Shown here: positions 1-64,000 of the stretch, piece after piece | How positions within the stretch are numbered: position 1 is the first letter of the stretch | Layout: every line of letters begins with the position of its first letter | NCBI GenBank assembly: GCA_021613535.1 | Contig: CP075492.1 | Coordinates: 16,306,001-16,370,000, forward strand | Source: Adineta vaga | Taxonomy: Eukaryota; Animalia; Rotifera | DNA length: 64,000 bases | Reading direction: 5' to 3' | The notes under the pieces: model-generated | Told to the model about the DNA's origin: nothing | What the model saw: only the letters and a program-made list of their open reading frames with translations | Database searches by the model: none | Made by a program: the position numbers and the translations under genes

Positions 1-19
1 TACTTTATTCATTTTATCG

Positions 20-1165
20 TTGGCATTTCCTGCTTACATTGTGAAAACAATTGTAACAAAACAGCCTACGTATACAATTATTAAACCAAAAGTGACAAAA
101 AGTGTTACACAAACAATTCGTATTGCCCAACCTAGTCTGGCTCTGTATTCACAATTATATTCAACATACCCAGAAACGCTTCAATGTTTATGTAGTCAAT
201 CGTCGATCAATCATAATGCATTTCTTCAAGTGCAAGCTGAATTTCATCCGATCTGTAATAGTAGCTTTATAACTGACGCGTGGATCTATGCTATTTTAGA
301 TACGAGTCCAACAATTCTCCCTAATGATTTTCGAAAAACAGCTTCATATTCATTTCAAGCATTACGTACATTATGTCAACTAAGTCGTCAAACATTTGAA
401 AACAAGTTGATGCAATTTTTATCTGATGAATATGTTAGTACAAGTCTTATTCCTGAACAAGTGTTTCATGTGCTAATGAGTGCACGAATAGATCAATTTA
501 GATCATCAACGATAGATGCCTTTTTATTATCATTCTCAATGATTCGTAATATTGTACAAAGCAACGCCTTATTTTCTAGTTTACAATCAAATGCTATGTT
601 ACATACTCAAAGTAACAATATTTATTCATTTCCAGCATCATATGATAATGGTTGTAGTTGTGCACTTTCAACAAACTGCATAAGTCAATCGTCGATTTAT
701 GATTCATCGGGTGTCATTATGATTCGAATACCAGGATTTTATACCGGTTGTTATGTTATTGATGCATTACTTCAATCGAATCTTCAATGTTTTTATAATA
801 TAACATGTCTAAATCTACTACAGAGTTATATGCCTTCACTAAGTACTTCTTCGATACCCGCCCTATTTGGTTTATCACCGCTAACTAGTTATCCGCAAAC
901 ATCTATCAAAGATATGTTAAGTAACTTAATGATAGAACAATTGCTCACAACATTATTTTATTCTCGATATTATGAACAATGTGCACCATCATTTTGCACA
1001 TATCTTACTCAAACCACGGAAACAGTTGAATCAATTGATTTGTTTGAAAATAAAACTGATATAATATCTATGATTGGTTTAGTTATTGGTATTATTGGTG
1101 GTATTATTGCTATTTTACACTCAATTTTACTAAGCTTAGTCAAACTCATTATTGATAGAAATTAA
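20..1165 (+). CDS. Cys-rich membrane protein of an expanded bdelloid-type family (5' partial)
   Basis: Open frame runs off the window start. CLC/PIC/CSC/GCY/CAPSFC Cys motifs and a C-terminal hydrophobic helix (GLVIGIIGGIIAIL). Confidence 0.7.
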   Translation: MAFPAYIVKTIVTKQPTYTIIKPKVTKSVTQTIRIAQPSLALYSQLYSTYPETLQCLCSQSSINHNAFLQVQAEFHPICNSSFITDAWIYAILDTSPTILPNDFRKTASYSFQALRTLCQLSRQTFENKLMQFLSDEYVSTSLIPEQVFHVLMSARIDQFRSSTIDAFLLSFSMIRNIVQSNALFSSLQSNAMLHTQSNNIYSFPASYDNGCSCALSTNCISQSSIYDSSGVIMIRIPGFYTGCYVIDALLQSNLQCFYNITCLNLLQSYMPSLSTSSIPALFGLSPLTSYPQTSIKDMLSNLMIEQLLTTLFYSRYYEQCAPSFCTYLTQTTETVESIDLFENKTDIISMIGLVIGIIGGIIAILHSILLSLVKLIIDRN

Positions 1166-1332
1166 ACTATTTTTTCAAACTGAATCTTGTCGCTTTTGTC
1201 TTTTGCTTAATGAAAACAGCTTTGCACTACATAAGAATTTCAAAATATTTTAATCTGTCATTTCTAATGCTAAAACTTGTCTAGTTCGTCTTCGTTGTAC
1301 CAATCCAAAGCTAATCTTGAGATGAAGCATTT

Positions 1333-1940
1333 TTAAAATTTGGTCGATGAATGTTGTGTTTCAAAAAAAGAAAATTTCCCATTTGCTTGTAAAACTGACA
1401 TAAATAAATTACCTTGAATTATATTACGTATCGTATCTAATGTTCGTTTAAATGTTCTTAGGGTTGATTTTTGAATTAATTGAAAAGATATCATTTGATT
1501 ACTAATAAATTTTCTTGGATAATATTCAATTAAACTATTATTAATTGTTTCTTTTGTTAATTTACATAATGATGAAAGAATTCGAAATTGTGATGAACTC
1601 ATTGAAAGAAAATTACGTTTATTAACATGTCTTTCATGATATAAAAAGTTAAACCATTGGTGAGTAATAAAATCTGATGAAATGTTGGATGAAGTTGAAC
1701 AAATTGTTTATATTCAATGGAAATTTGATTACATGGACAGTTGATAGTATTTGGATATATCTGTTTATGATGAATTAAACTTGTTAATTGAATAGTTACA
1801 TTTTCAGATTTCTTATATAATGATTTATATAAAATAATGATAAGTAAAATAGTTATTACGACGATTATATATAATCGCGTACTGATAATCTGTCGACGAA
1901 TTTTTTCTCGATTAGTTGATTTATTTCGAAAGAGATTCAT
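1333..1940 (-). pseudogene. Frameshifted, truncated paralogue of the 20..1165 family
   Basis: ISTRLY-TM-CPC..ISIEY..F..LHPTFHQ in one frame, QFRILSSLCKL..IRNIIQGN in another. These match the neighbouring gene's motifs, then the sequence breaks off. Confidence 0.7.
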
Positions 1941-2018
1941 ATGCAGTAATTTTGTTTTTACTGATCGAAAAAATTGATTTGATGTTGAAACAACTAGACT
2001 AAAATGAATGATTCTTTA

Positions 2019-2075
2019 TTAGGGAAGGACCGACTGAGATGTAACACACCCTTTCGGGAAAAAGTTATCATTTGC
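2019..2075 (+). mobile_element. Remnant of a Tc4/Tc5-like terminal sequence
   Basis: TTAGGGAAGGACC resembles the CAAGGGAAGGTCC terminus read inward from 44215. Confidence 0.35.
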
Positions 2076-3142
2076 GACCACTCGACCGAAAAGGTCAAGT
2101 AAAGTTTTGTGCTGTACGATCTCGATAAAACTGAGTTTATTTGCGTCTTCTCTCTTTCATAATCATATACCACTATTTCATATACGAAATAGGTTTAGTT
2201 TCTCGACATAAATCCACAAAAGTATTTTAAAAAACTATTTTGTTAGTTAGAAGATGACGGTGATACCGATGGTCACTGTCACTGTTACATGCCTAAACGC
2301 AATAAAGCTCAACACAACAAAACACATTTTAATTTGAACTCGAACTAGGGACATCACTTTTTTTGACAGGTGAAGTTGTCAATCTAGTTGTATTCCTCTG
2401 CTCTTGACACTAATAAAGATAATATGATAATGTTCTTGCATAGGTAATGATGTTAACCGGCAGAATTTTATGAAAAAAATTCTATATACTAAGTGCTTAA
2501 GGCAAATCTATTTGTTTTCTTCTGTTCAAATTTTATGTTAAAAAAGATTAATAATTTCACAGTGAAAACGAATATTTGAGACAAATGCACTCATTTCTCA
2601 TCGATTTCGTCCTATTATTACTTTAGCTTCGAAGCAATATCTATTCTCAGACTAAATATGTTCATTTATAATTTATATTTTCATGTATTATATTAATTTT
2701 TAAAAATCTTACGCATATAAGGAAATGTTCATAACACTAGAGAGTACTGATAAACATGTCTATTGTCATCAAAATCTCGTCATTTTTCATAACATAGGTA
2801 TTTTTTGCTCTATTAAACATTTATGTGATCAGTTATTACAGAAAGAAATCTTTCTTTATGATTTATTTTATTTTTATTTTGTAAACATAAGAATTGCAGG
2901 AACATTTTATTAAGAAAAAGTGGATTAACCTCATTGCATTCCCATTGGCTTTTCATATATATCTGTCTGAAAGAATCTTTCAGCATGTTAATATCCTGTC
3001 AACAAGGGTAATCTTTCTTGTTTCAAGATACTGAAGATTTCTGACTTTTTACTTAAGAACGATTAAAAAAGGACACTATAGTGTTGTCAGAAGTGGCATA
3101 AACGACTTGCAATGGTATATTAAACACACGGTTACAACTTCA

Positions 3143-4126
3143 ATGGCCAGTTCAATTGTAGAACTATTTTCACAAATGACAAAAGTAATCTTACCTATGA
3201 TTATTGTCTGTAGTGTAGTCGGCAATTCATTCAACATTGCTGTGCTAACCCGAAACACTTTGTTTAAGTATCCATGTTCTTATTATCTTCTCGCCTGTTC
3301 CATTGACAATATATTCTATATGGGTTTCATTGTGTTGTATCAATTTTGGATTCAAATTTATATAGTTGATCTTACTAAAAATTCTATTGTTTTGTGTAAA
3401 CTTCTCAATTTCATCAGTACATTAAGTTCAACTATGTCTCCATATTTTATTGTACTAGCTTCAATCGATCGATATTTTAATAGTTCAAATATCGCCTGGA
3501 AAAGAAGGCTCAGTACTTTACGCGTAGCTCGATGGATGATAGGCTTTGTCAGTGCATTCAGTTTGTTATTGGTCTTGAATATTCTGGCATTAAATACTAT
3601 CTACAAACATGAAACACTGGGATGTATACTTTTACCTACTTCAATATACAATTTGGTGTCTACCATAATGATTAGTGTTAGTTATTCACTTGTTGCACCT
3701 TGTTTGATGGTAATTTTTGGTATTCTTATTATTTGGAATGTAAACCAAGCTCGTGTTATTCCTATCGCAGTTTCGCAGTATCGTCGCAATGGAATGCAAT
3801 TGGCTCGGATGCTTATATTGCAAATTGTCGCATACATTATTTGCAATTCAATTGGAAGTGTTCTTTATGTAATGTCATTTATCCTACCAGCGATAGTAAC
3901 CACCTTCGAGTATCAAATAGCAACAAAAATCAGTTATCTTATGTACTATATTTCTTTTGCCACGCCATTTTTCTTACACATTCTTTCGGCTCAAGTGTAT
4001 AGGAAGGAGTTCATCAAGCTTATGCGTAAAGCATTTCGACGTGGTGATATAATTCAAGTTCAGCACATAACAGTTCAACGGACTATTCCTATGCTTGATC
4101 AAGTAGTTACAATACCAGGGGAATAA
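3143..4126 (+). CDS. Rhodopsin-like (class A) GPCR, intronless
   Basis: Seven hydrophobic segments; GN in TM1, LA..D in TM2, C..ASIDRY at TM3, PFFLH..S..YR at TM7. ATG 3143 chosen by comparison with copy 2. Confidence 0.9.
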   Translation: MASSIVELFSQMTKVILPMIIVCSVVGNSFNIAVLTRNTLFKYPCSYYLLACSIDNIFYMGFIVLYQFWIQIYIVDLTKNSIVLCKLLNFISTLSSTMSPYFIVLASIDRYFNSSNIAWKRRLSTLRVARWMIGFVSAFSLLLVLNILALNTIYKHETLGCILLPTSIYNLVSTIMISVSYSLVAPCLMVIFGILIIWNVNQARVIPIAVSQYRRNGMQLARMLILQIVAYIICNSIGSVLYVMSFILPAIVTTFEYQIATKISYLMYYISFATPFFLHILSAQVYRKEFIKLMRKAFRRGDIIQVQHITVQRTIPMLDQVVTIPGE

Positions 4127-4212
4127 AGAACAATTGCTTGCAACTTTTTTTTCATCATAAGTGGAGTTTCATCTGTTAGCGTCAACGGTTATTACTTTAT
4201 GACGCTATCTTG

Positions 4213-4248
4213 CACACACGCACATATATATATATATATGTGTGTGTG
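4213..4248. repeat. Compound (CA)n(TA)n(TG)n microsatellite
   Basis: cacacacgcacatatata...tatgtgtgtgtg; the TA run is shorter in copy 2. Confidence 0.85.
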
Positions 4249-4475
4249 TTTCCTTCTTTCTCTACATTCCTTCCTGTGAAATGTAGTCTTCTCTTGATCA
4301 TCATATCCTCATGATGATCTTCTTTTGTTGTGTCTTTTTTCCTCGTGCAATTATTTTCATTCCAGTTGTCTGTTTCTGATTTTGTCCTTGTTTACCGTCA
4401 ATAAATGTAGTCGACATCATTATTTATTTCTCACACTTTATTATTGTGAGAGGGTATGATTGTACGTGAGGCTAT

Positions 4476-5697
4476 CCCAGGTGCTTCAATCCGACCGGTG
4501 GATCAGACGGGAAACGATCGAAACCGACATCGACTTGTGTCGGAATTCATTGGAAACCTATGAAAATCCGACCACCATTCCCCAGTTCCTGTCGAACGCA
4601 TTAATATATCACCCTGGCTTTCGAATATTACACCGGATTCTAGTCCAACGACACTGTATTCCGTTTACAATTACACTGGATTTCATCTCGATTACCCCGA
4701 AATCCACCCCGATTACCATGGATTACGCTAAACAACACCTAGTTTTGTATCGACGGCTAATGTAAGCTGAATAAAATATCAATCGCCGTAATTCGATGAT
4801 TATTCTTGAATTATAACAATGAAAAGTTCATACCTCTATATTCACGGGTCGCTGAGATTCGGATGATGACCTTGCGGATAGATGATAGATGTTTTCTAGA
4901 AAGAATGGTAGTCAATTAAAATGATTGTTTTTTCTAAATGGTTTCTTCGTTAAAAGTGGGATTTGGTGAAATTGACTTTTTATAGGAATTTATTTTGAAA
5001 CATGCTTCTAAAAGTTTTCACGACGGTTGCTCGGAAAGATCAGATATGGGATGCTGGATGTGTTTTATTGACAGATGTAATATTGTGTGGTAGGGTTAGC
5101 GAGCTGAAAATAAAGGTGTTTTCAAAATTATTACATATATGGTATGATGGTAACGTGAATTGTAGTTGAATGCATTTCATGATGAAAGTATGAAGCAATA
5201 TTTATATTTCAGATTAGTATAATTTGATAAAATTTTTATTCAAGTCGATACAAATAATTATTTTCTTTGTTTATTAAACAATTCTTTTTTGTTAAGGTAG
5301 GCTTCATTTATTTGCACGTTTTTCTTAGAGTCTGTATTATTAATATATTCGACGGCCTTTGTATCGGTGAAGCTTTGATTTTTCTGCATGGTACTTAATT
5401 TTTAGTTTTACAAATTTTGTAATTTTTTTCAGTAGTTTGTAATGGTATTTATTGTTACAGTGAAAATTTTTTGTTAAAATTTCTAATTTTTCGATATTGA
5501 AAAATAGTTTTTTTTATGCAATAAGGAATTTATTTTGAAAATAAAAGATAAATAATATTAATAAAGTGAATAAAAACTAGTTATAGCAACCTGTAGAAAC
5601 TCAAAGGTTCCTGTCGGTTCCTGAAGGAAATCATTGGGTTTAGTCAGGTTTCTGATAGGTTCCGACGAGATCCGGAACCCGGATTACTCATCCTGGG
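4476..5697. mobile_element. Non-autonomous DNA transposon (CCCAGG termini), superfamily unassigned
   Basis: Left CCCAGGTGCTTCAATCCG and right CGGATTACTCATCCTGGG form an imperfect TIR. GC-richer subterminal ccga/ggaa repeats. Also present at ~47750-48973. Confidence 0.65.
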
Positions 5698-5719
5698 TAA
5701 GTATGTTTTTATCGATTAT

Positions 5720-6120
5720 TAATGAAAGTTTTCGTCAAGCAAAAGAAACGAAAATTCAAGATGAACATATTTTCTCATTTATGTACAAGAAATTTACAAG
5801 ATGGACAGGTGAAAGTTTATGCATTGGAATTTTAATTATTATAATTTGTTTATTTTAGGTTTAAAAACTTTAAATAAAATAGAAATTCAAGAAGAAAAAG
5901 ATTCTCGAATGCGTTCACAATGTTTTCATCCAATTGAAAATTTTCCTGATAAAAATGATCAACTATTAGAAGGAATTGATAAAGTATACTGATTATATAT
6001 TATCTCTTTTCTTTTCAAATCGTTTTTTCTCTTCTAGATTTATGTCAATCAAAAAATGGAATTATTAAAATTGAAAAAAGTTGGAATTCAATTCTTTTCG
6101 TTCACGAATCATCATCATAA
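5720..6120 (+). pseudogene. Spliced 3' fragment of an unidentified gene
   Basis: Two ~50-nt GT-AG introns link ...KKFTRWTG/LKTLNKIEIQEEKDSRMRSQCFHPIENFPDK.../IYVNQKMELL. No 5' part is found; it abuts the MITE. Confidence 0.4.
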
Positions 6121-6187
6121 ACTATATATACTTATATATTTAAGGGTGTGTGTGTGTGTGTGCGTTTCAAGTGCGACAGTTTTATTT

Positions 6188-7011
6188 GGCTACAAATTAA
6201 ATGATCAGTATTTTATTATGAATGATCAGTAAAATTTGATCAGTATTAAATGCAAATGATCAGTATTTTATTCGTTTGATCAGTAATTTAATAATTTGAT
6301 CAGTAGCTTATTCATTTGATCAGTAATCTATTCATTTGATCAGTAACTTATTCATCTGACCAGTACTTTATTCACTTGATCAGTATAATAATTAAAATAT
6401 CAGTATAAAATTTGGTTTGTTCAGTAAATAATGGTATTTTTACCAGTATTCGTCTTTCTATAGCATCCCTCGAGTATTACATATATGTTCACCTACTTTC
6501 CAGATATTACATCTGTGAGGGTGAGGGTGTGAGGGTGGGTGTGGGTGAGGGTGCGGGGATGAGGGTGAGGGATGGATGTGTGTGTAGGTGTGGATCAGTG
6601 AAGGCGAGGTTGAGGGTGTCAGTAATTAATTGATACAATAATCTCACTCTTGCCCACACCAACACCTACACATCCTCAAGATCTATGCGAGGATCGAGGG
6701 ATGTTATAGAAAGACGAATACTGGTAAAAATACTATAATTTACTGAACAAAGAAGATTTTATACTGATATCTTAATTATTTTACTGATCAAATGAATAAA
6801 TTACTGATCAAATGATTAAATTGCCGATCGAAAAATATATATCTACTGATCAGAATTAAATAATATACTGATCATATTTTGATATGTTTACTGGTATTTC
6901 GAATAATTTACTGATCAAAAAACATATTTTTACTGATCAAAAAATACTGATCATTTGATGAAAAAAATACTGATCATTCACAATAAAATACTGATCATTT
7001 AAATACAAGCC
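6188..7011. mobile_element. Foldback / Mutator-like non-autonomous element with 9-bp TSD
   Basis: GTTTTATTT duplicated at 6179-6187 and 7012-7020. GGCT...AGCC ends, ~290-bp inverted arms of tandem TGATCAGTA units. Empty site in copy 2 at ~49453-49461. Confidence 0.95.
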
Positions 7012-7014
7012 GTT

Positions 7015-7944
7015 TTATTTTATTTCTTGTGATTTTCGTTGAAAAGTATTACGAATCTTAATAACCGGTCTGACATGGGACGATCGATTGAATAATGCTT
7101 TCAGATAAGGAGAAGTAACGATCTGAATAGTAGTGACTGATACAAGTGCAAAAATAGTCACCATCCATTCGAATGGAACTGTCCACCATGGCATATATTC
7201 TGTCAAAGCATAAACTATAGGAATGAGACCATGTGGTGCAGCTACCGTAGTTACAAATGTTAGAAGAATAACCAGACGTGTCATTATAGGCATATCACGA
7301 CGAATTCTAATCCGTTGATTAACACTAATGACCATGCCACCTCGTTTTCGAATATGATACATTGTCCAAATGTATAGGAATATAGTGGCAATAAAAGGAA
7401 AGAGAAAAGCAACTGAACATATGAATAATGAACCAGAGATATTCGTTGGTGCAAACTGACAAACATAATCATTCTTTAAATATTCAATTTCACCGATAAT
7501 TAGACTTGGAAATACTTGAATAAAAGTTATAAATGTATGAATAATTGATAATAGAATATATAAACGAAAAGATTGAAATTTAATCTTTGTCGGATATACT
7601 ATGCGACTAAATCGATACGTAGCTTGAAGTAAAACTGTATAAAAATACATGCCTGCATTGGAATAAATAAGGTAAGCTTTTATACGACACCACCATCCAT
7701 CAAATGATACTTGAGGATACAAATATCCATATATAGAATAAATACATTTATCCATAAATAGAGGATAACTAATCAAAAGACATATGTATAAATGAGCAAA
7801 AAGTAAGTAATCTATATGTTCGGTTTTGATAATTGATCGACGGAAAATCATCATGAATAGAATAAAAAGCATCATACATTCACCAAGTATTGCACAGAAA
7901 AGACCGAATGAGGAGAAACTAATTTTGACTATTTGTACCAACAT
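7015..7944 (-). CDS. Divergent class A-like 7TM receptor, intronless
   Basis: Seven hydrophobic helices; WC in ECL1/TM3, LQATYRF at the DRY position, Cys in ECL2. First ATG at 7944. Confidence 0.85.
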   Translation of the reverse strand: MLVQIVKISFSSFGLFCAILGECMMLFILFMMIFRRSIIKTEHIDYLLFAHLYICLLISYPLFMDKCIYSIYGYLYPQVSFDGWWCRIKAYLIYSNAGMYFYTVLLQATYRFSRIVYPTKIKFQSFRLYILLSIIHTFITFIQVFPSLIIGEIEYLKNDYVCQFAPTNISGSLFICSVAFLFPFIATIFLYIWTMYHIRKRGGMVISVNQRIRIRRDMPIMTRLVILLTFVTTVAAPHGLIPIVYALTEYMPWWTVPFEWMVTIFALVSVTTIQIVTSPYLKALFNRSSHVRPVIKIRNTFQRKSQEIK

Positions 7945-9239
7945 TTCGTATATTCTAAATGGATAAAGACTCGCAAATACTAGATTCAGCAGAACTTCAG
8001 ACAAGTTCCGATTATGAGATGTGTCTCATTAGTTCTCGTATTGCTTCTTCTAGCAATAAAGATCAAACGTAACTACAAAACAGTTTCATTCTCTAATATT
8101 CAGGTACACTGAAACGTCAATTCAATTATCTCTCGATTAAAATGGCTGTCAAAATTGATAAATACAAACGAGATGGAAATTCTAGTCCTAATGGAGAAAA
8201 AAAGCGTGAAAAGACGAGAAGAATTGTTTTTCTTTTTCTTAATTTTGTTTGAATAAATGATATTCTAATATTCTCCTCTATTTTTGTATTGAAAAATGCC
8301 TTATCGTTTCTGTTTATCTATCGTCATTCGCATTCTATGCTTAGAAAATGAGAGTATATTTTTCAGTAGAAAGAATAAGATTTCATTTCATTAGTATTCA
8401 CAATTGAACTCTTCGACTCGAAACTGTATCTGTTTCTATTCTGCATTTACAATGAACACAAAGAGAACTTCTCGGATAAAATCCTTGAAAGACGAATCTC
8501 AAATAAATGAGTTTTTCTTCATAATTAATATTATAATCTCATTATTAAAATGTGTATATTCAGTAAGTCAACAATGACGGTGGAGTGTAGATGAGGGTTC
8601 AAAGGATACTTACACTCACATTCTCATCAATTATTTTCTAATCGTAGACACACTGAATTTATATGTTAAATATCTGATGAGATCTACAAATCTGTGGAAG
8701 AAACTTATTTCACAGCTTTATTTTCTATGTCTTTATGATTCTATTTATTGATCACATCTTTTTAAACAGTAAAATTACAGTTCCAGGAACTTGCATGAAA
8801 GACGTTTTTCCTCTAAGTACTTCTCTGAACTGTCTCTTGATCTCATGCACACAATCTTTCTCAGTGTCGGCAAACTCAGGATTTGCGTCTTTTTAACGTG
8901 TAACCATGCTGGCTATTGATAATTTCTTCACTTTTACCAAAAAAACTGTTACCATCACTTAGAATTCCATTATGATCCTATTCGTACCGAACGAAATCAG
9001 ATGGAGCTAGATGTCTCTCGAGATACGATTGGATGGTAATTCGAATGGTACTATTATTTTGCGCTCAAGATCGAATAGAATACACTGAACTTCTGCAGCA
9101 TTTGAAGTGGAAGGGTCTGAAAAAGCATCAGAGATGCAAATGAATATATCTTCCAATAAACATCTTGAGGGATGGGTGTAGATGTGGGTGCGGGTGAGTA
9201 TGAATACAAGAGACGTACGTCTCACACTCACACCCTTTA

Positions 9240-9895
9240 TTACCAAAATTGTTTACCATTAGGATACTGACAATCACGGAGACGAACAGTATGAGTATTT
9301 CCATCTTGGAAAGTGAAAACAACTTGTTTGTCAACACTGATGATTTGTCCACCAAAGTTAAAGGCAAAGTAAGAATTACCTCCGTCATGTCGACCACGAT
9401 GATGATCAATAGTTGCATTACGAACAATACGACCATTTGTGTTGAAAAGGCCAACATTTCGATAGTATAGTTCGTGTAGATTACTATCAGGTTTGTAGCA
9501 ACATCGAGGCCCATCATAGCTAAAAAGATTACGCACACTTAAATGAACTAATATTTGAGTTCATAATGACTACATCTAAAGGTATATTTCCACAATCAAT
9601 ACGAAGAATTTGACCACATAATTCAGATCACCATTTTAAATGCTGCAATGATTCATTATCTCCCAAGACAACAGAATGATGAATAGCATAGCTCGATGCT
9701 GGAAGTTCTCAAGCACCTGCTTCATGAGCACCATGATAAGTTGAGTGAAAATTGGAAACGACTGCACCTGTAGAAGTCACATGACATGGCCCAGTTATTT
9801 GCATTCCATGCAATCGAATGTTTTTGACATAGACCAGATACACAATCGATGATCACAATTCCGATCAAAGTCGAAGACCATAACAAATTGAACAT
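9240..9895 (-). pseudogene. Secreted expansin-like (DPBB + CBM63-like) pseudogene with an N-terminal PAN/apple-like stub
   Basis: Signal peptide + WNANNWAMSCDF, then TYHGAHEAGA*ELP...LKW*SELCGQILRIDCGNIPLDVVIMNSN (TGA at 9709-9711 and 9628-9630), then YYRNVGLFN...GNSYF..VVFTFQDG. Confidence 0.55.
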
Positions 9896-11113
9896 TTTAG
9901 AAGTATATTTCACTTTACTGCTTTTGTAAAAATTCTAAAACGAGATTATCGTGATCATTATTTTAAGAAAAGAAATGAGTGAATAAATAATACTTCGTTA
10001 CTACTCTCGAAAATGATCGTTTCTCTTCTGTTATACAATTCCTTATTCTATCCGTGAGGAAGAAGGAATGCTATCTATGAGTAATCGAGACCTATTTCTT
10101 GACGACTGTTTATAGAAATCAAAACGATCATGATGAAATCATATTATTACATGTATCTTACCTGCTATTTTTTCTTTAACTCTTTCTCAGTATATATAGG
10201 ACCACATTTTTGGCCTAGACGAGATTTTTTCCATTCCTACCATGCTAACATCATCTGGGAAATGGGAAGATCCCTTATATTAATGCTTTGTCAGAATTGA
10301 ATAAGTCTCTCCCTTTCGTATGTATCCACAACATCAGACATCTTCTCGCATATTATACATATGTTTTACTCTTCGTTTTCCCATACACTTATGCCAGCCT
10401 ACCACTTAGTGGCAACTATATTATCAATGCTATCGTTGGACTGGGATATTTGCCAAACACTATATGAAGAAGGAAGAAAATACAGCGTAGTTACGATTTC
10501 TTTGAAAGAATAAAAATATATAAATCCTAATTCTCATAGTTCTTTACTGGCCCAGAAATAGCCAATTGAATAGTAGAGACGTCGATACATATAGTAAGTG
10601 ACCATAGTTTCAATATGTAATTGCTCATACAAACATTGTCTTTAAGTTCATGTGTTTAGAATCAGTTATTTGTTATTTTGAAACTTTTACAATCTGGATT
10701 AAAACGTCAAAAGAATTAGATGGTTTTCTACCTCGTATTCATTTACTACTCAATCAAATATGTTTGCATACTTTTACGATGAATCATTGAATCTATATGC
10801 AATTGACATATCCAAATTAGGAAAATCATTGTTTTCATCTTGTTTATTAATTGTTCTATTTTGTTTCACTTTATTAGGAATAACAAAACTAAATTAAATA
10901 CAAATAAGAAAGTTGTAGACAGGGTGCGACTGTGGGTGAATGAAAGATATGAGAACATCCACAACCACACGGTTCTGCTCTATTGTTTAATAATAAAAAT
11001 TGAAAGATCTTATTTTCGTCAAAATAAAAAAGAATCACACACACACACAATGTAAAATGAAAGCTGAATGCGAAAATCTCAATAATTGTTTCAATTATAA
11101 TATAAGTTGAACA

Positions 11114-13622
11114 TTATTTTCTCATAATTCTTGTCATTCGTTGTTTATGTCTTGTTCTTGCATCCCTCTGTGATGCACCAAATGTATTAGAGAATTTTGT
11201 AAATGCAGCATACATAACTATAGCTTGTATTGGCATCATAGCAGCTAAGAATGCAGCATTTAGAATTGCAATTGGTTGAAGACAAATACTTTCCTATTTG
11301 ATTTTAGAGAAAAATAAAATTAGAACAAAAAAAACATTATTTAATACTTACAAAATCTTTTGGATCTAGAACAGCAACAGTCGATTCATTTGTTGAACTA
11401 GCTGCGGTTGGAGCTGGTGTTGCTGGAGCTAAATAAATAACGTAATAAGAAAATCTTCTTCTTCTTTCAAAATATAAAAAGTTTTCTTACGAGCTGTTGT
11501 GGGTGGTGTAGTTGTTGATGTCGTTGCTGTTGTCGTTAGTGGAATTGCAGTTGTTACAATAATACCAGTTGTTGTTAACTAAATAAAAATAAGATTTAAA
11601 AAAAAGAACTTATAGCATTGATTGAACTTACAGCAGTATTGATACTTGTAGTTGATGTTTGTTTTGTGGTAACTGTTACTGTAGTAAATGGTGTTGTCGT
11701 TGTTGTTGTTGTTGATGAACGCGCAGGATTCCAAATATTAAATACCCAAAATGTTGGATCATTGATTGGTGCAGATTCAGGACCTTTATAGAAAGATATA
11801 TTTTTTTCTTGTTATTCTTTCATATTAAGTATTACAACTTACCACAAAATTCAGTTCCACTTGCTACACCTGAAAAATAACAAAAAAAAGAGATAAAATA
11901 AGAAAGAAAGAAAGGAATTAGTACATACCACTGTCCATATTCACATAATAAAAAGCTCCAGCATCCCAAGGTGAAACAGGAAAACGAATAACAATTGTAA
12001 AACCAGTATATGTCACCTCTGGTTCCCAACCACAATCATATTTTCGTACAAGAGTACCATTACTATAATAAAAATAAATATATGTACCATTACGTGTCGG
12101 ACGATTGACTGAAATTGATGCTAAAATAAAACAAAATGAACTTATACTGCGTGATGATTATTAAATTTTGAGTAAATATATTACTTTGAATAGAAAAGAC
12201 AGTTTGATTTTGAAAGACAGTACCGATAGGTGAAGCTGTACCTTGAACCAATGTTGGTCGAATAACATCAGGTGATTTAAAACCGACTAAGAATGTAATA
12301 CACCATTGATTTGTTTGAATATTTGTATTATCAACAGCACCTATACAAACAGCTTGTGGACCATATTGACTACTGACAGGAAACCAGCTGAGAATGATTT
12401 GATAAATACCTACAAATAATTCATCGAACATATAGAAATCAAGACAAATGACATATCTACTGACCAGGACGTGGATTTATAATAGCACTTTTTTGCATAC
12501 CAACTGGAACACTAGAAACATACTCAGTAATACTTTTTCCAGGACAATAAACTTGAATAGTGACATATTCAGTGATATTGTCACCAACCAAAACACCAAT
12601 ACAAGCTTTAAAAAAAACACAAAAAATTAAATATGATAAAAGAGTTATCGATGAAGTTCGAAATTACCTCGATTCGGACGGTTACCAATGATTTCTGGTG
12701 GAGTAGAACAACCACTAGGAGCAGCATAACCATAAAATAGAAATTGAAGTGGTACTGAAGTCATCGGTTTATTTGCTGCAAGTGCTGCAGCATTATAAAA
12801 ATCTTCAATTTGTAATGCTGCTGCAACATACCAACCAGCAGTAGTAAGTGTAAATACAATTGTACAATTTTCTCCGATAAGATTAGCACCAGGTATACCG
12901 TTACACACATCAGCACATTCATCATATGAATTAATATTAGGCGTAAGTTGCTTTGACCATCGACATCTTAATATATCAGTTCCATCAAAATCAGACATTT
13001 GAACAACATGAACATGTTGAATATTGATTTCTTTGTAAAGAATAGGAAGACTAACAGCAATAGGACTTGTATTTAAATAACCATCTGGTCTAACAATAGT
13101 ACTGATTAGGCCAACAACAGACCAACTTCCATCACGTCCAACAACAAGATAGGAAAACCAAGCACCTCCAGTAAAAGCAACACTGAAGACAATATTAAGT
13201 GGTATTGTAAATGTCTGATAATATTCACCAGAAGCAACATCCAGAGGAGCACTAAAATCAGTGCAATATGTTGATACACTCATACTACTAAAATAAGAAC
13301 CACAACTGCCAGACACACAAGTCAATGAGCCGCCTCCAATCATGGGATTTTGAGCAGCAATTGTAGCAGGCGAACACACAGGAAAACCTGAACTACGACG
13401 CCATGACCATCGTTCTCGTACAATAACAGGAACGGAACTACCCGATGGAGTATTATTAAAAGGACGTCTAGAAGAAAAAAACATGTACAAATAAAGCTAA
13501 ACAAAAATTGTTAATATAACTAACGATGTAATTGTTCCACCACGAAAATGAGATGAATCGATAATAGAAATATATGGAAATAAACAGATGATAAGAAATC
13601 TAATGATCATCATCTGCAGCAT
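11114..13622 (-). CDS. Multi-exon type I membrane protein (signal peptide, SHFRGGTIT domain, Cys-rich ectodomain, Thr-rich stalk, TM, basic tail)
   Basis: Exon 1 MLQMMIIRFLIICLF...SHFRGGTIT; large exons at 12645-13490 and 12090-12431; poly-Thr exons 11370-11790; last exon ...AAFLAAMMPIQAIVMYAAF...RIMRK-TAA. Short GT-AG introns. Confidence 0.8.
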
Positions 13623-13824
13623 GAAAAAATGCAACGAATAAAATGAAACATAAATGCACTAATATTATGCTTTTTATATGTTTGTAATGTTATAATTGAG
13701 AAGAAACTAGACGTTTCAATCCGTTAACAAGCATTATTTGTCTTAACTACACATTCGTTGATGTTTTCAAAATACTTTCAAACATAAACAGAGTATAGAA
13801 ATGTTTTTTTTTCTACGCATAAGA

Positions 13825-14149
13825 TTAAAGTTCCCAATAACAATCTTTTCCTTAATGGATCACTTAAGTTGTTAATGAAATATACGAAGAAATAAAAAGA
13901 CGCTTTAACAGAACAACAATTTGCTTCGAAGAACATTATAGTACGGTCAACATTCTCGGTACGCGTGATGAAATCGTGAAGAATGAAACAGCAAACAAAA
14001 ATCCATTTTCTTATATTGTACTCAAAGATAATAACTGCCAACGGTTCCAGTTTTGTTGAATAACACAAAAAAACGAAAGTACTCCGCGGTGCTCGCTGAA
14101 ATTCGTTATTTTTGCATACGAAAAGTACCAAATTTTATTTCAACTTTAG
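13825..14149. mobile_element. Possible degenerate MITE with TTAAAG-type termini
   Basis: TTAAAGTTCCCAATAACAAT versus reverse complement of the right end, CTAAAGTTGAAATAAAAT. Confidence 0.3.
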
Positions 14150-16169
14150 TTAAGAACATGAAACAATCGTAGCATTTGTCTCAAATACTTCTAAAAACAA
14201 AACGGAATAAAAGCATTAAGTCTCTTGAAATTTTGCCTACTGTCTGCAAGAATGTGAGTATTTCCAAATCATCTTTATGATCTTGAGATAAAAGTGAACG
14301 TATACAATTAACGGCACCGCCCTACCCTGCTCTATAGACATTTCTGGTTACTATATGAAAAGATGATGTTGAATGGTCTACAGTTAATACAAAAATGTTT
14401 ATAAAATTGAGAATATGAAACAATCGAATTTGTATTTCGAAAAAAACGATATAAAGAAAGTTCGAATAGATTGAGTTATTGTTATGATTTATCTTTACAA
14501 GGTTTATTTGATTGTCTTAAATATGAACGATCAAAACCAATTTATAGTCTTAAAATCAATCCACATCGGATGTAATTATGTGCGTTCAAATGTAGTATAG
14601 ACACAGAAAAGCATCACTACAAAACATTTTCCGAATAATCATTTAATTTACATTTTATTCTTAAAGAATTTATTGTTGTAACAGTTACTAGGAAAATCGC
14701 CCAGTACTTCGTTCTCTTAGTTAATACACTTTATATTGTTATTTGTTTAAATGTAAGTTTCAACAGGATTCTTCAGAATTGCTCATCATAGAATAAGATG
14801 CTAAAAGAACTTCTAATATAATTATAAGTAGTTAAGTAGTAAAGACATAGACAAGGATGAGTAATTCACTATAGTACCTTTCTTATTATTGCGCTGATGC
14901 ACAGTTCTAATATTAATACAATACAATGAAACAATACGTTTATGGAAATCTTTGGTTTATGGAGAATGTGTATGAGTGAAAGAACGAAAAAATGACTGGA
15001 TGAAGTATGAGATTAATCCTGGTAACACATGCCTTTGCGAAACAATATTCTATTTCATAATTTTTGACGAAAGTTCTAGATCTGTGGAATTTTCTCTAAA
15101 ATATAAGAGAGAGAGAGAAGAATTAAGAGTACAATATTTTAACATACATTCTTTGTCTAAATTTCACATCGGTTCAGTTGAGCAAAAGCTAGAGTAACAG
15201 AATAAAAAACGGAAAGCATATTTCTAACACTAAAATAACATTATGAGAGCTTTCGAGATCTTATGAAAACAGAAATCTTTCCATCATATCTAAATGATGA
15301 CTATAGAAAATGAGACAAAGCAAAGTTACTTAATGATTTTTTTCTAAGAAAATACTTTTTCGACAACAACTTACAGAATCGAAATAAATGCACGGTAGAT
15401 CTAGTTTGTATGTAAATCTTAGAAACAGATCTATTTTGATTCTTGTGATCTTCCTTCTTACGTCTTTCACGTTCGTTCCGTGTTACTATCTGCTTTTATT
15501 CTAAGGATTCTGTTTCTATCTGTTGCACGCTACAGTTCTTTGTAATCTGATGTGTAAACATGCGTATGTACAATTGGAGATCTCACAACATTTAGAGACA
15601 CTAGGGACATGCAAGTTGGAAATTTCCCGAGTATGAATACTTTGTATGCATTGTTTGGGTTTAAGCAAAGTTGAATTGTTCTAATGAAAACAAAAGATCT
15701 AGTAGCTCCATTGTATATACGATGATACTCAACGTACAACGATTCATTTGACTTCTATATAATTGCTCGGATAAAAGAATATTCATTTGTCTCATATAAT
15801 GTTCATATGACTTAACCGAGTGTCTGTATTTCATAGATACAAACGATAATCTGTTTATCGTCAATGAAAGAAAAGAATAGTTCACATTTACATAAAACTA
15901 CATATTTTCTAATTTCGGTTTTCTTTTCGAAAACCTCTATATTGACCATAGTTGTATTACTCTTGATTTCTAGAACATTTTCATATTCAAAGGTATACAA
16001 TACAAGAATGAAGAGAATTTCTGAATGTGTGCTTCTATAGAAGTATGCTATCCATTTCATCGAGATGAATGTATCTTTCTATTTGGGTTCGCTGTTACAC
16101 CTATACTTATTCCTTTTCCAACAAGCAGCTTTATTTCTTTCTAACATAGAAAACTAAACACAAATTATA

Positions 16170-18076
16170 GTATTCTTTTTTCAAGTTCCAAGTTTTTTCT
16201 CATGAGTTGAAGATTAGGATGAGTTTATGGTAATGATTGTTGTCCAATTTGCACAGCAATAGCGTAAAATGAAAGTGCTTTTGGATAGTCACCCATACTT
16301 TTATACACACTACTGACGTTATTGTAGGATAAAGCCAAATCTGGGTGATTGTTTGGAAGTGATTGTTTTCGAATTTCAAGAGCTTTTTCAAACAATGAAA
16401 GGGCTTTTGGATATTCACCCATCCTAATATACACAATACCGATGTTGTTGTAGGATGAAGCCAAATCTGGGTGATTGTTGTTGAATTTCGAGAGCTTTTT
16501 CAAGAAATGAAACTGCTTGTGGATAGTCAGCCATTCTGTAGGACGCATAACCGATGTTGCTGTAGGATGAAGCCAAATGAGGATGATTGAGTGAAAGTGA
16601 TTGTTCTCGAACTGCAAGAACTTTTTCACAGAATGTTACTGCTTCTTTATATCTTCCTTGATTGCATCTGATGGAAACAAGGATGTCGTAAATTGAAACC
16701 CGTTCACTCGTATTCTTTAATTGATTGAATAGCATTTCACAAATTTTCTCAGATATGCCATCTTGATTTAATTTATCCAAGACTAAACACAATCTATGCC
16801 ATCCAACTGAATTTGGGAGAGTCTCTTTTCTTATAGAATCAGTAAGTTTACTCAGTTGTTTGTCATTATCGCTCGTAAGTATCAAATTCACTTCTTGAAG
16901 TCTAGGACTCGCATCTATTTGCTTGATATCATGAATGCGAAACACACTGTGCATAGAGAACAACACTTCATCTTCATCTTGAAAGAAACTGTCATCATGA
17001 ATAAAGGCAAAAGGTGATGAGGATGAACCGGAGTGAGCCTCTATAACGAAGAGAATGCCTACTAAGTCAGGATTGCTGGCACTACTTTTGGCAAGAAAAA
17101 GCGGCATGTCCCGTTTTGCGCTTGTCGATAAAAAGTTATTGAATAACATCAATCCACCTTTGGACTTTGTCATTTCATCGAAATCTGCCTTTGACAAACC
17201 TTGACCACGATAAACTGTGAACATGTGATTAGAAGAATGATGACCAAGTTGTTTTTTATGTAGCTGTTCAATATGTCGATGAAGGTCATTGATGAAAAAA
17301 CTCATCCGCACAATGATATCTCCATCCATCATTCGTAATGCACCATTGAGCATTGAATACAAAGCACTTTCTCTTGTGTACCACCATATTGGTGTTTTTT
17401 GATGATATTTACGAACTAATTGATCAATGTCATCCAGTTCTTTGTCATTGTCAACAAATGCATTAGGACAATGCTTTATAAATTCTTTAATGTGATGATC
17501 TTCAAAATCAATAGTCAATAAGATTTCTTTGATAATTTGCGTGTACATAAAAGATGGATCTAGTTGATCCAACCGTTTCCCCGATGCCATGAAGCTCATG
17601 TGTATAGCGTTCTGTTCAGTTTGATCTGTTGCTTCTTTGATGGCTTGACAGAGTGATGGTATATCTGTGAAGACACCTCTTATCTTTGACCAGTCTTTCA
17701 TCCATCCTTCATAAAACTGGTTCTTGTGACGAAAAATGAAAATGGAATTCAATTGACAAATATCATGAATACATGGTACGAGACTTTGGGCAACCGATTC
17801 AGAAATGATCATGAACACTTTTTTGTCGTTGATGTCGAGGATAGATTCGATGCATTCGTCATTATCTGTGAATACGTTGATGCTATTGACAGCATTTTGA
17901 AATTGTTGAATTCTACTTTGACAATGATCATTGTTGCTATCAAAATGTTTGTCTAACCAGACTGCAACGACAGTTCGCATCTTCTGAATATCGATACGTC
18001 GGCGTTCGTTTGTAGCTTTGGAAGTTCCTGTCACTTGTTCATCATGTATGATACTGTTGAAATTTTCGGTGGTCAT
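16170..18076 (-). pseudogene. R-S-E type ADP-ribosyltransferase + TPR protein, frameshifted in the TPR region
   Basis: WWYT, VYRGQ, FLSTS and EDEVLF motifs followed by 42-aa TPRs. Frameshift at ~16475 and in-frame stop at 16225. Confidence 0.85.
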
Positions 18077-18705
18077 TATTTTTTTGATTATTCGACACGT
18101 CGATACAGTGGATTGCAGTTATTTTAAAAAGTCCCGCTAAGAATAATTCTATTTTTATTCTTTTAACGGGTCCCTTTCTTCGTTTGTAATCGGCAGTGTT
18201 CGTCTTCTTATAATACTTAACTTTTTGTTAAAAACAAGAAGAGAGGACAAAAGACAGACGTTGACTGATAACACTGAAGGAACGAAAATATTTCAAATAA
18301 ATTCACATTTGAATAGATAATTACCAAAATAGTTTATGAAAAAAATGCATGCTTTTTCTTTTTGTTCTTATCTCTGATGTTGTTTTAGATTCGAAAGTTA
18401 GAAAAAATAATGATATAATCAAGTACAATATGAATTACACAATTGCTTTGCATAGTTTATGTAAATAAGAATGGGTGTGGGTGAGGTTGTGGATAAGAAA
18501 AAACACTCACTCACATCCTCAATTTAAGTTTTTTGTAATTTCGACTTAATAAGAACTTACTATCAACCTCGACTAAAAACTTATTTTATTCGATACTTCT
18601 TTGGATACTTAAAAAATCAAAGTCGATTTTAGTTGAACAATGAATAGAAAGGAGTTTTTTAATGTTCAATAAAGTTAATAATGCGAATTGTATTCTTTCT
18701 TGTCA

Positions 18706-21700
18706 TCAATTCAAATCATTGTTTATTAAAACATTCATTTTCAGGTCTAATTGTCGTTTATCAGATAAATTTAATTTAATATCTTTAAGAATTGTCAATG
18801 AATGATTAATTAAATTGACTCGATATATATAATAGGTGTTGGGATATTTCAATATTTCTTCTACTTCTTGTATAGAAATTGAAAATTGATAATTGTCATT
18901 ACGTTTTGAGGTTGTTTTAACTTCAATTCGATGTGTATCTTGAGATTTATCACTAAAATTAATTTCAATATCATACGGTAATCCTGTTTCACCAGTTTTA
19001 TTCAGCCATTCTATTAACACTTTGTCATTCGAACGATATAAATTTTCAAGATGTTTAAAAACTAATTCTTCTCCTTTGCGTCCAACTTGTCGAAGATATT
19101 CTTCATCTATTTCTTCATCATTCTTTTGTATCATATCATCCTCATCTGGTATCTTTAAATGACTAAGATCAATATGTTCAAATTTGGCTATATTCTGTTT
19201 CTTCGGTTTGAAATTTGAAGCGAAATCTAAGAAAATGAGAAATTATTATTATTATTTCAAACAAACACAAAAGACAACTTACCGGATCGTTGATGTTCTT
19301 CTCGTCTAATTGTTGTGGATCGATTATTATCCTTCAGATTAACATCAGTTGTTTGTTTATTTGTATTCTCTTGCAGATTATTATTATTATTAATTTGTGA
19401 ATTAGATGATTTCTGTTTTACTTTTGATTTAGGTATTTTAATTTCTTCTTCATCATATATTTCAGCAGCTAATGTTCGAACAACTGGACGTTTACAATCT
19501 GTATCACTATCATCAGTATCTTCTTCTTCTTCTTCTATTTTATTTTCATCGATCTCTTCATTATTTTCGTTGATTTTCCACATTAATTTGAATTCATCAT
19601 CATTTACTATATTTGTTAGTAATTGATTTTTTGAATAAGCTGTTAATAACTTTCGATAATATTTATCTAATTTATCACGTTTATATTGACATTCTTTAAT
19701 AGTATCATGAATAATAAATTGAATCATTGTATCAATACTTTGTGAATAATGTTGTGAATTTAACAGATAAAATTTTTTCAATTTTTCATCAAGATAACAT
19801 TGATAGAGATGATCGAATGATATATCTTTATAATTAAATGTTACTTTAATATTATCAACAGTGAAAAATTTCATTTGTGAAAATATTTCATTTAATTTTC
19901 GTTTGTTATATGATTCATCAAACATATCTGTTTCAGTAAATAAAAATTTAGAAACAAATGGTAAGGTTTTTTCATAAAATTGTTTTAAAGTATCAGATGT
20001 TTTTATATTTGTAACATCAACAGTTGATTTTAATACTTCAGAAAAGTTTTTCAATTGAAATTGATCAAGAAATTTTCGTCCATTTGTTGTCAAATCATAT
20101 TCTAAATCAAAAGAAAACAATTTCCATGGCAGTTACTTCTTTATCGAACTATAGTGTTTTTACACTTCTGAATGAATTAGGTATAAGCCGATTCGATAGG
20201 AACTTGAAAGTAGAAATCCACCGATTATACAATCTGAATATGTATGAATTCATAGTGAGATGATTACTGGATTCCTCTATTCTGAAGTTCCCACCATTTT
20301 TAGATCACAAAAAATGTCGAATAATAATAGAAAAACTATACCGGGTAATTTAATAATTGGTAAATATTCTGACTCGAACAATTGTGCCACATTCTTATCA
20401 TCGGGAATAAATGGTTTATCATTCATTTTTATCCATCCAAATCGTGTCATACTTGGTATAAGAGACTGTTGTTGAAAAAAATCTAGAAAATAAAAAGGAA
20501 AAACTAAGTATTGGGAATCTCTATGATCGAAATACTTACCGATAATAGTATTATTGTCTTCATCCTTCAAGTTTTCAAATATTTTCCAAATATTATTTGT
20601 TATTTCATCAGTAATTTCTTTTTGTGAATAATTTTTCAATAATTCCAAATAAGAATTGAAATTTGGTGTCAAGGGTATTCTTAATATATCTATGAATAAT
20701 CTTTCTAATTCTTTATAAAAATATTTCATTAAATAATGTTCAGGTAATAAATGTGTTGGATCATCCCAGATTACTTCATTAATAAATAAAAATTCACCAT
20801 AACATAGATCAGTATTATTTGATGTATAAGAATTAGGTAGAAAAAAATTGGCCATTTCATATAGCGTTTATCATTCGTTAATTCATTGTAAAGAAAATTA
20901 TATAAACTACTCATAATTAATGGAGTTTCAATGAATTTTCGTCGATATGGTTGTTTTGGCGGATTATCTAATAGAATATTGATTCTTTCTCGTTTAGCAT
21001 TTTCATCCATATTAGATATATCAATATTTGATAATGATGTATATGTCGAAGAGTTAATATATTCTAATAATCTTAAAATCACATCTTGTGGTGTAATTCC
21101 ATCGTTTATATTTAGTGTAAAAATCAATTCTGAATGTAAATGTATACTTTCAATGTAAGGAAAATAATGAATAAATATGTCAGCGTAACTCTGAGTACGT
21201 CGAATGAAAACATTCATAGGTTGCTTTAATTTTGTTGTCGAATTTTTCGTTATTTCTTTTGTTTGTTCATTATAAATATATTCAATACATGTAGCTGATA
21301 TCCAATTAAATCGTTTTAAATCTATGCAAAATGTTGAATCAACTTCTTCTAATCGATATGGATTGTCTGCTAAAAATATACCGACGCGAAAATAATGTCG
21401 AATTTTTTCCCATTTTTTATTTATATATGCTAATAATTGATAACATGTATCATGATAAAGACTAGGATGTTCAGAGCAATGTTTTTCACCATCATGAAAT
21501 ATTTCCTTGAATTCATTACATACAAAATCATTGATTTTATATTCACTAATATTCTTATAATCTTTACGAAATCCTTCTTCATAATGTTCCCATGCTGTTC
21601 CACGTATTTGGCCTATAGAAAGAAATATTATATTGTCGTAAAACTTTATTCAAAAACTATTTTATTCAGATGATTTGACTGATCTAAATATAGACTACTC

Positions 21701-24700
21701 TATTTTACGTTAACTCACATAGGGAATCATGAATTCATAAATACACTGAAAAGTACTATAGATTTCCCTCTCTAAAAACCCCGAAAATCGAGCAAATTGC
21801 CTATTCGCGTTCGCTCATGCTTCACAAATGAACCAAATGACCTCTGATTCTTCTTACTAAGATTAACTTACTATGTATAATTGATTCGATTTTTAAAAAT
21901 TCACTAATACCCAACTTTTCCAGAAACAAATACCATTGATTTTTTTCTTGAATTTTTATATAATTCAAATATTCATCTGACATAAATATCCAATTCTTAT
22001 TTTGAGATATCTTGGTAATTTTATCATTAAAATGATCTGTTGATGGTAAATGAATTGTTGTTTTCATTGGATTATAAAATATATTATCTTGACATTTGAT
22101 TTGAACAATACTTTTAAATTCATCGATATCAAAATTTTCGTTATAATAATTTCCTATTTGATAAATATTTTCATAAACATATAATAAATATGTGATTAAG
22201 ATTTTATCATCTTTTGTTTTCCATATATTTTCATTTTCAAATATAGGTTTTATTAAAAAATGATAAATTTCATCTGAACTTTTTTCAATAATACCAAATT
22301 TTCTTAATAATTCTTTTACTTCTTCTAAACGATCAATATACTTTTCTTCAATATAATTAAATAATTCGATTTTAATTGTAGGTAAATTATTTAATAATTG
22401 ATTAAAATTTTCATCCATTTCAGTTAAACTTGTTTGAGTTATATCAGGAAAAAAGATTGTCATTTCATTTGTCGATACAAGTTCTGTTTGATTTTCTATA
22501 GGAATCATTTTTAATTCTTTTAAATGAATTGTATCATCATCGTTGTTGTTATTATCTAAATATTTCATTTGTTCTAAAGTATAATTTAAACATATTAACC
22601 ATTGAGCAATTTGTTCTATTGAACTATTGGCTGATTGTTGTTGATTGAGAAATTGTTTTTTAATTATTCGTATTATTTCATGAATATTTAACTTTTCAAT
22701 ACCTAATAATGATAAGATTTTTTCATCAACATCATCGAAATATTCATGTAAAAAGTATTTTCCACAATGTACCGATAATAAATTTGAAGATAAGATTTTA
22801 AGAATAAATGCATCGCGAATCATAACACATTTCGATGCTGGTTGCCATTCAACTTGTTGCTCACAATGATCTAAACAATACAAAAAAACTTATGTGCAAA
22901 ATCACGAAGCTAATTGAGAGTGTACGTGTGGAATAAGAGTATAGCCTTATCCTCACCCACACCCATCCTTTATTACCTTGTCGTACTGGAAATTTGATTT
23001 TTTCACGTAACTTTGTTAGACAATGTTCGATAAATCCATGAAAATATGGATCTACTTCATTTATATTTGGAATAAATTTTAGAAAATATTTTAGTGCGTG
23101 AATTGGATTAATTGTTTGAAAATAGGGTGATGATGAAATATTTTGTAGAGTAGTTGGTAACTCAGTAAAATAATCATAGGCATCAGGCAATAATTGAATC
23201 ATTTCATTTCTGATCCATTCATTCCATTCATTTCCTGTTAGTATATCTTGTCTACTTGCTGGTACTTCAAAATCAGCTTGTAAAATAAAACGAAAACCAA
23301 ACTGTCGTACTGGTAAATAAGCAAATAAATGTTGTATAGGTACCGGTGTATTTCTACTTAAACATTGTTCCATATGTTGAAGTGGAAAGCCAATAGCTAT
23401 TGTTGTTGCTACAACATCACTTTTGATTTCACGTAATTTTTGCTAAAAAGAATATAAAATAATTTTAGCACAGGATAAAGACCATAAGATCTTCATATGT
23501 GAACAATTTCGGAACAAAACTAATTAATTTTACAAGAGAATACTACACTTAGATTCTATAAATCAATCTATCATTCGCTGATTATGAGTATTGCAATGAT
23601 GTTATTGTAGATATGATTGTACTTACTTGAATTGTTTCAGGTACATTTACAGATTTTTTAATGACTAACCAATAATTTGTTTGTTGATCTTCACCATTAT
23701 ATTCAGTTAGTTCAATGATATTTTTTGGATGATCATAACGTGTAAATTTTTTTATATAATGATTTTCAAAATGAATTTCAAGTGATTTTAATCGACGTAA
23801 AAATAATAATAATTTTGGATTTACATTGTCAAATTTTTGTTTTATTTGTTGCTGAATCTCTGTATCTGATTTTAATTTTAATCGTATACAAGTATTCCAA
23901 ATATTATTTTCATCATTCATTACAACAGATTTATATTCATCATCATTCAACCAAATAGGACACACATAACCAACACGATCACCATTACTAGCATCAAAAC
24001 AGATATGATAATTATTTGAATGAATTTCCGGTCTATTGGATACCTGGAAAAAAATGTTTTCTTTTTATTTTGTTAATTGATAAAATTCAATTATATAAAC
24101 TTACAACAAATACAGATTTGAAACCAATTCCTTTGTGACCCGAAACACCTTCTTTATGTTTACCTTTTGTTGATTTTCCAACAGTACAAATGGCATTAAT
24201 GTGTTCGATTTGAAAACCATTTTCATTATTATAAATTTCTATTTGTTCATCGTTAATAGTAAATTTTAAATTTGGTATGGAATTTGCGTTCAATTCGGAA
24301 TAATCATTATCGTCAGCATTTTGAATTAATTCTAATACAAAATGACCTTGATCAGAATAAAGATCATCAGATATTTTTTTTAAACATTCTCCAAGTAAAT
24401 CTTGTAAATTACCAACAACTTTCTGAGTTTCATCATTTAGATTAGCATTTTTACCAAGAATTTTACGTATTCCTTCAATATGGTCAATTGGATCAATATC
24501 ATTATTATCAGCTTTGTTATCCTGTACAGGACGAGACGAAAGAGTCGATTTTTCTTGTTTTGAAATATCAACGCTTTTGTATGAGGTTTTAATCGGCTCA
24601 TTGATTTGTGTAGTATCTAGTAAATAAACAAATAGAATGCTTATATGCCGTTAGTAACCTTCAATGGCGAGGGTGGGCGTGAGTGAATAGAAGAGTATTA

Positions 24701-27472
24701 CTCATACCCACACTCTCAAGAAATGATTAGAGTTGTCTTACTTTGTTGTGGATATTTATCCATGACCGTGATCGTTTCATTTGATATTCTGTCGTATATA
24801 TTCTCTGATAAATTGGTTACTTCATTATACAAATCTCGTGTCCATTCTTCGATACCAAATGTTAAACCCAGCTGTTCAAAATGTAATTTTATTGATAAAT
24901 TGTTTTGTGCTAATTTCCACATTGCTATTTTATAATTAGGAAACAAAGGTTCAGCAGGTTCTAAAATTAGTTTTTGTAAAATTGAACTTGAAAATGGAAA
25001 TGGTAAAATATGTAAAAAGTTCACAATTTGTTCAATGGCATAACCTGAAGAATTATTATTCACATCCAATTGTTTTAATTTAATAAACCATGCTTTCATT
25101 ATTGTTTGTAAACGCGCAAGTGGTAATCGAGTAGAATCACGTTCTTGTATAGATAATGATAGAAGATGTGCAGCAGCTTCTCTTAATTTCATATGCATTA
25201 AATCCTTTTCAAAATCTTCAATACTTGAATGTGATAATCGAATAAATTGAGTGTTATTATTGGATACTTCTAACCATAATATATTTGTCAGTTTTGATTT
25301 ATTTCGATGAAGAAATTCTTTAATATGTCCTTTCTCTTGCATGTGTAAACGATTCCAATGAGACCATGAATTAATATCAACAAAAATTGGACAATTAGTT
25401 AAATATTTACATAAATGATCATCATCAGGAACATATGGACGAGAAATATTTGTATCTAATTTATTTATATATTCATCGCCTAATAAAACTTCTTCATATC
25501 TAAAAATAAGAGAAAAGAAATGTTTCATTGTTATAATCATTTTTTTTATCTACATACTGTATTGTGGGAATTGTATTTTGAATTTGTTTTTGTTTTTCTA
25601 CTCGATCACATAATTTTTCAATATTATGGAATCCAATTTGTCTTAAATTTTGTAAATTAAAATGATATTTTATTGTTTTTTCAATTGATTTTCTATCATG
25701 AATATTATTATGAAATAAATGTTGAATAAATGCAAATAATTCTGTTCGTTTAATACCACCACATGAATCAACATTAAATAAATCAAATTCTAATTTATTC
25801 TCAATTGTTCTTTGATTATCACACAGAAATTTAATAAAATCACCATGTCCAAATATTGTAAAATCATTTTTTTGACATAGATTTCGTTGAATTTCAAGCA
25901 ATGTTGACAATTTAAATATACCATCAGATTGATCAATTAATTTATATAAACTCATACATAGTTTATTTAATGATACTTTCATTGGTGGTTGTTGTTGTTG
26001 TTGTGCTGTATTATTGGTATTTACCATAATCATTGGTGATGATGGCGTTTGTTCAATACATTGTTTACTATCATTATTTATAGGGATCTCTGTTGGTTCT
26101 TTGATTGTTCCCAAAAAGATAGCTAAATTCATAAAATATCTATGTACGTCACTACATCTTAATGTATCTAATGCCATTTGTAGCCCCTGCTCTTGATTAA
26201 TTTTCTCAAATTCAGTTCGTTCGTCAATTATTTCAACTAAACGATGAAATACATCAATAGGGGTCATATTGATATAAGTTTGACAATTGTGATCAGAAAA
26301 AGCATTTTGAAATCTAGTTTTTACTTTTTCTAATTGTTCTTCGCATAATTCAATTTCCACTTCTTGAATTCTTTTTGTCCATGTTGAATTTTGTGCATTT
26401 GAACCTTTTTTGATCGCTCGACACGTCTAAGATAATGACTTTGTTTCTTTTTAGTTAAATACAAATATTTTATTTACTTGAAGTATATAGGGAAATGATG
26501 TTACATAAATACCGAGATGATCCCATGTTGGTACATCGAAATGATCTGCCGCATGCTTTTTGAATGCATCAAAATCAGCCTTTTCACCATATTTTAAAGA
26601 ACGTGTATAATTGTGAAATAAATCAATTATTTCAATACTTTTTGTTGGTCTGATTGTTGATATATTTTGTAGATTGAATAATCTGATAATATCTGGATGT
26701 TTTGAGATGGGTCCAACATTTAATCTATCATATGAATCGATTTCAAACTGATTTAAAATTTCTTCTTTCAATTCATCTAGTGTACCAATGACGCGTATTT
26801 GTTTAAAGACATCGATTAATAAATATAATTTACCATGTCGTTTAGTAAAATTTTTTAACGGTTTTAAGTCTTCATAAGGATTTCTTACATTGGTAATATC
26901 GAATTCAGACCATCGTGTAACTTGATACAATTTGAATAGTTTATCAACTATCATATTTACGCTGATAAAATCATCTTCACTAACGCATTGTGCTATTATA
27001 TCGGCTAGAATTCTTTCTACTCTCTCTTTGGAATCGGTAGCAAGAATAACAGAAGAAGGTTGTGATGACGGTGGTCGATAAGCTATTTGTCTGGGCATAT
27101 TTGGCATCAGTGGCCGTGGAGAGTCATGTATTCTTGATGGATGACGATGTCTCATCATATTGTTATTTCGTCTTGAAGCTGGAAACTGTCTGTCCTGTGC
27201 CAAGGGAGGAAAATTCCTGTTAGGTGGAAAATTGCGCTAAAAGAGAAAACATGAGCGTCGAATAATTAATTTCTATTATTATAGTTTGCTATGCATACTT
27301 GCTGCTGTGGAGCTGGAGTATCATCATCATCATCAGTATCATCGTTACTGTGATTTCTTGACGAATCAATGCGGTCACTTGAATTTCTATCACCATAAGG
27401 TGTTGGTGATGGTCGACCGCGATTCTGCTGGTTTCGGAGTTGTTGTCCACTTCGTACAACACGATCGGACAT
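18706..27472 (-). CDS. NO VEIN / sacsin-like protein: GHKL HATPase + C-terminal DUF3883 domain, multi-exon
   Basis: HFVLELIQNADDN, NNENGF, VGKSTK..GHKGIGFKSVF, AYLP..FILQADF..SRQDI..WN; C-terminal GRKGEELV..WLN..GLPYDI..IEVKTT. The ORF pieces are joined by short introns. Confidence 0.9.
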
Positions 27473-28213
27473 GTTTCAAACTTTGTAAAGTCGTATTTGT
27501 ATTCAGAATTCTTTCGAAAAACCAATAATGTTTGTAAATGATTAATTTTCTGCTAATTTACTGTTTCACTATCTCTGAAATTGAATAAAAACAAATTAGA
27601 GTACATTCATACAGTAGTTAGTAAATATTATAATGGATGCCTCGCAATGTTGAGTATGTAGCAGTCTATAAAACTATGACAGGCTGTTATCTCGGATATC
27701 ATCAGAGTAATAGAGAATTGTATTGTTTTGTTATGATAATAAAAATGGATAGAAATTAGGCGAATATATGACATTTCTTTTTTATTGCAATACGCAAACA
27801 GTCTGGGATACTTACTGTATCTAAACCCTATACTCTGAAGTTGAGAACTTCTGGTAAAAGGCTTTCAAAGCACGCAAATGCGAAGTTTTTTGAAAAATTA
27901 AAACTTCTAAACAAATCGTAAGTTGAGTGGGAAGAAATGACTTTTCACTTCGTTTATTCAATGAGCAGTCATCCTATTCAGCGATATTGAACATTCCGTA
28001 ATTCCATCCACAATCGATCAAGTATTTCTCGTTAATGGCGCAGTAACCAAATTCCGGGAATCGGCAGGAACTGAAGTACATTAAAATAAATGGAGTATTT
28101 TTATTCTATCGCTCAAACATTTCCCTTGTTCGCACGCAACGGTCTATTACATTTCAATGATCAATTTTTTTATTGCAAAGAAAGATTAGGAAAAAGATAG
28201 GCTAGGGGGCTAC

Positions 28214-28716
28214 TAGACATGCACCAAACCCAAACTGTTTGGGTTTGGTGAGTTTGGGTTTTGTGTTTGAGTTTCGGTTTGGGTATTGGGTTTGGGATTG
28301 GGTTTGGGTTTGGGTTTGGGTCAAATATCGGAATCTATCAAATCGCCTGGATTTTGGTATGATTCTTTTCTTTGAAGTCGCCTCTCTTCATTGCAAATAC
28401 TTGTTTGTATATATTCACAATCAAAACGTGCATCGATGCTTCATATTTTCAAGTGTTGGATTCATACTATCTCCCCCTTGATAATGCTAAGGAAGAGTAT
28501 ATATTTTGGCTTGTTGACATATACAAACAAGTATTTGCAATGAAGAGAGGCGACTTCAAAGAAAAGAATCATACCGAAATCCAGGCGATTTGATAGATCC
28601 CGATATTTGAACCAAGCCCAAACCCAAACACAAACTCAAACTTAATGTTCAAACTCAAACTCATATACCCAAACCAAACTCTCAAACGGTTTGGGTTTGA
28701 GTTTGGTGCATGTCTG
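28214..28716. mobile_element. hAT-like MITE with long internal inverted repeats
   Basis: TIR TAGACATGCACCAAAC / GTTTGGTGCATGTCTG; 8-bp TSD GGGGCTAC / GGGGCGAC (1 mismatch); (GGTTTG)n and (CAAACC)n subterminal arrays; ~90-bp near-perfect inner stem. Confidence 0.9.
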
Positions 28717-30344
28717 GGGGCGACTTAGGAGATGTGGAGGACTAAGGTAGACTAAGTCGGATCAAAATATTTTTAATATTTACGCTAAAATTTACTAATG
28801 CAAAGCAATGTATTGAAGATGATATGATAGCTCATTGAGGGTGCTACATAGCATCAAATTGTCAGCAGAATGATTTAACGGTTAATCGCACGTCTTTTAT
28901 TCGCCTGACTTATAACTTCCTCGTTAGTTCGTCTAGTCCCCCGTAGACCCAGAATACAGTCTTAGTATATTGAATTACACGACAATCTGAAAGTACAAGA
29001 TAATGTATATGAATAAGGTGCATCTTGTGTATATGGGATATGGGAATAAAAGAAAAGGTAACGACGAAAGGATACTGTGAAGTAAGATAAAGAATAGAAA
29101 TTGAAGTGTAAGAAGTTCTTTATTTTTTATACCAATTGGTTTTTGCTAATTGCAGTGAAGATGGTTAAGTTTCTTTCACAATTAAAAACGTATGGTATCA
29201 GAAATTCCCTAATCCTACCAGTGTATGGATAAAATTGACTCGATTTTGTTTTCAAAATTCAATTTGAAATATAAAAGCTTATATGCTCCTTGTGTGAGTG
29301 TGTTGTTGTTGAAAGATAAAATCGAGACTGAGGGAATTTGTTTTTTTCAACGAAGAAAAACGTATGCTTTTTTTATCGTTCTGTCACTCTCTGTTAATGT
29401 TTCTCTCAGTCTGGTAGTTACTGGAAAAACACTTCGTCATCTTACAAATGCACTCCGAATACATATTTTCCATGTGCATATCTTGCGTTCTCTACTCCAA
29501 TAGTGAAGAAAATAAAAGAAATCAACATCGCTATGTTTGTACAGCATTGTTATAATCATCGAAAATCAATGGGAGAAATATTTTTTCGTAATCTTTTGTA
29601 CTTCAGCCAGTAGCTGCCGAATTCGACTTATAATATAAATGAAAATTCATCGATATATATCTATACATCTATAAACAGATATAGATATAAATATATGCAT
29701 ACATTACACATGTTAGTTTAAGAATATAGGAATAGATTTAGTTTGATATGTAAATTTGTTTGGTTTTCCTTTGCTGATTTTTCGGCTTGGGAACTGCCTT
29801 TGTTTTTCGTTTTCGGTGGGTGTAGGTGATGGATACACTTAGAATTCACACCCTCACCCACACCCAGTTTTTTTACTCAAAAATATGATTCATAACATAC
29901 TTCTACGGAAATTTCAAAAAACAATTAACTTGAGAAATTCTTATTTCGAGAGACTGAGAGAATATTTCATTTTATACGTTTGTTACACAACAGAAATTTC
30001 TTATCTATTCACAATGTAACCGTATCATAACAAAATGGAAAATATTTTTCTTCACCTCAACATATAATGTCAATAGCTTTTGATGATGAAACAAAACTCT
30101 TCAATGGCATCTTCATTAATACAAAACTTTTCTTTTTATGCATTCGATAGTTCATTATCATCTTGTGTAGAAAACATTCCGTTTTGATTCTTCTCTCGTT
30201 TTCATCAGTACATAGTTTGAAAAAGATTCATGATACTCGTATTTTTTCGCCGAATGGTGATAGAAAATAAAATACCATAATCTCTACTCTCGGTAACAGT
30301 CACATTATCAAGAGCTGAAGATTTTCTATATTTGAATTATGCAG

Positions 30345-31687
30345 TTATTTCGATGTTTTCGTACAATAAGATTTAAAAACAGAATTAAAGAGTTGTTCAA
30401 GTCGATTCATATCCACATTGACATTGTCTTGCTCATCAACTGTATTCGGTAAAATCCAATAGGATTGATTGAGTAATTGTGATTGTATATAATAACTATA
30501 ACCAACACATGGTCGAAATTGATTTGGATCAAACATCGAACAAACAATGGGTAAAGAACTTTTATTCGATTTATAAGGCATTATTTCGATAATAGTTGTT
30601 CCAGATGGAGCAAAATTGATATTGGATAGAGCTCCACCATGTATACCAAAAATGAGACGAGCATTGGAAAATAATTCGATTTGTTTTCCAATATGATCAT
30701 CTTGTTTGGAATGATCATATTGTACATAAGTAAGTGAATGTTTTATGGCATATCTACGAAGAAGTTCAATAACGGAATTGTCATTGAGAATCAGACGACC
30801 ATGATTTTTTGCATTATTTGCTGTACGTTGAACATATATCAGTAGATTTGGTTTCGATTTTGGAAGGTTTACTAAAGACCAATACATCGCACGAGCATTT
30901 TGCCAAAGACGAGGATGAATACCTGGTGTTCGACATGGATTTATCAAAAGATGCGCACCAACTTTCATTGGACGATTATAATGAATAATTCGATGTGATT
31001 CATTTACACCTGTAATCATATTCAAAATCAATCGTCTATAAACATGCAGTAGAACTTACCAAGTAAATTCCATATTTCTTTGACAGACCGATCAAATTGA
31101 ATACCTTTTAAAAGCAATACTTTAGCATTCGGATACTGATCTAAATAGTGTCGAGAATGGGTCAATTTTGGTCCAATTCCATCGAGAAAATGCTGAAAAC
31201 TCCAACCATCGGGTACTGTATAGATAATGGCTTGATCATAAACGACTGAAACGTGATTCTTTGATGTAAATATTCGTCGAAGAGCTGTTTCATCATAGTT
31301 ATAACCACAAGCATCATTATAATAAACACCATTCTCTACTAAAGCCAGATGAATATTCAAATGTTCTTTGGAATCATTGTGGAAGAACCCATTTGTTTCA
31401 CAATTCCGATGCAAACATTGTTGTGAATATTGTCGATAATGAGTTGTATTCAAAAACCAATTACGTGTTTCATTATCAAAAAAATTAGGTAAACCGATTG
31501 TGAAAGGTTCAAACGCAGATGAGATTTGTTTGAATTTAGAATCTTTAGATGAGAATAAATCTTCTGTTTATCTCGAAATAGATGCATGATTTAGATACCA
31601 AAATAGAAAACAAATTTGATAAATAATAATAATTGATATAACACTAATATACACAGATTTCAATAAATGAATTCGATAAAGTTTCAT
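30345..31687 (-). CDS. Glycosyltransferase family 61 (DUF563), type II membrane protein, 3 exons
   Basis: N-terminal TM; WSFQHFLD; QIELFSNARLIFGIHGGALSNINFAPSGTTIIEI signature. Confidence 0.85.
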
Positions 31688-33390
31688 CTTTGTTATCCAT
31701 AAAGTAAATCGATATAAAAAGATTGATTATGATAGATCATTTCATTATTAATATACTTATTATTCGTTCACTAGTAATTATGATATGAAGAACACAAAGC
31801 TTTTACACAGTACAATTTATATTGTGAGATATTCGTATGCTGTTGTATGTGGTATAAGATTTGTCCGCTTTCAAGATAATGATATGTGAAATTAAGTTTA
31901 AGCGAAGTTTTTTTCTTTCTTTTTCATTCTCTACCTCCACACATTCATATCGAACCTCGTGGCAGTTATAAAACAAGAAATACGATCAAATATGGGGCAG
32001 ATCAATATTGTGTAGAGCTTACATGAATAGTGAAGCATAGGTTTAATTTTGATTAGTTTTGTTCGAAAAGAACATGAAAAACTACATTGACTATTGTTAT
32101 TTCTGTCTTAAAAAATCTTTCTTCTTCAAAGACTTATCAAACAATGTTTTCAAGAGGTATTCAAGTCGCAAGCGTCATATCGTATTATAATAAGATAAAT
32201 AATAATTATTTAATGTAAGTCTTTTCCGTAGTAACTACCAGGATAAGAAAATATAACAGCTAATATCCTTAGATTTTTTTATCTTATGGTTCATTTTATA
32301 AATGTGTAAAATTTAAATGATCAAATTCTTTAATAATGTGGTGTTTGATATTGATTTTAAAAGTAATTATTTGGTATCTGCTAAATAGAAAAAACGTGTT
32401 CATGCATACATAACCGCCATGACTTCACGCTGCATTGTAAAAATAAGGATCTATCGATTCGCAACATACGAGAAACCTTTTCATCTCTTTCTTGAAGTGC
32501 GTCATAAATCAAGAAAGGGTTTATATCTTCACCAAGTACAATAAAAAAGGAGTTCTTTATACGTTGCAAATTCATAAATCTTTTTTACGTTTATGAGACC
32601 ATTATAAACGACTTTGTCGTGGGTTGTTGTACACTTCCTTTTTACAGTATAGAAATATGTAATTGTTAAAGCGGTGGATGGATATACATGAGGCTATGCT
32701 CTTAACCCACACACTAAATATAGACTAGAAAATATCATCAGCTATAGACAGTCTCACTTCATACGATAAAAACTAATATTATCAAAAATCAATTCATTTA
32801 ACTCAATTACAAGTGAAAGTGCTTTTTGAAATAAAAAATCAAGATTTTCGAAGAAGAAATCAAATCAGAGATTTTAGTTATTTTATCAGATACAATTACT
32901 CTTTAATTCAATATGGATTTTATTTCAATTAATTTTTCAACTGATAATAATCAAAATTTTGTTGAGATTGATTGAGTATGTAATTTCATTTTATTTGAAC
33001 TAACTGAAAAAGTATTCTTGACTTATAATTATCAACTAGGAACTATTTTACAACTAAAACAAATGTTTCGCAGTTGTTTAACTATTAAATATCATACTGT
33101 AATTTGTAACAAGACCTATAGATATGAAAAGTGGAAGTAGTATTTCATGATTTATCACGTATTTTGAATAACATTTCGTCCAAGATTCGTTGCCATTTAT
33201 AATACATAAGGTTGTTTTATGCTTTTTTTCTTATTCATTTTAATGATTAAATTTGATATTTGAGAAGATACTTGCTTGATGAGAGATAGAAAATGACGTG
33301 GGAAATTGATAACCTTTTTTCAAATTAAATATCTGATATAATATAAAAACACAGTTCTTCAACAGAAAAATAAAGGTTAGTTTTATAATC

Positions 33391-34106
33391 ATGGATAATC
33401 GTCGTTTACGTTCTATTATTTTCAAACTTCGACATCGTCTCAGTAATAACGATCGAAAACGTCTTCAATTCTATCTTGGTAATCATATTTTACAAAGAAT
33501 TCAAGACTATCCGACAATTGCTGGAACTCTGAATCTTATTGGATCTCTTCTTGATAAAAATGAAATTAATGATAAAGATCTCAGTTATCTAATCAATGCA
33601 TTTGATGAAATTCATTGTTGTGATGCTGCAAACTTCTTGAGAGGTAAACTCATTATTTTTGTTTAAAACAGATTGCTATAATCACTATGTTTAGAGTATC
33701 GAAACCAAAATCGTGCAAATCCATCAATACACAATCTATCAAAAAGTATGCCACCTCTCTTTTGGAACCATCCACAATCGAGTAAGTGATCAGCGAAATC
33801 ATTTGATATTCTGATTTCATATCAACTTAAATTTAGTTTCTCGTCGTTGTGATGATAAGAATTATAATGAAGCAACGATCAGACATAAGATGAAATTGCT
33901 GGAAAAATGTATCTTATTTTTCGTTCTATTATTTATGGTTATAAATACAGAATTATTATTTTTCTCTCTTTGGAACAATATTCAATTTCGTCAATTAGAA
34001 GAAGAACATCTTCAATTTACGAAAATGATAAAAGTAATAAAAACTAAACAAAATGAGAATGCGGTAAACTTAAATCAATCGGAAAGCAAATTGGAAAATC
34101 TCGGAA
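33391..34106 (+). CDS. Death effector domain (DED) + linker + TM + coiled coil; probable 5' exons of the TPR gene
   Basis: DED-like LRSIIFKL..LS..DRKRLQFYL..LNL...L....I...DLSYL..AF..I.C.DAA..L. Introns 33644-33694 and 33782-33836 keep the frame into CILFFVLLFMVI...; donor GTAAGA at 34107. Confidence 0.75.
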
Positions 34107-35168
34107 GTAAGAGTGTGCTTCACCTTTCTGTCTAAGAATATATATCCTAATCATCTCACTGTGTTACCGTCGAGTCCTCTGATAGACTAACCGTTCGGAA
34201 AAATAGCTTCTCCATATACATCATCATTGCCCTTAAGAAACTCTTATTTTAGATCAACACTTCTAGAAATTTCAAAGTGAATTATATATGAATCTAGATT
34301 TACCGTGGAAGAATTTTTTAAACAGTGGTTTTATAAAACCTATCCGTGCTATTTTTAATTGGAAATTAAATCGAAATCCATATATCAGAGTTTCAGTTCT
34401 AATCTCGACACATATTCGTGCAGGAAGTTCCGAGAACAGTGGATCATAATCAATTAACTTTATACCGAATAAAAACGATTGGAATTTTAATGTAGCTTGA
34501 AAGATTTGTAAGGTAGAAAAGTCGATTCCAACGCAACTAAACTCGCGGTTTCTAATGTATCATTTCCAATCAAGAATTCAATTAAGACATCATCGTGAGT
34601 GCACTATGACTTTTGAGACTCAAAAAAAAACTATCGGATAGATATAAATTCATCGTGTTTCTATAATATGCTTGGCGTTGATCGAGATAAGCTCAATTCA
34701 TGTTTTTAAATCGAAAACAAAAAAAAACGGAATATGAGTTAGCCTAGTAAAATTATTCTCCACACCTAAAGTAAATTCTATCGAAATATGCCAACTTAAA
34801 TCTACAAAACTGAAATCCCACTTCATAGAACATATCTGAAGTTCCGAAACGTATCAAATTTCCCTTTCCATGTCCGGAAATGTTTTCTATTTTTTATAAA
34901 CTCCATCTTTTTTACAGTTAAAATGTCAATATCAGAGTCTGACACCATGTCAACATATAATTCATTGTTAAGAACAAATCCGATGTAACTACACAATGAT
35001 AAAACCGCTTGAAAACTTCTTTTACACACAACATTCTTTAATAAAACTGCCTATCCGCTTATAACATTTCACACTGAAAGTGAATTCAAAACACATTCCC
35101 ATTTTCTACGCATCAACCTTCATTTTTATATGTAGATCATCACTTTCACTATTACGTTTTCTTCTTAG

Positions 35169-38100
35169 TTTATGCAGCGATGAGACAAAACTCAGCAATA
35201 ATTTCCGACTATCGCAAAATAAACGGGATGTCAGACACACTTTCTCCTTTCGATGATTGGAGTTTAAGCATCACTTACGGAAACATTGCTTCAACATACA
35301 TTAAAATGGGACTATATGAAAGAGCCCTCGAAAACTACAACAATGCTCTTGACGTTCAAAAGAAATCTCTTCCTTCCAACCATGCCGACATAGCCGCCAG
35401 TTACAACAATATAGGAGTCGTGTATGCCGATATGGGAGCGTATTCAAGAGCACTAGAAAACTACGAGAAAGCTCTCGAGATTCGACAGAAGTCTCTTCCT
35501 TCTGATCATTCTGACTTAGTCGTCAGTCATAGCAACATAGGTGCTCTGTATTTCGCTTTGGGAGACCAATTTAGAGCTCTAGAAACCTTAAGCAGAGCCC
35601 TCGAAATTCAACAGAAATCTCTTCCGTCGGGCCATCCTAACTTAGCCACAACTTACAACAACATCGGTTTGAGCTACAACGCCTTGAAAAACTATCCAAG
35701 AGCGCTTGAAAATCTGAATAATGCACTCGAGATTCGAAAAAAATCTCTTCCTTCGAATCATCCTGATCTAGCCAAAAGTTACAACAACATCGGCTTGGTC
35801 TACTACGACTTGGGAGAACATTCAACAGCGCTTGAAAACTACAAAAAGGCACTCGTAATTCGACAAAAATCTCTTCCGCCCAATCATCCTCACTTGGCGA
35901 CAAGTTACAACAACATTGGTTCCGTCTACTACCATTTAAGAGACCATTTAAGAGTGCTTGAAAACTACAACAAAGCCTTCGAGATTCAAAAGAAATCTCT
36001 TCATTCGAATCATCCTGCCATAGCCAGAGGTTACAGCAACATCGGTTCGGTGTACTACGACTTGAGGAAACATTCAATAGCGCTTGAACACTACCAAAAT
36101 GCACTTCAGATTCAAAAGAAATCTCTTCCTTCCGATCATCCGGACATAGCCAAAACTTACTGCCACATAGGTTTGGTATACAATCAATTGGGAGAACATT
36201 CAAGAGCGCTTGAACACTATGAGAAAGCACTCCAGATCCAACAGAAATCTCTCCTCTCTCATCATCCTGACCTAGCTGCTACTTACAACAACATCGGTTT
36301 AGTGTACAACCATCGCGGAGACCATTCAAGAGCACTTGAAAACTACAACAAGGCACTCACGATTCGACAGAAATCCCTTCATTCCGAGCATCCTGACTTA
36401 GCCGCCACTTACAACAGCATTGGATCCGTGTATTATAAGATAGGAGACCACTCAAGAGCTCTTGAAAACTACAACAAGACACTTGAAATTCAACAGAAAT
36501 CTCTCGCTTCTGATCATCCTGACTTAGCCAAAACTTACAACAACATCGGAGTATTGTACAATCACCTGCGAGAACATTCGAAAGCCCTTGAAAACTACAA
36601 TAAGGCATTGGCAATACAACAGACGTCTCTTTCTTCGGACCATCCCGATTTAGCCGCCACTTATAGTAACATCGGTTGGATCTACTATGGCTTGGGAGAA
36701 CATTCGAGCGCTCTTGATAACTACAAGAAGGCACTAGAGATTCGACAAAAATCTCTTCCTTCCGATCATGCTGACTTAGCTACCACTTACAACAACATCG
36801 GTTTGGTGCACAACCAATTAGGAGAGCATTCAAGAGCGCTTGAACACTATGAGAAAGCACTCCAGATTCAACAGAAATCTCTCCTCTCTCATCATCCTGA
36901 CCTAGCTGCTACTTACAACAACATCGGTTTGGTGCACAACCAATTAGGAGACCATTCAAGAGCGCTTGAAAACTACAACAGGGCACTCACGATTCAACAG
37001 AAATCCCTTCATTCCGAGCATCCTCACTTAGCCACCACTTACAACAGCATCGGATCGGTGTATTATAGTACGGGAGACCATTCAAGAGCGCTTGAAAACT
37101 ACGAGAAGGCACTCGAGATTGAACAAAAGTCTCTTCCATCCGATCATCCTAACCTAGCTGCCACTTACAATAACATCGGTTTGGTGTACAATCAACTCGG
37201 AGACCATTCAAGAGCTCTTGAAAATTATAACAAAACCCTCCAGATTCAACAGAAATCTCTTCCTTCCGATCATCCCGGTTTCGCCGCCACTTATAATAAT
37301 ATTGGATTAGTCTACTACGACTTGGGAAAACATTCAACAGCGCTTGAAAACTGGATGAAGGCACTGGCAATTCGACAAAAATCTCTTCCTTCTGATCATC
37401 CTGACCTGGCCAAAAGTTACAACAACATTGGATTATTGTACAATCGCCTGGGGGAACATTCAAAAGCGGTTGAAAACTACCGGAATGCACTCGTGATCCG
37501 ACAAAAATCGCTTTCACCGAATCATCAAGAATTAGCCGCAATTTACAACAACATTGGCTCCGTGCATTTTGAGACGCTATATTATTCGAGAGCTCTTGAA
37601 AATTACAACTGGACACTGAAAACTCGGCAAAAATATCTTCCTTCCAATCACTCGGACATAGCCAAAAGTTACAACAACATCGGTTCGGCATACTACAAGT
37701 TGGGAGAACATTCAAGAGCGCTTGAAAACTACTACAAGGCACTGGATATTCAGCAGAAATCCCTTTCTTCTAATCACTCTGACTTAGGCGCAAGCTACAA
37801 CAACATCGGCTCCGTGTATTTTAAGACAGGAGACCATTCGAGAGCCCTTGAAAACTACTACAAGGCACTGGAGATTCAACAGAAATGTCTTCCTCCTCAG
37901 CATCCTGACTTAGTCGCCACTTACAAGAACATCGGCACTGTGTATCATACTACAGGAGACCATTTAAGAGCTCTTGAAAAGTACAAGGAGGCGCTCGAGA
38001 GTCAAAAGAAATATTTTCCTTCTAATCATCCTGAGATAGCTAAAAGTTACAACAACATCGCTTCGATGTACTACGACTTGGGAGAATATTCAACAGCTCT

Positions 38101-38884
38101 CGAAAACTACAATAGAGTACTCGAGGTTCAACTGAAATATCTTCCACCCACTCATCCTGACTTAGTCGCGAGTTACAAGAACATCGGCACTGTGTATCAT
38201 ATCACAGGAGACCATTTAAGAGCTCTTGAAAACTACAATAGAGTACTCGAGGTTCAACTGAGTTATCTTCCACCCACTCATCCCGATCTGGCCGCCAGTT
38301 ACCGAGATAAAGGTGTCGTGTATTCTGATATGGGCCATAAATTCAGAGCTCTCGAAAACTACAACAAGACACTGAAGATTCAACAGAAATCTCTTTCTCC
38401 CATTCATCCTGATTTAGCTAAAAGTTACATGCTCATCGGTTTGGTATACAAGAATTTAGGAGAACATTCAAAAGCGCTTGAAAACTACAAGAGGGCACTG
38501 GAGATACAAGAGAAATCTGTTCCGCCCATTCACCCTGACTTAGCTAATAGTTATCTGCTTATCGGTTGGGTTTACGATCATTTGGGCGAGTATCCAAGAG
38601 CCCTAGAAAACTACAAGAAAGCACTCGAGAGTCAAAAGAAATATTTGCCTTCTAATCATCCCGAGATAGCTAAAAGTTACAACAACATCGCTGCGGTGTA
38701 CTACGACTTGGGAGAATATTCAACAGCACTCGAAAACTACAACAAGGCTCTCGCGATTCGACAAAAATCTCTTCCTTCCAATCAACGCGACTTAGCCAAC
38801 ACTTACAGCAACATAGGTAACTCGTATCCAAAGTTAACAGATCACTCGAAAACTGATATGGGTGTTGGTGTGAATGATGAATAA
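35169..38884 (+). CDS. Array of ~28 42-aa TPR repeats (kinesin-light-chain/NPHP3-type)
   Basis: 126-bp periodic unit HPDLA.xYNNIG.VY..LGEHSRALENY.KAL.I.QKSLPS; splice acceptor TTCTTAG at 35162-35168. Confidence 0.95.
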
Positions 38885-40651
38885 AATAGGCTGTCATCTT
38901 GGTCACATAAGTCAGAAACGAATAACTGACTAAGTTGAATAGATTAGTTAACTTTTCATTAAGTAATAAATACACATATACTAAGGGTATGAATTTCACC
39001 AGCGATCAGTACGATAATCTTATACTCTTTTTAAATTAGCGGGAACACTTTTATACTGAATCATGATGTATATAATACGACTTTGTAAAATGAATACTCT
39101 TGAACAAATCCTCGTAGGTTGTTGTACACAAAAGGTGGTCATCTATCGCGTCTGGAAAGTGCAACTTCTTAGTACATACAAGAAAGCATTATTTTGAATA
39201 GTTTGATCAAAATTAACCTGTCGTTAGGCGTTGATTTGTAAGTTGCTATTATTATTCAATCATCGCATACGCTTATTGGTGGTATATTTTAATGATCTCT
39301 CCTTCTCTAGTTAAATCAAGTCTTTCTGGCCATTGTAGTCATTATAATCGAGATAAGTGCATATGCTGTCGATTCTACTAGAAACTTTGTTTTACAATCT
39401 GATCGATCAGCAATAATTTACTGGATGACGAAGTAAAAGAAGTTGAATTTATATTTGAACTGAATATAATTACAGGCGATCTTGAGCCAGGCTGAATTAA
39501 AACCATGAAATATCGCATACGGTTTTTTCTTACATTGTTTATCTTATTTGATAAGTTTGCTAGTTCGCGTCATAAGCGTTGCACTTTCCATCATACACAA
39601 AGTATTTATAAAAAATAAAGCGTGATGCTCTTTCATTTTCATAACATAATGATGAATCAGTTCGATTCTGATGTTAAAACGTTGATGACATTTGCTTTAT
39701 TATCAAATGCAAATCTAGTTGATGATCATTCACCCTATCATGGTCCATTATTAGATTAATGCAAACCATTTCGGATGGAGTCAGTAGCACTCGATGAATG
39801 GGATATCTCAAAAATCAAGTCTGATAACAAAGCAGAAGGTATTCTGCTTTGATATAACTCTGCAATGGAATGCGATAGGTACTTGAACTTTTTTGTTAGA
39901 AAAGAGGAAGGCCTGTAGTGCAAAAGTATATAAAAGAGCTTGCCTATGAAATAGCTTTTGAAGATAATAAAAGTTTGAGGGTGTAGGACGATGAAAGTGT
40001 TTTCCACAACTTCAATCGCTTTTTACACGAGAATATAATTGTTCGTTACAACTAAGGCTCTCATATAATATAAAAATAATTGGTATATCCGTATTATAGA
40101 AAATAGTTGTTCGATTTTAATTTTCAGTTATGAAATATGTAGAAAATATACTTTTCTGTACAGTAATAATGCATATGTCCTCACATGATAATATTCTGGT
40201 TATACGAATAAAAAGATAACCTGTTCAATTACACAGTCACTCTCACATTCAATTCAATCGATGAGTTATATCAAAACAAAACTATATTTATGGATCAATA
40301 GAGAAACGATTTAATAAATCTTGGTGTAAGTGTGAAATGAAGACTGTCTCGAACGCACACATTCACCCTTGAACTCGTCTTCCAATTATATGTTAAGATT
40401 TATCAAAAGTTTTATTGATTTCGTCATTTCACAACAGGCGCTTATGTGATGCAATATTCTTTCATATGGGTCTAACGCACTTTCGTGCCGTAAAGTACGG
40501 AACGTGTACTATTTGGCCTTGCATAGCATGCGGTATAGAAATGTCAACAAAGTGACGAGAGAAAAACAAAAATACACATTTGTTTTCAAAAAGTAAGTAA
40601 TAAAAGAAACGATCATGAGAATGAAAAATCATTTTTTAGATAGATCCAATA

Positions 40652-41823
40652 ATGTCGTTTCTATATACCGTGGTTGGATTTCTGAAAAAATTAGTCTTAT
40701 TTATTTTAATTGTTTCAATTGCTATTCCTCTGCGATATGGTTCAATAGATCCAAAATATCTTTTTATTCGTTTATTACACTCAACATTATCATTGAAATA
40801 CTCGATGATATCAGATCAAGCTCGACCAACACTTAGTGCAAATTATCGAGCTTTCGAGAATATGTTGCGAATGATGCCATTTCCAAAACTTGATCCATCA
40901 GCAGATCCACTTACTGTAATCAAAGAAATGCGTTCCTCTTTCGACATGAATTCGATAACTCCAAAACCATCTCAATGTCAAATCGATAAAGAAGTATTTG
41001 AATACGACGAACATGTAGTTGATGCATATTGGGTTAATTATCCTCCAAAAAACATTCAAAGACATTCTGATAAAATATTACTCTACTTTCATGGTGGAGG
41101 ATATTTTTTGGGTAATATTAATAGTGAGAAGTGATTAACTAATGTATGGCAAAATCTAAGGAATTGTTTTCTGCTCTAATAGGCTATAGTGGATATGAAT
41201 GTCATCTCTCTGAACTTTTTAACGTAACTATACTTCATTTGGAATATCGACTTTGTCCTGAACACTCATTACCTGCAGCTGTTGATGATGCAGTTGCACT
41301 TTATCGTGCTCTTCTTCGTCAGAACATTTCCTCATCTCAACTGATGATAATGGGCGAGTCGGCTGGTGGTGGTCTTGTTTTATTATCTTTACAAGCTCTA
41401 CTCGCTCACCAATTACCTGTTCCTCGTGGTGTTATTGTTCTATCACCATTCACTGATCTTTCAATGTCTGGTGAGAGTTATATACGTAATCAGCATACTG
41501 ATATATCACCTCAGTTTGATAAGAATTGGTATGTAGCACTTTTATTGGGTTCCAATCATACTCAATTGTCTCTTGATGATTCTCGGTTTAGTCCTTTGTT
41601 TGGTTCATTCAAAGGATTTCCACCAATGTATATCAATGTGGGAACGGCAGAAAAAATGGAAGATGATTCAAGACGAGTGTGGAAGAAAGCTATAGACGTC
41701 GATGTTGATGTAACATTTGAAGAAGGTTTACATATGACACATATATATCCTGCATTTTTTCTTTATTATTCGGAAGCACGAAATACACTTGATAATATTA
41801 ACAAATGGATACAGAAAATTTAA
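40652..41823 (+). CDS. Alpha/beta hydrolase, HSL (Abhydrolase_3) family, 2 exons
   Basis: YFHGGGY oxyanion motif, EYRLCPEH, GESAGG nucleophile elbow; intron 41124-41182; N-terminal hydrophobic anchor. Confidence 0.92.
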
Positions 41824-41929
41824 CAAAAAACGAAATAATCATTAGTATACTTCATTTATCTTTGGTTTCGATTGACAATAGTATATTGTATTATATTATC
41901 TTTTTTTTCTCTTAAATATATGTTACTAC

Positions 41930-44215
41930 GTAGGTCGAGGAGGTGTTGAGATTATAAAACTTTGCCATTCGTATCAGACCAAAAATAAGACATGTGTTGC
42001 TTATAAATAAGATTTTCTATTATAAAAAGAATGAAAAACATGTCACTAAGCTGATTTTTATCATCGGTAACTGTATAATTAATCGCGTCATGAGAATGGG
42101 TGCCAATCAGAAGCTCTTTCGTGTTTTGTATACTCAGTAAAAAAACTGGTTGAAGCAAAGAATACGATGACAATGGCTGCAGCAAATGAAAGAGTAGTCA
42201 TCGCATGCTACCATAGAACAGAAATCTTCGTCTAAAGAAAAACACACATCATGGACACTATCAAAATGACCAGGATCTTTTGACGTATAGCCACTCGAAT
42301 ACCAAGAATATTTGATCAAAGGCGAGAATGTTTTAGCTGATAGTTGGTTATGTATCAAAGAATGCATTTTTAAAATGCAGTTTCTAGAACAGATGTCAAT
42401 GTTTATTTGATCAATGGCCGCGCGATCATAAATTTTTTGTTTGAAATATTTCCATTGTCGAAAAAAATAACGATCCAACGGTTGAATATCACCGGTTGTT
42501 TTTGGTGGAATTTGCATTTGCTTACAAGTGATATTTTCAACGAAAATATCATCATAAATGCTGGAATCAGTCTGACCTGACCAGGAGTCCAGCAGCAGTA
42601 AACAATCTTCAGAAACCGATGGACTTAGAACATTTTCAGCCCAGTACTGAATATGTGTTTTACTCAGTTTTCCGCTCTTACTGCAGGAGACATGAATATT
42701 ACTCGCTTGATAGATTGATTGTTTAATACGCGGTCCAAGTTTTCCTGTAGGCTCTTGTAAACATATAAAAACCGGATCAATTAATTCTCCAGCCATACTA
42801 ATGATCGGCATAATTGTGTATGAATGAGTAACAGCATTCGTTGACTTGACGCGGCCTCTTATTATTTTTTCACCGGTTGTTGCCAGAGTCCGTGTTGATG
42901 GATTATCATAACTGAAAGATCAAAAGCGCTATTTTCTATTTAATTTCCTTCCATTCGTAAACAACGTACTTGAAACTGCTTTGATCGCTATTCAATATAT
43001 GATTTTCAGCATAATTCGAAATGGTATTTCTTACTGTTTGGACAAAATTTTCGGCGGATTTCAATATTTTATCTCGATCTTCCAAATGATTTTTGGTTAC
43101 CAGCTTTGTTACTTTTTTTGATGAAATGTGATGGCGATGTTTAAAGTTAAATATCCAATGATGAGATGCTGTAAAACCAACGATATTTAAATCATGCGCT
43201 TTTTTAATAGCCAGCGCCTTAAATCTGAATCGTGTATTAGTAGACAACATTGTCGAGAACGAATAAATTCCGCATAAACAAAGTCATCGACGCGTTGAAG
43301 TTTTTGTGTTTTTGTACCTTGAACATTAACGTATTGCGTGATGCGGCGTAATTGTTCTTTATGTTTTATTTGTTTATATCGTCTACGTATTGAATGAAAA
43401 GTATGGTTTTCTGAATATTCTACAATGGCACACATTGTATCATAAGAATATCTAATACCATCGACGTTTGAAGCAACATCATTTTTATCTTCTTCTTGAT
43501 AATCAGCACTGCAATCGTTATATTCAGCAAAATCCAATGTTACAATATGGTCGACTAGGAGTTCTGCTGAATTTAATAGTTGATTAAACAACAGAAACAG
43601 CTGGTCCGCCAACTCATGATCTTTGGATGATGGTTCACTTTGAACGAGTTCTGGATATTTTTGACGCACCAGATTGTTAAACATGTAAAGAATATTGTTA
43701 ACCTTAATCATATTTGCGTTGGAAACACGATAATGTATCACGTTAGAGATTGTAAAGGTTATCGCATGTTTTATTTAAACCAAAAGCAGTCTATTTATAG
43801 GGCGAAAGGACGAACGAACGAATATATAAATACAAAAGAGATGGATATCATGAGAACGAAGAAATAGTGATAACAGAGGCCTAGAGAAGAAAGCTTGAAT
43901 ATACAGAGATACAGAATATATATAGTTAGTATACGAGATCTATGGTGATGTAGTGAAAACACAGAGAACAGATAAATCGAACGGGATATAATAATACCTA
44001 GCGAAAAAATAAACTAGAACTTTTAAAAACTCTAAAGAAAAAATCTATGTGGCAAGGTATATGTGTCAATTTCTTGGAAAATGTTTTGGCTATAATTTTT
44101 TATTGCAGCAGCCGTAGCCGCTAATTGTTTCATACCTGAGATAGGTATACTTGACTTAACAAACCCACATTATTTTCATTGAAATCCCAGGGACACACCT
44201 GGGGACCTTCCCTTG
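41930..44215 (-). mobile_element. Tc4/Tc5-like (pogo-related) DNA transposon, defective; left end approximate
   Basis: Terminus CAAGGGAAGGTCC read inward from 44215, flanked by TAA. Internal transposase. No matching left TIR found. Confidence 0.8.
42134..43741 (-). pseudogene. DD37D transposase with CENP-B-type HTH and Tc5-type C-terminal Cys domain
   Basis: FTASHHWIFNFK HTH; SDQ, LLDSW and QPLD aspartates (37-aa spacing); C..C..FICC.HC...LCF tail. Frameshift at ~43210; intron 42912-42969. Confidence 0.88.
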
Positions 44216-44660
44216 TAAGACAGGAACTTATAATACGGAGGAGGAAGTTAATGAAAGACTTGATCTTTTCAAAGAAACTATTTTGAAGGGTTAATTGTTT
44301 GCTTATGTTCATACTTTACTGATTAGCTCAGACATGAAGTTCAAATAAAAATGATTCTTTTCAACAAAACTTGACTGAACGGTGTGCTGAGTGAAGGAGC
44401 GCAAAACCTAAATTAATCTATGAAAATTACATAAAGTAATGTCTTACTCAGATTTTACAAACGGTTCCTATGAAAAAGAATTAAGCAAGTCCTGATGCGA
44501 TTGCTACCTGTATTATACTCAAAGAAAACGTTAGTCAATCAGAGATAGGGTTTTAGAGTATATATTAGAATTCATTGAACTCATTCATTAAACCGAAATC
44601 AATCTATCATTCTTGTAAAAGGAAGTTAAGTATATTTGATGACATCCAGCTACTTACATT

Positions 44661-45340
44661 CAGGCCTGCCATCTGTACTCCAATTGGGGGGGGGGGGGGT
44701 ATAGTACCTCATTTCGACCCTTTTCACTTTAAACTACTTATGACTTCTTTGTTAACAGAATTCAGGATAATTACTTCTACGTGGACAGCAAAAGTACTTT
44801 TTCTGAGCACATTCAGAACAGTGCATAAGTTTCCGAACAGTTTTTGAGCGAGTTCTCGTTTAAGAAAATGATTTGAATACTGAAAAGTTTATTAAATTTC
44901 CCATATAACACCTTTCTGTATAAAAATCGATTGAGAATGACAAAATTTTGATAAATTTTCGATCACTACAAAAGCTACTCCAGCTCTCGTGTGAAATTCT
45001 TTCATCATATCTCCAAATCTCGACTGTCTTGAATTCTATGGCGTATAACAAGATTTACGCTACTTAGTCTACATAGCCCATATCATTTTCAACAATATTT
45101 GCATTTTATCTATTGAAGAAATCTTTTTCGAAAAACGTTTTACTTCTGAACTAGTAATTTGCGAAAGGAGAACAGTGTAGATCATTTTTGTATAACGAAA
45201 AGCAAATATGAAGTTGTACATCAAAGGAGACGTTTTTTGCAATAATATTTTACAGTATCGGCTTTGATTTTGAGAAAAATCCATGTACCGCATCGAAAAT
45301 TTTCGTACCCCATTTCGGACCTCATGAGATGGCAGCCCCG
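44661..45340. mobile_element. hAT-like non-autonomous element without TSD
   Basis: CAGGCCTGCCATCT / AGATGGCAGCCCCG TIR (12 of 14 match); GTACC subterminal motifs; G14 tract at 44686-44699; flanks do not match. Confidence 0.7.
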
Positions 45341-46420
45341 GGTGTCACACACCATTTCGGAAAAATGTTACCTGTTACCATTTGGCAACACTCGACCAAA
45401 AAGGTTAAGTAAAGTTTTGTGCTGTACCCCCTCTCTGTCTTCGACACCTCGGTACGCTTCTGTTCTTTACGAATCGTAAACTCTGGTGATATAAGCCTCT
45501 ATTTTCTCGATATAAATCCACAAAAGTATTTCGAAAATGTGTACATGAAGGATTTTAAAACACTACTTGGTTAGTTACAAGATGACGGTGAGTCGGTGAT
45601 GGTGATACCGGTGGTTACTGTCACTGTTGCATGCCTAAACGCAATAAAGCTCAACACAACAAAACACATTTTATATTTGAACTCGAATTAGGAACATTAC
45701 TTTTTTCGACAGGTGAAGTTGTCAGTCTAGTTGTATTCCTCTGCTCTTGACACTAATAAAGATAATATGATAATGTTCTTGCATAGGTAATGATGTTAAC
45801 CGTCAGAATTTTATGAAAAAAAAGATTAATAATTTCACAGTGAAAACGAATATTTGAGACAAATGCACTCATTTCTCATCGATTTCGTCCTATTATTACT
45901 TTAGCTTCGAAGCAATATCTACTCTCAGACTAAATATGTTCATTTATAATTTATATTTTCATGCATTATATTAATTTTTAAAAATCTTACGCATATAAGG
46001 AAATGTTCATAACACTAGAGAGTACTGATAAACATGTCTATTGTCATCAAAATCTCGTCATTTTTCATAACATAGGTATTTTTTGCTCTATTAAACATTT
46101 ATGTGGTCAGTTATTACAGAAAGAAATCTTTCTTTATGATTTATTTTATTTTTATTTTGTAAACATAAGAATTGCAGGAACATTTTATTAAGAAAAAGTG
46201 GATTAACCTCATTGCATTCCCATTGGCTTTTCATATATGTCTGTCTGAAAGAATCTTTCAGCATGTTAATATCCTGGCAACACGGGTAATCTTTCTTGCT
46301 TCCACACAGAGACGATTCCTGACTTTTCACATGAAAAAGATTTTAAAAAGGACACATAGTGTTGTCAAAAGTGGCATAAACGACTTGCAATAGTATACTA
46401 AACACACGGTTACAACTCCA

Positions 46421-47404
46421 ATGGCCAGTTCATCTGCAGAACTACTTTTTCAAGTGACAAAAGTAATCTTACCTATGATTATTGTCTGTAGTGTAGTCGG
46501 CAATTCATTCAACATTGCTGTGCTAACCCGACACACTTTGTTTAAGCATCCATGTTCTTATTATCTTCTCGCCTGTTCCATTGACAATATATTCTATATG
46601 GGTTTCATTGTGTTGTATCAATTTTGGATTCAAATTTATTTAGTTGATCTTACTCAAAATTCTATTGTTTTGTGTAAACTTCTCAATTTCATCAGTACAT
46701 TAAGTACAACCATGTCTCCATATTTTATTGTACTAGCTTCAATCGATCGATATTTTAATAGTTCAAATATCGCCTGGAAAAGAAGGCTCAGTACTTTACG
46801 CGTAGCTCGATGGATGATAGGCTTTGTCAGTGCATTCAGTTTGATATTGGTCTTGAATACTCTGGCATTAAATACTATCTACAAACATGAAACACTGGGA
46901 TGTATACTTTTACCTACTTCAATATACAATTTGGTGTCTACCATAATGATTAGTGTTAGTTATTCACTTGTTGCACCTTGTTTGATGGTAATTTTTGGTA
47001 TTCTTATTATTTGGAATGTAAACCAAGCTCGTGTTATTCCTATCGCAGTTTCGCAGTATCGTCGCAATGGAATGCAATTGGCTCGGATGCTTCTAATGCA
47101 AATCGCCGCATACATTATTTGCAATTCAATTGGAAGTGTTCTTTATGTAATGTCATTTATTCTACCATCGATAGTAACCACCTTCGAGTATCAAATGGCA
47201 ACAAAAATCAGTTATCTTATGTACTATATTTCTTTTGCCACGCCATTTTTCTTACACATTCTTTCGGCTCAAGTGTATAGGAAGGAGTTCATCAAGCTTA
47301 TGCGTAAAGCATTTCGACGTGGTGATATAATTCAAGTTCAGCACATAACAGTTCAACGGACTATTCCTATGCTTGATCAAGTAGTTACAATACCAGGGGA
47401 ATAA
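46421..47404 (+). CDS. Class A GPCR, paralogue of 3143..4126
   Basis: Near-identical protein with the same motifs. Confidence 0.9.
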   Translation: MASSSAELLFQVTKVILPMIIVCSVVGNSFNIAVLTRHTLFKHPCSYYLLACSIDNIFYMGFIVLYQFWIQIYLVDLTQNSIVLCKLLNFISTLSTTMSPYFIVLASIDRYFNSSNIAWKRRLSTLRVARWMIGFVSAFSLILVLNTLALNTIYKHETLGCILLPTSIYNLVSTIMISVSYSLVAPCLMVIFGILIIWNVNQARVIPIAVSQYRRNGMQLARMLLMQIAAYIICNSIGSVLYVMSFILPSIVTTFEYQMATKISYLMYYISFATPFFLHILSAQVYRKEFIKLMRKAFRRGDIIQVQHITVQRTIPMLDQVVTIPGE

Positions 47405-47749
47405 AGAACAATTGCTTGCAACTTTTTTTTCATCATAAGTGGAGTTTCATCTGTTAGCGTCAACGGTTATTACTTTATGACGCTATCTTGCACACACGCA
47501 CATATATATATATGTGTGTGTGTTTCCTTCTTTCTCTACATTCCTTCCTGTGAAATGTAGTCTTCTCTTGATCATCATATCCTCATGATGATCTTCTTTT
47601 GTTGTGTCTTTTTTCCTCGTGCAATTATTTTCATTCCAGTTGTCTGTTTCTGATTTTGTCCTTGTTTACCTTCAATAAATGTAGTCGACATCATTATTTA
47701 TTTCTCACACTTTATTATTGTGAGAGGGTATGATTGTACGTGAGGCTAT

Positions 47750-48973
47750 CCCAGGTGCTTCAATCCGACCGGTGGATCAGACGGGAAACGATCGAAACCG
47801 ACATCGGATTGTGTCGGAATTCATTGGAAACCTATGAAAACCCGACCACCATTCCCCAGTTCCTGTCGGACGCATTAATATATCACCCTGGCTTTCGAAT
47901 ATTATACCGGATTCTAGTCCAACGACACTGTATTCCGTTTACAATTACACTGGATTTCATCTCGATTACCCCGAAATCCACCCCGATTACCATGGATTAC
48001 GCTAAACAACACCTAGTTTTGTATCGACGGCTAATGTAAGCTGAATAAAATATCAATCGCCGTAATTCGATGATTATTCTTGAATTATAACAATGAAAAG
48101 TTCATACCTCTATATTCACGGGTCGCTGAGATTCGGATGATGACCTTGCGGATAGATGATAGATGTTTTCTAGAAAGAATGGTAGACAATTAAAATGATT
48201 GTTTTTTCTAAATGGTTTCTTCGTTAAAAGTGGGATTTGGTGAAATTGACTTTTTATAGGAATTTATTTTGAAACATGCTTCTAAAAGTTTTCACGACGG
48301 TTGCTCTGAAAGATCAGATATGGGATGCTGGATGTGTTTTATTGACAGATGTAATATTGTGTGGTAGGGTTAGCGAGCTGAAAATAAAGGTGTTTTCAAA
48401 ATTATTACATATATGGTATGATGGTAACGTGAATTGTAGTTGAATGCATTTCATGATGAAAGTATGAAGCAATATTTATATTTCAGATTAGTATAATTTG
48501 ATAAAATTTTTATTCAAGTCGATACAAATAATTATTTTCTTTGTTTATTAAACAATTCTTTTTTGTTAAGGTAGGCTTCATTTATTTGCACGTTTTTCTT
48601 AGAGTCTGTATTATTAATATATTCGACGGCCTTTGTATCGGTGAAACTTTGATTTTTCTGCATGGTACTTAATTTTTAGTTTTACAAATTTTGTAATTTT
48701 TTTTCAGTAGTTTGTAATGGTATTTATTGTTACAGTGAAAATTTTTTGTTAAAATTTCTAATTTTTCGATATTGAAAAATAGTTTTTTTTTATGCAATAA
48801 GGAATTTATTTTGAAAATAAAAGGTAAATAATATTAATAAAGTGAATAAAAACTAGTTATAGCAACCTGTAGAAACTCAAAGGTTCCTGTCGGTTCCTGA
48901 AGGAAATCATTGGGTTTAGTCAGGTTTCCGACAGGTTCCGACGAGATCCGGAACCCGGATTACTCATCCTGGG
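47750..48973. mobile_element. Second copy of the CCCAGG-terminal MITE
   Basis: Same termini and body as 4476-5697. Confidence 0.65.
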
Positions 48974-49455
48974 TAAATATGTTTTTATCGATTATTAATG
49001 AAAGTTTTCGTCAAGCAAAAGAAACAAAAATTCAAGATGAACATATTTTCTCATTTATGTACAAGAAATTTACAAGATGGACAGGTGAAAGTTTATGCAT
49101 TGGAATTTTAATTATTATAATCTGTTTATTTTAGGTTTAAAAACTTTAAATAAAACAGAAATTCAAGAAGAAAAAGATTCTCGAATGCGTTCACAATGTT
49201 TTCATCCAATTGAAAATTTTCCTGATAAAAATTATCAACTATTAGAAGCAATTGATAAAGTATACTGATTATATATTACCTCTTTTCTTTTCAAATTGTT
49301 TTTTCTCTTCTAGATTTATGTCAATCAAAAAATGGAATTATTAAAATTGAAAAAAGTTGGAATTCAATTCTTTTCGTTCACGAATCATCATGATAAACTA
49401 TATATTTATATATTTAAGGGTGTGTGTGTGTGTGTGCGTTTCAAGTGCGACAGTT

Positions 49456-50385
49456 TTATTTTATTTCTTGTGATTTTCGTTGAAAAGTATTACGAATCTT
49501 AATAACCGGTCTGACATGGGACGATCGATTGAATAATGCTTTCAGATAAGGAGAAGTAACGATCTGAATAGTAGTGACTGATACAAGTGCAAAAATAGTC
49601 ATCATCCATTCGAATGGAACTGTCCACCATGGCATATATCCTGTCAAAGCATAAACTATAGGAATGAGACCATGTGGTGCAGCTACCGTAGTTACAAATG
49701 TTAGAAGAATAACCAGACGTGTCATTATAGTCATATCACGACGAATTCTAATCCGTTGATTAACACTAATGACCATGCCGCCTCGTTTTCGAATATGATA
49801 CATTGTCCAAATGTATAGGAATATAGTGGCAATAAAAGGAACGAGAAAAGCAACTGAACATATGAATAACGAACCAGAGATATTCGTTGGTGCAAATTGA
49901 CAAACATAATCATTCTTTAAATATTCAATTTCACCGATAATTAGACTTGGAAATACTTGAATAAAAGTTATAAATGTATGAATAATTGATAATAGAATAT
50001 ATAAACGAAAAGATTGAAATTTAATCTTTGTCGGATAAACTATGCGACTAAATCGATATGTAGCTTGAAGTAAAACTGTATAAAAATACATGCCTGCTTT
50101 TGAATAAATAAGGTAAGCTTTTATACGACACCACCATCCATCAAATGATACTTGAGGATACAAATATCCATATATAGAATAAATACATTTATCCATAAAT
50201 AGAGGATAACTAATCAAAAGACATATGTATAAATGAGCAAAAAGTAAGTAATCTATATGTTCGGTTTTGATAATTGATCGACGGAAAATCATCATGAATA
50301 GAATAAAAATCATCATACATTCACCAAGTATTGCACAGAAAAGACCGAATGAGGAGAAACTAATTTTGACTATTTGTACCAACAT
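49456..50385 (-). CDS. 7TM receptor, paralogue of 7015..7944
   Basis: Near-identical protein. Confidence 0.85.
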   Translation of the reverse strand: MLVQIVKISFSSFGLFCAILGECMMIFILFMMIFRRSIIKTEHIDYLLFAHLYICLLISYPLFMDKCIYSIYGYLYPQVSFDGWWCRIKAYLIYSKAGMYFYTVLLQATYRFSRIVYPTKIKFQSFRLYILLSIIHTFITFIQVFPSLIIGEIEYLKNDYVCQFAPTNISGSLFICSVAFLVPFIATIFLYIWTMYHIRKRGGMVISVNQRIRIRRDMTIMTRLVILLTFVTTVAAPHGLIPIVYALTGYMPWWTVPFEWMMTIFALVSVTTIQIVTSPYLKALFNRSSHVRPVIKIRNTFQRKSQEIK

Positions 50386-52743
50386 TTCGTATATTTTAAA
50401 TGGATAAAGACTCACAAATACTAGATTCAGCAGAACTTCAGACAAGTTCCGATTATGAGATGTGTCTCATTAGTTCTCGTATTGCTTCTTCTAGCAAAGA
50501 TCAAACGTAACTACAAAACAGTTTCATTCTCTAATATTCAGGTACACCGAAACGTCAGTTCAATTATCTCTTGATTAAAATGGGTGTCAAAATTGATAAA
50601 TACAAACGAGATGGAAATTCTAATCCTAATGGAGAAGAAAAGCGTGAAAAGACGAGAAGAATTCTTTTTTTTCTTCTTAATTTTGTTTGAATAAATGATA
50701 TTCTAATATTCTCCTCTATTTTTGTATTGAAAAATGCCTTATCGTTTCTGTTTATCTATCGTCATTCGCATTCTATGTTTAGAAAATGAGAGTGTATTTT
50801 TGAATAGAAAGAATAAGATTTCATTTTATTAGTATTCACAATGAACACAAAGAGAACTTCTCGGATAAAATCCTTGAAAGACGAATCTCAAATAAATGAG
50901 TTTTTCTTCATAATTAATATTATAATCTCATTATTAAAATGTGTATATTCAGTAAGTCAACAATGACGGTGGAGTGTGGATGAGGGTTCAAAGGATACTT
51001 ACACCCACACCCTCACCCTCGAGATGGTTTCAAACCTGATATCATTGCCTGACTTAGTCTTTCCATTCTGATTTCGTGTAACGGTAAACATGTCTGCACT
51101 TGGATCAATAGCTGTGGCATAGTCGAAGAAGATCGAAAGATCTCGCGTTACATTACTAGGCCCGCGTCCAACAACAAAAAATTGATTAAATCGGTTTCCG
51201 GTTCTGCCATGATATTTTAGTACAATATCGTAAAGTTGTTTTGAATACGACTCTCGTTCAACATCGTAGGTCTAAGCTAGTACATCAGTATATGATCGAA
51301 ATGTAGGATCTGTTGGATTTTTTGATGATATTGTGTTCAGTTGTTCTAAAATCGACGGCAGATATATTTGGACAAGGTAATTTTTTTAACACAGCTTTGG
51401 TTCTCAGAGATAATTTACAAGACCAATATAGCTCTGATGAAAACATACGATGATTTTCTTTGGGAATATTTACCGACTAGTTAAATTTGTATTTAAAGAT
51501 TGATAAGAACTACTTCGTTTCTTCTTCATCTGGTACTGACGTTACTCATTTAAAAAGAACATCTTCTCTGTGTTTAAAGCCTATATAGCAGAAGATAACT
51601 CGTAAAGAAATAGATGAGCTAGAATGGATGACTTTCAAAGCTTTTGTTAATGTGAATCTGTCTAACATAGATGGTGGTTTGCATTGTTATTTCCTGAATC
51701 AGGTATTAGTCCAACTAACCATTTTTATGTTACAGAGTAAAACGAAAAAATAGTTTGATTCTTTGATTATCATGGAGCACTGTGTAGGTGATAGTGCGAT
51801 ATATCAGATAAAACGAGTTATTATAGTATCAGCTTAATGGTGTGAGAATGTTTTTTCACTTGAAGGTTTCACCTAACCTTAAAACTTCGAGATTTTTCAA
51901 TAGAAACACAACTTTTATGTGTAGACAGTACCATTGACTGATATTTCAACACACCCTCTCGATTTGATTTCTTGCATCGAATAAATTTCGTATTGTATCT
52001 GGAATTTGAGACAGACTTTTCACTTGTTGGTGGTTATTATACTTGAGTATGGATATTCATAGTTTGATTTGTGATGGTATTGTCTTCTCGATGAGTGGTA
52101 GTGATGTGAATTCCTCTTGTTATTATTGTGCATGCGAAAGATTTCCTGAAAATTTGCTTTCAGATCGTCGACACATATGTTAGCTTGTTTAATCTGTTTG
52201 TTGAACTGTTGAAAAAGTGGTGATACAGTATCTATCACTTAGTTTTTAACATTTACTAAAATTTCTCTGAATACTTCGTTTATAAATTTATTCGAATCAC
52301 TTAATCGGACTTCATACGACATATACGTCTACATTAGAATGAAAAAAATATCATTGAATCGAAATTATAATAATTCGACCTATTACTAATGTATGCTATT
52401 TATGTGATGTCTTTGTCAAACAATTTTCTATTGAACCTTCTATTCTATTCTATTTCATAGATATTGATGAAAGTTTTAGCGAAACTCACGTTAATTGATT
52501 CATTATATGTTGGTATTTATTTTTATTCGCAAAATTCTGTTAAATTCCGATGCACGATACGATTCTTCTGATAAACACCCGTCTTTTGTCAGTCGATAGG
52601 AAGACATGAGTATGTACAATTGACGGTATTTCCACATTCAGAGACATTAGAACTATACAAGTATGGAATTTATTAAACAGTTATGTGAGAGAATTATATT
52701 ACTTTAACAACAATAAAAGATCTCAAAGTGACGTTTATTTAAA

Positions 52744-52809
52744 TTGAGGGTGAGGATGTGGATGTGGGTGTATATATTACAACTATCTAACATCCACACC
52801 CACACACCG
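52744..52809. repeat. Head-to-head telomere-like mini-palindrome (representative of ~12 in the window)
   Basis: ttgagggtgaggatgtggatgtgggtgt, ~20-nt spacer, acatccacacccacacacc. Confidence 0.75.
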
Positions 52810-53102
52810 CTTTGTTAACGAACGAAGAGGATTAATCACAATTGAATCATTGTGAAATAAGACAGAAACCCTCATATACTTTCTGCATGCGGACAACATA
52901 GAAACTGGACTAGAAGAAAAGAGTTTTATTTTTGTTCTGCAGTCAGTGAATGGAATAGAACGGAACAGAAAAAAAACATTTTTATGTAACTTCACAACAA
53001 ACAACTCACACGCATGTATTTAAATAGGTTATTTCATATAAGTACACTGTGATTTCAACATCGTTTCGCTGGATACAAAATAAGAATACGTTATCGATAA
53101 AA

Positions 53103-53460
53103 ATGAGCAAGACTAACAAGAAAGCATCATCGTCAACTACGGCTCAAATGCAACAAGTGTCCAAATCATCTGGCAAGTCTAGAAATAAGTTCGAAATGTT
53201 TGTTAACTATAAAAATCTACATGATAGTAATCGAATACTTTGCTCTAGACAAAAAATCCACTGGTACAGTCCAGCAACCAATGCATTTTCCTGAAAAGGT
53301 ACCTGGTTGTAACGGTCATGCGTGTAATAAATGTGGCAAATGTCGTGATTGGTATTATGATGGTGATCGTTGGGTACTACATGATGCTGGAACATGTGCC
53401 GGTGGTCATGGTAGCGTCAATGAACGTGTCGTTTGGGTTCTTGATTCTTGCGAATGTTAA
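53103..53460 (+). CDS. Small Cys-rich protein, 2 exons
   Basis: MSKTNKK...SS exon joined through a GC-AG intron (53173-53248) to ...GCNGHACNKCGKCRDW...CEC; AATAAA shortly after the stop. Confidence 0.55.
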
Positions 53461-55364
53461 TTCTAATCTTAAAAAGGATCTTTATTAAACAGTAAATAAA
53501 AAGAGCAAACAAAAACTAGAAAGAAGAATTGATTTCGCTCGTAAAAACGTTTTTTCAAAAAATTAATTTGAACTATCAAAATACTGATATATTGAGGGTG
53601 TGGGTGTGGGTGCTAGTGAGAACAGGCGTGAGACTGAGGGTGACCGTGAGCGCGAGTTTGCCGATGATATGGAGAACGACATTGTTGGAAGCGATAATAT
53701 ATCAATCTGTTTCTGAAATTCTTGTTATGTCTGTTCGTTTGGATTCTATGACGAAAAAAACTGAAATACGATGGTTGTGTAATTGTCGTTGAGCTTCTTT
53801 AATCATTATTTAAGCGACAAAAATAATTGAACATCCAAACTGACCGCATCCAATTGCAGGAAATGCGATGCTTTGATATTTGTCCTTTGTTGCTTTTTCT
53901 ATTGCAATACAAACGAATGTCCCGATAGATTGTTCAAGAAGAAATCCACGAAAACTTCTTTTCCAAAAAAGGAAGTAAACCATTTTTGATCTGAGCTACC
54001 TCTCAGTATCCATATGGCAACGACAGAATATCGTGAATTTTGCTTCGATTCTGCATTGAAATACAATCTAAAATTATCTCTAACAGGTTTACAGACAGCT
54101 TCAAACATAGAATCTGATGAGGAATTAGCAACGATAACTTGCCAAAATAACTTACATCGTATGTTGTTGGATGTCTTTCAGGTCTAATACTTCCTGATCC
54201 TGCAGCCTAAAACAAAAATCATTTTTATGAACAATCAAAACATACAAGCTGAATCCATATTCAGAGTTTAAATGAGCATGGAAGCAGAAAAATCTAAGAA
54301 CTTTCTTTTTCGATATGTTCGTGTTCGATAGAAAACTGACTTAGAAGTTTGCAAAAATTTGTAATGAAAATACTGCAGAAAACGACCGAATATATTACGT
54401 TTTCCAACGGGATGAGGAGATAAGAATGTCAGTCAGTATCTCTATCCATTATCACCTTCACTTTCTGCCGTTGTTCTTCGGTGAATTAATATCAGTATTT
54501 AGTGAAGTTTATGGACTCTCTTTCTACAGTGTTATACATGACATTGTTTCGTCGAGAATGCCTTTTTTTTATAGCCCTACAAAACAAATAACATTTTATC
54601 TTATGTATATATAGCGGTCAATAAGAGAATCTAGCTGAGTTTCGAATAGCTTTATAGTTCGTACTTTGATAACAAAAAGCAAAAAGATAAACATTATGAG
54701 TTTAATATTAATCTCCTTATTCAATATAATAATTTGCATGGTTGTGGTTTGCGGGATATCGAACTATTGATTGAAATAAAAAGGAAACAACGTCTATTGG
54801 ATTAAATGTTTTTCACGAGCAATACGTTTAGGAAGGACATTGAATGATTGGTTGAAAATTAATTACGAAATTTTTATCTTTTACTTTCTATTTTCTTGTT
54901 TATTTGCGGTTATTTATATCGTAACATTTCTTAGGTTTATTTTCGACAAAATGCAAATGTCGAAAATATAATATTGATGTTTTCATAGAATAATAAACAC
55001 GTTTACGATTGATATTTATACTAGTATTGATTTATTGAATCTTAAAAATTGATAAAAGTAATAATTGAGTATTATATTTCGTTCGAAGAACTTCATTTGA
55101 CATTAATGCTAATGTGTCACATTCTACTCTTGAGAGGAAAAGAAGAAAAGGAAAGAAAAGAAAATCGAGCATTTATTTTTGTTATTTCTATGTATTTATG
55201 ACGTTCTCTGTAGAATACATATCCAAGAAAGCTAATGTTAACTACCACCCACCCACAAACAACACAACAATCTACTGAAAGCATCGTCTTAATATTTTTT
55301 TCTCGATATTACTGTAAGATAAATTGACAAAGAATAATACACGAGACTCTTCTTTATACTAAAC

Positions 55365-55889
55365 ATGATGTTAAAACACACCGTTTTCTTCATCATTTTG
55401 TTCTCTCATGGTTTTATTGAATTAATCAACAGCTGTAGTTGTGTCGGTGATATTCCATTGGAAAAGAGTTTTGCTGATGCAACACATGTATTCATTGGTA
55501 AAGCTATTAGAACAGCACCGGGAACGACCCGAAATGAATATCGAATAACATTTCTACTGGATAAAGTGTTTAAAGGTTTGATACCATCTAACGGTCGTAT
55601 TATTGCATCAACACCTTATGAATCAGCAGCTTGTGGTGTATCTATTCGTGCAGGAGAAAACTGGCAAGTTTGGGCAACTGGAAGTGATGATGCTTTGCAA
55701 ATCTCTTCATGTAGTAAAACAACAAATGAAACAACACGAAATATTGATTTTCTTAATAAATATGCTTCACCCCGATCTCCTTCGAATCTTCATGTTTCAT
55801 CAACATCTCGATGTCAAAATTCATTAATAATTACGATTACATCGTTCTTCGTTCTTATTGGATATCATTTATTCTCTCTCGATAAGTAA
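55365..55889 (+). CDS. TIMP-like/NTR single-domain protein with C-terminal hydrophobic anchor
   Basis: Signal peptide then CSC; A..VFIGK, V.KVFKG-like motif, SAACGV, SSCS; Ser-rich linker and hydrophobic tail; intronless. Confidence 0.8.
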   Translation: MMLKHTVFFIILFSHGFIELINSCSCVGDIPLEKSFADATHVFIGKAIRTAPGTTRNEYRITFLLDKVFKGLIPSNGRIIASTPYESAACGVSIRAGENWQVWATGSDDALQISSCSKTTNETTRNIDFLNKYASPRSPSNLHVSSTSRCQNSLIITITSFFVLIGYHLFSLDK

Positions 55890-56611
55890 CAAATCGTATA
55901 ATCCGTTTTTTTTCTCGCATATAAAACTCATATTTATGCGTCACATACCAATATATCAATTCTTTTGTCAATTCAGACAAAAATTCTGTTTGTTTTTCTT
56001 CTATCCTTTTTCTGTCTTAGTATCATTATCTACCACATACATATTTTTTTTTCTTCTTTCCTGCTATTCCTCGTCTATTCCCCGCAACTATTTTTCCTTC
56101 TAGATGTATTTGACATTTTCCTCTACTATACGAAGAAATAATGACGGCAAATGCTTATTCATAGAACGTAAGAAAATATCATAAACATCATGTCTGTACA
56201 ATAATCTAGAACATGTGTATCATATCAGTACACAATTTCCGCTTGATTCATTATATTAAAGATTAAATAAAATATGAATAGATTTTCTCTTTTATTGAAA
56301 ATTCATCTTTAAGAACAAATCTATGTACTTTAATATACAATCATAACGTAATGTGTCAGATATGATAAATGTCTTTAAATATTGGAAATATTTCTTATTC
56401 AACTTTGAAAAAGATAATGAAACTAAATGAGTAGAAGTTTGAACTGCATATCTTTCATCAATTTACACATTGCTATACATTGTATTTAAGAACATAAAAT
56501 CGTAAGTAATTGAATTTGTTTCTAATTAACATATTTGCTTCATTATCATATTAATAATCGACAATAATCGAAATATTTCCAATTGTTATATTGACATTAT
56601 TTTAATCATCT

Positions 56612-56760
56612 TTAACCAGCTGTAGCAAGAATTTTTCCTGATTTAAGCATCATTGTGGTATGAGAAGAACGTTTTTCTGGCATACCATCAATAGTTGTCC
56701 ATTTGCTCGTCAATAGATCATATAATTCACAACTAGATAAAAAGTTTGCATCTCCTATAC
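56612..56760 (-). pseudogene. Isolated Kelch repeat fragment
   Basis: LSSCELYDLLTSKWTTIDGMPEKRSSHTTMMLKSGKILATAG followed by a stop. Confidence 0.65.
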
Positions 56761-57134
56761 ACCTCCAGTGACAAGCACTCGACCTCGAACTGAGTAAAAT
56801 TGCAGTGCGAACACCAAGAGATAGTGCCATTTTTGCAGCATGAACAAGCATACCTGATCCACCTTCATTCGACACTCTAAAATGAAATGAAACCATCTTG
56901 TTTACAAGAATGCTGAGGAACTCCTATGATATATTGGTGTACCTCAGCTATACATAATTCTGTCGATTTCTTGACTTGGAAATAAACAATGTATGGACAT
57001 TATAGGCTTCCACTATTTTGTTAGAGATTCATCGATGACCTTGAAAATAAAACGTCTAGAGCGGAAAAAGTTCAAATAGGATTTTTATTAACTGTAGAAA
57101 AAATATTTGTTACTCTACGCAAAAAATTATTGGT

Positions 57135-57693
57135 TTAGTCTTGCGATAAGTCATACAGTTTCACCAATTCCGATGCCTTACGATTGAATTCTGGTCTATT
57201 GAATTCGTATTCGACAGCAATCTCTTGAAAAATAAAAGAAACAAATTAGGTTCTTTTATAAAATGAAATAAAACAATTTACCATGATTCACTGCATGATC
57301 AAGTTTAGGATTATCAATCAAAAACGCAATACGTTTGATAATATATAGAAGTGGTGTTGTTGGTTTATGTTCTTCACCTTCATAAAGCAACTGATCACAT
57401 ATTTTTCCATCAGAGTCAACGTTTGGATGATAAATTTTTTTAACAAATCGAACTTCCGGTGCTTTGAAGGGATATTCTGAAAGTAATTTAATTTCGATTT
57501 GAAACGCAGCTTGATTAAAAATCTTCGGACTTGATAATATTCTTCCAAGGATGATGATTGGTATTGCGCCTGGTTCATCATCCAACGATACACGATCAAG
57601 ACGAAATCCTCCTACTGATAGATCAGTCCAATTTAATGGCATTCGTAAACTATCGATCTCACGAATTACGCGTAGATTTGTGCGTTTGGTCAT
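57135..57693 (-). CDS. Ubiquitin-conjugating enzyme E2 (UBE2L3/L6-like), 2 exons
   Basis: EYPFKAPEVRF..KIYHPNVD.DGKIC with the catalytic Cys; second exon EIAVEY...FNRKASE. Confidence 0.9.
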
Positions 57694-58347
57694 CCTTCAA
57701 TTGTTCGCTTCAGTTACAATAAATTCGAAAAAGAAAAAGTTTTCTGTCAATATATGCTCTCATTCTTTTTATCTTTATATAGACATAGTAAAACAATATT
57801 TGTTAAGGAGTTTTCAAATGGTTGTTGGATTTTATCATCATAAAAAGAAGAAAAATAGAGAAAATCGCTTGTAAAAGACAAAAAAACTTGAGCGTGTTTT
57901 TTATTTGTTGACAATCAAACTATCACTCTCTGAGTGAAAGATCGTCAGACATTTGTGGAATGTATGTGACAGTCGTTATTCAGACGTGAAAAATCTAATT
58001 ATCGCATAGATTTCACCATTCATATTGGAAGTAAAAAAGGACCTCGCACTTGGTGAGAAACAGTTACCCTCAGATGATGAAACGATTATGCTTTTTCTTA
58101 TATAGAATATGTTCGATTGTTGCACAATGTGTTATTTACAAGAAATGTACAGACGAATTCTCAACTTCTTATATCTTGTCTTAGAATTTGTTACAGTATG
58201 ATTCAACTACTCATAAGATTGTATTAATGAACCAATATGCTACAAATAGGAGGCCAAGTGCTAGGATGTGGATGAAGAAGTGATATTCTCATTCTTTCTA
58301 TTTTTATTAGATTTACACATAGAAAAAGAAAACAGTCATAATGATAG

Positions 58348-59109
58348 TTAGTTAGATGTGTTAGTATACACTTCTAATTGATTAGCAATATGTTGATTTT
58401 GTTTAATAATTGGTTTTTGTTTGCGTTGTCGTGAAGTTGTATTGGGCAATGGTATTTGATTTGATTCTTTTCCGTACGCTATATATCCATGATTATGAAG
58501 ATATTTACGTATATCTTCTTTAGTAATCTCGCCATCTGGAACAGTTCGCCATTCTTTAAGAAAATGTGAATGAATTTGTAAATTAAATTTCTGATCATTG
58601 TAAATCAAAACTTCTTCTTTATTATTTCCAGTATATCCAACAATTTTTTCTTTTTCTTTTAATCTTCTGATGATCCAATCTGCATTTATGATTGAATCTT
58701 GGACATCTTCAACAGTTATTTGTTTATCATAAGTTTCATAATGAGTTTTGAAAACATTAAGAACTGTTCGTACTTGTCGTCCTTGATCACATTTGAGTTG
58801 TAATGGAGATTTATAATGAAACTTTATAGAATTATCAAAGAATTTCATATCGATACGTCGATTATTAGGAAGAGCTTCAGAAATTAACCATTGTTTTGTT
58901 TTAGAATCTAGTGAAAGATTTTCACATTGTTCTAAAATTTCATCCAAAGTTAAATGAACTGAATCAGGATTTTTAAGATAATATAATCGCAGAAATTCAA
59001 TAATTTTAGCTAATTGTCGATTTCTATCTTGCATTGAATTCTGATTTGATGTATTACTTAATCGTTTCAATGATTTTTGCTTAGGTTTTTGCTGTGCGAA
59101 GGAAGTCAT
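58348..59109 (-). CDS. GTF2E2: Transcription initiation factor IIE subunit beta homologue (divergent, intronless)
   Basis: LAKII..L, HLTLDEILE, KQWLISEAL.NN..I, F.KEWR and C-terminal N.HI...L..Y match TFIIE-beta motifs as I know them. Confidence 0.8.
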   Translation of the reverse strand: MTSFAQQKPKQKSLKRLSNTSNQNSMQDRNRQLAKIIEFLRLYYLKNPDSVHLTLDEILEQCENLSLDSKTKQWLISEALPNNRRIDMKFFDNSIKFHYKSPLQLKCDQGRQVRTVLNVFKTHYETYDKQITVEDVQDSIINADWIIRRLKEKEKIVGYTGNNKEEVLIYNDQKFNLQIHSHFLKEWRTVPDGEITKEDIRKYLHNHGYIAYGKESNQIPLPNTTSRQRKQKPIIKQNQHIANQLEVYTNTSN

Positions 59110-59806
59110 TCAATCAGATTTAGTAGTAACTGAAAGTATCGTTTTCTTTCTTTGTATACTGCAATATATTTATTTATGTCTTGACACATTCTATATAAAA
59201 CGACAGGAAAGGAAAAAACGAATATGTGTCATACAAAATTACTGTTTTTTTCCTTTGACTCATAAAATATATTAAGTGTATAGGTAAAAATAATGAAAAA
59301 GAATAATACCTATTTTCCCCACTAAAATAACATATGACTACATCTCTTCAACTATTTTTTTTTTTATTAAATAGAAAGAAAAAAATGATAACATGTCGTG
59401 CACAGTAGACTATACAAGATATTCACATTTCATATGTAATACCGTTTATTCCTACAAATATGAATGCTTCTTTGCATAAATTACAAATTGAATTGATTTA
59501 TCAAAATCCTTAATAATCTTGAACCAATACAAATTTTTCGGTCATTTTTTAATATGTTGAGGGTGGGGTGTGGGTGTGGGCGTGAATGCATTTTCATCTT
59601 TTATAATGACGAAGCTTTAAATGGTTTTTCGAACTTAATTAAAATCTGTTTATCTGGATAAATAAGTAGCAATTACACCCTCGCCTCATTCTCAAGAAAA
59701 GTCAATTAATTGAAATGATGTTCAAGCGGAGAAATTGTTTTTTAAATTCAATCAAAATTCTATTTGAGCTAAACATAGAAATATATCTTGTTCTTCAAGT
59801 AAGGTT

Positions 59807-62800
59807 CTATAGCATCTGATGACAGCATACCATATCATCCATCAAATGAGTATCCTATCGATGTAACCATTTAAAATCTTGATATTTATGATAGTTAAAC
59901 ATGCATTCACGTCGACACGCATCTTCAATGAGTGAACGCCAATCCATATTGATCTAATTAGTAATGAATTATTTATCAAATAGTTCATATATTAATGAAT
60001 GAAACGTACATTTAATGATTTCGCATGTCCAATGATATACACAGCATATTTGCCTCGAGTCACTGCTACATTGAGTCGACGTCGATCAGCTACAAATCCA
60101 ATACTCCGTCGTCTAGATTTGCCATTATTTGCACGAACAGTTGAAATCAAAATTATATCTTTTTCTCGTCCTTGGAATCCATCAACCGTCCCTATAATAT
60201 AGTTTATAAAAGATCATTGAAACACGTTAAAAGAAATAGATTATTTTCTGTAATTACCAATGTCTAAATACGGACTAATTTGATTTGTAATTAATATCGA
60301 CTGTGCTCGATACGGAGTGATGATTCCAATAGATGAAAGCTGAATTGAAGCTCGTTCTGTTAAGTATTGAATAAGTTCGACAATACACTTAGCTTCTGCA
60401 CGATTAAAATAAGATTGAGAGATGACATCGAGTTCATCTTGACTATTGACGACATTAATGAAGCCATAATGTTTCAGATGAAAACTTGCACTACATAGAA
60501 TTTAAAAATGAAACAATACTATACCGATGTATTTTGTTAAAGCTAACCGTTCTTCTTGTATAGATTTATCGGTCAAAAGTTGTCCATTGTAGATATAAGT
60601 CGACGGAAATCGACATATTGACTCTGCCATTCGATATTACTAAAATAATTAATATACAGATGGGTTTTCAAGAAAATCACTTTTCATCTAATTATTTACA
60701 TCCCGAATCAGCTATTTTATAAAATTATTCATCAATAATCGGAACTATTCACGATCATCTCTCAGACTGATTAGAGTTCGAAGAAAAGTAGTGTACTTAC
60801 GATTTTTAGCATATGTATTATGTCGGTGGATTTAAAGGCAATATAGAGACGTTCAATAAGTGATTGTCGAAAATTGGCATTTTGTGCTCTTTGTGATAGA
60901 ACAGTGGGTGGTAACTGCTCAGGATCACCAAAAAGTAATACACAGCGGATCATTAAACGTAATGGAATAAATGTATCGATTTCGAGACATTGTCCCGCTT
61001 CATCAACAATCAAACAGTCAAACCATGGAGATTGATTTATATCACGACAAAATGGATCAAAAATTGGATTTCCAACGTAGTTTAACGTAGATACAACGAC
61101 ATCGGCTATTTCTATATCTCGTTGTTTTCGTAACTTCAAATCTATTTGACATGTATTTTTCGACGAATAGAATTCTAATTAAGATAAGATAAATAAAATT
61201 CATAAAAGCTTTTCTATCAGTACAATACCTAACGGTGAAAGTTGGTCAACGATCTCTTTGAGCACTGTTGACTTAAACAAAGATACACTGGAAGTGTCAG
61301 TATATTCATTATGACCAACACGAGCTACTATGAGATCTGAATAAACAAAAAGAGAATGTAAGTATATAGATAATTCCTATATTAGCTCGATTGACCATCA
61401 ATTTTTGACAGTTTTTGTGCAAGTTCATCACAAGTGTCATTAGAAGGAGTGCATACAAGAATACGCAATTTTTTCTGTCGTCTCTGGAAATTCCATTTCT
61501 AAAACACTCATTCAGATATGTTTCCATAAATCATTGATAATATAGAAAATGGTTTTTACTTGATTTATTGAATGTATAATATTAACAATTGTATGAGATT
61601 TGCCTCAAATATAAACTTGTTAATAAATTGGGAAAAAAACTGAAATATTTTTCTGTATCTGTGCCTGGAGGTCCTTGTACCACGTACATTCGAGATGCAT
61701 TCCATTGTGATTGGCATATAACCGATGTAGCTTCATTTATCACTTGATATTGAACTTCATTCATTGCCTTAAATCAATTTTACAGAATTTTCCTCATGCG
61801 CTCCATAAAAGAAAGATTGCGATAAGTTTATCAAATGTAGAATTTAACAACTTTACGGCCTTTACTAAAGTTCTAGAATACAATCACTTTTCTTACTTCA
61901 CTATTCGTGACATCGAACGGCACTTGGTTTGATGGGTTAATCACGAAGATACTATCATTGACTGAAGGAGAGAGAAGTTCTGTAACCAAAGGAAACGATG
62001 GAAGCATAGCTAATGTTCGGAAACGGCGTAAATTAGAAACGAGCGATCCAATCACCTATTTAAAATAAAAGAATATTCTTTTGAATCTTTTGGAATTTCT
62101 TCTGCACTGACCTGTACTTGAATATTTGAATTAGTAATCAACGGTAAATATTTCAAAGCAATATAGATTGTCAGTTCCTTACACATGATTTCTGCTGGTT
62201 TAGTGTGCAAGCGAGCATCGAAAACTATATGACAATTTATCAGAAATCGATCTTAAATATCTACACATGCTTACCTAAGCGTGGATAAATGAATTTATGA
62301 TTAAAAATACATATTTTCTTTTGTTGTAAACCAAAAAACTGCTGATTATGCGAAACCGTGATAAGTAGAAGATCATCGGATTTTGGTTGCATCGGATCAT
62401 CAATTTTAAAAAGACCTGCATAATAAATCATGATTTATATCTATGAAAATCCATTAAAATTCTTACATTGACAATGTAATTCCATCAAACCAACCTTTAA
62501 TTTCTCTTCTGTTCGAATTATATATAAGTTAAATATCATTGATGGTTTACTATCATTTTCTTGCAAACGTTCTTGATTATCTTGTTTTATCTAGACACAA
62601 TAATAGCAGTTAACTTTGTCTAGGATCAATGTTTACATACATTTTCCCATGTTTCTGCAAGAAGCCAAGGTAAATGTGCTGATTCGTAATCACTAAACGA
62701 TGCATATTGGTCTTTTACTGGAGTCGGTGAACGACCACAGAGACAATAATCTTTGTACAAAATAACCGGTCTCAGATCTTCAAAAAGAAGAATGTTATAT

Positions 62801-63664
62801 TAAATTTAAAAACAATTGTTTTTTCTTACTGAAGGATTCATCAAACCAAATGGGATCCCATAGAAGAATATAGGATAAATATGTTTCATACGATAATACC
62901 CCTTCTGATTGTTTTAGTCTGTTGGAAAAAGAGACTCTTGGTACTGTTCTTTTATAACGGTTGGATAATGTATCAGATGTAGATACCTTGTATGTAATAA
63001 AAATATTTTCTGTTGTATTTTGGGCATTATTGGAATGATAATTTGATACTTCGGAAACAGATAATGATTCTGAATTGTTAGTGATTACTTCAGGTGCTTC
63101 ATATTCTGAATTGTTAGTGATTACTTCAGGTGCTTCATATTCTGAATTGTTAGTGATTACTTCAGGTGCTTCATATTCTGAATTGTTAGTGATTACTTCA
63201 GGTGCTTCATATTCTGAATTGTTAGTGATTACTTCAGGTGCTTCATATTCTGAATTGTTAGTGATTACTTCAGGTCCTTCATATTCTGAATTGTTAGTGA
63301 TTACTTCAGGTCCTTCATATTCTTCATATCCGAATTTTTGAAGAGTTAAAAACGAACTCTGAGGAAATTCAATCTCATCTTTAAGTGGAACGCTATCAAC
63401 ACTAGTAGAAATTACTGATGATTCTAATGACATATCAAATGGTATAGTTGGTTTGCATGGTTCTTCTATCACAGCGCAAGTAGATAACTCGCACAATGAG
63501 TCAGAAGCAATTGATTTCGATGTTTTTGAGTGCACAGAATTCTTAGAGTCGACTATATAAGAAAAAACCTGGAGATATGCATCTTTCAATATCGTATAAT
63601 TACTTTGACTACAACACACCAAACCAATAAAAATAATAATACCGATACAAAACAATAGAAACAT
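59807..63664 (-). CDS. Sen1/senataxin-like SF1 (Upf1-like) helicase, multi-exon; ends approximate, possibly defective
   Basis: VQGPPGT/GKS, RILVCTPSN, DEAGQ, GDPEQLPPTV, YRM, GIITPYRAQ, TVDGFQGREKD, RRLNVAVTRGK, WRSLIEDA. Confidence 0.85.
63071..63322. repeat. Coding minisatellite, 7 x 36 bp (EYE[A/G]PEVITNNS)
   Basis: Unit tgaattgttagtgattacttcaggt(g/c)cttcatattc; 5 copies with g and 2 with c. Confidence 0.97.
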
Positions 63665-64000
63665 AAGTGTAGATCTGAAATTAATAACTATTGTGGGTAC
63701 GCATCTTCTTTTTATTTAATAAAAAGGCCGACGAAAATAAGAGTAAAGTGTTTCGACGAGAAAATAAAACTTCAGCTAACTGTGTCTCATTAATACTGAT
63801 CTTCGAATTAAAGATAAATAGCGAATAAAAGAATGGTAGATATCTATCGTGAAACCTAATATACATGCAAAGCAAGAAAAATGAAAGAAAAAACAAAATA
63901 AAGCTTCGACTGGTGCTGATAGTGCGTAAACATATTCATCACATCCACATCCAGACTATATATGGATATGAAAATTTAGACTTAGAGATCATTTCTGTTC

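Follow-up and report, generated by a model that had tools for sequence, protein, structure and literature searches.

A candidate gene joining a death effector domain, a membrane helix and a TPR array in Adineta vaga, and its paralogues with other C-terminal modules

Do the three short exons encoding a death effector domain (DED) and a membrane helix at 33391-34106, and the long TPR frame that follows them on the same strand, belong to a single gene? Both lie within a 64,000-nucleotide stretch of Adineta vaga DNA (hereafter the window), and a sequence-only reading had joined these separate ORFs into one type II membrane protein. We consider it rather likely that the locus is one fused DED-membrane-TPR gene of ~1441 aa, connected through a putative intron at 34107-35168; a receptor and immune function of its product is something we only infer. 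The features on which the argument draws are as follows.

33391-33643, + strand: exon 1, 253 nt, with the start codon and the DED-like death-fold domain; ends in phase 1.
33644-33694, + strand: intron 1, 51 nt, GTAAAC..TTTAG, phase 1; used likewise by the GenBank model UJR11945.1.
33695-33781, + strand: exon 2, 87 nt, a 29-codon linker weakly conserved among paralogues; ends in phase 1.
33782-33836, + strand: intron 2, 55 nt, GTAAGT..TTTAG, phase 1; placed also by the mapping of UJR11945.1.
33837-34106, + strand: exon 3, with a basic flank, the membrane helix (33908-33973) and a helical stalk of ~44 residues; ends at a phase-1 donor.
34107-35168, + strand: putative intron 3, 1062 nt, phase 1, GTAAGA..TCTTAG; proposed from splice-site conservation.
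34267-34449, + strand: alternative last exon, as modelled in GenBank, spliced from a phase-0 donor at 34034; placed by mapping UJR11945.1.
35169-38884, + strand: putative exon 4, with a short lead-in, 28 TPR units (35264-38791), a partial 29th and the stop codon (38882-38884).

Similarity searches were run exon by exon, and the joined frame was checked by local translation only, which gave an open frame of 203 codons across exons 1-3 with every junction in phase 1. Exon 3 is closed by the phase-1 donor A|GTAAGA at 34106|34107. The coordinates, the in-frame 51- and 55-nt phase-1 introns and the 34107 donor of the sequence-only reading were thus all reproduced. The window copy also fits the layout of its family, i.e. 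a 253-nt DED exon, a linker exon and a membrane-helix exon with short phase-1 introns between them. Specifically, exon 1 is 253 nt long in all mapped A. vaga models except P0007 (L041), introns 1 and 2 of these models are all in phase 1, and the first two introns of these DED-membrane genes measure 48-62 nt.

To which domain family does exon 1 belong? Its product matched the Pfam DED family (PF01335) at 33409-33618 with an E-value of 1.1e-4 over profile positions 2-69 of 82, but the score of 22.8 bits lies below the curated Pfam cut-off of 35.9 bits, and the call is weak for this copy alone. The DED assignment of the window copy is supported at the level of the family. Twenty-two of 24 paralogue exons matched Pfam DED at E ≤ 0.01 (best 1e-9), and the only other Pfam match among the 24 was a marginal one, in a single member, to an unrelated family. 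Seven DEDs in the A. vaga genome score over the PF01335 cut-off, three of which are matched directly by exon 1: C4:11115657 (E 1e-17; 39.1 bits to PF01335), C5:16091253 (E 3e-14; 38.7 bits) and C4:14055118 (E 2e-13; 41.1 bits). Likewise, an AlphaFold model of the exon 1 domain (pLDDT 80.2, pTM 0.68) consists of six helices and has the six-helix antiparallel bundle of the death-fold superfamily (~80-90 residues). In structure comparisons with this model, 59 of 121 chains reached Z ≥ 5, and those listed were almost all CARD, DED, DD or PYD. Together, sequence matches and model support the earlier proposal of a death-fold domain at the N-terminus, with DED as its best sequence match. One hallmark of DEDs is an RxDL motif in the last helices; close to the C-terminal helix the family carries a near-invariant C76-x-D78-A79, which would retain the Asp of that motif and shows no Arg.

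A death-fold of another class, CARD-like rather than DED, would imply different partners, and we consider it unlikely. It would account for the top structural matches being CARDs, the best of them Apaf-1 (Z 8.1, rmsd 3.0, 79 aligned residues) as compared with Z 6.5-6.9 for DEDs, for a profile search of solved structures that returned no DED and a single marginal match, to the Dronc CARD (E 0.27), and for the window copy falling under the Pfam DED cut-off. However, Z gaps of about 1 amount to a tie on this scale, where Z values under 13 are not decisive for helical bundles and the Foldseek E-values were poor (≥ 0.75), and it is the DED family of Pfam that nearly all paralogues match; moreover, the exon matches cut-off-passing genomic DEDs at E 1e-13 to 1e-17.

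The membrane helix of exon 3 spans 22 residues, with a mean Kyte-Doolittle value of 2.5 over the best 19-residue window. Four K/R residues lie in the 15 residues that precede it and one in the 15 that follow. Because of this charge distribution around a single helix, the protein is predicted to be type II, as had been supposed, with the N-terminus inside, the DED cytosolic, and the stalk and TPR array outside the cell or luminal. There is no N-terminal signal sequence, since the DED begins at residue 1.

On the 3' side, the ORF at 35180-38884 (1234 aa) is intact and holds an unbroken run of 28 TPR units, each of 42 residues, and part of a 29th, matching Pfam TPR_12 (PF13424) over its cut-off at E 1.2e-251 and 814 bits. 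The two acceptors named beforehand, TAG (35166-35168) and CAG (35175-35177), were both confirmed to restore this frame in phase 1. An in-frame ATG at 35180, four codons past the acceptor, means that separate translation of the TPR frame is also possible.

Whether the two halves go together can be asked of the paralogues. At least 53 DED exon matches were found in the A. vaga AV20 genome, and the downstream flank was covered for 20 of the other 52. In 9 of these 20 loci (10 of 21 including the window) a TPR array lies downstream of the DED-membrane exons on the same strand. In a tree of the DEDs, eight TPR-linked copies and one recent partial duplicate form a clade of nine (support 100/97). Given this recurrence and the grouping of TPR-linked copies in the tree, chance does not explain why DED-membrane exons and same-strand TPR arrays occur together. 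The architecture of DED, membrane helix, stalk and TPR put forward for the window is present elsewhere in this genome, with paralogue introns down to 74 nt, and in a public model from A. ricciae (CAF1665586.1), in which DED, membrane helix and TPR are joined via phase-1 introns of 56, 56 and 232 nt; the first exon of that locus is 256 nt long and its phases are as in A. vaga.

The splice sites of the proposed junction are conserved. The TPR-linked members of the nine-DED clade share the same donor and acceptor, with introns of 288 to ~3560 nt. All eight paralogues that were aligned retain the donor GTAAGA, while 1- and 2-nt indels break the frame behind it. The window copy, L032, L033, L034 and L035 have a phase-1 acceptor, ttag|TTTAT, ahead of the TPR frame, and L036 has a variant, ttag|TCTAT, at the same place and in the same phase. 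The same donor-acceptor junction would need only 74 nt in L042, 169 or 196 nt in L048, and 288 nt in L036. At 1062 nt, the putative intron 3 is ~20 times longer than the first two introns in these genes, which counts against the fused reading; four sister genes have introns of similar or greater length with frames and splice sites intact. A nested gene or transposon was rejected as the cause of this length, because the putative intron is not a repeat and gave no Rfam match, and its small ORFs on either strand gave no Pfam match; its DNA is single-copy except for the partial duplicate. A second donor ~20 nt past 34107, suspected from an apparent conserved peptide, was also discarded, as nucleotide alignment revealed a conserved intron with frame-breaking indels.

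The locus could instead comprise two separate genes, namely a DED-membrane-stalk protein of 212-239 aa that ends inside 34107-34449 and an independent TPR protein that starts from the ATG at 35180. In that case a membrane-anchored DED adaptor or decoy would be one possible role of the short protein. We regard this as possible, if doubtful. It agrees with GenBank, where the window gene is modelled as a 239-aa DED-membrane protein without TPR (UJR11945.1) and four sister genes likewise as short proteins stopping inside the proposed intron. It also agrees with a 97% identical twin, L031 (chromosome 3, 17.24 Mb), whose DED-membrane frame is intact and which has no TPR within 8.5 kb. The last 17 codons of the alternative exon (34397-34446) and the stop equal the terminal exon of the twin's model, UJR12209.1, and the 90 nt that include this 17-codon exon and stop (34376-34465) are identical in the window copy and the twin, with the flanking intron ~5% different; just 3' of this stretch an AATAAA (34468-34473) is intact in both copies. 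The conserved mini-exon, stop and AATAAA fit a real short 3' end, and the gene may thus yield a short DED-membrane product that has a stop and AATAAA of its own. Yet the annotated tails are non-homologous between close paralogues, one being a 5-nt exon, and the window gene and its near-identical twin were given different models. Most of the window gene's annotated tail is disrupted in the twin, where a 4-nt deletion, a 1-nt insertion and stop codons interrupt the 43 codons upstream of the shared 17. Donor and TPR acceptor, on the other hand, are kept across paralogues whose introns are otherwise unalignable, and most sister TPR frames offer no nearby start, as no ATG lies in the 18 to 46 codons that follow the acceptor. 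DED clade and TPR linkage are also inherited together. The current GenBank models of these DED-membrane genes are therefore, in our fused reading, probably truncated.

It is quite improbable, in our estimation, that the window holds a decaying copy in which an ancestral fusion was uncoupled by growth of the intron to 1062 nt, leaving one or both halves unexpressed or pseudogenic. The intron is indeed far longer than in L042, L048 and L036, a partial duplicate without TPR exists, and the DEDs of the window copy and the twin differ by five non-synonymous and two synonymous changes, although these seven are too few to judge selection. Against decay, the frames are intact over 4323 coding nt with the 28 repeats in perfect register, and the four long-intron sisters have preserved both frames and splice sites.

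If the fused gene is accepted, is TPR the only module that these 5' exons carry? Among the paralogues TPR, NHL, jacalin and DM9 modules were found, the last three on the same 5' exons in place of TPR. In public models GH16, NHL and jacalin likewise occur on these exons, GH16 in an A. steineri protein. The A. vaga jacalin member UJR16795.1 has phase-1 introns only, including the annotated junction from exon 3 to the module; this third-exon junction is annotated in phase 1 both there and in the A. ricciae TPR member, and GenBank leaves the window copy unjoined. Since alternative modules sit on shared 5' exons in an all-phase-1 gene structure, the idea of module swapping through phase-1 introns is borne out. 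A literature search found no paper linking bdelloids with death effector domains, and a bdelloid fungal-infection study does not mention them; the receptor-like family of at least 53 members is probably undescribed.

A mechanism can be sketched. Phase-1 splicing would connect three conserved 5' exons to a C-terminal module that can be exchanged, here a 28-unit TPR solenoid. A ligand bound to the outer module would cluster the protein, and the clustered DEDs could nucleate assembly with other DED proteins and so trigger a signal for death or defence. A short DED-membrane product ending within the intron may be made alongside. More broadly, and only tentatively, we propose at least 53 one-piece type II receptors with a cytosolic DED, a helix and stalk, and outer TPR, NHL propeller, jacalin, DM9 or GH16 sensors acquired by phase-1 exon shuffling, whose clustering would seed DED filaments without a FADD-like adaptor; the window locus would be a TPR-sensor member with a short isoform as regulator or adaptor. 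When DED and caspase-domain positions in the genome were compared by eye, no DED-caspase partner was located, a point against the proposal; the only near neighbour is a separate caspase-like ORF, ~4.3 kb from the L048 DED exon and beyond the 3' end of the L048 TPR gene.

Soluble adaptors are one established setting of death-fold signalling; another is the type I death receptors, which depend on an adaptor for contact with DED proteins. If the proposal is true, placing a DED directly on type II proteins that expose a lectin, a propeller or TPRs would amount to a new design of innate immune or death receptor, and the family would offer a clear, lineage-specific case of exon shuffling via same-phase introns. 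Bdelloids are asexual, and their resistance to fungal pathogens is under active study.

The predicted protein shares with the vertebrate death receptors Fas, TNFR1 and DR4/5 (with FADD and caspase-8) a single membrane pass and a death-fold domain on the cytosolic side, and its signalling would be expected to begin, like theirs, with clustering and death-fold oligomerization. In contrast, those receptors are type I, with a cysteine-rich ectodomain and a DD, and require FADD to reach DED proteins, whereas the rotifer protein is predicted to be type II, with a DED-type domain of its own and an outer TPR array (NHL, jacalin, DM9 or GH16 in its relatives). The window candidate gave no Pfam match to TNFR or DD families and does not show the classical death-receptor features (type I, cysteine-rich, DD). 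A parallel in topology is offered by Drosophila PGRP-LC and mammalian Dectin-1, type II pattern-recognition receptors whose cytosolic signalling part is short and whose sensor lies outside at the C-terminus, but which use RHIM-like or hemITAM motifs where the rotifer protein has a death-fold domain. Sensor exons of PGRP-LC are exchanged by alternative splicing, which parallels the rotifer logic of one 5' module and several 3' modules; as far as seen, however, the rotifer exchange is between paralogous genes and that of PGRP-LC between isoforms.

Variable TPR arrays serve as sensor domains in fungal NLRs. Long regular arrays of 42-residue TPR_12 units (kinesin-light-chain type) link the rotifer protein to the TPR-sensor NLRs of fungi and cnidarians and to rotifer ART-TPR proteins, and the database proteins nearest to its TPR part are rotifer ART-TPR and bacterial CHAT-TPR proteins (45-57% identity). 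These relatives differ in being soluble and cytosolic, with a NACHT, ART or CHAT effector and no membrane helix between effector and TPR. An extracellular TPR_12 array would be unusual, which counts against the fused reading. The short product, for its part, would resemble MAVS in layout, with a death-fold domain at the N-terminus followed by a low-complexity linker and then a membrane helix, but MAVS combines a CARD with a C-terminal membrane anchor; the domain of the rotifer product is of DED type, and its helix is not a tail anchor, because about 44 to 60 residues follow it.

Reading and translating the window DNA reproduced the exon model of the sequence-only reading, in which a death effector domain (DED), a linker and a membrane helix are encoded by successive exons and followed by a putative TPR exon. 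The genome carrying these exons comprises 100.8 Mb in six contigs, with 30% G+C, and the window covers 16,306,001-16,370,000 of its chromosome 3. The 5′ part of the gene consists of:

33391-33643, + strand, exon 1, followed by a 51-nt intron
33695-33781, + strand, exon 2, followed by a 55-nt intron
from 33837, + strand, exon 3, carrying the membrane helix and then a charged helical stalk
33908-33973, + strand, hydrophobic membrane helix of 22 residues, within exon 3

The junctions of exons 1 to 3 are canonical and in phase 1 throughout. Exon 3 offers a phase-1 donor, A/GTAAGA, at 34106/34107; left unspliced there, the frame ends at the stop 34133-34135 to give 212 aa. Two acceptors, a TAG ending at 35168 (79% pyrimidine in the tract upstream) and a CAG ending at 35177, are both in phase 1 to the ORF 35180-38884, whose 1234 aa hold 28 TPR units, each exactly 42 residues long, plus a partial 29th. 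Joined via the TAG acceptor, putative exons 1-4 amount to 4323 coding nt, i.e. 1441 codons. The proposed third intron is single-copy DNA, within which no Rfam or Pfam content was found. Neighbours in the window are a GT61 glycosyltransferase gene (30348-31031, − strand), an alpha/beta-hydrolase gene (Abhydrolase_3; two ORFs, 40652-41823, + strand) and a Tc5/pogo-type DDE transposase fragment (42137-42811, − strand).

Linkage of the DED-membrane exons to the TPR frame was surveyed in 20 paralogue loci of the Adineta vaga genome, each with 8.5 kb of downstream sequence. A same-strand TPR array lay directly downstream in nine of these loci, and no opposite-strand array was found downstream in any of the 20 over that distance. 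The donor GTAAGA occupied the homologous position in all eight copies aligned at the nucleotide level (GTAAAA in L035). The 40 nt past the donor are conserved in this alignment, yet contain 1- and 2-nt indels and stops at differing places, and thus behave as intron rather than coding sequence. On the other side, the acceptor ttag/TTTAT is kept, in phase 1, before the TPR frames of the window and of loci L032, L033, L034 and L035, with ttag/TCTAT at the same place and phase in L036; TPR-side protein similarity among the paralogues starts exactly at this acceptor.

Intron length implied before the TPR frame, by locus
L042: 74 nt
L048: 169 or 196 nt
L036: 288 nt
L032: 1007 nt
window: 1062 nt
L034 and L035: about 1163 nt
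L037: about 1976 nt
L033: 3559 nt

The TPR frames of L032, L034, L035 and L036 need an upstream exon, since their first in-frame ATG comes only 18 to 46 codons past the acceptor, within or after the first repeat. A maximum-likelihood tree of the DED exon groups the window with eight other copies (support 100/97); TPR linkage is present in eight of the nine, and the remaining one is a recent partial duplicate. As the TPR labels are inherited by related copies, this reflects co-inheritance rather than events that arose independently. In A. ricciae, the public model CAF1665586.1 joins DED, membrane helix and TPR via phase-1 introns of 56, 56 and 232 nt.

A short DED-membrane product, instead of or beside the putative fused one, is a real possibility. 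The TPR frame of the window has its own ATG four codons past the acceptor, and GenBank models the gene without TPR (UJR11945.1, I4U23_016123; 239 aa), splicing from a donor in phase 0 at 34034 to a terminal exon at 34267-34449. In L031, a 97% identical twin of the DED-membrane gene, a deletion of 4 nt, an insertion of 1 nt and stop codons destroy most of this annotated tail. The twin's own model (UJR12209.1) takes the 34107-type donor, and its final exon of 17 codons corresponds to 34397-34449. The GenBank tails of three further sister genes are mutually unrelated, one being a 5-nt exon, and disagreement of this kind among close paralogues suggests that the models were terminated ab initio. 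Two features bear on a short 3′ end:

G000:C3:17234793-17244500, L031, 97% identical partial duplicate of window 32720-34535
34468-34473, + strand, AATAAA, intact in the window and L031 just 3′ of 34376-34465

L031, on chromosome 3 like the window and ∼0.9 Mb from it, duplicates the DED-membrane gene together with the initial 430 nt of the proposed intron; beyond the duplicated part, identity drops to 69% for 300 nt more and then ends. No TPR was found within 8.5 kb downstream of the twin, and the gene that comes next there is one for an LDLa/EGF-rich 7TM protein. The 90 nt at 34376-34465, which hold the candidate 17-codon terminal exon and its stop, are identical in both copies, against ∼5% divergence across the remainder of the shared intron; this stretch could mark a genuine short 3′ end or result from gene conversion. 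Because of this identical stretch with its AATAAA, and the twin devoid of TPR, a short product may exist, alone or alongside the putative long form. The GenBank entries for DED-membrane genes beside TPR arrays (UJR19634.1, UJR19376.1, UJR34649.1, UJR17793.1 and UJR17822.1; L032-L037 and the window) end in non-homologous mini-exons of 5 to 92 nt, and two of these models skip the membrane helix via a GTTATA donor; both traits are probably annotation artefacts.

The assignment of the N-terminal domain as a DED held at the family level but not for the window copy alone, which scores 22.8 bits (E 1.1e-4) against Pfam DED, below the curated cut-off of 35.9 bits; support for a DED therefore comes from family comparisons. 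The exon has 53 matches across the A. vaga genome, and 22 of 24 aligned paralogues matched Pfam DED at E ≤ 0.01 (best E 1e-9), one paralogue also matching an unrelated Pfam family marginally (E 0.008). The curated cut-off is exceeded by seven DEDs genome-wide, and three of these directly match the window exon (E 1e-13 to 1e-17). An AlphaFold model with the paralogue alignment as input gave a six-helix bundle (pLDDT 80), for which the Foldseek and VIA-align match lists contained almost purely CARD, DED, DD and PYD domains. The top structural match was the Apaf-1 CARD (Z 8.1, rmsd 3.0, 79 residues), with the caspase-8/cFLIP and MC159 DEDs at Z 6.5-6.9, values that are modest for helical bundles. 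We are confident that this is a death-fold domain, and assign it to the DED type on the basis of sequence; CxDA seems to stand in place of the canonical RxDL motif. The genome's strongest DED matches sit in one three-member cluster above the Pfam cut-off (G000:C5:14943574-14948014), with two of the three spaced ∼470 nt apart in the manner of a tandem DED.

The same three 5′ exons are followed by NHL propellers in L038, L039, L041, L049 and L050, by jacalin lectins in L043, L044 and L047, and by a DM9 domain in L046. Among public Adineta models, the DED occurs together with GH16, NHL or jacalin; in the jacalin member annotated in A. vaga, the introns (50, 62 and 52 nt) are exclusively phase 1. 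With this variety of modules and phase-1 introns, the exon shuffling predicted by the sequence-only reading is borne out at the family level. In the public A. ricciae model CAF1431739.1 (1565 aa), DED, NHL, ADP-ribosyltransferase and TPR occur together, which reflects either an annotation that merges separate genes or yet another architecture. That TPR and NHL genes have in general expanded in A. vaga was already known (PMC3846280); a fungal-infection study did not mention DED, TPR or NHL genes (PMC11258130), and our literature search found no paper combining bdelloids with death effector domains. In UniProt, some members are auto-labelled DED domain-containing, with nothing more. To this, the present locus contributes a long-intron TPR member, a truncated twin, and evidence that existing gene models probably end too early.

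NHL, jacalin, DM9 and GH16 modules are typical extracellular binding domains. Their presence is consistent with a type II topology, as predicted from the charges flanking the membrane helix: the 15 residues preceding it contain four K/R, the 15 that follow one. An extracellular or luminal TPR is unusual, yet luminal TPR proteins are known. The architecture, the splice-site conservation and the exchange of modules are demonstrated here. In the inferred mechanism, a type II membrane protein would be clustered by ligand binding, and DED-DED contacts would recruit a downstream partner. On comparing DED and caspase positions in the genome, no DED-caspase was found. The only DED/caspase neighbourhood seen was that of L048 (G000:C3:3839700-3849539, minus strand), where a separate same-strand Peptidase_C14 (caspase-like) ORF lies ∼1.5 kb downstream of the TPR gene, at C3:3843317-3844029.
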